64,000 nt of DNA from positions 43,152,001 through 43,216,000 of the forward strand of contig OX597823.1 in assembly GCA_951406725.2 (NCBI GenBank). Reading direction: 5' to 3'. A program made the translations under genes and the position numbers. How positions within the stretch are numbered: the first letter of the stretch is position 1; each line of letters opens with the position of its first letter. This DNA is from Octopus vulgaris (taxonomy: Eukaryota). The notes beneath the pieces were generated by a model. It saw only the letters and a program-made list of their open reading frames with translations. It was not told where the DNA came from and did not search any database. Below, one piece after another: positions 1-64,000 of the stretch.

Positions 1-268
1 CTAGCCTTTGTTAGGGCATCCTTCTAGGAGAAGGTAACTCAGGTAAATGGGACAACTCCGACATAAAACTTGCGGCTCAGCGGTTACCGATGATGTTGAC
101 TTGTTCTTCTTTTCGGATTATGGCTGCTGTTGCTTAGTGAATGGGATTGACTCAGTGCACAGCCTTTCCTCACTTTAAAAAAAATCTTCTTGCACAGGCA
201 TTGCACGATAACAACATTGATTAAGCTTCGTGCAATGGCCATACTCGATAACGAGGGGGCAGCTACCA
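1..268 (+). mobile_element. 3' part of a non-coding dispersed repeat, possibly RTE-related non-autonomous retroelement
   Basis: Matches 31350-31505 (gttagggcatccttctaggagaaggtaactcaggtaaa...ggccatactcgataacgagggggcagc) and ends in a (TATG)n tail. The RTE link is from resemblance to RTE 5'UTR-like motifs only. Confidence 0.55.
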
Positions 269-314
269 TATATGTATGTATGCATGTATGTATATATGTA
301 TACATGTATGCATG

Positions 315-361
<47 letters not shown>

Positions 362-654
362 CTGTTTATATATCAGTTACCCTCTTATACATATACACAT
401 ATATATGTGTGTATGTATGCATGTATGTGTGTATATGTATAAGAGGGTAACTGATATATTAACTGTAATTTTCTAATGTTTTTGTTACATACGTTTGAAA
501 GCATTTTATGTGCATGTAAGTTCCACCTCATTTCTATTTCCAGAATCACATATAAAACTGTGCGTGTACGCGTGAATAAGCATTCTTATATATGTGTGCT
601 TGTGAGTGTGTGTGAGTATGCGTGTGTGTATGCGTGTGTTAGTGTGTGTTTGTA

Positions 655-697
<43 letters not shown>

Positions 698-876
698 CTT
701 GTGTGTTTGATTTTATTTTCAGTCATCATTTCGTATATATCGTTCTATATATTTTATTTTACTATATCACTCAATTCAGTGTAATTTAATATTATATTGA
801 TTTTAGTGAACTCTGATACACCCACCGACATCTCTATGTATATCTACACACACACACACTCACGTACACATACAGA

Positions 877-919
<43 letters not shown>

Positions 920-1504
920 TTATGTACTGATATATACCCACATATGCATAATAATATTTGACAAGTATACATATATCCTTATACATACATAGAATTATGT
1001 ATATGCACGTGCACACTCACAAAATACACACATACAGACAAATAGATAGATAAATAGATAGATAGATAGATAAATTAACTTTTGTTTTTATATGTTGCCA
1101 TATATGAAAAAAATTTTCAAACAGTAATTGATGGATCATTTTAAGTAGAGTTCTATATGTTTTATATTTATAAGGACAAGGTTATACAACTTTTCTTCGT
1201 AAAAACAAGACACACACATACACATACTAGATAATGAAGAAGTCGATTTCTCATTTAAAGGATGCATATAATATTAGTTTTTGTGCATTCGTTTTCGCAT
1301 AAGTTTAATACGACATTTTCTGATTTGTTTTGAATACCTTGGGACACATGCATATGCATATAAATATCTTTGCATGCATGAGTGTGAATCGGTTTGTGTG
1401 CCTATATATGTAGAGATAGATATCTATGTTTATGTATACACATCTATATATGTGTGTATGTATATATATACTCATATATGTATATTTGTGTGTGTGTATA
1501 TATA

Positions 1505-1548
1505 TAGATAGATAGACAGATAGATAGATAGATAGATAGATAGATAGT

Positions 1549-1619
<71 letters not shown>

Positions 1620-1620
1620 G

Positions 1621-1678
<58 letters not shown>
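1505..1678. repeat. (ATAG)n microsatellite
   Basis: Direct reading; source of the YLSI-repeat ORF. Confidence 0.97.
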
Positions 1679-1679
<1 letters not shown>

Positions 1680-2078
1680 ACCGAAAATGTATATACAGGG
1701 AACGAGAGGTACTTAGGTACATATATGACAATTTAATAAAACATCTCTAATCTGGAAAACCCAATGTATCTTAATAAAAATATGTGCATAATTTTTCGAT
1801 AAGCTTTCTTATACGATTAGTTTCTGAATCTGCCTTTCAGTCTCAATGACTGTTTCGGTGCTAGATCGAAATCTTTGACATAACTGCACAAAATGAACCT
1901 TATTCATTTCGGTCATCACCAGGACAATGGCAGCGTTTGTGAAGCTATGGTATTATGAGTTATATATTCAGTTTAAAATTAGGATCAAATCTTTATATGA
2001 ATTTATCAAGTAGTTAGCGTGAACAACCTCATAAGAGAAAAATCCATCAATTTCTCTCTTAAATATATTTATTTATAA

Positions 2079-2316
2079 TATACATAAATGCCACACGTTA
2101 GGAGGGACTCTTTATGTCAAAACTACCAAAATAAATAAACACATAGTACCGAACGCGAGGGATTGCAACAACCGAACCGAGCCTTTTACTAACAGAATTC
2201 TGTTTTTAAAAGGCTCGCTTCGAGAGTTGCATTCCCTCGCATTCGGTACTATGTGTTTATTTATTTTGGTAGTTTTGACTTTAAGAGTCCCTCCTAGCGT
2301 GTGGCATTTATGTATA
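2079..2316. repeat. Spacer-less 238-bp imperfect palindrome centred on GAATTC (2195-2200)
   Basis: Arms 2079-2197 and 2198-2316 are reverse complements with no indels and about 11 mismatches in 119 bp; adjacent to (TA)n. Confidence 0.95.
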
Positions 2317-2326
2317 GTAATGCCCT

Positions 2327-2362
<36 letters not shown>

Positions 2363-2379
2363 CGTCTATTCAGGGCTAA

Positions 2380-2760
2380 CAACAGTCTGCAGTTCCTCTG
2401 CTTAGTCAGCAGTATTAATTCCAAGATCCGACAGATGTGAGGTGGCATGATATGACCTTCGTCACTCACCACACCTAAAACGGTCACAGTTACTGAAAAC
2501 ATCGTGTGTATCACTCTGAGAGCATCAGAAGGATTTGCACATTACCATTTATCATCTACCCAGCTACACTTTTGCTCTTGATCGAAGATTTTCGAATCAT
2601 AAAAATCAAAGCATATCACGTTGAAGAGAGTTTTCATTTTCGTTAAGTAAATACTTTTCCTGTCTTTGCAGACATGAATTCGTCTCTCCTCAGTACATAC
2701 GACTTGTATCCTATGGACTTATGATATTCCGCTCCGACACATGAAAGTATTCGGTGATGG
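2380..2760 (-). pseudogene. Tc1/mariner-superfamily transposase remnant
   Basis: Minus frame reads FYDSKIFDQEQK..DDKW*CANPSD..VIHTMF..TVTVLGVVSDEGHIMPPH, resembling the FSDEKxF...VMVxGxVS..G..MPP catalytic region; contains stops. Confidence 0.7.
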
Positions 2761-3017
2761 TCATTACTAATATCTTAATAATATCTTGAATCCCTTGAAT
2801 GAATTTCGTGAGTAGATGCGCGAAGCTGTGGCTGAAAGTAAACAAACTTAAGACCAGTTCCAATATGTTTGAAAGATATTTGGACCTGTAAAAGTCTTAT
2901 CCCGTTGAAGAAAAAATGATGTGAAAAACACCAGTGAGCCCAGGTTGCCCTCTGTTGACTGATGGATGTATGCAAGTCGAACTCTTAGTTCTCATCAGTA
3001 TTAGATTCCAGTATTAG

Positions 3018-3257
3018 ATGCTTTCATTATTAATGCTTAACCGATTATGAACAAAACCAATAAAATAAAATGATATAGACGTTAAATTTCTAATACACAG
3101 TACTTCATTATTCATGTTATTCAGTATACCAATCAGTTAACAGCACTCGACAGATAAATAACAACACAACAAAACCTGTAAAAATTGTCGTCTCCTACTA
3201 AATAAATCGAGTGAATAATTTTTTACATAGCTTAAATGCTATCGTGTACTCTTTCCT
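3018..3257 (+). repeat. 240-bp segment duplicated at 8947-9186
   Basis: atgctttcattattaatgc...atcgtgtactctttcct appears identical at both sites (offset 5929). Confidence 0.93.
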
Positions 3258-3947
3258 GATTGTGAAGCGAAGCTTCTTTTACCAGAAATGAGTCCCTATA
3301 ATTAAGTATAGCGGATTTTGAGACTCTAAGTTTGCTGAAACCAGGGTGAAAATATATTAGCTGCCTTAAATAGTTGACTTCAAACTACATACAAAAATCT
3401 AAATTACTTTTATTCTCTGATTCCTCTTTTAAGAATATATCTAGCGAGGTTAATGGGATGCAGTTTGGGGGTAACTGAGTGTTCAGTTTTAATCATGAAG
3501 AGAGGCTGAGAAACATATATGGTGGTATAAATGTAGATGATATCTTTAGGTTAGTGAGAGGAGAAAGGATACATGCATCTTAGAGTGCAGTAGGATGATA
3601 AGAGAAAATGAAAAGAAAAGAGAGGAGAAAATATCCGAAATTGTTAAAACAAAGACTAGGAAGGTACCCAAAACAAAACTAAATAGACTGAAGCTTCTGA
3701 ACACAAATAATAGATGGGCAATGAAAATAATACTCTCCTTTTCTTTTTTTAAAAAATTAAACAAAAGGCAGAGCTGCAGAAAATAGAAACAGTAGAAGGC
3801 TTCTGACAAGGTATAATGCGCACCATCATAAAAGTTATATGAAACAGGATGTAACTTCCAAGAAAGAGAAGAAGCAGTGGCTTGTAAAATGTAGAAGACG
3901 CTTTCAAAATCTGAGCTGTGCATAGCAAAAAATATATTAGATTATGA

Positions 3948-3970
3948 TAATAATAATAATAGTAATAGTA

Positions 3971-4047
<77 letters not shown>
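3948..4047. repeat. (TAA)n microsatellite, target site of the adjacent LINE
   Basis: Direct reading. Confidence 0.95.
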
Positions 4048-4048
<1 letters not shown>

Positions 4049-4362
4049 TCTCAAAATACAAAGACCTGGAAATAGAGGTAACTAGAATGTGGAACCTGAA
4101 AACAGAAACAATTCCTATCATAGTAGGTGCATTAGGCATGATAAAAAAAATATTCAGACAAATACATAACAAAAACACCAGGACTTACAAACACATATAA
4201 CATACAGAAAATTGCACTACTAGGCACTGCACACATCCTACGCAGAACACTTTCCATACAATAACCATCAGAGCATCACAACAAATCACAGCACATACCC
4301 AAGGCACACAGAGCTGCGCTCGGTAGTGAAGTGAAAGCACGCTATAAAAATAAAACTACTGA
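4048..4362 (+). mobile_element. 5'-truncated R4/Dong-clade (RLE) non-LTR retrotransposon 3' end
   Basis: Reads KYKDLEIEVTRMWNLKTETIPIIVGALG..NIQKIALLGTAHILRRTLSIQ* (one frameshift in an A-run), typical of the RLE C-terminus. Short 3'UTR; flanked by TAA repeats, the known Dong target. Confidence 0.82.
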
Positions 4363-4372
4363 ATAATAATAA

Positions 4373-4402
4373 TGATGATGATGATGATGATGATGATGAA
4401 TA

Positions 4403-4462
<60 letters not shown>

Positions 4463-4496
4463 GTAGTGGTGGTGGTGGTGGTGGTGGTGGTGGTAG
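4373..4496. repeat. (GAT)n(GGT)n compound microsatellite
   Basis: Direct reading. Confidence 0.95.
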
Positions 4497-5007
4497 TGTT
4501 GATTTCAATTGTTAGCCACAGAGGCATAGATGTGGGCACATCACAAGAACAGTCTACAATGTGTAGTGGAATTTACATGTAAGATGAGGTAAAAGGAAAA
4601 AGACGGTGAAAAGGGATAAAAGTATAGATGGTATACATACTATGTAAACACATGAATGGTACAGTCTTCTTTATACAGGAGGCTCGGCAAAAACAGACTA
4701 AGAGAATAAGAACCAAGTCTAATCATTCACTATTCAAACAGGCCATATCAGACCCAAATAGTACGCTTGTTTTATCTCCAAAGTGACCAGAATGGTCTCT
4801 CTCACCTACCCTGCAACGTCATTCTAATAATAAACAATCACAACATCAAAATCCCAACGCTGCAAGATAGATTCAAAACAATGAGAATAAATACTAAAGA
4901 GTTGAAGAAATGAAGATTTGCGGTGTCGAATTGTACGACTGAAATTCTACTAGGTTGTAACTTAGTATGGCCAGTCTGATGAAACAAGTAAAAGATTATA
5001 TATATAA

Positions 5008-5173
5008 AGGAGTGACTGTGTGGTAAGTAGCTTGCTAACCAACCACATGGTTCCGGGTTCAGTCCCACTGCGTGGCATCTTGGGCAAGTGTCTTCTGCTA
5101 TAGCCCCGGGCCGACCAATGCCTTGTGAGTGGACTTGGTAGACGGAAACTGAAAGAAGCCTGTCGTATATATG

Positions 5174-5206
<33 letters not shown>

Positions 5207-5421
5207 TTGTGTGTCTGTGTTTGTCCCCCTAGCATTGCTTGACAACCGATGCTGGTGTTTACGTCCCCGTCACTTAGCGGTTCGGCAAAAGAGACCGATA
5301 GAATAAGCACTGGGCTTACAAAGAATAAGTCCCGGGGTCGATTTGCTCGACTAAAGGCGGTGCTCCAGCATGGCTGCAGTCAAAATGACTGAAACAAGTA
5401 AAAGAGTAAAAGAGTAAAGGA

Positions 5422-5422
<1 letters not shown>
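5008..5422 (+). mobile_element. tRNA-derived SINE family A, near full length
   Basis: A/B-box-like head (tgtgtggtaag...ggttcagtccc), ttgggcaagtg core, internal (TA)/(TG) tract, tail gaaacaagtaaaaga; repeated several times in the window. Confidence 0.9.
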
Positions 5423-5473
<51 letters not shown>

Positions 5474-5529
5474 TGCAGATGAATAGGATATTTGGATAAT
5501 TTCAAAGTAGATATGTTAAAAGATAGAAT

Positions 5530-5946
5530 GGTACTTGTGGTTATGTGGAAAATTGGGTTCTTCTATTCTAAAGAAAGCTTTAGCAGGACCCTTAAAGTTT
5601 AAAGTGAAGTTTACTATATCATGTTTTTAACCCACATGAATATACGCAGGATTACACCTAAGGACTCATGCTCTGATATCTATAACTTCGAAAATTTGAA
5701 CTATGAACTTTTATTCTTCTTTTTCTTCTTTCTTTCCATTTCCTTATTCTTTTACTGCCTTCCTCTATGTCGTCATCTTATTAATATATACCATTCTCAT
5801 TTTCTCTATTTTTGTCTGATGACGGAATATCCCATACTCGTTGATATCCTACAAACAGCTGCAATATTTTGAATATCTTCCTATAATAATATATTATACG
5901 ACTTGAGATCTTTGCCTTGCCTTAATGTTTGACGTCCTGTTTAACT
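5530..5946 (+). mobile_element. Decayed 3' end of a Penelope-like element with a degenerate hammerhead (5812-5866)
   Basis: CTGATGA-c-ggaatatc..gatatcc-ta-cAAA-CAGCTG-ca (G12 and U16 mutated); ends in (TA)n. Confidence 0.45.
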
Positions 5947-6004
5947 ATATATATATATATATATATATATAATCAAAATAAGCAACAAGTATATCCGAGG
6001 TAAT

Positions 6005-6090
6005 GTGGTACAATTGTTTCATGCTACTTCATTTTATTAAACACTGTAAGTTTTACATTAGTTTTAAAATGTCGAGCAATCTTCAGCCAC
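6005..6090 (-). ncRNA. Type I hammerhead ribozyme, intact core
   Basis: Minus strand: GTGG-CTGAAGA-TTGCT..(long loop)..AGCAT-GAAA-CAATTG-TA-CCAC; stem I GUGG/CCAC, GUA cleavage triplet. Confidence 0.8.
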
Positions 6091-6297
6091 TTATAGAAAT
6101 TTTCCAATCAAACGGACAATGCACATTCTTATTTCTATTTCGTTTGCCAACATTATAAAGAGGGTAGATATACAGACTATCATGTTCTTAAGAATGAAAT
6201 CAACCTCTCTGTCTGTGTATCTACCCTCTTTATAATGTTGGCAAACGAAATAGAAATAAAAATGTGCATTGTCGGTTTGACTGGAAAATTTCTAAAA

Positions 6298-6383
6298 GCG
6301 GCTGAAGATTGCCCGACATTTTCAAACTGATGTAATACTTACAGTGTTCAATAAAAGGAAGTAGCATGAAACAATTGTACCAT
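6298..6383 (+). ncRNA. Type I hammerhead ribozyme, intact core, weaker stem I
   Basis: GCGG-CTGAAGA(6302-6308)-TTGC..GCAT-GAAA(6368-6371)-CAATTG-TA-CCAT. Confidence 0.72.
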
Positions 6384-6497
6384 ATTACCTCGGATATACT
6401 TGTTGCTTATTTTGATTATAATCCCCCTCCCATTGATTTATATGGATAATACCATACAAAATTCTGGTGCCTTTGTCTTAAGTACCATATTCATCTG

Positions 6498-6683
<186 letters not shown>

Positions 6684-6684
6684 A

Positions 6685-7545
6685 CGAGGTGTTATGAAAT
6701 AGTTCCGAGTGTGGTTCTTTTAACAAAAAATAACTTATTTACCTCAGTTTTAACATCGCCTCCTTCAAAGTAGTCACCTTGAGGAGCAATACGCCAGTTC
6801 CAGTCTTCTTGCCACTTTGGAATCCGGCCTGGAAGTCGTTTTTCGTAAGTGAATCGAGAGTTTTTGCGATTCGCTCTTGATCTAGACAATGGTATCAAAA
6901 AGGTGACTTTTGATGAGCATTTTCCCCTTAGGGAAGAGATTGAAGTATTCGGGGGTAAATCTGGCGAATTGGGCGGGTGCTGAAGCGATAGCATGTTGTT
7001 TATTGCGAGAAACTCGCGAGTGAGAACAACTCGATGGTAGGGCACATTGTTATCGTGAAGAATCGAAACGGTGGGATTGTTTGCACAGACTATTACGACA
7101 GACCAGCAACATCAGCAATGCCGTTCATTGTCCTCCGGCCATTCTCAAGCATAAGCTGATGGATTTTCGACATTTCCGGGGGTGACGCACGTGGAAGGTT
7201 TTCCAGATCCCTCATCATCTTACTGGAACATTATTCCGCTTTTGAAACATTTGTCTCGTCACCGTTAGCTTGCTGAAGCATACTTAATGTCTCTGTAGCA
7301 AACTTCCTAAGTTTACGCAAAATTTCGCGTTCATTCTTTGGTCCTATCCCATAACAAATTCGCAATCTACAGTATACATGTGATCACAAAAACACAAATT
7401 TCATAACTTGCGAATTAAACACAGTAATGTCTCTCGGCACACCGATTCATGAAGTTCACTGCTAGCTCTCACTTCGCAAGCAACCGACGAAGTACATTGC
7501 GGCATATATTCCAGTGTCGTACTTACTGAGGTAAAAATAAGTTGA
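6685..7545 (-). mobile_element. Decayed mariner element
   Basis: TA-CGAGG terminus; ORF 6692-7045 contains HPPNSPDLPP (YSPDLAP motif) and QGDYFEG; inverted sub-terminal match near 7522-7545. Confidence 0.82.
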
Positions 7546-7856
7546 AATCATCTTTGCCTTTAGTTCTTGTGATGTGGATATATAACGTACAATTGAAGAT
7601 GGTTCTTTAGCGGGAATACTGGAATGTCGATCAGTACAAGGTGACAGTATTTGTCCGAGCTGGATGAGTCTTGTGTTCGGAAACTTTTCTTTGAGTACAC
7701 ATTTTCACTACTCTTTCACAAAGTTGCAAGGGTGTGTATAATATCCTGGACACTAACGAACTAAGAGATAGATAGGTAAATAGATAGATACATACATACA
7801 TATATACATAGGTAGATATACAGGCACTCAAATATATAATTGTGTGTGTGTGTCTG

Positions 7857-8276
7857 TACTGTGTGATCAGAAGCTTGCTTCCCAACCACATGGATCCAGT
7901 ACGGTTTCACAGCGTTGCGTTGCACCTTGGGCAAGTGTCTTCTACTATAGCCTCGGGCCGACCAAAGCCTTGTGAGTGGATTTGATTTGCGGAAACTAAA
8001 AGAAGCCCGTCGGATATATATATATGTGTGTGTGTGCGTGTGTGTGTACGTGTGTGTGTACCTTCGTGTCTCTGCTTGTCCTCCCCCATTTCACCGATAA
8101 ACAATCGGCGTTGGTGAGTTAACATCCCCGTAACTTAGCGGTACGGCAAAAGAACCGATATAATAAGTGCTAGATTTTTTTTTTAAATAAGTTCTGGGGT
8201 CGATTTGTTTGACTAAAGCCTTACAAGGCGGTGGTGCAGCATGGCCGCAGTAAAGCGACTGAACTAAGTAAAAGAA
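7857..8276 (+). mobile_element. SINE family A copy
   Basis: Aligns with 5008-5422. Confidence 0.88.
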
Positions 8277-8401
8277 TAGGTTATGGGTAACACACAAATG
8301 AATGTGCGTGTGTGTGAGCGTGTGTGTAGGTATGTGTGTGTCTTGTTGAGTGTATGAGGATGTGTGCAATACACCTGTCTTTGTCTGTACGTATGCGTAT
8401 A

Positions 8402-8459
<58 letters not shown>

Positions 8460-8519
8460 TATACATACACATACGTATATGTGCATACATACATACATGC
8501 ATACATACATACATTATAT

Positions 8520-8568
<49 letters not shown>

Positions 8569-8622
8569 CGTATATGTGCATACATACATATATACATGCA
8601 TACATACATACATTATATATAT

Positions 8623-8741
8623 ATCACCGTGATCACCGTGACCGACCAGGCTATCAGATGATGTTACACATCGCTGGTCACAATATGCTTCGCATTGTTT
8701 TAGCCTTCAAATGACGCTACCCCGCTGGCTAAGCGAGCAGG

Positions 8742-8744
<3 letters not shown>
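8623..8744 (-). mobile_element. SINE family C, 3' fragment
   Basis: Reverse complement of 10142-10274. Confidence 0.88.
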
Positions 8745-8788
<44 letters not shown>

Positions 8789-8946
8789 ACGCTGATGTCT
8801 ATCATCGTGTAATATATATGTTTGCGTGTTTCTGTTTCTGTTCATGTGTGTATGTTTGTGTCCATATTGGCATGTGTATTCATTCATTCATTCACTTTTT
8901 TTTACTCTCCTATATATAACCTTGTACGTTGTAATCCGCTTTATAT

Positions 8947-9183
8947 ATGCTTTCATTATTAATGCTTAACCGATTATGAACAAAACCAATAAAATAAAAT
9001 GATATAGACGTTAAATTTCTAATACACAGTACTTCATTATTCATGTTATTCAGTATACCAATCAGTTAACAGCACTCGACAGATAAATAACAACACAACA
9101 AAACCTGTAAAAATTGTCGTCTCCTACTAAATAAATCGAGTGAATAATTTTTTACATAGCTTAAATGCTATCGTGTACTCTTT

Positions 9184-9186
<3 letters not shown>
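8947..9186 (+). repeat. Second copy of the 240-bp duplication
   Basis: Appears identical to 3018-3257. Confidence 0.93.
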
Positions 9187-9217
<31 letters not shown>

Positions 9218-9873
9218 CTTACTCTTTTTCCTCTCTGTAATATCGTTAACAAATTTTCTCAAGGCTGTTTCTAACATAACTGAGCTGAATGTAACGACAA
9301 CATTCTCATAAACACTTAGGTTGATCATTACGAGAGCGAAAAAAAAACTGTTACTAATATCCATCTGCCATAAAATTCTTCATAGCTTTACTTTAACTCC
9401 CAGTTAAATGATTGCAAAATGAGATGAAACTAATATGAAAGTAACATGGCCACATGTTATACACCAAAGAAAATCCCGAGCCAACTATCGAATATCTGCT
9501 TGCTTGATTTCCTAGAAACAGTGACCAATTTCTCTTTTAAATTACATCACAAAGTATAAAATTGATATTGTCATCCAAGACATCCCACGAAATAAATATA
9601 TAGACATGTGCTGGTGTTTGTTTATGTCTTCAGTTATAATAAAAACCAATTTTTCATTAATCTGATGGCTTACTCGACGATGGATTAACTGGGTGCAACT
9701 TCGAAGTCACTCTCAATAACACTATCACTTAAGAATAATATATATATATATAGAGAGAGAGAGATAAATGAAAGAATGGAGTCGAACGACGATTTAACAA
9801 AATTCCTTAAGTTTGCTACCCGGGTACCGGTTAACCGAATTATCCATACTAGGATAATTCATTCAACTACTTA

Positions 9874-9951
<78 letters not shown>

Positions 9952-9954
<3 letters not shown>

Positions 9955-10269
9955 AGGTGCAACGGCCCAGTGGTTAGCGCAGCGGACTCGCGGTCGTAGG
10001 ATCGCGGTTTCGATTCCCAGACCGGGCGTTGTGAGTGTTTATTGAGCAAAAACACCTGAAGCTCCACGAGGCCCCAGCAGGGGGTGATGGCGATCCCTGC
10101 TGTACTCTTTGGTCACAACTTTCTCTCAATCTTCCTTCTGTAGGCCTGCTCGCGTAGCCAGCGCGGTGGCGTAATTTGAAGCCTAAAAAAGAATGCGAAG
10201 AATGCGAAGCGCATTGTGACCAGCGATATGTAACAACATCTGATAGCCTGGTCGGTCACGGTGATCACG

Positions 10270-10274
<5 letters not shown>
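9952..10274 (+). mobile_element. tRNA-derived SINE family C
   Basis: Head ggcccagtggttag...gtttcgattccc (A/B boxes), tail cacggtgatcacggtgat then (AT)n; homologous to 24135-24330. Confidence 0.87.
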
Positions 10275-10354
<80 letters not shown>

Positions 10355-10394
10355 TAGATAGATAGATAGTTAGATAGATAGATAGATAGATAGG

Positions 10395-10490
<96 letters not shown>
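10275..10490. repeat. (TA)n(GA)n(GATA)n compound microsatellite
   Basis: Direct reading. Confidence 0.95.
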
Positions 10491-10491
<1 letters not shown>

Positions 10492-10791
10492 TGATATAGA
10501 CGTTGACATATGTGTTAGTGTTTGTATGAGTCTGTGTAAGTGTGTGTGTGCGCGGGTGAAGACTAATCTAGGTGAAGACTAATCAAATTTACGAGTCCGA
10601 AACTTAGTTACTAGATTATCCGATTCTGGGTTGTCCATTTATCTAATGTTCTTCCTAAAGGTAAGACAATATTTTTACGTTTGCGACTTTGCCAGTATAT
10701 ATAGAGTGAAGCTTTACTAAAGCGTCGTAAACATTTCAAGTAAACATTGGTGCCTTTGTACGACAACTCTACATTTTTATATATATATATT

Positions 10792-10826
<35 letters not shown>

Positions 10827-10845
10827 GTATATATAAACTACTGAG

Positions 10846-10998
10846 CCCCCTTTCGGTCATGATTGACAATGGGGTTGCACCTAGAAAGTTACCCGCCCAG
10901 GCACAAGTCCGGGCAAGGTTGTTCATGGAAGACCAGCAGTCGCCCATGCATACCCGCCTCCCCTCTCCCCGCCACCGATGTTATCCAAGGGAAAGGCA
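10846..10998 (-). mobile_element. Short GC-rich dispersed-repeat fragment, possibly RTE-associated SINE
   Basis: GC-rich island between AT microsatellites that resembles RTE-associated non-autonomous repeats; single copy here. Confidence 0.35.
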
Positions 10999-11499
10999 TA
11001 TAAATATACATATATATATAAATATATACATCTATATAAATATGTATATATATATATATATATATCAAATAGAGATGTGTGTGTATTCACTTTTCACGCG
11101 AAAACGGCTTGATCAATTATTTCTATACTTGTTATGCATGAATAATTCCATCTCATACAAATTATAGGCTCTTCATTTGATTTTTTTATTGCAAATAAAA
11201 ATATTGCTTCATTTTATATATTATTAGATTCACTTCTTTAAAACGTTTCCTCAATGTCAACTTCCGGTATTGACGTAAAAACGGCGAAGTCTGTTCCTGT
11301 CTGATTGTAATGTTTTCATTTCATTCGTTATTTGTAAACAACTACGATAAATTACTGAAAGAAATATTTGCTAAGTTCACAAATTTAAATATTTGGTACA
11401 AGATAGTTTTTGACGTGCTTTTATTTTTTCATTCCATATCTATTTCTCCTTCTCTCTCCCTCTATCTCCCCCTCTCTCTCTCTCTCCCTCTCTCTCCCC

Positions 11500-11536
<37 letters not shown>

Positions 11537-12099
11537 TCCTGGTTTGATTTCTTTATTTCACAAATATCACGTTAAAATTTTGCAATTCTACATGGGGCGT
11601 TAAAAAAATATGGGCATTTTGCTTGAACTCGCACACTTCGTTAATTTCCGTAACTAATTTCTTGTTAGTTTCCTTTTCACGTTGTGTTCAGCTCTATGTA
11701 TATGTAGTCAGTCACATACGCACACGTGTGTTTTTGTATGTTTGTTTCAATACATTTAGGTATGTGTGTGTGACTGAGTGAAGGATTGTGTTGTCATATA
11801 TATGTACATACATAAATACATATGTACACATCTTTTTTGCATTATGTATGTATGTACGTATGTATAAGTGTGTGTGTGAGAGAGAGAGCGGGATGTCTAA
11901 GGGGTATTCTCTCTCACACACACACGCACACATACATAGACGAAAAATGTATGCATATGTATTTATGTATGTATACGTGACAACACGCCTCTTCATTCGC
12001 ACTCTCACTCTCAGTGTCTCTCACACATACACACACACGTCCATTTCATCAGATGTTTCATCTGTATGTACATGTATCTGCGCGCGCGTGTGTATGTGC

Positions 12100-13405
12100 G
12101 CAAGCGGAGTTACACAATCGTCAGAAAAAACAGAGGAATTTTGTTTCTTGATGTTCCTAGTTGCACAGGTAAAACATTTGTAACATTGCTTCTTTCCAAT
12201 GTCAGGCCGCAAAAAAGAGTTGCAGTTGCTGTACTATTGTCCGGCTTTGCTGTCACCATTCTCCCAGGGGTACGAACAGCTCATCCGCTTTTAAATTACT
12301 ACTAAACCTGGTCACAAGTGACAGTCCAATTTGTAGCATAAGCAAAGATGCAGGTTCAGCAAAAGTGTTGTGATAATGCCACCTTATCAGTTGGGCAGGA
12401 TGCACCATGTCACATGGAGGTGCAATGGAAGCTCTTGGCAAGACCTTACAAGACATCAGAGGCAACAATAAATCGAAGGATGGAGTTACATTAGTTTTAT
12501 CAGGAGACTTCAGACAGACATTACCAGTCATTCTGAGTCCAAGAATATTTAATGAAATAAAAACATGCATTAAGTCTTCACACCTTTGGAATAAAGTACA
12601 GAAATTCTCCTTCAGTACTAACGCTCGAGCTTCATTACATGACGACCAATGTGCAAAACAGTTTTCAACCTGGCTCCTCCAGTTAGGAAATGCGGAAGTA
12701 CCGTTTGATGGGAATGGTGATATCAGTTTGGCTTATATTGCTATCATGGTGAATTCCCTAGCTCAACTGAAGAACCGGGGATTGCCAGACTTAAGTAACA
12801 ATTATAATTCACATAAATGATTGTGTGAAAGGGCAATACTTACTCAAATAAAGGCGACAGTAGCAAAGATTAACCGTGAATTAATGAATAAGATTACGAC
12901 AGTCATTAAGAAGTACAAATCAGTTGAATCAGTCCCTGATAAAAATCAAGCTGTCTACAACCCAATAGAGTTCCTTAATTCTATTGAGCCACTTCGAATT
13001 CCTCGACATAAACTTTTTCTGAAGGTGGGAGTCCCAATGATGCTTCTAAGAAATTTAGATCCTCCTAAATAATACAATTGGATAAGGTTGAAGACATTAT
13101 CACCTAATGTCACAGAAGCTACCGTCATCACTGGGTGTGTCTCTGGAGAAGACGTGTTCAATCCAAGAATTCCAATTAAACCAACGGACATGCCATTTGA
13201 GTTCAAAAGAACACAATTCCCAGTGCGACTTTGCTTTGCAATGTCCATTAATAAAGCTCAATACCAGTCTTTGAAATGTACTGGCTTGCTTTTCTTATGG
13301 TCAACTTTATGTTGGTTGCTCGAGGGTAGGTAGATTGCAAGACTTATTTGTCTATGCTCCAAATTAGAAAATAAAGAATGTTGTTTACCAAGAACCTCTT
13401 ACATA
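12100..13405 (+). pseudogene. Helitron Rep/Hel PIF1-type helicase pseudogene
   Basis: Ordered motifs FLDVPSCTGKTF (Walker A), PGVRTAH, LSGDFRQTLPVI, LKVGVPMMLLRNLDPPK, RTQFPVRLCFAMSINKAQ and GQLYVGCSRVG across frameshifts and stops. Confidence 0.92.
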
Positions 13406-13489
13406 ATTTCCTTCAACATATGTGATAGAATTTCTCATTTCATATAAGTGGTAAATTTTATATCATCCTCATCATCATCATCATCATCA

Positions 13490-13533
<44 letters not shown>

Positions 13534-14520
13534 GCATTATGAATTCAGAATTGATTTATTAATTAAAGAATAAATTGTATCCCAGTTGAAGACTAATTTG
13601 AATTTAGAATAACAAATTTCTGTACAACATAATTTGCCTTTTTCGGGGCTAGTGCAGTTTTGCACCTCTCCTTGAAAAATGCATTTTTTGAGAAAAAATA
13701 TTTTCGGATCCCTACGTTTTAGATGTCGGAAATTACGAATATGCAAATAAATCTTCTATAGGACCGCTACATGTAGTTGACAAATATATTTTATGAATAA
13801 ACATACAAGGATAAATTCAGAGTACAAGTTCAACATTTAAAATTGGTAGAGGGGGTGAAATTTGAGCCTCTGATTAAACTTTATAACATTAAGTATTAAA
13901 CATTAATGCTTGTTTCTCATAAAGCAGTGTATATTTAATTTATATGAAATTGTTGTTTACGATTATTTAAGGCAAACACAAGTAAAACGCAAATTCTTTC
14001 CACTTTAATGTTTTTCTGTCTATTTAATTTCGATTTGCATATGTACGTCAATTCCCTACGATCTCTTTAAACAAATTTTATGGAATGATGATTTCAAAGT
14101 AACATAATGAGCGAGGCTGTGTTATGCGTTTGTGAGAAAAATACACCTAAAAATATTTAGTGATCATATTAATTTGTCAAATGTAATGCTTATTTTTACA
14201 TGTTATTTTGAATTATTCAGGTTCAATAGGAGTGTCCACAATATTTGCTTGTAACTTTGTAAATTTTATACATACAGATTTGAAATTTTGTCAGTGGGTG
14301 CTATATATACCGAACGTATATAGTTATGTACTTTTAGCAGATCTTGGTGAGTAAAATTCAAATATAGGTATAATTGATACAAGATTTTATTCTTTCTCTA
14401 AATATGTTTTACCTCAGTGTGGAATAATTTTTGTCCAATTTTTTTCGGGTGCATTCAAATCCAGGCAGGGCCAAACGAGGTCCATATATATATGGGATAT
14501 GGATATATAAATATATATAT

Positions 14521-14559
<39 letters not shown>

Positions 14560-14579
14560 TACATACATATGGTACATAC

Positions 14580-14655
<76 letters not shown>

Positions 14656-15289
14656 CAACTACGGCAGTAGTTGAATAATATTCTTAACGTAGCATTTTTG
14701 TCGCAGTCGGCGTCTTTCAAGGAGACTCAATAATTCAGTTTTTATCTAAATCAAATCTAGTCTATTGAAATATGTTGACTAGTGATAAGCTACACTTAGA
14801 TATAAAATACTTAAAATCTGGTGCAGTAGAACAAAAGTTAAGAGAAAAATGTATAGACCAAACTGGTTGACTGACGGATAGTAACGCCCGAGATAGACAC
14901 TTTGGAATCCGCGCCATTCTTTTAATTATTATATTGATATTGATATGAAAGAGAAATGTTAAAGAAATATATTGGTAACGGTTTCGTAAAATTTTATTCA
15001 TTAGAAAAAAGATACTTAATTTTAATTCTCAAATTTTTATCAATTTTTGCGTGATATTAAAGGGATGCTACTCATATATGAACTAAACTATTTCTAAGGC
15101 GCACACACAACAAAAGATAAAAGACAACACAAATCAATACAATGAGTTCTAATATTTATTTTCATTAGTCTAAATTATTTTCTTTTTAAATTAAATTTTT
15201 TTGCTTAATTTTTTGTAATGTGGCTTTTTAAAGTCCATTTTTGAATAAATTATTGTTATAACAAGATTACTTAATAGAATATTTTTTAT

Positions 15290-15745
15290 TCTTTTTGATT
15301 TTGTCTATATGAGCAGTACGGAATCATGTAGTAGGACTGTGCAGAAAAGGAAAATTACAAAATTTCGAATATTTTAATAGTCAATTTTCACTATTTTTGA
15401 ATTTTCAAGCATGGGGGTTGATTATCTGCATGCTAAAAATGACTTTACTTATAATTTATTTATTACTTTTATAGTAAATACAATATGGTTATTTGTGGCT
15501 TTGTCTCTATGAGAAGTACTGAAGTCTGTAGTAAGGCCGTTCAGAAAAGGCAAATGCTACTTGAATTTATATTCTATTCAATATTAATTTATTTAAAATA
15601 AAGTCATTCTATCAAATTTGTATCCTCATTTATTTTTCATTATTTAAAAAATTCTTTGAATATATTCATTTGTAACTTGGGCCCTGTACAGTACCGAAAT
15701 TACAGTACGTATATTATGCCTAGAAAAGGCAAAGTTGCAAGGAAT
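15290..15745 (+). repeat. Degenerate tandem repeat, about 200-bp period, three units
   Basis: Block tttgtct-tatgag-agtac-gaa..tgtagta-g..cagaaaagg-aaa recurs near 15300, 15500 and 15690. Confidence 0.6.
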
Positions 15746-15887
15746 ATCATTCATTTTTAATTTAATGTCTAAATGAGAATTAATCAAATGAAAGCATATA
15801 AATTTTGTTTGAATTTTCTTGGAAGATTTTGAATTCAAAAATAAAACTTTACTATTACTGCAATGCCTCTAAAAATACTGGACTAAC

Positions 15888-16236
15888 CAATGAAAAATGC
15901 AGACGCATACTAACAATATTCTTAACAATTAAACTTGTAAGAGCAGAGGTCAAGAAAAATCTCAATAAAATTAGAGCTTATAATATTGCTAAAATGAAAA
16001 TTTAAATTATGTTATATTAATTCATTTTGTACAAAAAATAAAATTTAAATTAAAAATTGAAAAGTGAAATTAATTGAATTTTTTTAAAATATGAAAAATT
16101 ACCGAAGAGGTCCTTTTTAATTTTAATTTCAGCAGCAATATTTTAAACTCTAATTCTAAGAAGTTTTTTCTTGTCCTCTACTTTACCAGGATTAATTGTT
16201 AAAAATATTGCTAATATGCGTCCGCAATTTTCATTG
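15888..16236. repeat. Diverged fold-back element (arms ~15888-16006 and ~16116-16236)
   Basis: caatgaaaaatgcagacgcatactaacaatatt.. is the reverse complement of ..aatattgctaatatgcgtccgcaattttcattg; a third arm start lies at 16263 after (TA)n. Confidence 0.8.
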
Positions 16237-16477
16237 ACTATTATATATATATATATAATAATCAATGAAAATTGCTGACGCAATTTATATATACATATAT
16301 GTATGCATGCATGCATATACATATAGAGAGAGAGAAAGAGAGAGATATACACATATAAAGTTAGATAGGTATGCATATATATATATATGTATGTGTGTGC
16401 GGGTGTATATATATATATATATGTATATATATATGTATATATATATATAAATGCACACATATACATACATACACATA

Positions 16478-16855
16478 GGCGCAGGAGTGGATGTGTAGTA
16501 AATAGCTTGCTATCCAACCCCATGGTTCCGGCTTCAGTCCCACGGCGTGGTACCTAGGGCAAATGTCTTCTACTATAGCCTCGGGTCGACCAAAGCCTTG
16601 TAAGTGGATTTGGTAGACGGAAACTGAAAGAATCCTGCATACATATGTATATGTTTGTGTATCTGTGTTTGTTTCCAACCGTCGTTTGACTGTTGGTGTG
16701 TTTACATTCCCGTCAGATAGCGTTTCGGCATTAAGTGGCCGATAGAAAAAGTACTGGGCTTACAAAGAATAAGTCCTGGGGTCGATTTGTTCGACTAAAG
16801 GCAGGATTCGAGCATTTTCGTAGTCAAATGACTGAACCAAGTAAAAGAATAAGAG
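16478..16855 (+). mobile_element. SINE family A copy
   Basis: Starts ggcgcaggagtgg and aligns with the other copies. Confidence 0.88.
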
Positions 16856-17071
16856 AATATACTCATACAGCTACAGCTCTTCTTCCTTCGTATCCAAAAG
16901 TTTGCATACAAGCCTCTGTTTTAATGCAGAAAGTTTATTGGTCTATAATATAAAACATTACAATGCTAATTCATGTTGCTAGTGTACATACACACACACA
17001 CACACACACACTCACTCACACACGCACACACATAAACATTTGACGTCGCGCACAAACACACACATATATGC

Positions 17072-17154
<83 letters not shown>

Positions 17155-17157
<3 letters not shown>

Positions 17158-17395
17158 TGTTTGCCACATAAATGAGGCGACCCATATAGGACGATGCTGC
17201 TGTTGTTTATAGCCCCAGGAATACATCTCGTCCAGCAGTGTCTGTGTCTGATTGATATTTGCGAAGGGAAATCATCGTTCCCATCTCTAGTCTTACGTGA
17301 TACACACAGACCCGGGTTTCTAGGTAGCAACCCGTCATTTGCGTGTGACAATCACCAGCTAGTGATGGGAGCACATTTCAAACGCAAAATATTAT
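17155..17395 (+). mobile_element. Short non-coding element with an antisense hammerhead; related copies at 21590-21750 (-) and 58986-59300
   Basis: Shared blocks tataggacga-tgctgc, tttagccc-agga and tgtgtc..tattt-cgaaggg. Confidence 0.6.
17303..17347 (-). ncRNA. Minimal type I hammerhead with decayed core
   Basis: Minus strand: CACACG-CAAATGA-CGGG ttgcta CCTA-GAAA-CCCGGG-TC-TGTGTG; 6-bp stem I, GUC triplet, U4 and G5 mutated. Confidence 0.65.
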
Positions 17396-17479
17396 ATGCT
17401 TTTTCCAGTAACAAACTGTCGCTGATCTCGAAAAAAGAGAAACAAATTTATATACATACACACAAGCAGACAGACGTAT

Positions 17480-18800
17480 ATAAGGTTGTATAGAATGTTC
17501 TCTGAAATATTTAGTGTCTATTTTAAAACAATGTCTTATTTAATACTACAGATTTAATCATCAATGTAATTTCTTATTGCGCATCACTACTTGCCGTTTG
17601 CTTGTAAGTTTTTGTAAGACTGATTAGTGAAAGTCGTAGAGTGTTGAAATAAAATATATATTTAAGTGATTTTTCTATGAGATGCCTGTTGGCAAAACTT
17701 TGTCGAAATTGTTTTGCAAAAATCTAAATAAGTGGAAGTCTCATGGAACAGAGCCTGAAGAATATTAAGATGTTAGACGTTTTTGTGTTCTGGTTTTCAA
17801 ATGGTATAAGGTTACGTGCATGGGGTAATGTGAAATCGAGCATTATCTTGATGAAAGAGAACGCTTCCTTGCTCTTTACTACGGCAGGTTGCTTTCTATC
17901 AAAAACAGTCTTCAAACATAATTTTTGTTACAGTAAATTTCAGAAGTCATCATTTGATTTGGACTTGAAAGGTAAATGTGAATTTTTCCTTCCGTATCTA
18001 ACCAAACAGCCAATAAAATTTCGTTGGGCAGAGCAGAAGTTCTTTCGTGGAGTGAATCAACAAAGAGGACTTCACCAGCACCATACACCAAGTTTTATTG
18101 AATGTTTGATTGACTACGAAAGAAGTATTTATTATGAGCTTTTAAGACCAAACTGAATGTTGACTTCTGTTTGAGGTCTGCTTTCGACAGAAAACATTCT
18201 GCCGTTATAAAGTGCCAAGGAGGATTCTATTTCCTCAAAATAATGCTCGACTTCACACTGTTCAAGTCACTAAAAATTATTTGGAATCGCTCAGATTGCA
18301 AAACGTCTACTATCTTCATATTCATCAGCCTCTTCTCTATCAGTCATCCACTCATTTAAATCTTTCCAAAACCATTTCGACAAGAAAAGTATAACTTACA
18401 AATGTCACATTAAAAATCATTTTCATATATTTTTGACTCTATCGCTCAAGGACTTAAAAACTTACAAACAAACGACAAATAGTGAAACATAATAAAGAAA
18501 TTACATATGATAACTGTTGACGAATTCCAGAGACGTTATGGTTTTCAAATGGTATAAAGTTACACGTATGGAGTAATTTTCAACAGTGAAACCTTTACTC
18601 GTATGTGTTCTGCTGAAAGAGTATGAGGATCCCTTTTTCAATACTTCAAAACTTTTCCTAGCTATAACGTACCCGAGTCGCTCCAAATGATTATGAATGG
18701 TTATAATAGCCGTATTAAATTCAGTGTAAAGCTCTATGACTGTTCTAGCAGGAATCCTAACAAGTGTTCCCTCAAGCAATTCGTCTTCCCGTTTAGAAGG
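17480..18800. mobile_element. Patchwork of decayed mariner fragments in both orientations
   Basis: ORFs 17724-17915(-) and 18171-18359(+) are paralogous; 18212-18394 has QNNARLH (HDNARPH-like) and 18501-18779(-) has TIHNHLERLGY. Confidence 0.7.
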
Positions 18801-19261
18801 ATGCCTAATAGATGATCATGAAACAAACTGAGGCTGAATATTAAAAGAAAAAACAATGTTTCCATGTTCTTTCATTTACAAGATCTTGACTGCATGTTAT
18901 CTTTAATATGTTTCACTTCCTCACTCGCATGAGGACCTTAAGAAAACTAGTAAAGCAGAATGTGACGAATATGTCCTTTGCTTGGTTCCATGGTATGTTC
19001 TTTAAATACGAAAATATTGACCTAGAATATGCCTCTTTCTGCACCACGGTAAATCATAGTTTCAGCTAATGCCTCCAATATTGATGACTTCTGCCAGAAA
19101 TAAAACCAAGTTTTCAATAGGTTCAAACACACAATCCAATAAAACTATCTATGGAGCGGGACTCGTATACTCGCGCGCGTACACAAGATATTATACGCAT
19201 ATGTGTAATAAATGCATATATGCGTGAGTATATATATGTGTGAGTATATATATATGTGTGA

Positions 19262-19313
<52 letters not shown>

Positions 19314-19326
19314 GTATATATAAAGA

Positions 19327-20351
19327 TATCGGGTCTAGTCAAATAATTTCTGCTTTTCCGAAGTAAATTGTAACGACGCATTTCGAACTACCATTTTTAG
19401 AAGAACTTTATTTCTCACTCATATGAAAGCTGTTAAAGCGTGAACAGTGACAGCTAACTAAAAAATAGCCTGTATGGCCAAGGTGTCATTACTGATAGAT
19501 TAGTTTTCAAAGTTTCGTTCCGGAGATTTATCATTGAGAAATCAACCCAGATCAGGACGCTGATTAGACTTCGATCAAAATGCTTTAAGAGAATTAATAG
19601 AATGCAATCCTCATAAAAATACTTGAGAATTAGCAATTGACCTCAATACATCCCAATCCAGCTTTTGCCGCCACTTGGAAAAGATAGGGAATCTCAGCTT
19701 GGGGTTCTCATACTCTTTAGTGCGAAAAACAAAGATTGCATATCCATAACGACAAGTTTTCTTTCAAGGCAAAGAATTTATCTGTTTCTCAATTACAGGA
19801 GATGAAAAATGAGACTTTTATGACAATAGTAAACGCGAAAGGAAGTGGATTAACAAGAATAAATCTCTACAACCTACCTCAAAGGCTGGACTCCAGGGAA
19901 GGAATTTTATGTAGTGTGTATGGTGGGATCAGCGCGGTATTATTCATTTTGAGATTTTAAACCACAACCAAAGACTAAATGCCGATTTATACTTTCAACA
20001 GCTGCAACTTTTACTTGAAAATCTTTTAAGCACACGTCAACAGGTGAAACGTTATGCTGCTTCAAGATAACGCAAAACCACATTCAGCAAGAATCACGAA
20101 GGATAAAATATTTGATTTGGGCTGGTCGGTTCTATCCAATCCACTATATTTACCAGATCTTTCACCAACTGATTTCTATATTTTTCGGTCTCTACAAAAT
20201 GCTCTGATGGGGAAAATATTTTTTTCTGTGGGATCAGATGAAAACGCATGTGGAAAGCTTATAAAGATAATTTTAAACAGTACTTTGTAAATATTTTTCA
20301 TGACTAAAGGTGTTTAACAAGATCTGAATTTTTTAATGACTCAACCCAATA
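19327..20351 (+). mobile_element. Decayed mariner element
   Basis: TIR-like ends tatcgggtctagtca / tgactcaacccaata; ORF with LQDNAKPH and WSVLSNPLYLPDLSPTDFYIFRSLQNAL. Confidence 0.88.
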
Positions 20352-20693
20352 TATATGTATGTATGTGCAGGTGAACAGGTAAATATGTGTGTGTGTCGTG
20401 TGTGTATATGTACAGGTTGATATACATACATTTATATGTTAATGTATGTTTGTATACTTATACATACATACATATAGATATATCTCATATGTATATATTT
20501 ACGGGAAGATAGATAAATAAATCGATGAAGAACCTCATTTTCATATGTCCATATGCATAGGCAGAAGTACGTATATATATATGTGTGTGTGTGTGTGTGT
20601 ATGTATACCTCTCTCTCACTCTCTCTTTATATATATGTACATACATACCCATGTATATGTTAATGTATGTATACACACGCACACATACATATA

Positions 20694-20727
<34 letters not shown>

Positions 20728-21589
20728 ATCCATACATATAGGAATATATGTGTGTATAAACACTTATCAATATCACCTGATTGTATCAACTTAACGCTAT
20801 TTTTCTATATTACATACTTTACTGTATTACAGATTGTATGCCTAACTATATCATATTATTAATATTTAACTATATTACTGCGAAATTTATTTATCTATCT
20901 TCTATATTATCATTTTGGAGACATTCTCTAATGAATAATAATTGTATTTTCAACAAGTGATTCTATGTCTTGTGTGTGTTTGGTTTACCATAGATTATAT
21001 AATACTGGAAGAGTTGTATGCAGCAGGTGCAGGTTTCAGTCGAATGCGTGATAATGCTAATCTCGTAACGAACAATTAGGTTCGTGAAGCTAACAGCTTT
21101 CATGTTTCTAACTAGATTTATTTATAACTTGGGTCATTTATATATAATTTACATCATCACACATACTGTCATGCATATGTATAATACACGTTACAGAATG
21201 AGAATATCCCGTGCTGTTATATTGCATTCTATGTTATTTTTCTGTCCTGCCATAAAAGCCTATAATTCCTTTGTGTTTTCCCTTCTAATTTAGTTGGGAT
21301 TTGTTAGGAGCTTTGTGGGTGTACGAAGAGCTTCTTTCTAACTTGTTGATATATTTTCAGTTTAAATCAAATTTGGATATCTGCTCATTCTTAACAGACT
21401 TTCCTTCGTAGTAATTTTACAAAATTTAATATTCTTCGTGCCTGACTTCTCTAGCTTACTTATCCATGCACTCACGCATACAAACAAGTCTAAATATATC
21501 CGTAATGCTCATCAGCCAAAGTCGCAGACGATATTTCAAGTCGTTGGCTGCAATGCAATGTTATATATATATATATATATATATACTTG

Positions 21590-21750
21590 ACCAGCAAGGG
21601 GAAGAGGCTGACCTCCCCAGTTCGAAGGTTATAATGGACACAGGTTAGTGTGTCACATAGCTAACTAAAGGCGATGGCCTCTTGGAGCTAATCAGCGGCA
21701 GCATTCGTCCTATATTTCTGGACTGCCACATTAGCTTGGCGATAACTATT
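21590..21750 (-). mobile_element. Truncated copy of the 17155/58986 family (hairpin-forming part)
   Basis: Reverse complement contains tataggacgaatgctgccgctgattagc; nested pairings agctaat/attagct, ggca/tgcc, gtcc/ggac. Confidence 0.5.
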
Positions 21751-21799
21751 AATATCCAGTACCGCTGCTGAAGTCTCTTTTAGAGAGACTGAGAAATAA

Positions 21800-21895
<96 letters not shown>

Positions 21896-21925
21896 TGATA
21901 GATAGATAGATACATACATACATAT

Positions 21926-21956
<31 letters not shown>

Positions 21957-22004
21957 CATACATACATACATACATACATGCATACATACAAACAAACATA
22001 TACG

Positions 22005-22032
<28 letters not shown>

Positions 22033-22036
<4 letters not shown>

Positions 22037-22212
22037 TAATCCAAACAAGAAAACACAGAAAAAAAGAGAAAAAAACACAGCAACGCAGGACGTGGAACAA
22101 TTAAAGTATTATTGACGCTCAGGAAAGAAGAGAAGGAGGGTTTAACGTTTCGAGCGGAGCTCTTCGTCGGAAACAAGGAGAAGGAAAGATCCCAAGGAGG
22201 GAAGACAGAGGA
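22033..22212 (-). mobile_element. PLE pseudo-LTR-like 3' fragment between (TA)n tracts, same family as 36760-36960
   Basis: Shares gggatcttt, the HHR motif, ttcctgagcg..aataatact and gtttggattaa terminus with 36760-36960. Confidence 0.75.
22140..22174 (-). ncRNA. Minimal hammerhead-like motif with CCGACGA core
   Basis: Minus strand: GTTT-CCGACGA-A-GAGC tcc GCTC-GAAA-CG-TT-AAAC; 4-bp stem I, palindromic AACGTT stem III, GUU triplet. Confidence 0.7.
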
Positions 22213-23435
22213 GATATATATATATATAAGGTAAGCAGAGTTATATGAAACCGACTAAGGGGTGAAGTATCTATATTTACTATCGGTATCAGTTACCTGT
22301 GTTGTCATGTCATGTTTTGTATTAAAAAATAATCTACAGATGAGGCCCAATTGATTTCTTTGTTGATCTAAAGTTTTCTCCATTTTCTGATTACTTATAT
22401 ATGTATATACTGAGAGAGAATATGAGGGGTTTAGCTCACTTTTGATCTAAACGAATAGGTACGCTGAGTAAGGGCTATGGTTGGTCGACCATTAGGTTCC
22501 AAGATCACAGCTAGGGCTGGATTTATGGATCCGCGTCAGGGATCCGGTATCCAAGAAACAGCTGCAAGCACTTTAAATTCACCTTACCCTAATTAGATTT
22601 TATTTTTCGTCTAATATAATTTGTATACGTAAATGTGTAATGGTGTCTGTCTGTGTGTGTTTGGGGTCACTCTAACTCCTCCCACATAGTTCAACCGATT
22701 GTAATGATGTTTGGCACATAGGTATGTCACACGTCCTGAAGTTCAAATACGGCCATAATTTTTTCGAAGACTCGATTTTTGTGAGCTCAATCGGGCGTTT
22801 GAATGGAACTTTTCATAACGATGTTATTTTTCCTGCAACACGGAACCAAACAAGTGCTTGGAGGAGGTAGTGCTGCTCTGGGTCAAGAGGCTGGCCGCTG
22901 GAAGACCCTACATCTGGCATCTAAATGGGTATGTAAATATGTATGTTTGTATGTGTGTGTGTGTACTCAACGTACCATGAATACGAACAAATGCGGCCGA
23001 ATATCGTACTTGTTGAGCATATATAACTGTTTCATACACATACACATACACAGACACAGACACAGATACACAGACACTCACATACGCACACACACACACC
23101 AATATATATATACATATGTATTAGTATATATGTGTGTGTGTGTTTTTGTGGTCGGTGGGGATGGATGTGATTGAAATTCGACCGTCGCATGCAGGTGTTA
23201 AGTTAAATAGAAATAATAAACAGAACATTGCTACTTCTTTATAATATAAAATTTATGCGCTTATACTCATATCCATACGTGATTAAATGTATGTGTATGA
23301 GTGTGTTTGTGTGTGTGTGTGTTAACATACATTCCCAAATCCTGTCATTAATCAGCAAATAAATACACAATAAAATATATCCATGCTGCTAGCAATACCT
23401 TGGCTACTATATGTAAGGTAAATAGAATTTGTGAA

Positions 23436-23853
23436 GACGGCGAACTGGCAGACACGTCAGCGCGCCGGGCGATATGGTTAGCGTTATTTCGTCCGCCGCT
23501 ACGTTCTGAGTTCAAATTCCGCCGAGGTCAATTTTGCTTTTCATCCTTTCGGTGTCGATAAATTAAGTACCAGTTACACACTGGGGTCGATATAATCGAC
23601 TTAATCCGTTTGTCTGTCCTTGTTCCTCTTCTCTGTGTTTAGATCCCTGTGGGTAGTAAAGAAATAGGTATTTCGTCTGTCGTTACGTTCTGAGTTCAAA
23701 TTCCGCCGAGATCGACTTTGCCTTTCATCCTTTCGGGGTCGATAAATAAAGTACCACTTTCGCCCTGAGGGGGTCAATGTAATTGAGTTAATCCTTTTGT
23801 CTGTCCTTGTTTGTCCCCTCTATATTTAGCCCCTTGTGGGCAGTAAAGAAATA
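23436..23853 (+). mobile_element. SINE family B, head plus duplicated body
   Basis: ggcgaactggcag head and gagttcaaattcc B-box; the body is repeated from ~23668; tail taaagaaata. Confidence 0.87.
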
Positions 23854-24134
23854 TATAATAATCATTTGTAGCACGTGCTTAGATGTATTCGGGAATCGTA
23901 GAAAGTAGACTATGACGCAAACCATTTATATGTAATAAACGAATAGGAATTATTAAGAGCAATCCTGGTTGGCAACATTGGAGGTGCTGAAGACTTTATG
24001 ATCCGTGGTCGAAATCTGAAAGGAAAGACATACGACAACGACTAGATATCATTAATTAAAAAATAAAATAGCCGCCGTAGTAGAAGCTGCAGCAAGAGCA
24101 GCAATACCAGTAACTGAAGCAACAACAGCAGCAG

Positions 24135-24330
24135 TGGAGGTGCAATGGCTCAGTGGTTAGGGCAGGGGACTTGCGGTCGTAAAAACGCGGTTTCGATTCC
24201 CAAACCGGGCATTGTTGGTGTTTATTGAGCAAAAACACCTCAGCTCTACGAGGCTCCGGCGGGTGAGGGTAGTGAACCCCGCTGTACACTTTCACCACAA
24301 CTTTCTGTCATTCTTTCTTCCTACTTCTGC
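24135..24330 (+). mobile_element. SINE family C, 5' part
   Basis: Aligns with 9952-10140. Confidence 0.85.
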
Positions 24331-24513
24331 TACAAAGCAGAGGAACCCTGTTGTAACCCACTATGGTGTGGTAAACATTCAGACCCTAGTCTAGATTGCG
24401 AATCCTCTGTATCCCATTATTAACTATAACTATAGTTATAGTTAATATCTAACTTTACGATAGGCAAATTCCAGCATACTCCTATATATATATATATATG
24501 TGTGTATTTGTGT

Positions 24514-24851
24514 GTATACATACATACATACATACATACATACATACATACATACATACATACATACATACATACATACATACATACATACATACATACA
24601 TACATACATACATACATACATACATACATACATACATACATACATACATACATACATACATACATACATACATACATACATACATACATACATACATACA
24701 TACATACATACATACATACATACATACATACATACATACATACATACATACATACATACATACATACATACATACATACATACATACATACATACATACA
24801 TACATACATACATACATACATACATACATACATACATACATACATACATAC
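24514..24851. repeat. Perfect (TACA)n microsatellite, ~340 bp
   Basis: Direct reading; source of six spurious ORFs. Confidence 0.98.
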
Positions 24852-25496
24852 TGAATGAGGAAAATGGAAAATGAAGTTTGCAAGGATCTCTATTCAACAC
24901 AACCATCGTTTCGATCCATCCTGCATCTATCCCTTTCGGGTGGGATACTGTACAATTGGTTGTGATGCATCTATCAATGCAGAATACATCTAATAGTTTG
25001 TCTTATTTTAAATAATATATTTCGCTACATATAGTCAATGTCGCTTGGCAAAACTAGGAATGACATTAGGTAGCCTAAACAGTGAATGTGCTTTAATCAG
25101 CGTACTACTAATCATATACCCAAGGTCTAAATAATTACTTGTGTGCATGTGTGTGTGTCTTTGTATATGTATGGGTGTATGTATATGTACATAAATGCTT
25201 CGCTTAAGGTATTGAGAAATTTGAATAAGTACTTAAGAAAGAGATGTTATGTTAATCGCATCTCCTCCTTGCAATGCTTATCACGTCCATCCAATAAACG
25301 AAAGATGTGTTGATCGATACCCGTAAGTTTACTTCGTTAATGTTTTTCCGGCTTCAAGCTGGGGCATATTAGCCTATATACACAGTACTGTAGTTCCATT
25401 TGTATAGTAGCAGTTTCAGATATACATATAGACACAGAATTACATAGTCATAGGTGAAATAGCATGAATGCAACAACACGAATAGGAGATAGACAC

Positions 25497-25808
25497 TGGC
25501 ATTCTGCCGGTTACGACAAGGGTTCTAGTTGATCCGATCAACGGAACAGTCTGCTCGTGAACTTAACGTGCAGGTGGCTGGGCACTCCACAAACGCTAAT
25601 GCCCTTCGTGTAGTTCTCAGGAAGATTCAGGGTGTCATAGAATGTCACATGGCTGGCCTTTTGAATTGCAGACACAACTCATTTTTGCTAACTTAATGGA
25701 CTTGAGTTGCATCAAATAAAGTGCCCAGCCCAAGGATACAGCGTACCAGCGGGAATCAAAAGCACGACTTTACGATCCTGAGATGAATATTCTAACTACG
25801 TGCTTTCA
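25497..25808 (-). mobile_element. tRNA-derived SINE family D
   Basis: Reverse complement of 28907-29218 (gttgatccgatcaac, gtaaccg). Confidence 0.82.
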
Positions 25809-25887
25809 AACAAACAACCAAACACACACACACGTCCACGCACACATAAACACACATTTACATATATATAAGTGCATGTGTATATAT

Positions 25888-25928
<41 letters not shown>

Positions 25929-25930
25929 CG

Positions 25931-25962
<32 letters not shown>

Positions 25963-28718
25963 GATGTATTGATTTATACATACGTAAATAAATACGTATC
26001 CATTTACAGATGTATGATATACGTAGGTGTATGCGTGTTCCTGTGCACGCAAACAATATCTATGTTTGCATTTCAGTAATTCTTTATCGTTAATGTCCCA
26101 AATCTAAGTAAGCTGATCGCGTTGTACAGTCTTGAAACCAATTTCGTAAATGTATTTCACAGACTTTTCATATATTTGGTAATATTCCATATTGGAATAG
26201 TTATTGCTCTCATAGTAGAAAGTAGAGCTTTTCAAAAACTAAATGTATCTGAGTGAACCAGCCGCAAAATAACTACTCTGTATATGGTGCACAGTCAATG
26301 ATATTTTAATAATATTTATACACACAAAAAACACTAAAAAAATTGTCAGTCTTTCTGCATACTGTAAGATTTAAGATGTGATTCTTTCGGTAAACTAAAC
26401 TTTTTCTATAAGAAGAAACTGATATCGATCATCTGATAATTTGTGATCAAAGACGGTATGAAGTAGCCAGATCTATGCACATCATTCATTGATGGGGAAA
26501 GTAGTCACATTGTGAATCATTCAGTGACGGTGACCGAGGATGTAATTCATCCCGATATATGAATCGATCATTCGTGGTGAAAGAGAGTATTAGATTAGCA
26601 TATCTGTGTATTACTCCTTGACACTCGATAACAATGTAACATGTCCAGAACGATGAATCGAGAGTCATTGACAGTCAAGGACTTTATAAGAAGGCCAGAT
26701 CTAGAAATCAGCCGTTGAGAAAAGTAAAGACTTTTCTAGTTAACAGTATAGATGCAGCCATAGCTGTGTCGATGATATATTGGCTTCCTATCTACGCCTT
26801 ATAGGGTTCGATCCTCCTATCCAGCACATAATCTTCTTTCGACCAATTTTTTTATGAAAGAAATTTGGAAAGCAGCAACTGTATGGAAGCCTGTATGTCC
26901 AAGTGTACCTGTTCTAGTGGGTTTTTCGTTCTCTGTAGCTTGGTCTCGCGCTTCATCCTGGACTTTGGATGCCCCTAGCAGAGAACATCCTGTTGCAATC
27001 ATTCAGGTTATGTTTTTTTCTGAAGGTCAGTTTTCTTCTGCACAGTTCATGAGATCCTGTAGGTGTTATACATACGCTCCTGATACTTAAGAAACTTAGG
27101 ATCGTCTGCACCAACACTAATTAATCCACTCTATAAAAAAGTTTGATAAATTAAACTGCGAGGAATAAAGTATCATACATTCATGTTTCTTGCATTTGCT
27201 TAAGGGTGTGGAAGAGAAAGAAAAAGGCTATCGCTTCTGTTGTGAGCCAGTAAATAAATATTTTCGTACCTCCACAATCAAAGCCACTGTATTATTTGTT
27301 CCCGACTTCCAGATGAGGAGCAGAACCAGAACCATAAACTGTATTGCTCACAGTAATTAAGCTTCAGAAACTATTCTATGGAATAAATTGATTTATCTTG
27401 CGTGGGTTTAAGATAACCAATTCTATTCACCATAAATTCCATCAAAGAGAGTGTAAGATAACCAAATTAATAAAGAGCCAAATTTGCCGTTTTCCGACGT
27501 CGAAATGTAAAGTCACTGACTCATTACTGTGATAAAAACCTTAGATAAATCTTGGTTTCTTTTCAGCAAGTTTATGCTAATTGATCTTTTTCTTTTATAG
27601 TTTAAATATGAACAGTCATGATTCTTCTGACGCTGAGAAATAGCATGTTATATTAATAGCATAAACGAAAATGAAGTAGTATCTATCAGGAATTGATATT
27701 GCATTAAGTTGAATTCATACGGAGCTGACAAATATCTTCTCTTTAACATTTGAATTGTTTCCTTTACGACTATCGCAAAACAAAGGTCCCACAAGGTATA
27801 ACTTGTATTTTTTTTTTTTGTTGTGTACAGATAGCTGAGATTACAGCACTCATCACAACCTGTACGGGTCCGACAAAAGATAAACTTCTCAGTTATTGCT
27901 GGAGCTCATTTTGCAGCTGAGTGGGGTAGGGCAAAGTGAAAATTAAGGGTTTTGCCCAAGAACAAAATGCACCGTCGCGTTTAGGAATCGAGATCACGAT
28001 CAAAGATCGAGAGCGCAACACTCAACCATCTTGGTCATTCGCATTCCATATTAAATTAAACAGAATTTATTATTACAATCGGCAATGTAGGGAGTGGGTA
28101 TAGTCGAAAGCATTGACTAGTACATAACTGGTACTAATTTTATCATAAATTTAGAATGGTGAAGAATACAGTTGAATCCCTATTTTGAAACAAAATGTGA
28201 ACAAGTACGTATGTCACTAAAAGTCAGAAGAGAAGACATTTTCTCAAAAGTAGGATTCTTATAATCGATCCCCTCTACCTTCAGATAATATATCATTGAC
28301 ATTTTCTAACATACAGCTGCATATGTGTCTGCCTGGCTAATACACTTACTTTGCAGCCAGTTGGTTTCAGTTTCAAACCCACTGCGTGACACTTTAGGCA
28401 AATGTCTACTGCTATTGCCGCTGGTCAATCCATGTCTTCTAAGTGAATTTAGGGTTAAAGAACTTCTCTTTTTTCAATTCTCCTAGTTTTTTTCTCTCCA
28501 TTATCAGCTGCTTTACTCTCCTGCTGCAAATTTCATTCACCTTCTCGATTATTCTCCATGAACTTAGTCCCTCTCAGTCATCCAATCTGATTCACTGTCT
28601 GTCTATCTATTACTTATCTGTCAGCCTGTATGTCTGTCATCCTTACTCTCTCCCTCTCTCACTCTCTCGCTCGCACACAAATGTATATACATGTATTTGT
28701 GTTGAAAGGTATATAAAA

Positions 28719-28903
<185 letters not shown>

Positions 28904-28906
28904 TGA

Positions 28907-29218
28907 TGAAGGCACGTGGCTTAATTGTTGGGGTATTCGACTCGCAGGCGTGAGTTCAATTATTGGCGGCGCGTCGTGCCCTTGAGTAACACCGTTTATT
29001 TCACGTTGCTCCATACCACTCAAGGGCAAAAAGGAGTCGTACCTGTAATACAAAGGGCCAGTCTTGTCACATTCTGCGTCACGCAGATTCTTCCTGAGAA
29101 CTATGTTTACGTCTGTCTGTACAGTGCTCAAGCTCTTACACATTAATTTCAGCAGCATCAGGCTGCCACGTTGATCGGATCAACTAGAATCCTTGCCGTC
29201 GTAACCGACTGAATGCTA
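28907..29218 (+). mobile_element. tRNA-derived SINE family D
   Basis: A-box gtggcttaattgtt, B-box gagttcaatt, ccttgag core; further decayed copies at ~27860-28050(-), ~46400-46560(-), ~50380-50625(-) and ~53965-54285(+). Confidence 0.85.
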
Positions 29219-29480
29219 ATTAGTATATATGATACTGACGTCAGTAGTAACAATTCTCGATCGGCACTTTTCGGACGATTATGGCCCCTGTTAGTGTATA
29301 TGTTTCCACTCATGTGCTTTGACTGCAGTATTAGAGCAGTTTAGCTCTTCTTTCTAGCAATGTAGGTGTTCCCTAACACCTTGGCCACATTTGGTGACAA
29401 TTATAATTCCACCTTTTGGCAAGACTTTGCAAACTGCTGTTCATAATTATTATACACACACACACACACACATATACATA

Positions 29481-29546
<66 letters not shown>

Positions 29547-29690
29547 GGGAGAGTTTACGAAAAAAAATAACAAAAGACGAAGTCAGGTGGTGTACAAAAC
29601 AAACAGATGTATTAGTATAACGCTCAGGAATAGAAAAGGTCTTTTATGTTTCGAGCCTACGCTCTTCTACAGAAAGGGACACAGAAAAAA
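29547..29690 (-). mobile_element. PLE pseudo-LTR-like fragment in (TA)n with hammerhead-like motif at 29641-29676
   Basis: Minus strand: CTTT-CTGTAGA-A-GAGC gtag GCTC-GAAA-CA-TA-AAAG, followed by ttcctgagcg..aatac as in the 22033 family. Confidence 0.68.
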
Positions 29691-29712
29691 ATATATATAT
29701 ATAAATAGATAC

Positions 29713-29828
<116 letters not shown>

Positions 29829-31061
29829 TTATATATATTTATATGTGTGTGTGTGTGTGCGTGTATTTATATCTTGCTATCTACTTTCTACCCATCTACT
29901 GGCGTATCTTTCTTTTCATTATATCTTTCTCGTATGTTAAGATTTCTCTGCAACTTTCTATACATCTCCTTACTGCTTCTCATCTCTCACTTCCAATTTT
30001 TCCTCATAGTCTCTTGTCTTTCTCACTTCTCCGCTATAGTTTCTTTAATTTCCGTCTTTCCCAATATTCTTTCTCTCTCTTTTTCTCTACATTGACCTTC
30101 ACCGTGTGATCTCGTTCACCATCTTTTCTTCATTCTTTCACCTCTCATGTTTCCCCTCTCACTATCTCTAACTCTATACTTCTATCTATCACCCTCTCTC
30201 TACTTCTAACACTCTTCTTTCTTTTTATTTCCTTGCTCTTACTGTCCCCACCAGCTTCTCGTTACATCCTCTAACTAACCGACATATATAATTTCATAGC
30301 AACGACGACACAGAATACTCCACATATAGTCACACCTATCCACATCCCTCCATACCTATCAACACCTATTGACACTTATCAACACTTAGCTATCCACAAA
30401 CTCAACAACAATAACAAACAACAAAACAAAACAACCTACGACTTGGAGGGGGGAGATAAGAAGCTAAACAAACAGACTTAACTTCTCGGCGAACATTACG
30501 TGTTAAATCTTAATTACACACCAAGGTCGGCACTATTTCTTTATTTCGTTCGTTGTTTTAAAATTCGTTTGTTTTTCCGGATGTTTTTTAATATCTTCTA
30601 ACAAAGTAATAAATAAATAAATAAATAATGATATAAAAATACAGCATTCTAATGCCATATATAGTTATGTTTGTATATTGGCCGGTTTTCCTAAAAAGGT
30701 TTAATTTGTTGCGAAGATAACAAAAAATATATATTACACTCTACGTATGGTGCTAAAATTCTATTGGTGAAAGAGTATTATATTTTACAATCTATCTGTC
30801 TGACTGCCTGCTGGCAGCCTCGCTGGTTTGATGGTGGGTGGGTCATTCACTCAGTTGGTTAGTTGAGTGATTTTGTATGGGTTGTGGTTTCCATCGTTAA
30901 CAGCTACAGTGGTTGTTATCGTAGTCGCTGTTTGTAACGTTCATGTTGCTCATGGTTGTGAGGAAGTGTTGGAGGTGACGTAGGATGTTGTGACGATGAT
31001 AGTCCTAGTAGAGGTTTTGTATGTATGTGTGTGTGTGTGTGTGCGTGTGTGTATGTTTATG

Positions 31062-31505
31062 TCAGGTCACTTTCGAGTGCTACTGGTAACATGTAACCCA
31101 GTACAACCTGTTGCATGGTCGGGTCCTCGGCGACTAAACCGGCAACCCCACAAAGCTTGCTTGGTGAGGAGGCTGTTTATTGGACACCCTGTGGGATGAA
31201 AAACAAAACCCGTCAAAGGGCGGAGGAACTCTTGAGAGTCAGCGGCCATCCAATAAATGTCTTAAGGATTTATCATGCGCAAGGACATAGAAATAATCGG
31301 ACTGAATACCCAATCGCGTGGTTAAACCATTGGGAATGAAGGACTCCTAACCTGTGTTAGGGCATCCTTCTAGGAGAAGGTAACTCAGGTAAATAGGATA
31401 ACTCCGACATGAAACCTGCGGCTCAGTGGTTACGATGATGTTGACTTCTTCTTTTCGGATTGTGGCTGCTGTTGGCCATACTCGATAACGAGGGGGCAGC
31501 CACCA
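31062..31505 (+). mobile_element. Non-coding dispersed repeat, same family as 1-268, with an internal deletion
   Basis: 3' part matches 1-268 but lacks about 105 bp; flanked by TATG repeats. Confidence 0.6.
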
Positions 31506-32399
31506 TGTATGTATGTATGTATATATAATCGGTTAGGCAGAGCTGACACGTGTCAGTATGCTTTAGCCACTCGGTATACCCTCCTCCACCTCCCTCGATC
31601 TTAGCGTTCTAATGATAAAGAAATAAATTAAAAATATGACGTTGAGTGCGTATGTTTGCGTACAAGTAACTGTATGAGATTGTGTTTAAGTGTGTTTGTG
31701 TGTGTACGCATAACTGCATGATACTGTGTGTTTCTGTGTCTCCGCGTAACCGGAACGAACCGAAGTATTAATTTACAAATTTTGAGCATGTGTCTATAAT
31801 ACATTAAAAGTCAAATTGAATCTTGCTTGCTTGAAATTTTACTCATCCAAACTGGCGCATAATGGGAAAATATCATTAAATGTAAGTACGAACGGAATGA
31901 AACAAATTTCACATAAATCGAATAAGTGGTTGTGAAGATATTAAGGATTTTCAGGGTATAAATACCCATAACGGTGCATAATGGGAAAAGTTTCCGATAT
32001 TTACTTAATTCTGAAAGGGAAGTAACTCTTACTTTTCGATTAACAACGAAAAAATACGATTTGATTTTTTTACAGTAAACGTTTCTATTTTCGCTTTTGT
32101 TAAGCACAATATTTTAATCATTTAGAAATATTTTTAAGTGAATGTGATTTCAAAAATACAAGGCGTTTGTACAATAAGCATTTATATCTTAACTTTCTTT
32201 AAACAGACAATATTTCATGTTTTTTTTTAAGTATGTTCAAGTGAATACCATTGCAAATTCTTTTTTTTTTTTTTTAAGCATTTCGTAAAACATCCGTTCG
32301 TGACTTCGGGGTGAAATAAATTTTTCCATAGGCTTTTTTCGAGTGCATTTAAAGTATCTCAGTTACAAAGATTTTGGCTGCTTTTTCTAGTACGCCCTT

Positions 32400-32495
32400 C
32401 TTATTTCTTTATTGCCCACAATGGGCTAAACATAGAGGGGACAAAAAAGGACAGACAAACAGATTAAGTCGATTATATCGACCCCAGTGCGTAAC
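32400..32495 (-). mobile_element. SINE family B, 3' fragment
   Basis: Reverse complement of the family B tail. Confidence 0.8.
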
Positions 32496-32721
32496 CCGCG
32501 ATACGTGGTAGCAGGGCGTGCAAGACATAGCAGAAATACCTCGGGAAAGGAGCCGTTTACGTGTGATATCGATGTCACATTCGTTCAAAACATGTAACAT
32601 AACCTGGAAAAGAAAAAAAGCCGTCAAAACAGAACTCCGTTGCCGGGAAACTCAGACTTTCCCGGTGACCCGACCAGTCGCGGGTAGTCTAGTATATGTT
32701 ATAATGAAGGAAATTGTGGTA

Positions 32722-32895
32722 TAGGGTGCCTAGTTGCACTACAACTAAAAAAAATCCCTCAAATATACAGTTGGCGGATTTCAGGAAGCACGGAAGTTTT
32801 GGAGGATGTTGTGTCTCGACATCTAACCAGTAATGTGGGTAATTTGTTCCAAGCTTCAGCAATTCTGACCGTGAAAAAATGTTTTCGAGAGTCAT
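32722..32895 (-). mobile_element. CR1-type LINE 3' end, decayed
   Basis: Reads DSRKHFFTVRIAEAWNKLP; paralogous to 33996-34181. Confidence 0.75.
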
Positions 32896-32931
32896 AGGTG
32901 GTGTGTTGGTTTTTGATTTTATATATATACA

Positions 32932-32986
<55 letters not shown>

Positions 32987-33032
32987 ATATTTACGTGAGT
33001 GCGTGCATATGAGCGTATCAGTGAGTGTAAAT

Positions 33033-33198
33033 AGAGTAGAGTTTCTTCAGAATTACGAACCTACGGATGAAACTGCTATTAAATAATATATTTAACTCCT
33101 ATGAAATGAGGTGAATGCTGCTTTCATTCAATTCTCCACACATTCATATATACACCCATATATAAAAATTTTTACACGTATGTACATAGGCATATATA

Positions 33199-33234
<36 letters not shown>

Positions 33235-33436
33235 TATATATACACGTAAGTACGCAAGTGTGACCAGGTTACAGCCAGGTCGACGAAATTTTTGGTAGCA
33301 AATATACGATTAAATGACATTAAAGCTAACAGCTTTTGTGTGCTTGTGGCGAAAATGTGTCGTTTTTATGAATATATATATATATTCTTTTACTCGTTTC
33401 AGTCATTCGATTGCGGCCATACTAGAGCAGCACCTT

Positions 33437-33525
<89 letters not shown>

Positions 33526-33933
33526 GTGTGTGTGTACATATATACACATATGCCTGTACATACATAAACATATTTTCACAGGAAGTGATAGACAGGCACA
33601 GAGACACCCAAACAGACAGCCAGATATAGATACACTTGTCAGTGAACAAATGAAAGAAAGTAGTAGTCTATTGATTTTCTTAGACTTACAAGCACTCAGT
33701 AACGGCTGGTTCACTTCCATACTCCTTTAAGTTTCGAAGTCGGGTCTGTTGAAATGTCTGTCTACTGAAATTTTCGAGACTGTTTTACTTATGCCTGAAA
33801 TGGGGGTGTGGGTTAGAGTAGAGTTTCTACAGATTTACGAGCTTACGAATGAAACTGCTATTAAATAATATATTTAACTCCTATCAAATGAGGTGAATGC
33901 CAGTCTTTCAATTCTCCACACATTCATATATAC
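33033..33933 (+). repeat. ~120-bp direct repeat pair (33033-33152 and 33815-33933)
   Basis: agagtagagtttct...gaaactgctattaaataatatatttaactcctat...ctccacacattcatatatac in both copies. Confidence 0.85.
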
Positions 33934-33995
<62 letters not shown>

Positions 33996-34181
33996 TGTGT
34001 ACAGTGCTCAGGTGCACTACAACTCATCTAAAGTGTATATATAATCAGGTGTAGTTTCGGCGATTTCGGAAAGCATGAGGGCCTTAAAGGATGCAGTGTC
34101 ATGGCAGTCAACAACTGACGCAGGCAGTTTATTCCATGCTTCAGCAACTCTGAGCGTGAAAAAATGTTTCCGAAAGTCATG
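33996..34181 (-). mobile_element. CR1-type LINE 3' end with (TTA)n tail
   Basis: DFRKHFFTLRVAEAWNKLPASVVDCHDTASFKALM matches the CR1 ORF2 terminal FFxxRVxxxWNxLP motif. Confidence 0.82.
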
Positions 34182-34216
34182 TATGTATGTATATATATAT
34201 ATATCTTTGTATGTAT

Positions 34217-34267
<51 letters not shown>

Positions 34268-34579
34268 GCCATTTCTCTGTAGATCGCAAAAATAGTGACC
34301 AACCTTTATCGCGTTTCGAATTATCATTTTTATGAACAGATGGTCTACATCCAGGACAATGAAGTTACTAGTCTATTTATATACTACCAACCCAAATAAA
34401 CGAAGTGACTTGTCTCCTTATATACTTAAGAGTTCCACTAGTTATAATAAACTGGGATGATTAATTTGCTTCTCATAAATGCTAATACTTTATTTATTAT
34501 CAGAATCCTGTCAACGTTGACTTCAGTTCGCACAGTAACAAGGTGTGATATATGTAACCTACACAGTAGCTATATAATC

Positions 34580-36120
34580 AGATATACATATACACATACA
34601 CGCACACATATATATATATATACACTCGCATATATATACACTCGCATGCATCCCTACCCACATACATACACGCACACCTACTCACACACACACATACACA
34701 CACACACATACCCGCACACACATACACATACATACATACACACACATACCCACTTCAGACATACACACATACACTCACACTCACACGCATACACACACAC
34801 ATACATACGCACACGTACACATACACACACACACACACCTACATACATACATTACACTTGTATACACACACACTTACATTCATACAAACACACCTACACA
34901 GCCATACCCTCACTCAGACACACACATCTACCTACACACACACACAAACACACACTGACACACACCCATACATACATACATCTACACACTCACGCCTACA
35001 CACATACATACACACATACATAAACACACACACATACACATACACACACATACGCACACACGCATATACTTATACACATGCACACACACACCCATACATA
35101 CATACACCCATATACATACACACACACATACCTACATACTCCTATACGCACATACATACACACAGACATACACACATACACACTCACAAAAACATACACA
35201 CACACATACTTACACACACACTCACCTGCACGCGCACACACATGCATGACAAACACCCATACACTCACACTCACATACGCACACACCAACATAAACACGC
35301 ACACGCACACACACACCTACACTCCCACACACATACACACGCACCTACATACACACACGCACGCATACACACGCATACACACACACATTACACACGTACA
35401 CACACACCTACATACACATGCATACACACACACACACAAACATGCACGGACACACCCAGACATACATACACACACCTATATACACACGCCCACACACCTA
35501 CATACACACACATATACACACGCCCACACAGCTACATACACACACATACATACACACATACACGGACACACCCATACATACTTACATACATACACCTATA
35601 CACACACGCCTACACACCTACACACACACATGCATACACACACACATGTACGCACATACACACACATATACGCACATACATATATACCCACACACATGCA
35701 CACACACACACATACGCACATGCATGCACGCATGCACACGCGCACACCTACACGCATACACACACACACACGCACGTACACATACATACATACACACACG
35801 CATACATACACCCATACACATACATGCATCCTACACACACATACATACACACTCACACATACATACACACACACGCACTCACTCACACACCTGTATGTTC
35901 GCGCACACACATGCACATACACACACTTCCCCACACCCACACGTACATACATACACACTCATACACATACACACACACACACACACGGACATACATCTAT
36001 GCACACACATACATACACACATACTCACATACATTCATCGGACACACTGCCACCCAGACATACACACAGACACACTCACACATCCACACACACACATACG
36101 TACGCGCACACTCGCAGGCG
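34580..36120. repeat. ~1.5-kb degenerate (CA)/(CATA) low-complexity tract
   Basis: Direct reading; produces the H/T/Y-rich ORFs. Confidence 0.92.
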
Positions 36121-36759
36121 CGCGCACACACGCGCTTGCGCCGGTTCGCGCACGCATGCGCGCCGCATGCACCTCGCCCTTGGACCCGACGAGACCTCCC
36201 GCCCGTTCCTGGGATGTCGCTTGTCGTTGGGTTTTCCCACGCCCGTCTCCGCGGGACCACTCTTCCATCTTCCCCTCAGCTGGAGTCCTTTTCCTTAACC
36301 CCCCCCCTTTTTCGTTACACACACGCGCACACATACACACACATTGCTTCTTACACACATTCAATCTACTCGCCATTAATACTACCACGACACTGGACAC
36401 ACACACACACTACTACCCAACACACGCTGGCACGCTACATACGCCCCCACCCCTTCCCCTCCCTCCCTTCCTCCTTCCTCCCTTTTCTTACTACTGACCT
36501 TTGTCTGCTATGCTGCTGCTATGCTGACCACCGTCTCGCCCTACCTCACACGCCTACACACAGACGCACACACTAACACATACATATATTTTTTGTTTTT
36601 TTATCTCGCCTCACACACACACATACACACACGCACACGCACACACTCACACATACACACACATCTGTTGCGTTACCAACCTTGTCTCCACTCTTTTGCC
36701 TTTAAAAACCCACTTTGCTCTTATTATCGTAAACATCCGCCTTTCACCATGTGTAACTC

Positions 36760-36954
36760 CTAACACCAGTCGTTTTTTTCTCTATCTCCGTGGCCCGCTC
36801 TGGGATCTTTCTTTCCTCTCTCTTCCTTCTTTATGTTTCCGACGAAGAGCTCCGCTCGAAACGTCATACCTCCCTGCTTCCATTTCCTGAGCGCCTATTA
36901 ATAATAATACTGTAATTGTTCCATTGTTGTTGTTTTTTGTTTCCCGTTTGGATT

Positions 36955-36960
<6 letters not shown>
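36760..36960 (+). mobile_element. PLE pseudo-LTR-like 3' end with hammerhead-like motif at 36835-36869
   Basis: GTTT-CCGACGA-A-GAGC tcc GCTC-GAAA-CG-TC-ATAC; ends gtttggattaaaatt then (TA)n. Confidence 0.75.
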
Positions 36961-37026
<66 letters not shown>

Positions 37027-37095
37027 GTATGTGTGCATATATATATATGTGTATATATATGTATATATATGTATATATATATATTTATATATTTG

Positions 37096-37128
<33 letters not shown>

Positions 37129-37317
37129 TTATGTATATATGTATGTATATATGTATGTATATATGTATATATATACGTATATATATATATGTATATATAT
37201 GTGTGTATATATATATATATGTATGTATGCATATATATATAGAGAGAGAGACAGACAGACACACAGACAGATAGATAGATAGATAAACGTTTATGTGTAT
37301 GTATATACGCACATACG

Positions 37318-37348
<31 letters not shown>

Positions 37349-39452
37349 GAATGTGTATGAGTATGTGTGGAGACTATTGGATTTGAGTTTTAAGTTCTTG
37401 ATAACTGCCACCTCAGTAACAAAGTTGTAGAGATATTTTAAAGGAAAAGCTCCGTTTCTTTGAATCATCCTTTTCGTCATAAAGACGTGTGTGTTGTGTG
37501 TGTGTGTTAGTATGTCTGTGTGTGTACGTGTGTATTTGTATATATATCCGTGTGTTTGCATATATATATCCGTGTGTTTGCATGCATATATGTACAATTG
37601 AGAAAATGTTAACAGACTCGGATAGAACATGTAAATCTAGATCAATTGTCCGGCATGTGCAAATAACACAGTTACTGCAAATATTATGCTTGTCACACAT
37701 TTTATGCAGGCCAGTCGATTTTGCATTAACATGTGATTAAAAGTGCCGCGGCTTTCCTAGAAAAAAATACTTAACTCTCTCAGTGAAATTTATGTTTGCT
37801 ATCAGACGCAGATTCTCTGTGTGCACGTCATGTTTCCTTCTGTTTCATTTTATTTTATGCTAATGTTTTGTCGCACCGTTTTGTTTCGTCGCTTCGTGTA
37901 TTCTTTGTATTTTGCCTTTATTTTTTTTTTTCGGTTTGAATTTACTTTACGTTCTATTTTCGTTGTCTTTTTTTTCTGTGGGGAGGAGTGATGAGTGAGA
38001 GAGAGAGTCATGGTGGTTATTGTTTTATATTCATTTCATGAATTGTGCAGTATTGGCAATAACTAAAACAACAAGTTATGCTGTCACATGTATTACATAT
38101 ATGAAACCACAAAGACAGCAATTTCGTTAGCTAATGTTAAAAAGCACAAAACGTAACCAAACGCAACAAAGGAAAAACAGAAGAAAAGAACCAGCTTCAA
38201 CCACGACAGTGGTAGTTTTTTCTTTATCAGGTTTTACTGAGAGCAAGACTATGTCAATAACAACGACAGCAAGAACAGTAACAACAACACTGACGACAGC
38301 TGTAACAACAACAGCACTGCTTTATTGTATGAGTCGAGACGTTGTATGACGTAAGAAACTTTACGTTGCTAACGATTTTGACAATAACACTAACGATGAC
38401 AACAGACATTCATTGTAGTTATTTCAACAGATATGATGACAAAAGCTGCTAATATAGACCACACTACAGTCATTCATATAACATGCCTGTATGGCGCTAC
38501 TACTGCGACACTCAGGCCCCTCACGTAGACGTACACAACAAAACAAAAGCACTCGTACACACACTCGTATCAACACATATTCTCAGATGCCATATTATTT
38601 CCAAAGCAATATTTTGTCTTTTATCTTTTACTTTTTACAGTGATTGGACTGCGACCATGCTGGTGCACCAGCTTGAAGGAATTTTAGTAGTACAAATCGA
38701 CTCAAGTAATAATTTTTCAAAAGCCTAGCACCTACTCTGTTACTATAGCCGTATCGCTAAGCCACGCAGACATAAACAAAACAATATCGGATATAAAGGG
38801 CTCCTAATGATAGACAGAAACACACACACACACACATAATCACGTACACATACACGCACACGCATGTACACAAACACACGTACACATGTACACACGCACA
38901 TATATCTTTTATATTTTAGTTGTCTCAGTAACTGGATAGCTGCCATGCTGGAGGACCACATTGAAATAGTTTTAGTTGAACCAGGGTCCATATAAGATTT
39001 TGTTGGTAAAATGTCCATGTAATAAATTGGATATATCTGCAATACACGAAGTATTTTAACAGTTTTTATTCCATTCCTAATGATGTTTAAATATACAAGG
39101 TGTCTTTAAATCGAATGGCTATGGGTAAAATTGGAACCAAAGGGGTCCATAGATGAAACATAGTTGAGAAACATTGAGCGAAACCATCTCTATATAATTA
39201 TAGCCACAATATATTGTTGGTTGCTTGACTTGATGATCCTCCATCATTCTTTACATATTATATATATATATATATATACACACATGGATGTGTATTTTTC
39301 AATGCTTACACATAACAGGGAAAAAAATAAATAAATACTTACCAGGGTAGCAAAAATTCATGTAAGTACCAAGGATGTAACAGCCTATTTATAAACGTAG
39401 AAATTCCAGGTTTTGGTGAAATATTTTTGTATGACATAAATAAATAAATAAA

Positions 39453-40161
39453 TGGGGTTCAACGCAGGTGTTACTCAAATCTTTATACTTCCAACATATG
39501 TTTCGAAGAATACATTGGTATTATTCCAGAAGGAATAACATGGTGTAAAACAATGCAATCTTCTCATGAGGGGAAAAAGAGAAACAGAACACATCAGTAA
39601 GATATTTTAACTGAATGTGATTACTGCATATATGATGAAGGTTACGCTAGTAGGTTATGTTTTAAAAAAAAAATTAACAGATATAACGTCAAAGGAAATT
39701 TATAGAAAGAGGAGGAGAAAGAAAGAAACTAGCATAGAATTAAAAGTGAAGAAATATAGTGCGATAGGTAAATAGGAATAATGATTGAAAGCATAGAAAT
39801 AGATATATTTAGTGTAAGTGAAATGTAAGAAGACAGTTAAAGGTCGAAATTTATAGACTGGTAGAAATCACTTATAACAACTAAAGGTATGTTTTTGCCA
39901 TCGTTTGCAACGATAAAAGCGTTCTTTAAATGTTTTACAAGAGGATTCTCTGAAAACAGGATGAAATATAGTTCATCGTTACAGAGCGGAAATGAATTAG
40001 GTAGAGTATTCCATTCGAAATCAAATTCTTTGTTATGTTCCTTTAATGAGCAAATTAATTTTACTAAGTCCAGTATAGTTTACGTTTATTGATATGTCTA
40101 ACTGTTTTCTTCGAAACATACGTCGAAAGTATAAAGATTTGAATAACATCTGCGTTTAACT

Positions 40162-40164
<3 letters not shown>
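39453..40164 (-). mobile_element. 5'-truncated Penelope-like element (possibly Naiad-type) with inverted partial pLTR
   Basis: 39453-39515 is the inverted copy of 40101-40164. Minus strand reads, across frameshifts, TGLSK..SLKE...EWNTL...LCNDELYFIL...RCKR, like a PLE endonuclease C-terminus; HHR in the 3' region. Confidence 0.65.
39489..39575 (-). ncRNA. Type I hammerhead with long stem II and G5 mutated
   Basis: Minus strand: TTCCC-CTCATGA-GAAGATTGCATTG..CAATGTATTCTTC-GAAA-CATATG-TT-GGAA. Confidence 0.68.
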
Positions 40165-40211
<47 letters not shown>

Positions 40212-40919
40212 TAGTGTTTGATAATAATGAGTATGGAAACTTGTACATCCACAAATTTCTCTTATAATTATATACAGTATATTACAATAACATACACGTG
40301 TTTCCACTGCAGCAACTACTCATTGTTGAAGATGCAACTTTGCAATATTGTCGTTGCAGTTTCATCAGGGTCCGTTCATTTGATTTTCTTCGAAGTGAAC
40401 TGGCTGAAGTAACGTTTTGTTAGTTAGTGTTCTGTGTGAGGTAGACCTTGATTTCACCCCAGTCATTGTCCGAAGTTAGGGCTTGGAAAATTATATTCAG
40501 AGAGTGCGAGAGAGGAGAGAGAGAGAGTGAGAGAGAGAATAAAACCCAGAAAGTTAACGTTACAGGATCAACACATACTACGCTTGGTGGCAAGCAATGA
40601 GTGAAGGAACGCCGTACACATTCATATTCATTGTGAGAGAAAGAACCATAGAGACTAGTTGTTGTGGAGGAGGTAAATAAGAGAGTGGTTTTGAGAAGAG
40701 GTATACAAGTTGAATTTTTTTAATTCCTTTTATTTTTATATAATAAACATTTTACTTTTATAAATAAATATTCATTTCATCCTTTTGCATAAGTACCAAG
40801 AAATTTGATAAAAGTTAAATTACAATTATTGTATACATGCCTGTCTTCCTGATATTAACCGTGTTGGCAAGAGTATACTTCCTGATTTAACCGTCATATG
40901 ACATGTAACACATGTATAT

Positions 40920-41140
40920 ATAACGGTTTTAAATTTTGGCACAAGGCCAGCAGTTTCAGAGCAGGAGGAAAGTTGGTTACAGAGACCTCACTGCTCAACT
41001 GGCATTTATTTTATCAACCACTAAAGGATGAAAGGCAAAATCAACGTCGACGAAATTTGAACTGAGAATGTAAAGACGGACGAAATGCAGTTAAGCATTT
41101 TTTCCGGCGTGTTACCGATTTTGCCATGCTTGCTGCCTTT
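40920..41140 (-). mobile_element. SINE family B variant, decayed
   Basis: Reverse complement of the family B head and body (aaaggatgaaaggcaaaatc, atttgaact). Confidence 0.75.
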
Positions 41141-41992
41141 CAAGAAACAGAAGAAATGCCGCTAAGAAACTTTGGTACGACGTACTGACGATTACTGCTA
41201 GCTTGCTGCCTTCCAACATTAGTACAGATAATATGCAAAGTTGTAAACATACCTTGTTAAAAACATGTTCACAGTTACATTCTTCTTGTTACATAGTTAA
41301 CATAGTCAATGACCTGCTGAAGACTGTATTTCCTTCAGTTGATTGCTCCTCAACATAGCAAATGTAAATATTATGCAACCACACATTACTGATCATAGAC
41401 CCGAATTATTTTCTCATTGTTTGGAGAAATATAACTCAGTTCCATTTGTTACTAATGAATCTAAATTTTGGGCTTCCACCGGAAGTATTAACGATAGATG
41501 TTCAGAATCATGGGAATATCACAGAGAACACCTAGAAATTAATAACATCCTTCAACGTAACTGATGAGGACCACCCGGGGGTCGATTTTGCCTTTCATTC
41601 CACCTATCAAATAGATAATCACTAATACACTAGAAGTTGATAGGACCGACTGTAAATTTGTAAGACATCAATATTCACTAGTTATTGGTACAGATATTGT
41701 TGTTGTTGTTGCTATTGTCATTTTTCTTGTTAACTTACGTAATCATTCTATAATGTATTTCAATAGAATTTTAAACCAGTACAATAAGCTTTGTCTATCG
41801 AATACTGAAGTTGATAATAAGATTTCTTTCCGGTTGTTTATACATGGAAATCAATACACCTAACTCCTCATTACTATTTCACAGAGAAGCTTATCACTCA
41901 GTCTTACATAACCAACGCATTTTATTCACAATTATTCATCTTCATGTAATACGATAGATAATGTGTGTAAGTGTGTTTGCTTATATTTGTAT

Positions 41993-42035
<43 letters not shown>

Positions 42036-44223
42036 TGTATGATTATGGTTGGTGATTACAATAAAAGGAACAACATGCCGAATTAGTTCAGCTTCCACTA
42101 CACTACCAGACATTGTTATCTAGATTTTTCTCTATTACGTCTATTCTCTCACATTCAGAAACTAAAGGTTGATGCATTCTTTAAAATTCAATGAAATAAT
42201 TGAGGCGGTGGAACAACGGAATACATGATTCTGGTCATTTAGTTAAGTCCCTTTATATTCTAAATTAAAGTGTCACTGGCTGTACCTTTTCATCAGTTCT
42301 GCACCGGTAATATAAATACAGCCATTTACTGGGGTCGATTCAGGCGGTTATATTTCTCTCCTTAACGTGCCTGGTATTTTGCCGCAGGAATTATCTAAGA
42401 ACTGTAATTCGAATTATTCTAAATCGAGTAAAGTGAAATTTTTACCACTTTACCTTTTCAAAAACTGGCATCCTTCCACAGAAACCTTTTCCAAATAGGC
42501 GATATGGTGAATGCATGAATTTTGCCGTATCAGCAGTAAAGATCAGATAAGCATTTGTTATTTTGTCAACAAAAAGCCAGATTTATAAAAGAAATAAATG
42601 TTGAGAGGAGAATTTTAAAAAAGGCCACCAGGAAGACACAAATTTTCTTGCCATGATAATGAGATTTCTTTTCGAGTATTTATATACGTTAATCAATATA
42701 ACTACTCCTAATTACCATTTCATGAAGAAACCTTGTATGGCCATATCGAATCGAATGTTTTGTATTCTCAATGGAATACAATGGCATTAAATTTGCTTCC
42801 ATTTAACTGGAATTTAGGATATATTTATTCCTATTAGAGATGATAACACGCTTCAGTCTGTCAAAGGATCTTTAAAACCCGGCTTAATACCTTGAAATAT
42901 ATTTCGTTTCTTATCTTCCTTTTTCATTTCTTTTCATCTTTTTTATTCGTGTTTTTGAAAACCTGTTTTTCTTTCCTCTGTTTCTGTTCCATTGTTGCAA
43001 ACCACGAGATTGCTTGGTGGATGTGGGAAACTTGATTTAATTTTAGATGCTCATATTTCTTAAAATCGACTAAGTTCTTCATAAAATCTTCACTTTTTCA
43101 TACTATAGCTAATATAAATATGAATACAGCTTATTTATTCATTTTTGTTTATCAGTGTCTCATTTTTTTTCCGTATATTTTCACCAAACTTCCACCCCGC
43201 GAATCGGCGATTCATTTTCTCTTTTACTATTCTTCCTATTCTAAACCAAACGAGAAAACAAGACAAGTTCGAGACCGCTTCACATGGTAAAAATAGAGCA
43301 ATAGAGCGGCAAACGAACACGGGATTCTTTCTCTCGTCTGAATTGTTATCTATTCCATTATTGCAACCTCGAGTAATAGATTAACATAAAAGAAGAAAAT
43401 AGCCTGACGCTAAAAGAGAGAAATGGTTCCCTTGTGTAGGTAAATGTAATGAATGCTTTGACAGCAGCGAAGACTATTTCTAACACAATGGTTACCCAAA
43501 TAAAATTACTTTCTAGTTGGCGAATGGAACGAATAGAAATGGAAGTTTAAAGTGGCACAGGAGAATTATTAGTACAGAACTAGAGAACATGGAACTGTAA
43601 ATTATCTTAAAGTACCTCGCGTTTAATTCTCTTTACGATATGTGGCTAATCTGAATATTTCCATTGGTAGATGTCGCTATAATTCAAACACTGTTCTAAA
43701 TTACTAACAGAAATATATGGATTCATACATAAATACACAAAAGGCATATTTTGTGTGCATACATTTGTGTTGCTGGATTTATCACAAATGCAGTGTAGTG
43801 TAAAGTGAGCGTATATGTTGCTGTTTAGCCCCAAGTGAGACATGATTCCATAGAGTTACGATCAAAAGCGTTCTCGTCGTCATTATCTCGTCTCTTCTCT
43901 CACAGACGTAGAATATTCAAAACTTCATTATCTAATGAGTCCTTTATTTTTTTTTTATGACGATAAGATAGAATTTGAAAGTGATTCTGTTGCTATTTGT
44001 AGCAGGTCATTAGTTGATTTGTATGGTCGTGTAGAGGTGTGTGTGTGTGTGTGTATGTGTGTGTACATGTGCGCGTGAGTGTGCTTTCGCGTGTGTGTGT
44101 GTAATGTTTGCGTATGTGTGCGACTAAGTGAGTGAGTGAGTCAGTCAGTCTGCAGTTAGTCGCTTGAGTTCAGCACGGAATACTTTAGTTTTTGTTTTTA
44201 CATTAAAATGTACTATAACAGTG

Positions 44224-44286
<63 letters not shown>

Positions 44287-44411
44287 TATATTCCATCCGC
44301 TTCTGCACGGCTCTACGTAGGCAGTTGCTTAACTTTCATAATCTAAGTAAGCTAGAAATAGATTATCCCAATGCTAAAAGGAAGGACAGAAGGTTGCCAA
44401 TTGCAGAGTAT

Positions 44412-45527
44412 ACCAGAGGGTACTCAAAAGTAACCGGAAACGTTATCTGCGGGCCAAGCCCATTTTAGTTCAGGTCTCCGTCACTTAATGCGACCCTTTG
44501 GGATCAGTCTGTCAAACGGCGTTGACGTGTGTAGTCCTACTGCCATGTAGTGCGTCTTTGCTTTGCAGTGCTTCTCCCTTGTTTGTCGATTTTTGCAATG
44601 GATGAAACGAAGGAACAACATGCTTCTGTGAAATTGTATTCTCTGCTGGAGAAAACAGCGACTGAAACAGTTGTCATGCTTCTAACAGCTTACAAAGAAG
44701 CTTCCATGAGCAAAACATAGGTTTACGAGTGGTTTTCACGCTTTAAGAATGGTCACTTATCGCTTGAAGAGCGATCGTCAACCTCCCGAACGAAAACACT
44801 ATGAATATTCATGAACTGATCTTGGAGAACTATTGCCGAACAATTCACGAGCTTGTGGATATGACAGGTGTATCCTGGAGCGTCTGCCATCGAATTTTGA
44901 GCGAGTAATTGCGATGAAAAGAACTGCAGCAAAATGTGTGCCTTGCTTGCTCACAGAAGATCAAAAGCAGTCACGACCGAATGCGTGTCGTGAACTGAAA
45001 GAATAGTTGGAAGAGGCGAGCTGGCAGAAACGATAGCACGTCGGGCGAAATGCTTAGCGGTATTTCGTCTGCCATTACGTTCTGAGTTCAAATTTCGCCG
45101 AGGTCGATTTACCTTTCGTGTTTCGGGGTTGATAACTTAAGTACCAGTTACGCAGTGGGGTCGATCTAATCGACTTAATCCCTTTGTCGGTCCTTGTTTG
45201 TCCCCTCTATGTTTATCCCCTTGTGGACAATAAAGAAATATGAAAGAATAGTTGGAAATTGATCCGGATTATTTTTTGAAGCTCACCACTGCTGACGAAA
45301 GCTGGTGCTACGAAATTTGCCGATGTGGCAGAGGTGAAGCCAAAGAACCAACGGAGGCGCTAAAAAGTATCATTTGCAAGAGTTCTAGCACTGCTTCGAG
45401 CAGTGGAAAACGCGTCTGAACAGAAGCCGATGGAAAATATTTTTAAAGGTGATAAAAGTGAAAACAGGTAAAACTAAATGAATAAAATAATATTACAAAA
45501 TTCCGGTTTCTTTTGGATACCCCCACG
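44412..45527 (+). mobile_element. Internally deleted mariner element interrupted by a SINE
   Basis: TIRs gagggtactcaaaagtaaccggaa / ttccggtttcttttggatacccc with TA ends; MDETKEQ..ETVVML..VYEWFSRFKNG HTH region, KCVPCLLTEDQK and TADESWCY. Confidence 0.88.
45013..45240 (+). mobile_element. Full SINE family B copy with 17-bp TSD
   Basis: TSD tgaaagaatagttggaa at 44996-45012 and 45241-45257. Confidence 0.93.
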
Positions 45528-47409
45528 TATACTTTTTCTGTTCATGTTAGGAATGTAAGCGAAATGAATACACCTAACCTTGATTGCGGATTAGATTAGG
45601 TTCAAATTGTTTGGTTCGCCAGGAAGTTAACTTGTATGCTATCACAAACTACAATCAATATATAGCACAAACATGTTTCGGTTCTTGTTTTAAGTGTCAT
45701 GTCAACTCTGACTGAGCTTGTCTATTATCAAAAGTATCGAATTATGACCATCTCAGCTTGTTTCAGACATTTTTCACCCTTGACAGCAATCGCCAATTTA
45801 TTTTCTCCATTATAAGGCAATAGATTAAGAACTGGGAGATTTGCCCATTATTTCTAGTAGGGTCTTGTGACAATATAGATGCTTTCTCGTTCGCTCATCT
45901 AACTTATTTCTAATATATAAGGTGAAAATATTCCATTATCAATTCTGCTTAAGTTCAACTTCCCAAACTGATCCCGACATTTTTCTTCATTTATTTCTGT
46001 CAAGATCAAATGATTAGAAATCGTCTTAGACAAACGCTGTCTCAGAAAAACACTGCCATAAAAATGCTATCGTATATTACACCCTTTCAACAACAATACC
46101 ATAGAAGAATTATGGGGTTGACAACTATTATATGCTGCAATATACTATTGTAACTCAAGTCAATGCTGTATTGGTAAAATCATTGGAGCATCAGGCAAAA
46201 TAATATGTGATGTATTTTCTGGCTGTGCATTCTGGGTTAAAGATCTGCCGAGGTCAACTTTGCCTTACGTTCTTCATCATCAACACTTTGACATTAGTAC
46301 ATGTCTCGAGCCATAGAAATCGTACAGCTAGTTACTCGATTTTTATTGTGGATAAATGACTGAGATCTCAATATCGGCATTGAATGTGACGCTAGTCCGT
46401 CACAGGTTTACTTGTTTACAGCTGAGTGGACCGATGCAACAGCAGTACTTTGCTCAACAACAAAATGCACCACCAGATCTCGATCCGGGAAATAAAGCCA
46501 TGATCTCGCAATATAGAGTGACTACACCACCCTTCCAGCTAGGCCATGGGTCTTCCATTTCATCATTTCGAGATCGATAAAAAATGTAACAGGTAAAAAC
46601 TGGGGTCTATGTAACTGACAAACCCACTTCCCTCTAAATTACTGGTGTTGTGCCTCAATGAAAACGAATACATTATTACTGTCTGCAACAAGCGCTATAA
46701 ACCATGAGATAATTACGTATGGAGCAGATTTCGATACCACTTATAAGAAAATCTATACAGTTCCATAACTATCTTCTCTTCTTGTTCTATTTAAACTATA
46801 GTCATTCGAAGAATTTCACTATTACTTTGGTCCGTAGTAACTCTCAGAGCTCAAACGTCATAACGAAACTACTTTTTTCATAGATGCCTTTAACATGTCA
46901 AACTAAAGTGAAATGGTCAAGTGTTTGAAATAACAGACCAGCAATCCCATGAGTCATAAGTTCCATTCCACTGCATTGGTTCGCTATATTTTAGTATCTG
47001 TCACTTCATGTTATTTTATACATATAGAAATCCGCGTTGAAGCTGATCTTATTGATTCTTTGTGCTTTCGTGAATTTAATCTTATTTTAACCACAAGAAC
47101 ACAGAGCTGAAACATATATGATTTCCCAAGACACCAAGCAAGAAATAATGCACGCATTTCTTATTGTGTGGAAGACTCTAGTCTAAAGTAACTTAGAAAT
47201 AATCGAACGTAACCACGTCAGTAAATAGGGTCCTATGTTTCAAATGTCATCAGGCCCAGAGACACAATGTAGGTAAAAAGTAAAATAAGTTCAATGTTAA
47301 CAAACCCAAGAATTTTCAGTTAATAAAATTACACCCATAGTAAGGAAAAATATATATCATGTAAGCTGTACCCATGGAAAGGATACAAGTTCGTTGATAA
47401 TTTATATAG

Positions 47410-47905
47410 AATCATGAAATATTGATTAGGATTCTCACTGCTCTGCGTACACTTAATGAATTATTACCGGCTTGGTAGACATCAGCACACATCAGCAGGT
47501 AATGTTCAGGTTTCGGTAAACAAGAGCCAGTAATATTGTTCAAATTCATTAATCAAGGGTGGTTTTTACTGAGGAGACACATATGCAGCCGAAACAACAT
47601 CAATGAATCGCGTGTTTTGAATGCACATTGTCTAAACGGAGATGTTCAGCAATAAAGAGATACAATAGCAATCATAATTGCTATTGTATTCACTTTCAAT
47701 TCGACACGGGCGTATTGAGAATCAATAGATATGTTACTGGTTATAGTCTCGCTATTCTGTGTGCCCCTCATTAATTATTACCCGGTTGATAGACATCAGT
47801 ATAGATAAGTAAACAATTATTTGTTGATTTCTATAAACAAAAGCCTATACTTTTGTTAGGTTCCTTGGCGTGAGATAGCTCTGACTGAAGAGACACATAA
47901 TAAGG
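47410..47905 (+). repeat. Tandem ~316-bp units, each with a hammerhead-like core; the second unit resumes at 49473-49585 after the LTR element
   Basis: ttattacc-gg-t-g-tagacatcag at 47461 and ~47776; ctgaggagacacata at 47569 vs ctgaagagacacata at 47885; 47604-47675 aligns with 49509-49580. Confidence 0.65.
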
Positions 47906-49472
47906 TTTTATATCGAGGTTTCTGGATATGTCACCTTAATGTCCTACTCTAATACAACCTGGTGTATAGTAAGTACCACGGAACGGGGTAGACACCAACT
48001 GTCTCCATTTAATGTATTCCTATATACTCTGCTAACAATTATAATCAATCCCAAATAACTCTCAACGAACTATAACAACCCTCTCCTGCGAGTCCACGAC
48101 CACTCGAACGACACCTTTCGACTTCCTGCGATTTCTCATCTCTCGCTCTAAGTCAAACACGCTGCTACTTATACGAGTTCGGTTAGTCCATTCTCATAGG
48201 GGATGTCATATTTCTCACCATAAAATTTCCCCCTTTGAGATTTGGCTTCTGTATCGGAAGTACAACTTGTTTATTTCATTTTATTGCATTTTTTCATCAT
48301 CGCTTCTCCCTTTTTTGAAATCTTAATTTCCCCAAAGGTTTTAATAATTCTTTCGCTTGGGGACTATTTCTAGTCGTTCTGCTTTTTTACGTTTTCTATT
48401 GCTGATCCGTCCAGTTTCAACCTCTTTTGGCGTTGGAATATCGAACAAATCATAACCAACGTACTCCGAAAATCTTCCATCGGCATTTCTTTTCTTTCTT
48501 CGGTATGTATAGTCTTCAACTGATTCAAATGTTCTTTGTGCAGCCCTATTTAGTCTTCTATTATATACATGATGCTGCCTATTTTTTTCGTCACTATACC
48601 GTCCTCATAACCTTGTCTTCCATTTTTAATTTTTATATATTTGAAATGATCTTTATCTCCTACATGCACTGTTGTGCTTGTTGGGTTTTCCCTAGTTATT
48701 TTTGTAGGTAACAATTTGTCACAAATTGAATTTATCTTCTGTGCAAATGTTAGCTCTGAAGGCGACTTGCCTGAACAAGTGTTAGTGTCCACTAAAATGT
48801 GTCTACGATCCTATCTGCTTGTCCATTTGATTTCAAGTAGTACGGGAGAATAGAAATGTGATTCATTACATACCTCTCACAGAAAATCCTATATTCGCAC
48901 CCCGAAAATTGCGAATGTCATAACTGAATCTGGCGAAAACGAACTTAGAGTGTTTTCCAACTTCAACATCAGTTCCAGTGAGTGTGTTGTAGTTGTTGCA
49001 ACAACATGCAGCAACTCCTGTTGCTGCTGTTGCTGTTGGTTTTGCCACTGAAATAGGTCACCTAATAGGCCTTCCATAATTAACTAATTTTTTGTATCAT
49101 AACAATTGTTACTGACCAACGTAAACTCCGAATCAACTCATCGCCACTTTTATAACGTGATTTCTGCATATGTCACCTTAGTATCGTGCACTAATACAGT
49201 GTGATATATAGTACCACAGAACGGAGTAGACACCAACTGTCTCCACTTGATGCATAACCCAAATACTCTGCCAACAACTGTAACCAATCCAAAACAACTC
49301 TCAACAAACTATAACAACTTCTCAACAATTTCCTGCGATTCCTCCAACTGACGAACGACACCATTGGACTTCTTGCGATTTCTCATCTCTCACTCTCACT
49401 CAAACACGCTGCTGCTTATACGGGCTCGGCTAGTCCGTTTTCACATGGGGCGTCATGATTCTCACCATAACA
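47906..49472 (-). mobile_element. Internally deleted Ty3/gypsy (Mag-like) LTR retrotransposon
   Basis: LTRs 47906-48225 and 49148-49472; TAAGG TSD at 47901-47905 and 49473-49477; PBS TGGCGATGAG (tRNA-Ser-like); PPT AAAGGGGGAAA; gag-like start (48889-49077) and integrase-tail motif GKSPSELTFAQKI. Confidence 0.9.
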
Positions 49473-49727
49473 TAAGGTTCAAATACCGCTGTGCCTCACC
49501 TTACATGAATGAATTGTGTGTTATAAACACATATCGTCTAAATGAAGATATCCTTCAATGAAGAAAATCAATAGCGATCAGATATTCGAGTTCGGATGTA
49601 CCAGAACGTATGAGAAGGAATAGATATTGTTCGGATTATCGCTGTATTTTTTCTGACATGTTTGACTTTCAAAATCATATGAAGTTTCTATAGGTAGAAC
49701 TGAATGTAAGATCTTACCTTTTATAAT

Positions 49728-50120
49728 TTGTCTTTTACTTGTTTTTGTCTTTTACTTATACTTTTAAACTGCAGCAATACTGGGGCACCGCCTTTAAGAA
49801 ATTTAATCGAATGAAGTGACCTCAGTACTTCTATAATTTTTTAAAAAACTTAGTACTTATTATGTCATACAATTTTGCCTAACTGCTAAGATACGGGTTA
49901 ATAAACAAACTAATACCAGCTATCAAGCGGTGGTTGGGACAAATACACACACACTCACAACGGATTTCTTCGAGTTTCCGTCTATTAAATTCACTCGCAA
50001 ATTCTTGGTCGGTCCGAGGCTATAGCAGAAGTCACTTGACCGGTTTTCCAGTCAGTATAACTGAACTCGGAACCATATGGCTGAAATGCACGCTTCTTAC
50101 CATACAATCACGGTTACGCC
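49728..50120 (-). mobile_element. SINE family A, decayed
   Basis: Reverse complement of family A (tcttttacttgttt, ggtcggtccgaggctatagcagaag). Confidence 0.75.
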
Positions 50121-51349
50121 TATCTTAAGAGAGAATATTTTTGAAAAGAACTTTTGTTTATATTAGATACGATTTTCTTATCGTCTCAAGAACTCCCTCT
50201 AGAAAGACTTCGGTAAATTGCCCATCTGTAATTAGAGATTCACAAAGACTGGTTCCATGTTTCTCCCAGGGATTTCTTTCCATTTACTGAAAATGATAGA
50301 TGTAGTAGAAGGATGTTCCTCTCTACAAAAAGCAATTTGACATCAGAACATTCTCTGCACAGTACTGTCTCGAGTTCCAGGACCCACAGAGCCGGCTATT
50401 CGATTTCTTTATCCTATAAGTGACCAAGATATCAACGGTTCCCAGGACGGGACGCCTGTCTATCTGTTTGTCGCAGGGTTACTCGTTTGGAGTTGAGGGG
50501 ATTAGGACAACGTGAAATGAAATATTTTACTCCAAAACATAACTCACCGTCCAACCCGGGAAACGAAACCACAGCCTTGCGGATCGTAAGTGCAACTTCT
50601 AACCACTAGGCTACACGCCTTCAGTTGTCATTACTAGCAAAATGTTTAATCCTGAACGTTATCTTATCTATACTTTTATTCTGCTATTCTATGATTATAT
50701 TAATAACTCTTGGGCATAGCTTAATACCCCATGATACATCCTTATTTGCGTTTCAGAGAAAATTCTTAGAGTAGGTGGGTTAAAGCGACTTTCTAACTAC
50801 TTTTCAATAATTAATTTTAAATGTTTATTTCCTTCTGATTTGTCTTCGGAATTACAAAAATCGTATAGATATCGTATCTATTCATACAATATGGCTTCGG
50901 TTTGTTTCCATATTTTATCAACTAATTGTCTTAACGAATTGAGTTAATTTTATATCTATTACAAATTATAAGTATTGCATACGCAAAACATAATAGAATA
51001 ATATAGATTAATTTTTATTAATTAAGATTTCGGAATTGTTTCTCCAGCATTTATTGAGCAAAATTGTTCATTAATCTAATCATGCTCTGTCGTCAACACT
51101 TACAATTTTTAATTTTTTACTACATTAAATTTATTTGCAATGATCAGTCGTGGGCAGTGGATTAGAATGTTGGACAAAATGTTTGATGCATTTGGTCCTG
51201 CTCGTTACGTTCGGCAAACTTGATGGTAATCAGCGAACATGATATCCTTTACAAGATACTTTAAAGAAGGCAAGAAGAAAACAACTTTGAACTTTCTATC
51301 GAAGCACTTCTGAAACACTTTATTTAGCAGATAAATTAGCAAGGATGCA

Positions 51350-51657
51350 GACGCAGGGAATAGCTTTATGGTTAGGAAGCTCACTTTGTAACTATGTGGT
51401 TTCTGACTCAGCTCCACTGCGCCACACTATATTCAAGAGCTTTCTATTATAGACCCAGGGCTACCAATTTGGTAGATTTGGTAGATCTAAACTGTGTGAA
51501 AACCTGCCGTGTCGACCGATAGTGGTTCCTTTACGTCCCCGTAACTTAACGGTTCGGCAAAGAAGGCCGATAGAATAAATAGCAAATTCACGATGTAAAG
51601 AATTCTTCAAGGTGATGCTCCAGCGTGGTCGCTGTCCAGTGAATGTAACAAGTAAAA
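51350..51657 (+). mobile_element. SINE family A, decayed
   Basis: tttacgtccccgtaacttaacggttcggcaaa and aacaagtaaaa tail. Confidence 0.75.
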
Positions 51658-52129
51658 TGTGAAAGGCACTTTCATTTGCATGATGGCAAACGAAGAAAAC
51701 TAACAGAAAGGACGGGAGCACGATATTCGCAAGCTTTTCGAAGCTGGTGAATTTGACACCACCGGTATTCATTCTAAGCCCCCGAAAACCAACAGATGCA
51801 GGAAACATTTGGCAGATAGTTGACAATCTTTAAAAGAAGATTTGGAAAGATTAATTACGCTATGAAAGATGAGAAACACAACAGGGGTCAAAACTACTTA
51901 TTATGTCGAGCGTCACAAATCATTATTTTAATAAAACCTTGTATTTTTACTTCGAATCATGCCAGTGAAAATGAACAAAAGACCTGTAGCGGAGCATTCT
52001 GTTGAAATTTGCCATTAATATGCTTTGCTTTAGTTGAACATCATATGAGGAAAAATGATACTTTACTCCTCTTGTAAGAGTGATATTTTACATTTATTAT
52101 TATTAAAGAAATCAATATAATAAAAGAAA

Positions 52130-52465
<336 letters not shown>

Positions 52466-54290
52466 TTCTTTTGGCTTCTATTCTAACATTTTTCTTCCAT
52501 TCCTTTTCGGTTCTTCCAGGTTCCCGTTTGCTTTTTGTTCTTAATTGAAGTCTTGTTATTCAAGGTTTTTCATTTTTTAATTATTTTTTTTTCATGAAGT
52601 CTTGATTATGATCATGATGATCATAATTATCATCATTACCGTCATAATTATCATTTTCATTGTCTTCGTCACTATCATCATAGTCATCATCAACGTCATC
52701 CCCTTTTCCTTCCTTTCGTTTGTTTTCGATTTCTTTTCCTTCTGCTGGTTCATGTCTTCCTTTCTCTTCGTCTTCCTTTACTACTACTGCTACCACTACA
52801 GCTACTACTGCTTTATTCATTCCCACACTGCCTTTTTCTTTTTCTCTTTCTCAAGCTTTTGTTTTTCATCATCTTTTGTAGTGGTTCCACAACGTTTACT
52901 CCCCACCGTCTTCTATCTTTTTACGCCTTTTTCAACCTGGATGACTCCTTCATTAGTATATCTCTCTCAAAATAGAGTTCCTTATGCATTTTCTTCTTCT
53001 CCTCCACCACTTCTTCTTTTTCTCCTTCTTCCTCCTTCTTTTCCTCCTCCTCCTTTCCCACCTCCTTTTCCTCCTCCTAATTATTCATCATATCAACCTC
53101 TTCTTCTTCTTCTTCTTCTTCTTCTTCTTCTTCTTCTTCTCCACCTTCTTTTTCTTCTTCTCCTTTTTTCTCATCATCATCAGCAGCAGAAATAACATCT
53201 ACTTCTTCAAAATCTTGCTTCTTCTTTTTCCATCCATTTCCTCTCCCTTTCTCTTTTTTTTTCTCCTTGAAACCCCGTATACACCTTTTTTTTTACTGTC
53301 TCTTATATCCTAAGATATAGGCCATTACAAATGTGTCTTCATATTAATTCCTCAGGTTCTTTGTTCTTCTCTTTTTAAATCTACATTCTTCAAAATACCA
53401 AATGAGTTGATAATATTACTGAAACAAGCATCATTCTACCAAACTATACTTATCTTTACCTTATTATATGTCGGCACAGTGTTCGACGACAAATCACACG
53501 TGACATTACCCACAATCCTTTGATGTTGTTCTGCTCGGAGATCTCTGTAGATTATTCATTGGAATTTTTAAAGCGGTCGATATTATGGTATAATATGCAA
53601 AGGAAATCGCGTCCAGATATTAACTCGACGATTTAGATTCATAAAGACAGTTTTATATCTCATAACAGACACATTAAACAAATTATTATTGCTATTGTTG
53701 CGAATGTGGATGGTGGAATCACTCGAGTGTCAGACAAATTGCATTGCGGAATATAACCATGTCTCTTTACCTTCCCAGTTCAAACCCGGAGACGCCGGCT
53801 TTTATCTTTCATCCTTCCGAGGTCAATAACAATAAGGACCAGTTTAAGTACAGAGTGAAGTCAATAAAATCCATTACATATTCCCTCGCGCGCGCACGCA
53901 TTCAACATTTGCGGTCATGTACTAATGTCTTTAAAACGTTATTGTTAGTTTTGTTTCCCTTCAGCTGACGCCTTAATAGCTTAGTGACTAGGTTATGCGG
54001 CGAACGAGCGTAAGGTCATGAGTTCCCAGTTGCGCGTTGATGCTTCGAACAAAACACTTTATTTCTCGTATCCATTCAGTCGTCTCAGCAGGTAAAAATG
54101 AGTTGTGCTTGTAATTTTAAAAGACAGCTTTCTCACTTCATGTGTCTCGCTACATTCCCAAGAGAACTACGTTAACATTACGCGTCCCTGAAGCGCCAAA
54201 GCACTTGCATGATAACTTCATGAGTTGGTTCTTTGTTTGGTCGAATCAGCTGGAACACTCACCGTCTTAACTGCAAGACAGCCAGGTTTA

Positions 54291-54335
<45 letters not shown>

Positions 54336-54336
<1 letters not shown>

Positions 54337-54550
54337 GGCGTAAAGCTGGCAGAATCGTTGGCACGCTGGACGAAATGCTAAGCAGTATTTCACTCCTCGC
54401 TACGTTCTGAGGTTGAGTTCCGCGAAGTACGACTGTAACTTTCATCCTTTCGGGGTCGGTGAAATAAGTACCAAGGAAACACTGGGGTCGATGTAATCGA
54501 CAACTCCCCTCCCGCAAAATTAAATGCCTTGTTCTTTTAGTAGAAAGGAT
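54336..54550 (+). mobile_element. SINE family B variant with a different tail
   Basis: ggcgtaaagctggcagaatcgtt head, ctttcatcctttcggggtcg body, tagaaaggat tail. Confidence 0.8.
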
Positions 54551-54724
54551 TCGAAGATCGCTCATAAATGTAATTGAAAGAGTACGTCAATATAACAGCA
54601 TTTAATATAAAACCAATATCACGGGTGGCAAAACTGTTCAACACTGAAAGAAGCATGGAAGAATGCTTGTGGGTATATATATATATATCTGTAAAAATAA
54701 TATGTGACAATTACTCGGTAGCCA

Positions 54725-54787
54725 AGATAAAACTCTGCGTTTCGGATGCCGAGGTGGAAATCCATACCACCATCTCTTCAGTTATCT
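54725..54787 (-). ncRNA. Type I hammerhead ribozyme
   Basis: Minus strand: AGATAA-CTGAAGA-GATG..CATC-C-GAAA-CGCAGAG-TT-TTATCT; 6-bp stem I, GUU triplet. Confidence 0.72.
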
Positions 54788-54795
54788 GGCCATCT

Positions 54796-54852
54796 CTGAA
54801 GAGATGGTGGTATAGATTTCCACCTCGACATCCGAAACTCAGAGTTTTATCT
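54796..54852 (+). ncRNA. Hammerhead core lacking the 5' strand of stem I
   Basis: CTGAAGA-GATG..CATC-C-GAAA-CTCAGAG-TT-TTATCT; the arm begins exactly at C3. Confidence 0.6.
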
Positions 54853-54949
54853 TGGCTACCGAGTAATTGTCACATATTTTTACAGATAAATTCCTCTATT
54901 TACATAATATTGAGGTCTCTTTCTTTCTTTTGTTATCTTACCGTTTTTA

Positions 54950-55022
<73 letters not shown>

Positions 55023-55026
<4 letters not shown>

Positions 55027-58000
55027 TGGAGGCGGAAATAGCACAGAAGTAAGTCTAAAACATTTCAATTTAAGAAGGAATTTAACAAAAATGATTATAA
55101 AAATTATATAAAGAAAATGATACCAGTTTCGACGAATCTCATCTTATCAAATATCAGTAAATATTCATAAAAATATGAGGTAAAAACAGTTTATATACTG
55201 TCTAGGCCTCAAGAACATGTCTGGATATTTTTAATTGAAGTTTTCTTTAAACATAATTTGGTATAAACTTCACAGATTGAGAGAAGGAGCGTCTATTGTC
55301 TAAAAGAATCCTTAATCTTTTCCTGCCAAGGGAGTGGCTAAAAAACATTTATTGAATAGTTTTTACGCCCATCTGTGTGTGTGGGAGGGGCGGTATATTG
55401 TTCAGAATGTCCTTTCAATATGCTTGGAAGGTGATCAGCTGTGAGCTGATGCGTTTGTATGTTTGAAGAAAGAATTAGGGTTTTCCTTTGGGTTAGATGT
55501 ATACTTTTGACTGTCTCCAGCTTGTGTGTATATGAGTGGGCAGCAGCTGTGTGTATGTGTGCGGTCACTAGCTGTGTATGTATATGTGAGTGTATGTGTG
55601 AGTATGTTTCGGCATGTGTGTGAGTGTTGTTTTGCTATGGTTTCTTCTTTGTGTATGTGTGTGTGTTTATGTGTGTATTTGTGTTTGTGTGTGTGATTTG
55701 CGATTTTCTTTTTGTGTGTGTATGTAGGTTTGTATGTGTGTACGTGTGTGTTTGTTTCTGTGTATGTGCTAGCTTATATAAATATTAGATACATGATTCT
55801 GGTAATGATGAGTATTGTTCAAAATGATATGTCTAACACTGTTTTCTTAACTGGCTGTTCCTGTTTATTGGTTGGCGTTGGGTATTTATTAAATAGTGGT
55901 TTATATTTGTTAATAAATTGTCTTCGTTTGTTTGGTTTTCTTGTGTTTTGAAGGAATCTGAGCACTTGTAGAGGGGAAATATTTTGAAATTTGGTTGTAA
56001 TGTGAGTGCTTAACAGAATTTTCCTTGTGCTTTTGTTTCGGATCTGTTGGCGGTGTGTCATCATCCTGTAGCTAAACGATTCGTCCGTCTGACCTATGTA
56101 ATTATGTTGGCAACCTCGGTATGTGATCACGTAGACCAGATTTTCTTGTGGCAGGTGAGAGTGGACTTAACTTTCAAGGTTTGGCCTGGTCCGTCGACTA
56201 GGTAACGCCAAATACCGCAGTTTGTTCTCCCGCATTTTTCGACCGTTGGGTTGGGTTTCTTGGTGCGTTTTTGCCCCAGTGAGAATGAGTTTAGTATTTG
56301 GGGCTGCCTTTTCAATTTGATAATTTGTCGTTTACTTAATATTTTTCTCATTTTTTGATCTGCAAATAAGTTGGGAAGGTTTTTGTGGATGTGATCAAAT
56401 ATTTCGGTGTTCCTGGGATTGAAGATTGACACAAATGGTAAGACATTTTCCCTTCTTTTGTTTTTTGTTTTCCTTTGTTCATTGATATCCAGTTGTTTCG
56501 CCTTGGTTATTCCGTTGGTTATTATGCCAGGAGAAAAGGCTTTTCGATTAAGTGTGTCCTTCAGTTCCTCTAGTCTTTGTTCACGTTCGGATGGTTCTGA
56601 TAATATGGTGCAAATTCGTTTTGCCAGATTGAAGGGAATGTTCAGTTTGGCATTTTTCGGGTGACATGATGTGACAAGTAGGTACTGGTTGCAGTCGGTG
56701 GGTTTGTAGAAAATGTTCGTTTGTATTTTCCCATCTTGGTTTTTGATTAAGATATCCAGAAAGGCAAGTTATTTGGGACTAAACTACATTGTGAATTGGA
56801 TGTTATTGCTGAAGTTGACTATCATGTGTTTGATTTCTTTTAACTTGTCAAAATTTCCCTGCCATAATTTAAAGCAGTCAACCAGGTATCTTTTCAACTT
56901 TTTTTCTGAGTTGTGTACGGAACGTGTCACCTAATATTAGAAGAGATTGGTTGTAGATATTTTGTTCATGGAAGCCCATGATTAAGTTGGTGTATGTGGA
57001 GGCTACTTTCGTACCCATCACCGTTCTTGATGTTTGGTGTTAATCCGAACCGTTGAAAGCAAATAAGTTGTTTTCAAGTATGAATCTGATCTCATCAATG
57101 ATAAATTCCTCTTCTATGCGTGTTGGGAGTTCAGATTAGTGAGTGTCTAACCAGTATTGAAATGCAGTTATTCCATAATCACGTGGAATGTTGGTATAGG
57201 TTCACAACTTCAAATGAAGTAAAAATTGTACGTTTATTTACCGTTTTTGACAAATGATTTAGCATATATATGTCATCTTGTATGTAGCTCTGTATATGTT
57301 CTAGGAAGGGTTTTAGGAGGATGTCCAAGAAGTTGTTGATCCTGTGTATTTCACATGCCTACTATGATTGGTCTCAATTTTAGATCATCTGGGGGTGTTA
57401 GCTGTATGTATTTGTTTGTTGAGGATTTACAAGCATCACTTACCCTTTTGCATTTCTGGATTTTAAGCAAACCATAAAAGTTGCTCGTTTTGCATTTCTT
57501 TGTTGTTTAAGCCTTTGTTATACTTCCTTAAAAGAGTTGTGAGGTTTTCCTTTCTTTTTGACTTTTTGTAGTGGGTTACTTTTTCATAGTAGTTGTTTCC
57601 TCTAACATTGTGAGTGCTAGGTCTTTATAGTAATTTGTGTCCATGATGACGACAGTGCTCCCTTTATCAACGTCTTAGATAGTTATATCTGTATTTTCTT
57701 GTACATCTAGTAGGTCATTTCATTCATGCTTTGTAAAATTTGATTTAATGTTTCTTTGTTCAATTATTTCAAAGGGCAATTTCGCAACGTATTCACAGTA
57801 GGTGCCCAGTGCTATATTTAACCTATTATTTGGGCAAAAGTTGCTTTTGTGTCATGCGAGTGATTCGCCGTTGGTGGAGCGTTCGTTCAGCCTGAGATTT
57901 TGGCAGAATTCTGGAATGTTATTTTTCAGTTCAGGTAAGCTAGGTGTTTGTGGTTTGGGTGTAAACTTCAGTCTCTTACCTAGTATTTCTATTTGGGTGT

Positions 58001-58387
58001 CAGTCAATGTTTTTCTTGAACGGTTGACTACCTTCGGTCTCTCCTGTAGGATGGGAGACAATGTGTGTCCCTTGGCAGGAACGTACAAAGATTCCTTCTA
58101 GATAATAGACACCCTTTCTCTCACTCTCTAACACTTTGAACACTATACCAAACTATATTTAAAGGAAACTTTAAAGAAAGATCTCCAGACCTGTTCTTGA
58201 ACCACAGACAAAAAATAAACTGTTTCCATTTGAAATGTTTATAAATTTTTCTGTTATATGATAAAATGAGAGTCATCGAAACCGGTCATATTCTTTTCAT
58301 ATATTTTCTTTGAATAGTTCTTATTGAAATCCCTCTTGAATTGAAATGACTTAGAGAAACGTCTATGCTATTTCCACCTCCGTCTTC
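55023..58387 (-). mobile_element. Decayed Penelope-like retroelement (Neptune-like) with inverted pseudo-LTRs
   Basis: 55023-55280 and 58130-58387 are diverged inverted copies, each abutting (TA)n and each holding a decayed HHR (TGATAA..GATGA/TCRTC-GAAA-CYGG-TH). Confidence 0.9.
55860..58040 (-). pseudogene. PLE reverse transcriptase plus GIY-YIG endonuclease pseudogene
   Basis: Motifs in order: VVNRS..LT..Q..ILGKRLKFTP, DKGSTVVIMD, FYGLLKI, RPII, LYTNIP, MGTKVASTYTNL, RYLVDCF, FLDI, YKPTD..YL...SCHP, Cys linker CGRTNC, and NYIGQT..RM..H. Confidence 0.9.
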
Positions 58388-58428
58388 TATATATAAAAAT
58401 TTGATTTGTATAGATCTTTAATCTTTTT

Positions 58429-58467
<39 letters not shown>

Positions 58468-58879
58468 CCTATAACTATATCTATATAATCGCAAAGCCGG
58501 TTTGGAAAGATTCCTGCGAGGTAGAGAAACAGACAGTGAGGGAGTAGAGGGAGAGCGAGAGAGGAAGTATGAAAGAGAGATAGAGAGAGAATCACATAGA
58601 AATGTACAAGTTTCTATCAGTAAATCAGTAAATAGAATAATAGAAAACAAGCACAAATATATCACACGAGAAGAAAATATGTAAAACAAACGTGCATCTA
58701 ACTTACAGTATGACTAAAAACCGGGAGAGGAGATGTGGCAGAAGCAGTAGCGAAATATCTTCATGTAATACAATGCATACATTTAAATTGATAGGGTTTC
58801 TCTAAGGATGTGGGCAGTATATATCAGCACAATGATTTAGATTTCTATGAGAAATGGGATATTATCTAGATGTTTCTGA

Positions 58880-59830
58880 CAGCCATTTTTTATCATATGT
58901 AGGGTACACCCACAATAACAAGAACAATTCTCGCGTTAAGATGCCACGTCTTTTGTATTTCAATTTCCAGGTCCTTATGTTTAATTAGAGTGGTTGTATA
59001 CTGTCAACTTAACGTGACAGTCCCTTAAGGGAATTATACCACCACTATTTAGCCCTAGGAAGCATCGACGCTTCCTGTCGGCCTTGACACATTTCCTGTG
59101 TCCTTATATATTTACGAAGGGGAGACAAACACCCCCAACAGCTGTGTCCATATATATTTACGAAGGGGAGACAAACAACCCCAACAGCTAGGCCTGCATC
59201 TAGATACATGCATGCTTCAGGGTCTTGCTCATCATCAGTCTAGAGTAGCAAGGCCTGCTAGCTGAAGATATTTGTCTAGACTTCGTAAATATATATATAT
59301 ATTTATTTTCAGTGAAGTTTATTTTGTCAGGTATATTTTTATCAGTGGGAACACTTACATCTATTAGTCTACAAGTATTTTCTTCTTTGTCTTCAATGAC
59401 TATTTCTCGCCGATTCTCTTGGATCATTCTGTCGGTGTTAACTGGAAAATCCCGGAGGATAGTGACATTTTTACCTTTAACGACTGGCTCAAGTTGATGT
59501 TCATACCAGTAAGCAGGATTGCTCATTTGTTGTGTTTACATATTTTCCAACGTTAATACTGTCCTACCCTATCGTGGCGATATTTGTATTCGCTTGGTGT
59601 CACCACAGCACATCCCGAGACGAGATGGTCTATTGTTTCATCAAATTTATCCCAGAATCTGCATTTAGAGTCAGAGCCGTATTGAAGAACGTTAGCCTAG
59701 TAGTTTTTGGTAAGTTTTGATATTGTGCTGCCAATATGAAACCTTCCGTCTCCGCTTCCAGTCCTGAGCTTCTCAGTCATTGATGAGTTATTGCTTGGTC
59801 TACATCAGCATTTCGACTACGAAAACAGTA
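58880..59830 (-). pseudogene. Older R4/Dong-type LINE C-terminal fragment (Zn knuckle + RLE), interrupted
   Basis: CRF..ETIDHLVSGC..Y..RHDRV, WYEH..LRDFPVNTDRMI.ENRREIV..DK...C.LIDVSVP.D.N, then KHKDLEIEI..TW after an insert at 58986-59300. Confidence 0.82.
58986..59300 (+). mobile_element. Short element of the 17155 family with hairpin end and antisense hammerhead (59199-59244)
   Basis: Minus strand: TCTAGA-CTGATGA-TGAG caaga CCCT-GAAG-CATGCATG-TA-TCTAGA, enclosed by inverted tatatttacgaag/cttcgtaaatata; 46-bp tandem duplication at ~59097-59189. Confidence 0.65.
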
Positions 59831-60552
59831 CATGGATAACAAGCCATACAGAAGTGGACATACGAAAGTGAATAAATGTAGTTTAAGACGATGTCTTATT
59901 TATTTTGTCTGCATCATTCGTCCATCACAAAATACATTTATTCACTTTCGTATGCCCACTTCTGTATCACTCATTATCCATGTATTATTTGCTCTCGGCC
60001 CTATATTTTCCCCAGATTTCGTGCGCATCGCCAGTATGAGAAGTCTCTCAATCTTATCATTCATGGTGCAAAACTGAATACTACCATCTGGTTGATAACT
60101 GATGAAAAATTAGGGACGTTCTGTGTCTGTCTTCCGTTCGTTTGTGTACTCGGTATACGTTATACGATTTTTACCTTACGTTTGTTTATTTACAATACAT
60201 CTTTTCAATTATCAAGTAACCGAACGCAATGCACCCCGGCTTTTACTAACAGTAAGTTTTATACATATGTGCGTGTCTATTTGTAGCCTTTCCTCTTTCT
60301 CCTTTTTAATTTTTTATTCCTTCTTACTTCTATTTTTAGCCTTCCTTCTTTCTCCTTTCCCCTTCATCCCTTCCCTTGTTTTCTCTCTGTCCCTCTCTCC
60401 CTCCTTCTCTCTTGCCATCTTTCTCTTCTGCCTGCTGCTGACACGTGACCCGTTTGTGTACACAGTATACATTATACGTTTTTACATCTTGTTTGTTTAT
60501 TTATAATATTTTTTCATTTATATACATATATAACTATGTGTGTGTGTGTGTT

Positions 60553-60594
<42 letters not shown>

Positions 60595-60596
60595 AT

Positions 60597-61712
60597 TAGG
60601 GAGTAAATCCAAACTTACAGGGAAAAATTAGATTTAGGATTAAATCTAATTTTACAGTATAAATATATATATTAAATCAGAGATAAACCACTATTAGGCA
60701 AATCAAACAGTAAAAAACATAACCCAATAGATAGAAATAAAATTAATTAATATAATATACGAAATATATAAAATATAAAATTTAAAATTTAAATTATTTA
60801 AATTAAAAGTTAGAATTTAAAAAGTTATTTAAATTATTAATTTATACTTAAAACGTTATACATATATATATATAAATATATATATATATATTTTTATTTC
60901 TATTTTTATTATTATTATTATTATTTTAATTAAAAAATTTTTTTTTTTATAAATATAACTATCAAAAAGTATTAAGAAGTTTAATATAAGATAAAAAGTA
61001 AAACCACTACGATCGTTTCATGCCCATAACCTAATTCGAATAACAATAATTTAAATTCAATTAATAATTCGAATTATGGTTATAGTCAATCTTCAGGTTA
61101 ATGATAAGACTTAAATAAATAAGCAAAAATATTTAAACAATATTTTTAAAGAAATAAATAAAATAATAATTTTTATTATAAAAAACTCTATTATTAAACT
61201 AGAAACTTTAACGATTATGATTATGTCATACAATCGATTATAATGTTAAATATTAATTTTTAAGTATTAATTTTTAAGGTAAGAAACCCACAAATAATCT
61301 AATCTCAGTTATAGTCAATATCTAATTACATAAATATTTTTAAAAATATATATATATTTTACAAAAAATTTTAATTATTGTTATTCGAATTAGGTTATGG
61401 GCATGAAACGATCGTAGTGGTTTTACTCTTTATCTTATATTAAACTTTTTAATACTTTTTAATAGTTATATTTATAAAAAAAAATAATAATAATAATAAA
61501 AATAAAAATAATAATATATATATATATATAAACTTATAAGTATTAATTAATAATTTAAATATTTTTTTAAATTTTAACTTTTAATTTAAATAATTTAAAT
61601 TTTGAATGTTATATTTTATATATTTCGTATATTATATTAATTACTTTTATTTCTATTTTTACTGTTTGATTTGCCTAATAGTGGTTTTATCTCTAATTTA
61701 ATATATATATAT
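60597..61712. mobile_element. Large AT-rich fold-back pLTR-type element (arms ~60663-61056 and ~61367-61712)
   Basis: gataaaccactattaggcaaatcaaacagtaaaaa and ccactacgatcgtttcatgcccataacctaattcgaataacaat each have reverse-complement partners in the right arm. Confidence 0.88.
61004..61100 (-). ncRNA. Type I hammerhead with intact core and very long stem II
   Basis: Minus strand: TAAC-CTGAAGA-TTGACTATAACC..GGTTATGGGCAT-GAAA-CGATCG-TA-GTGG. Confidence 0.72.
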
Positions 61713-62328
61713 ATGTACAGGTAAGCACATAGTTGCAAAATAAGGTGGAACACTTGTACTCGAATACCAAAAGTAGAGTAATATGTTTTTCATTAAAGCT
61801 TCTAAATTATGACAGACCTCACAACCGTCCACGGGAACAGGGAAACTCAGAGTAAAAGTTCTGTGATAATCTTGCAGCTTTACTATAAACTATACATGTA
61901 TGTGTGTGTGTAAAAAGCATTGCACTCGTAAGCAATAAGGAATAGAGGTGAGTTGGTTTTAGCGGGGCTGAAAACTCCCCTCAGTTTTAAAATGAGTTGT
62001 AACAGATTTATGAAAATGCAAGACCGGTTTCGACGACATTTTCGGAGGAGTGTGGTTCAATGGAAAAAAAACATGCTGAGAAATCAAAGTTTTATTCAAA
62101 TTTCGATATCCAATGCTTATTTCATCTTTTAAGCATACTTTTCGAATTTTCTGTTGCATCTTCAAACTCCTCTAAAATTATTTTTATTTACTACTGAAAC
62201 GCAAAAAATTGTCGTAATAAACATGTAACAAAGGTTAAAAGCTAGAGCAACTTTAAGAGTGAATTGGAATTTCAACACTCCAAAGGAACTCTGTTATATA
62301 GATAGGCACACAGATTTTATGTATGTAA

Positions 62329-62375
<47 letters not shown>

Positions 62376-62470
62376 CACTCTTCGTAGTACTTGTTACACT
62401 CCGTAACGTTGGATTCAAACTTGAGCAGGTAGAGTGGTAAATCTAAGGACAAGCACGTTAAGCAAGTCGC

Positions 62471-62655
62471 TATACAAAAAGTATTAAATACATTTAATAC
62501 AAAAATGTACATATGTATATATATATAAAATAGAGTTGGACTCGTAAAACTCCTACTCAACCCCCTTTATTCCTGATAACATTTCCCTTCTGTGTAAATC
62601 GGACTTGTTTTATATGTACATTTTTATATTAAAAGTATTTAATAGTTTTTGTATA
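62471..62655. repeat. Short fold-back (about 45-bp arms) between (TA)n tracts
   Basis: tatacaaaaagtattaaatacatttaatacaaaaatgtacatat vs atatgtacatttttatattaaaagtatttaatagtttttgtata. Confidence 0.8.
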
Positions 62656-62663
62656 TTGACATG

Positions 62664-62745
<82 letters not shown>

Positions 62746-63958
62746 ATACATACATATATATATGTAGATGCATATTTCTATGTATGTATGTATGTATGGT
62801 TATGCATTCAAACATACTTGTTAAAGTGAAGCAGTGTGCGATATTATATTAGATAAGTTTTACAGACAAGGGTGAAACAATACGAGATGAAATACAAAGT
62901 TAACTAAATATGGGGAAAGCGCTCAACAGTTAGAGTTTTGCCTTATATTTCGATATTTTGGGAGTTATGGCACATTCCTGTGGACACGTGGAGAAGTGAA
63001 GGATGGAACAAGTCGTCGCTCAAATAAGTGGGGTAGGATATTGGCATGTCCAGACTGATGTTCTTATAACAATCAGTCTGCTTCGAGATTCACCAACGTT
63101 GGCAAAATTAAAACTTGAAACTGAACACCGAACTAGTTCGGAACAGTCTCTGCTCGATCTGCTCGTAGGAATCTGATTGTGCACTATAAGTCAGCCCTGT
63201 AATCTAGAACGAAAGCTGCATGCGTTGGAAATGAAACCGCACGTAGAAATGACAGATGCGGCGAGGTTGAATAAGCTACCAACACCAAGCGCTTCCACAA
63301 GATATTAATAAACAATAATTATTCGCCATCTTTCGCCAAATTTTAGAGCTTAAACAGCGTTGTACTCAGGAAAACCCTTAAGAAGATCCGTACTCCCCAG
63401 TTTGACATGTCTTTCAAACATGTCTACCCTATTTCTACTAAAGAACCACTGCTGCCAACCCTCATGCGATCTTCATGGAGGGAATTAATATTCTTATGGT
63501 GCACACCATTCTATCCCAGAGAAAACTTTTCTCTAGTAACCTTACCCAAAACAGCATCGTAGGGTGCAAACTACTTTCCACATCAACATGCTCAAAATGA
63601 GCTCTAGGACCTACTATGTATACAATGTAGTTTGCAGCAAATGTAGTACATCCGACATGGTAGCACTGTTAGAAAATTGCACATTCGTAACACATGCGCA
63701 CAAACACTTCAGTGCACAAAGCCTACAAAAGCGGAAGACCCAGGATTTCACAGTATTCTTTGGGTCACACAACGTAATAGAGGCAACCTTAGACTCATGG
63801 GAAACCTCCTTGTTAACAAACTGAGAGCAATTCTGAACAACAGAAAAGAGCACATGAAAAAATAATGGCTATTATTATCTCCAGTCTGGCCACGTACCAA
63901 CGTTTGCTATCATAATAAAAGTATATCTAATATCATATTACACAATGCTTACCCTAAC

Positions 63959-64000
<42 letters not shown>

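What the first reader, a model, noticed from the sequence alone, without database searches (positions are those of the whole stretch)
5968..6420. Ambisense hammerhead hairpin: 453-bp rod with an intact-core ribozyme on each strand
Two 210-bp arms (about 13 mismatches, no indels) each encode CUGAAGA...GAAA-CAAUUG-UA. A transcript from either strand therefore contains one HHR plus its near-perfect antisense, and the antisense precedes the ribozyme in both directions. The hairpin should sequester the HHR. This resembles viroid-like rod RNAs with ribozymes in both polarities, but it is encoded in the genome. It may equally be a by-product of PLE template jumping.
Basis: partly seen in the sequence, partly recalled or inferred. 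Interest (0 to 1): 0.78.

Follow-up and report, generated by a model that had tools for sequence, protein, structure and literature searches.

The report
Fold-back stub of a Penelope retrotransposon
The 453-base hairpin with a ribozyme motif on each strand is real, but it is two truncated ends of a Penelope-like jumping gene joined head to head, likely when it inserted; this arrangement is common in this genome and already described, so it is ordinary.

Summary
Observation confirmed: 210-nt arms, 13 mismatches, no indels, a hammerhead core on each strand. The viroid-like reading fails. Each arm is the 3' end (pLTR) of a Penelope-like retroelement with Hydra-clade motifs. The 33-nt 'loop' is ordinary upstream element sequence. 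Of 88 loci picked by a 35-mer, 42 carry an adjacent head-to-head inverted end, 37 of the 42 pair a short end with a tailed end, 21 reach the core on both strands, and no junction recurs. The window's junction is unique in the genome. The family's hammerhead covaries, but 11 of the 13 differences are derived in the plus arm, whose helices are no longer predicted to form. Inverted pLTR plus tail, and hammerheads on opposite strands 100-700 bp apart, are published (PMC3846280, PMC4209133, PMC8557442). The scan found the same pattern in other genomes before.

The parts
5946..5971 (.). (TA)n microsatellite at the left end; likely insertion target
   Evidence: 71 of 88 family 3' ends abut a TA run
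5968..6177 (-). Inverted, 5'-truncated pLTR copy (family positions -91 to +118 from the C of CUGA); 'short' 3' end, no tail
   Evidence: 98% to its best single copy
6005..6090 (-). Type I hammerhead, near family-typical: 4-bp stem I, U.U-closed long stem II, palindromic mini stem III, predicted cut after 6009
   Evidence: stem I pair probability 0.84-0.85, stem II base 0.84-0.98 when folded alone; family covariation
6176..6177 (.). Junction of the two copies, 2-nt microhomology (AC); unique in the genome
6178..6210 (+). 'Spacer': ordinary upstream sequence of the longer copy, present in the same register in single copies
   Evidence: L017, L020, L025
6211..6420 (+). Right arm: pLTR part of the longer copy; carries 11 of the 13 derived differences
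6298..6383 (+). Hammerhead with intact core but damaged helices (mismatches at 6299, 6313, 6349, 6357; wobble at 6383); predicted cut after 6379
   Evidence: all tested helix pairs have probability 0.0 when the arm is folded alone; helices I+II evaluate to +1.9 kcal/mol against -11.8 for the minus arm
6421..6497 (+). One-sided 'tail' (family +119 to about +198 of 216); in tandem elements the same sequence leads on into the ORF region
6493..6663 (.). (ATCT)n then (TA)n array bounding the right end; the last ~18 nt of the tail are missing here

Best explanation
The hairpin is two 5'-truncated 3' ends of one Penelope-like retroelement family with Hydra-clade motifs, joined head to head between microsatellites, likely as a dead-on-arrival product of a single insertion. 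Shown: each arm is the family's pLTR, downstream of an RT / GIY-YIG-like ORF in longer copies; one end stops at +118 and the other carries the tail; the junction is unique and has a 2-nt microhomology. Inferred mechanism: the element's endonuclease nicks both strands of a (TA)n target, reverse transcription is primed at both nicks from two different start sites (+118 and +216) on RNA from the same source element, both cDNAs stop early, and they are joined by microhomology. A hammerhead on each strand follows automatically whenever both cDNAs pass the motif. After insertion the arms decay independently. If transcribed, the RNA is predicted to form a long duplex that keeps both ribozymes unfolded.
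For: Single copies extend upstream through a long 3' UTR into a GIY-YIG-type C terminus; longer copies carry RT motifs, DKT, CxCX5C, CxxC and CxH; atlas look-alikes carry RVT_1/HTH_animal (0.94-0.96) and GIY-YIG (33% of one cluster, 0.95). L082 shows the textbook form: (TA)n, inverted arm, truncated ORF, pLTR, tail. 42 of 88 loci have an adjacent inverted end; 37 of the 40 classifiable pairs are short+tail against 48% expected from single copies (p=3e-9). No repeated breakpoint pair among 42, no identical junction among 59, window junction 1 hit at <=2 mismatches. Arms of one hairpin share rare variants in 19 of 38 hairpins against 7.5% of 398 random pairs, while 268 rare variants sit in one arm only and 41 are shared. 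Literature: inverted pLTR plus tail (PMC3846280, PMC8557442); both strands cleaved and extended, two RT start sites delimiting the tail in a Poseidon element in vitro (PMC11167929).
Against: The priming mechanism is inferred from genomic products only; PMC3846280 instead proposes self-priming on an antisense template, which these data do not exclude. Shared rare variants could also come from arm-to-arm conversion. In this hairpin the arms share only 1 rare variant and the 11:2 asymmetry is mildly odd (p=0.02, one of 38 looked at), so the two arms may come from different templates. No Pfam RT or GIY-YIG hit for 6 ORF fragments and no PDB hit. No target-site duplication can be read inside the microsatellites. 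No tree was built for the clade call.
Confidence: 0.93

Rival explanations
1. A genome-encoded viroid-like or retrozyme-like ambisense rod RNA that is cut out by its hammerheads in both polarities and propagates as a unit.
For: Intact cores on both strands and a -308 kcal/mol rod; at least 15 similar-sized hairpins in the genome; one near-matching junction pair, L094/L176, 88.6% ungapped with the tail on the same side.
Against: Junction unique; no identical junction among 59; in five near-matching pairs no arm-specific lineage runs across loci, e.g. L176 arms differ at 5 sites from each other and at 7-11 from L094 arms. Plus-strand helices broken. Each strand has only one ribozyme, with a 1-bp stem III that needs a dimer (PMC4209133), so one transcript cannot release a monomer with two cut ends. 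Viroid-like RNAs are self-complementary single sequences, not a duplicated arm (recalled).
Confidence: 0.02
2. A MITE or fold-back DNA transposon with 210-bp terminal inverted repeats and TA target duplication, derived from a pLTR.
For: Long inverted repeats flanked by TA at both arm ends; no coding capacity.
Against: Ends are asymmetric (tail on one side in 37 of 42), centres differ in every copy, arm lengths range from tens of bases to kilobases, and arms are the 3' end of an RT element.
Confidence: 0.02
3. The hairpin arose after insertion: a second copy inserted beside or into an older one, or a DNA-level fold-back or repair event duplicated one arm.
For: Arms are unequally diverged (93.8% vs 98.1% best identity to other copies) and share only 1 rare variant; the family favours TA runs, and another hammerhead-bearing family ends at the same TA run.
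Against: No TA run or target remnant at the junction; the same short+tail pairing holds in 37 of 40 classifiable pairs, which independent insertions would not give; a DNA fold-back would copy the tail too or end at random.
Confidence: 0.03

Closest known systems
Complex insertion units of endonuclease-positive Penelope-like elements: pLTR, adjacent inverted 5'-truncated copy, one-sided tail (PMC3846280 passages; PMC8557442 passages, Fig. 2 legend)
   Same: Head-to-head inverted copy, tail on one end, microhomology at the junction, microsatellite target, hammerhead in the pLTR.
   Different: Both copies are cut back to the pLTR, so no ORF remains; tail is about 98 nt in this family against the 30-40 bp described.
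Hydra clade of PLEs (PMC8557442 section 11, Files S1 and S2), including Penelope-13_HM and Hydra-1_Obim
   Same: DKT, CxCX5C linker, CxxC and CxH around E and N, (TA)n target. Most Hydra magnipapillata motifs in File S2 have the same core-T...T-GAA (U.U) closure of stem II. Penelope-13_HM is listed with the hammerhead on both strands because of a 5' inverted copy.
   Different: Longer unit (3.5-4.3 kb between hammerheads in L085 and L090, against 'generally <3 kb'), Asn-rich insert, long 3' UTR, very long stem II; RWI where Hydra has RWK; the hammerhead differs from that listed for Hydra-1_Obim, so a different family.
Dual minimal hammerheads on opposite strands in Schistosoma PLE remnants (PMC4209133, parts 1-2 of 4)
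   Same: Two type I motifs about 100-700 bp apart on opposite strands; short palindromic helix III; dimer-dependent.
   Different: Other PLE family and host; this motif keeps a 4-nt palindromic loop 3.
Non-LTR retrozymes (10.64898/2026.07.22.740005, part 1 of 5) and viroid-like RNAs with ribozymes in both polarities (recalled)
   Same: Small, non-coding, type I hammerhead related to pLTRs.
   Different: Retrozymes are head-to-tail tandems with same-strand ribozymes that release a monomer; this is head-to-head with one ribozyme per strand and no recurring unit.

Membership tests
EN+ Penelope-like element insertion unit | Arm is the pLTR / 3' end of an element with RT and C-terminal GIY-YIG ORF | tested here: met
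   atlas leads; Pfam gave no RT or GIY-YIG hit
EN+ Penelope-like element insertion unit | Adjacent inverted 5'-truncated copy and one-sided tail | tested here: met
   window; 42 of 88 loci, 37 of 42 short+tail; L082 full form
EN+ Penelope-like element insertion unit | Partial tandem pLTR-ORF-pLTR copies exist | tested here: met
   L085, L090
EN+ Penelope-like element insertion unit | Short target-site duplication | tested here: inconclusive
   ends lie in microsatellites
Hydra clade | DKG changed to DKT | tested here: met
   L082, L085, L090, L093
Hydra clade | CxCX5C linker; CxxC and CxH around conserved E and N; no CCHH | tested here: met
   L080, L081 read by eye; L018, L019
Hydra clade | RWK motif | tested here: inconclusive
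   RWI at the likely place in L085 and L090; no alignment to Hydra proteins
Hydra clade | (TA)n insertion and canonical hammerhead | tested here: met
   71 of 88 3' ends
Hydra clade | Groups with Hydra RTs in a phylogeny | not tested
   no tree built; reference proteins not in hand
Type I hammerhead ribozyme | Conserved core with covarying helices I-III | tested here: met
   76 of 97 copies keep both core halves; 10 of 27 pairs change on both sides, 0 of 500 shuffles as high, 91% paired vs 36-50% slid (rows preselected for intact cores). Met for family and minus arm, not for the plus arm. U10.1-U11.1 is a known variant (PMC3088659 passage).
Type I hammerhead ribozyme | Self-cleavage | not testable with these tools
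   needs in vitro assay
Retrozyme / viroid-like ambisense RNA | Recurring unit with fixed junction | tested here: not met
Retrozyme / viroid-like ambisense RNA | Foldable ribozyme in both polarities | tested here: not met
   plus arm does not fold in silico
Retrozyme / viroid-like ambisense RNA | Monomeric or circular RNA in cells | not testable with these tools
   only contigs, none on record as RNA
MITE / fold-back DNA transposon | Symmetric fixed termini and shared centre among copies | tested here: not met

The most novel reading that the evidence does not exclude
Although each hairpin arises by accident, the roughly one hundred or more two-ribozyme fold-backs of this family are transcribed by read-through and act collectively as long double-stranded RNA that silences or edits the element's own pLTR, or are cut by hammerheads that dimerise in trans to release small rod RNAs of both polarities.
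Probability: 0.05. Interest if true: 0.6.

Novelty: new member of a known kind. Interest (0 to 1): 0.12.

Why it matters
As a locus it matters little: one decaying stub among many. The family counts are a modest contribution to an open question, how Penelope-like elements make inverted ends. A near-strict pairing of one short end with one tailed end (37 of 40) and shared rare variants between arms (19 of 38 vs 7.5%) fit concerted priming at both nicks from two start sites on RNA from one source. That can be tested in the existing in vitro system (PMC11167929). The qualitative pattern is already in print.

Tried and rejected
Rfam: nothing at gathering score; miRNA-family matches far below cut-off are generic hairpin hits and were rejected. 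Pfam on 6 ORF fragments: only a weak GATA-like match below cut-off; PDB sequences: none; BLASTP to the other Penelope-like fragment in the window: not significant. Expression: no RNA holder listed; four runs laid are contigs, three only guessed to be RNA, covering mostly other family members, none spanning the stretch; used neither for nor against, and gives no independent check of the assembly. A-to-I editing of the sense template as cause of the plus arm's extra changes: rejected, only 1 of 11 is A>G on the sense strand. Clustering of junctions near the element's internal palindrome among the hits: set aside as selection by query length; the unbiased set is spread widely. BLAST breakpoints are approximate because of subfamily divergence from the reference copy, so junctions were re-tested by direct comparison. 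Literature search 'octopus + Penelope + hammerhead' gave 5 papers, 4 listed, none on these hairpins by title or abstract start.

Full report
Observation. The inverted repeat is as described: arms 5968-6177 and 6211-6420, 210 nt, 33 nt apart, 13 mismatches and no indels. A CUGAAGA box starts at 6302 on + and 6086 on -, each followed by GAAAC-AAUU-GUA, with predicted cuts after 6379 and 6009. Both motifs point outward, so the copies are head to head. Rfam does not recognise the motif.

What the arms are. The window lies in a 2.8-Gb assembly of 227 contigs, rich in microsatellites; this looks like an octopus-type genome, an inference from recalled genome features and not from a call. A search with the 453-mer gave 2680 candidates, 40 scored, among them 15 hairpin loci and many single copies. 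Single copies show that the 33-nt loop is just the sequence upstream of the right arm; the join is a 2-nt microhomology at 6176-6177. Five of 22 single-copy loci extend about 1.3 kb upstream to the end of an ORF with CxxC, E, N and CxH residues. Searching with that peptide gave 16454 candidates, 150 scored. Of 20 further loci fetched, 19 hold this C terminus with the arm downstream, and several hold RT motifs, DKT and a CxCX5C linker. Atlas look-alikes carry RVT_1, HTH_animal and GIY-YIG families in part of their members, while Pfam and PDB sequence searches were blank. These motifs match the Hydra clade as defined in PMC8557442 (section 11 read), except RWI for RWK and a longer unit; no tree was built. 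L085 and L090 are pLTR-ORF-pLTR tandems, and L082 is the textbook complex unit: TA run, inverted arm, truncated ORF, pLTR, tail, TA run.

The missed tail. Family 3' ends fall at +118 or +216 from the C of CUGA. The window's left copy ends at +118 in a TA run; the right copy continues through the tail to about +198 (6497), where a (ATCT)n array begins.

How common, and does it propagate? An exact 35-mer from the hammerhead has 482 matches. Of the 100 listed, 4 were second members of a locus and 8 loci were left out (3 already held: one inverted, two single; 5 not fetched), leaving 88. Of these, 42 have an adjacent inverted 3' end, 21 reach the CUGA box on both strands and 17 include the 5' side of stem I on both; 28 of the 88 had only 1.5-kb flanks, so 42 is a lower bound. 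Among the 42, 37 pair a short with a tailed end, 3 are short+short and 2 unclassifiable; single copies are 26 short, 18 tailed, 2 other, so independence predicts 48% (p=3e-9). No breakpoint pair repeats. Direct comparison of 59 junctions found none identical; 41 could be spanned by another locus at 69-91% identity, mostly with gaps. The nearest, L094/L176, is ungapped at 88.6%, but in it and four other close pairs no arm-specific lineage runs across loci. The window's junction 31-mer has one match in the genome at up to 2 mismatches. Scaling a quarter of loci to 482 matches suggests about a hundred two-core hairpins in this subfamily alone (inference). The same window holds a second one of another family at 54683-54891.

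Origin of the arms. In 38 hairpins, arms share at least one rare variant in 19, against 7.5% of 398 random pairs; 41 rare variants are shared and 268 lie in one arm (the 170 copies may include a few places held twice). So arms usually come from the same source and then drift apart; arm-to-arm conversion is not excluded. In this hairpin only 1 rare variant is shared, and 11 of 13 differences are derived in the plus arm (p=0.02 uncorrected), so different templates are possible here.

The ribozyme. Across 97 copies, 76 keep both halves of the core. On 54 rows chosen for intact cores, the structure has 91% paired cells and 10 of 27 pairs with changes on both sides, above all 500 shuffles and all slid controls (relatedness inflates such counts). 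The first stem II pair is mostly U.U (45 of 54 non-standard), a variant noted in PMC3088659 (passage) and seen in most Hydra magnipapillata motifs in File S2 of PMC8557442. The minus arm alone folds into helices I and II (0.84-0.98 at the core-flanking pairs); the plus arm alone does not (0.0), having four broken pairs and a wobble; in the full hairpin neither forms. Stem III is one pair plus a palindrome, a design that PMC4209133 (parts 1-2 of 4 read) reports as inactive as a monomer and weak as a dimer. One ribozyme per strand cannot supply that partner in cis.

Mechanism. Best reading: nicks on both strands of a TA run, priming at both from two start sites, early termination and microhomology joining. 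PMC11167929 (passages and first part of the main text) shows a Poseidon protein cleaving and extending both strands, with two start sites that delimit the tail. PMC3846280 (passages) describes inverted pLTR plus tail, notes head-to-head as the usual form and proposes self-priming on an antisense template instead. The product is shown; the route is inferred.

Known comparison. PMC4209133 states that dual minimal hammerheads occur about 100-700 bp apart on opposite strands. Files S1 and S2 of PMC8557442 (search plus part 2 of 59) list Penelope-13_HM with a 5' inverted copy and the hammerhead on both strands, and a Hydra family from an octopus whose hammerhead differs from this one. The retrozyme preprint (part 1 of 5; supplements not available) defines non-LTR retrozymes as tandems, which this is not. 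Earlier scan notes on other genomes reached the same reading; mine was formed before I opened them and I did not check their data.

Verdict. Real, ordinary, a new family member of a known architecture. Interest 0.12.

Noticed in passing
window 5606-5945 (+): 3' end of another high-copy family (1721 candidates) with a hammerhead at 5817 whose core is decayed here but intact in relatives. It ends at the same TA run as the hairpin, and relatives also form head-to-head pairs (L193, L194).
   Followed up: partly
window 54683-54891: Second fold-back with hammerhead cores on both strands, different family; the minus motif has a 5-bp stem I, the plus copy is cut just before the core.
   Followed up: partly
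window 60659-61714: Head-to-head inverted pair of a third AT-rich family with a full hammerhead at 61096 (-) and a 5'-truncated one on +.
   Followed up: partly
window 2079-2319: 241-bp fold-back (90% self-complementary) next to a TA run, no hammerhead core found by pattern.
   Followed up: no
window 56127-56768 (-): 213-codon frame that reads like the thumb/linker of another Penelope-type RT (recalled resemblance); no significant match to this family.
   Followed up: partly
window 5015-5410, 7858-8278, 16492-16852: Dispersed ~400-bp SINE-like repeat with an internal microsatellite, 7 hits in the window.
   Followed up: no
window 3015-3257 and 8944-9186: 243-bp direct repeat, 99.6% identical, 5.9 kb apart, bracketing the region of the finding.
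   Followed up: no
L160 (G000:C3:64143929-64144106): One convergent (tail-to-tail) arrangement of two hammerhead-bearing pieces, the only such case with two exact pattern matches among the 88 loci.
   Followed up: no
L100, L103, L150, L169: Inverted internal segments that are not 3' ends, resembling ordinary twin-priming inversions or multiple template switches.
   Followed up: no
L080, L081: Long Asn-rich stretch between RT and endonuclease, like the inserts described in rotifer Penelope ORFs (PMC3846280 passage).
   Followed up: no
alignment A1, stem II closing pair: Subfamilies show G-C, G.U and U.U at 10.1-11.1, a possible stepwise series within one family.
   Followed up: no
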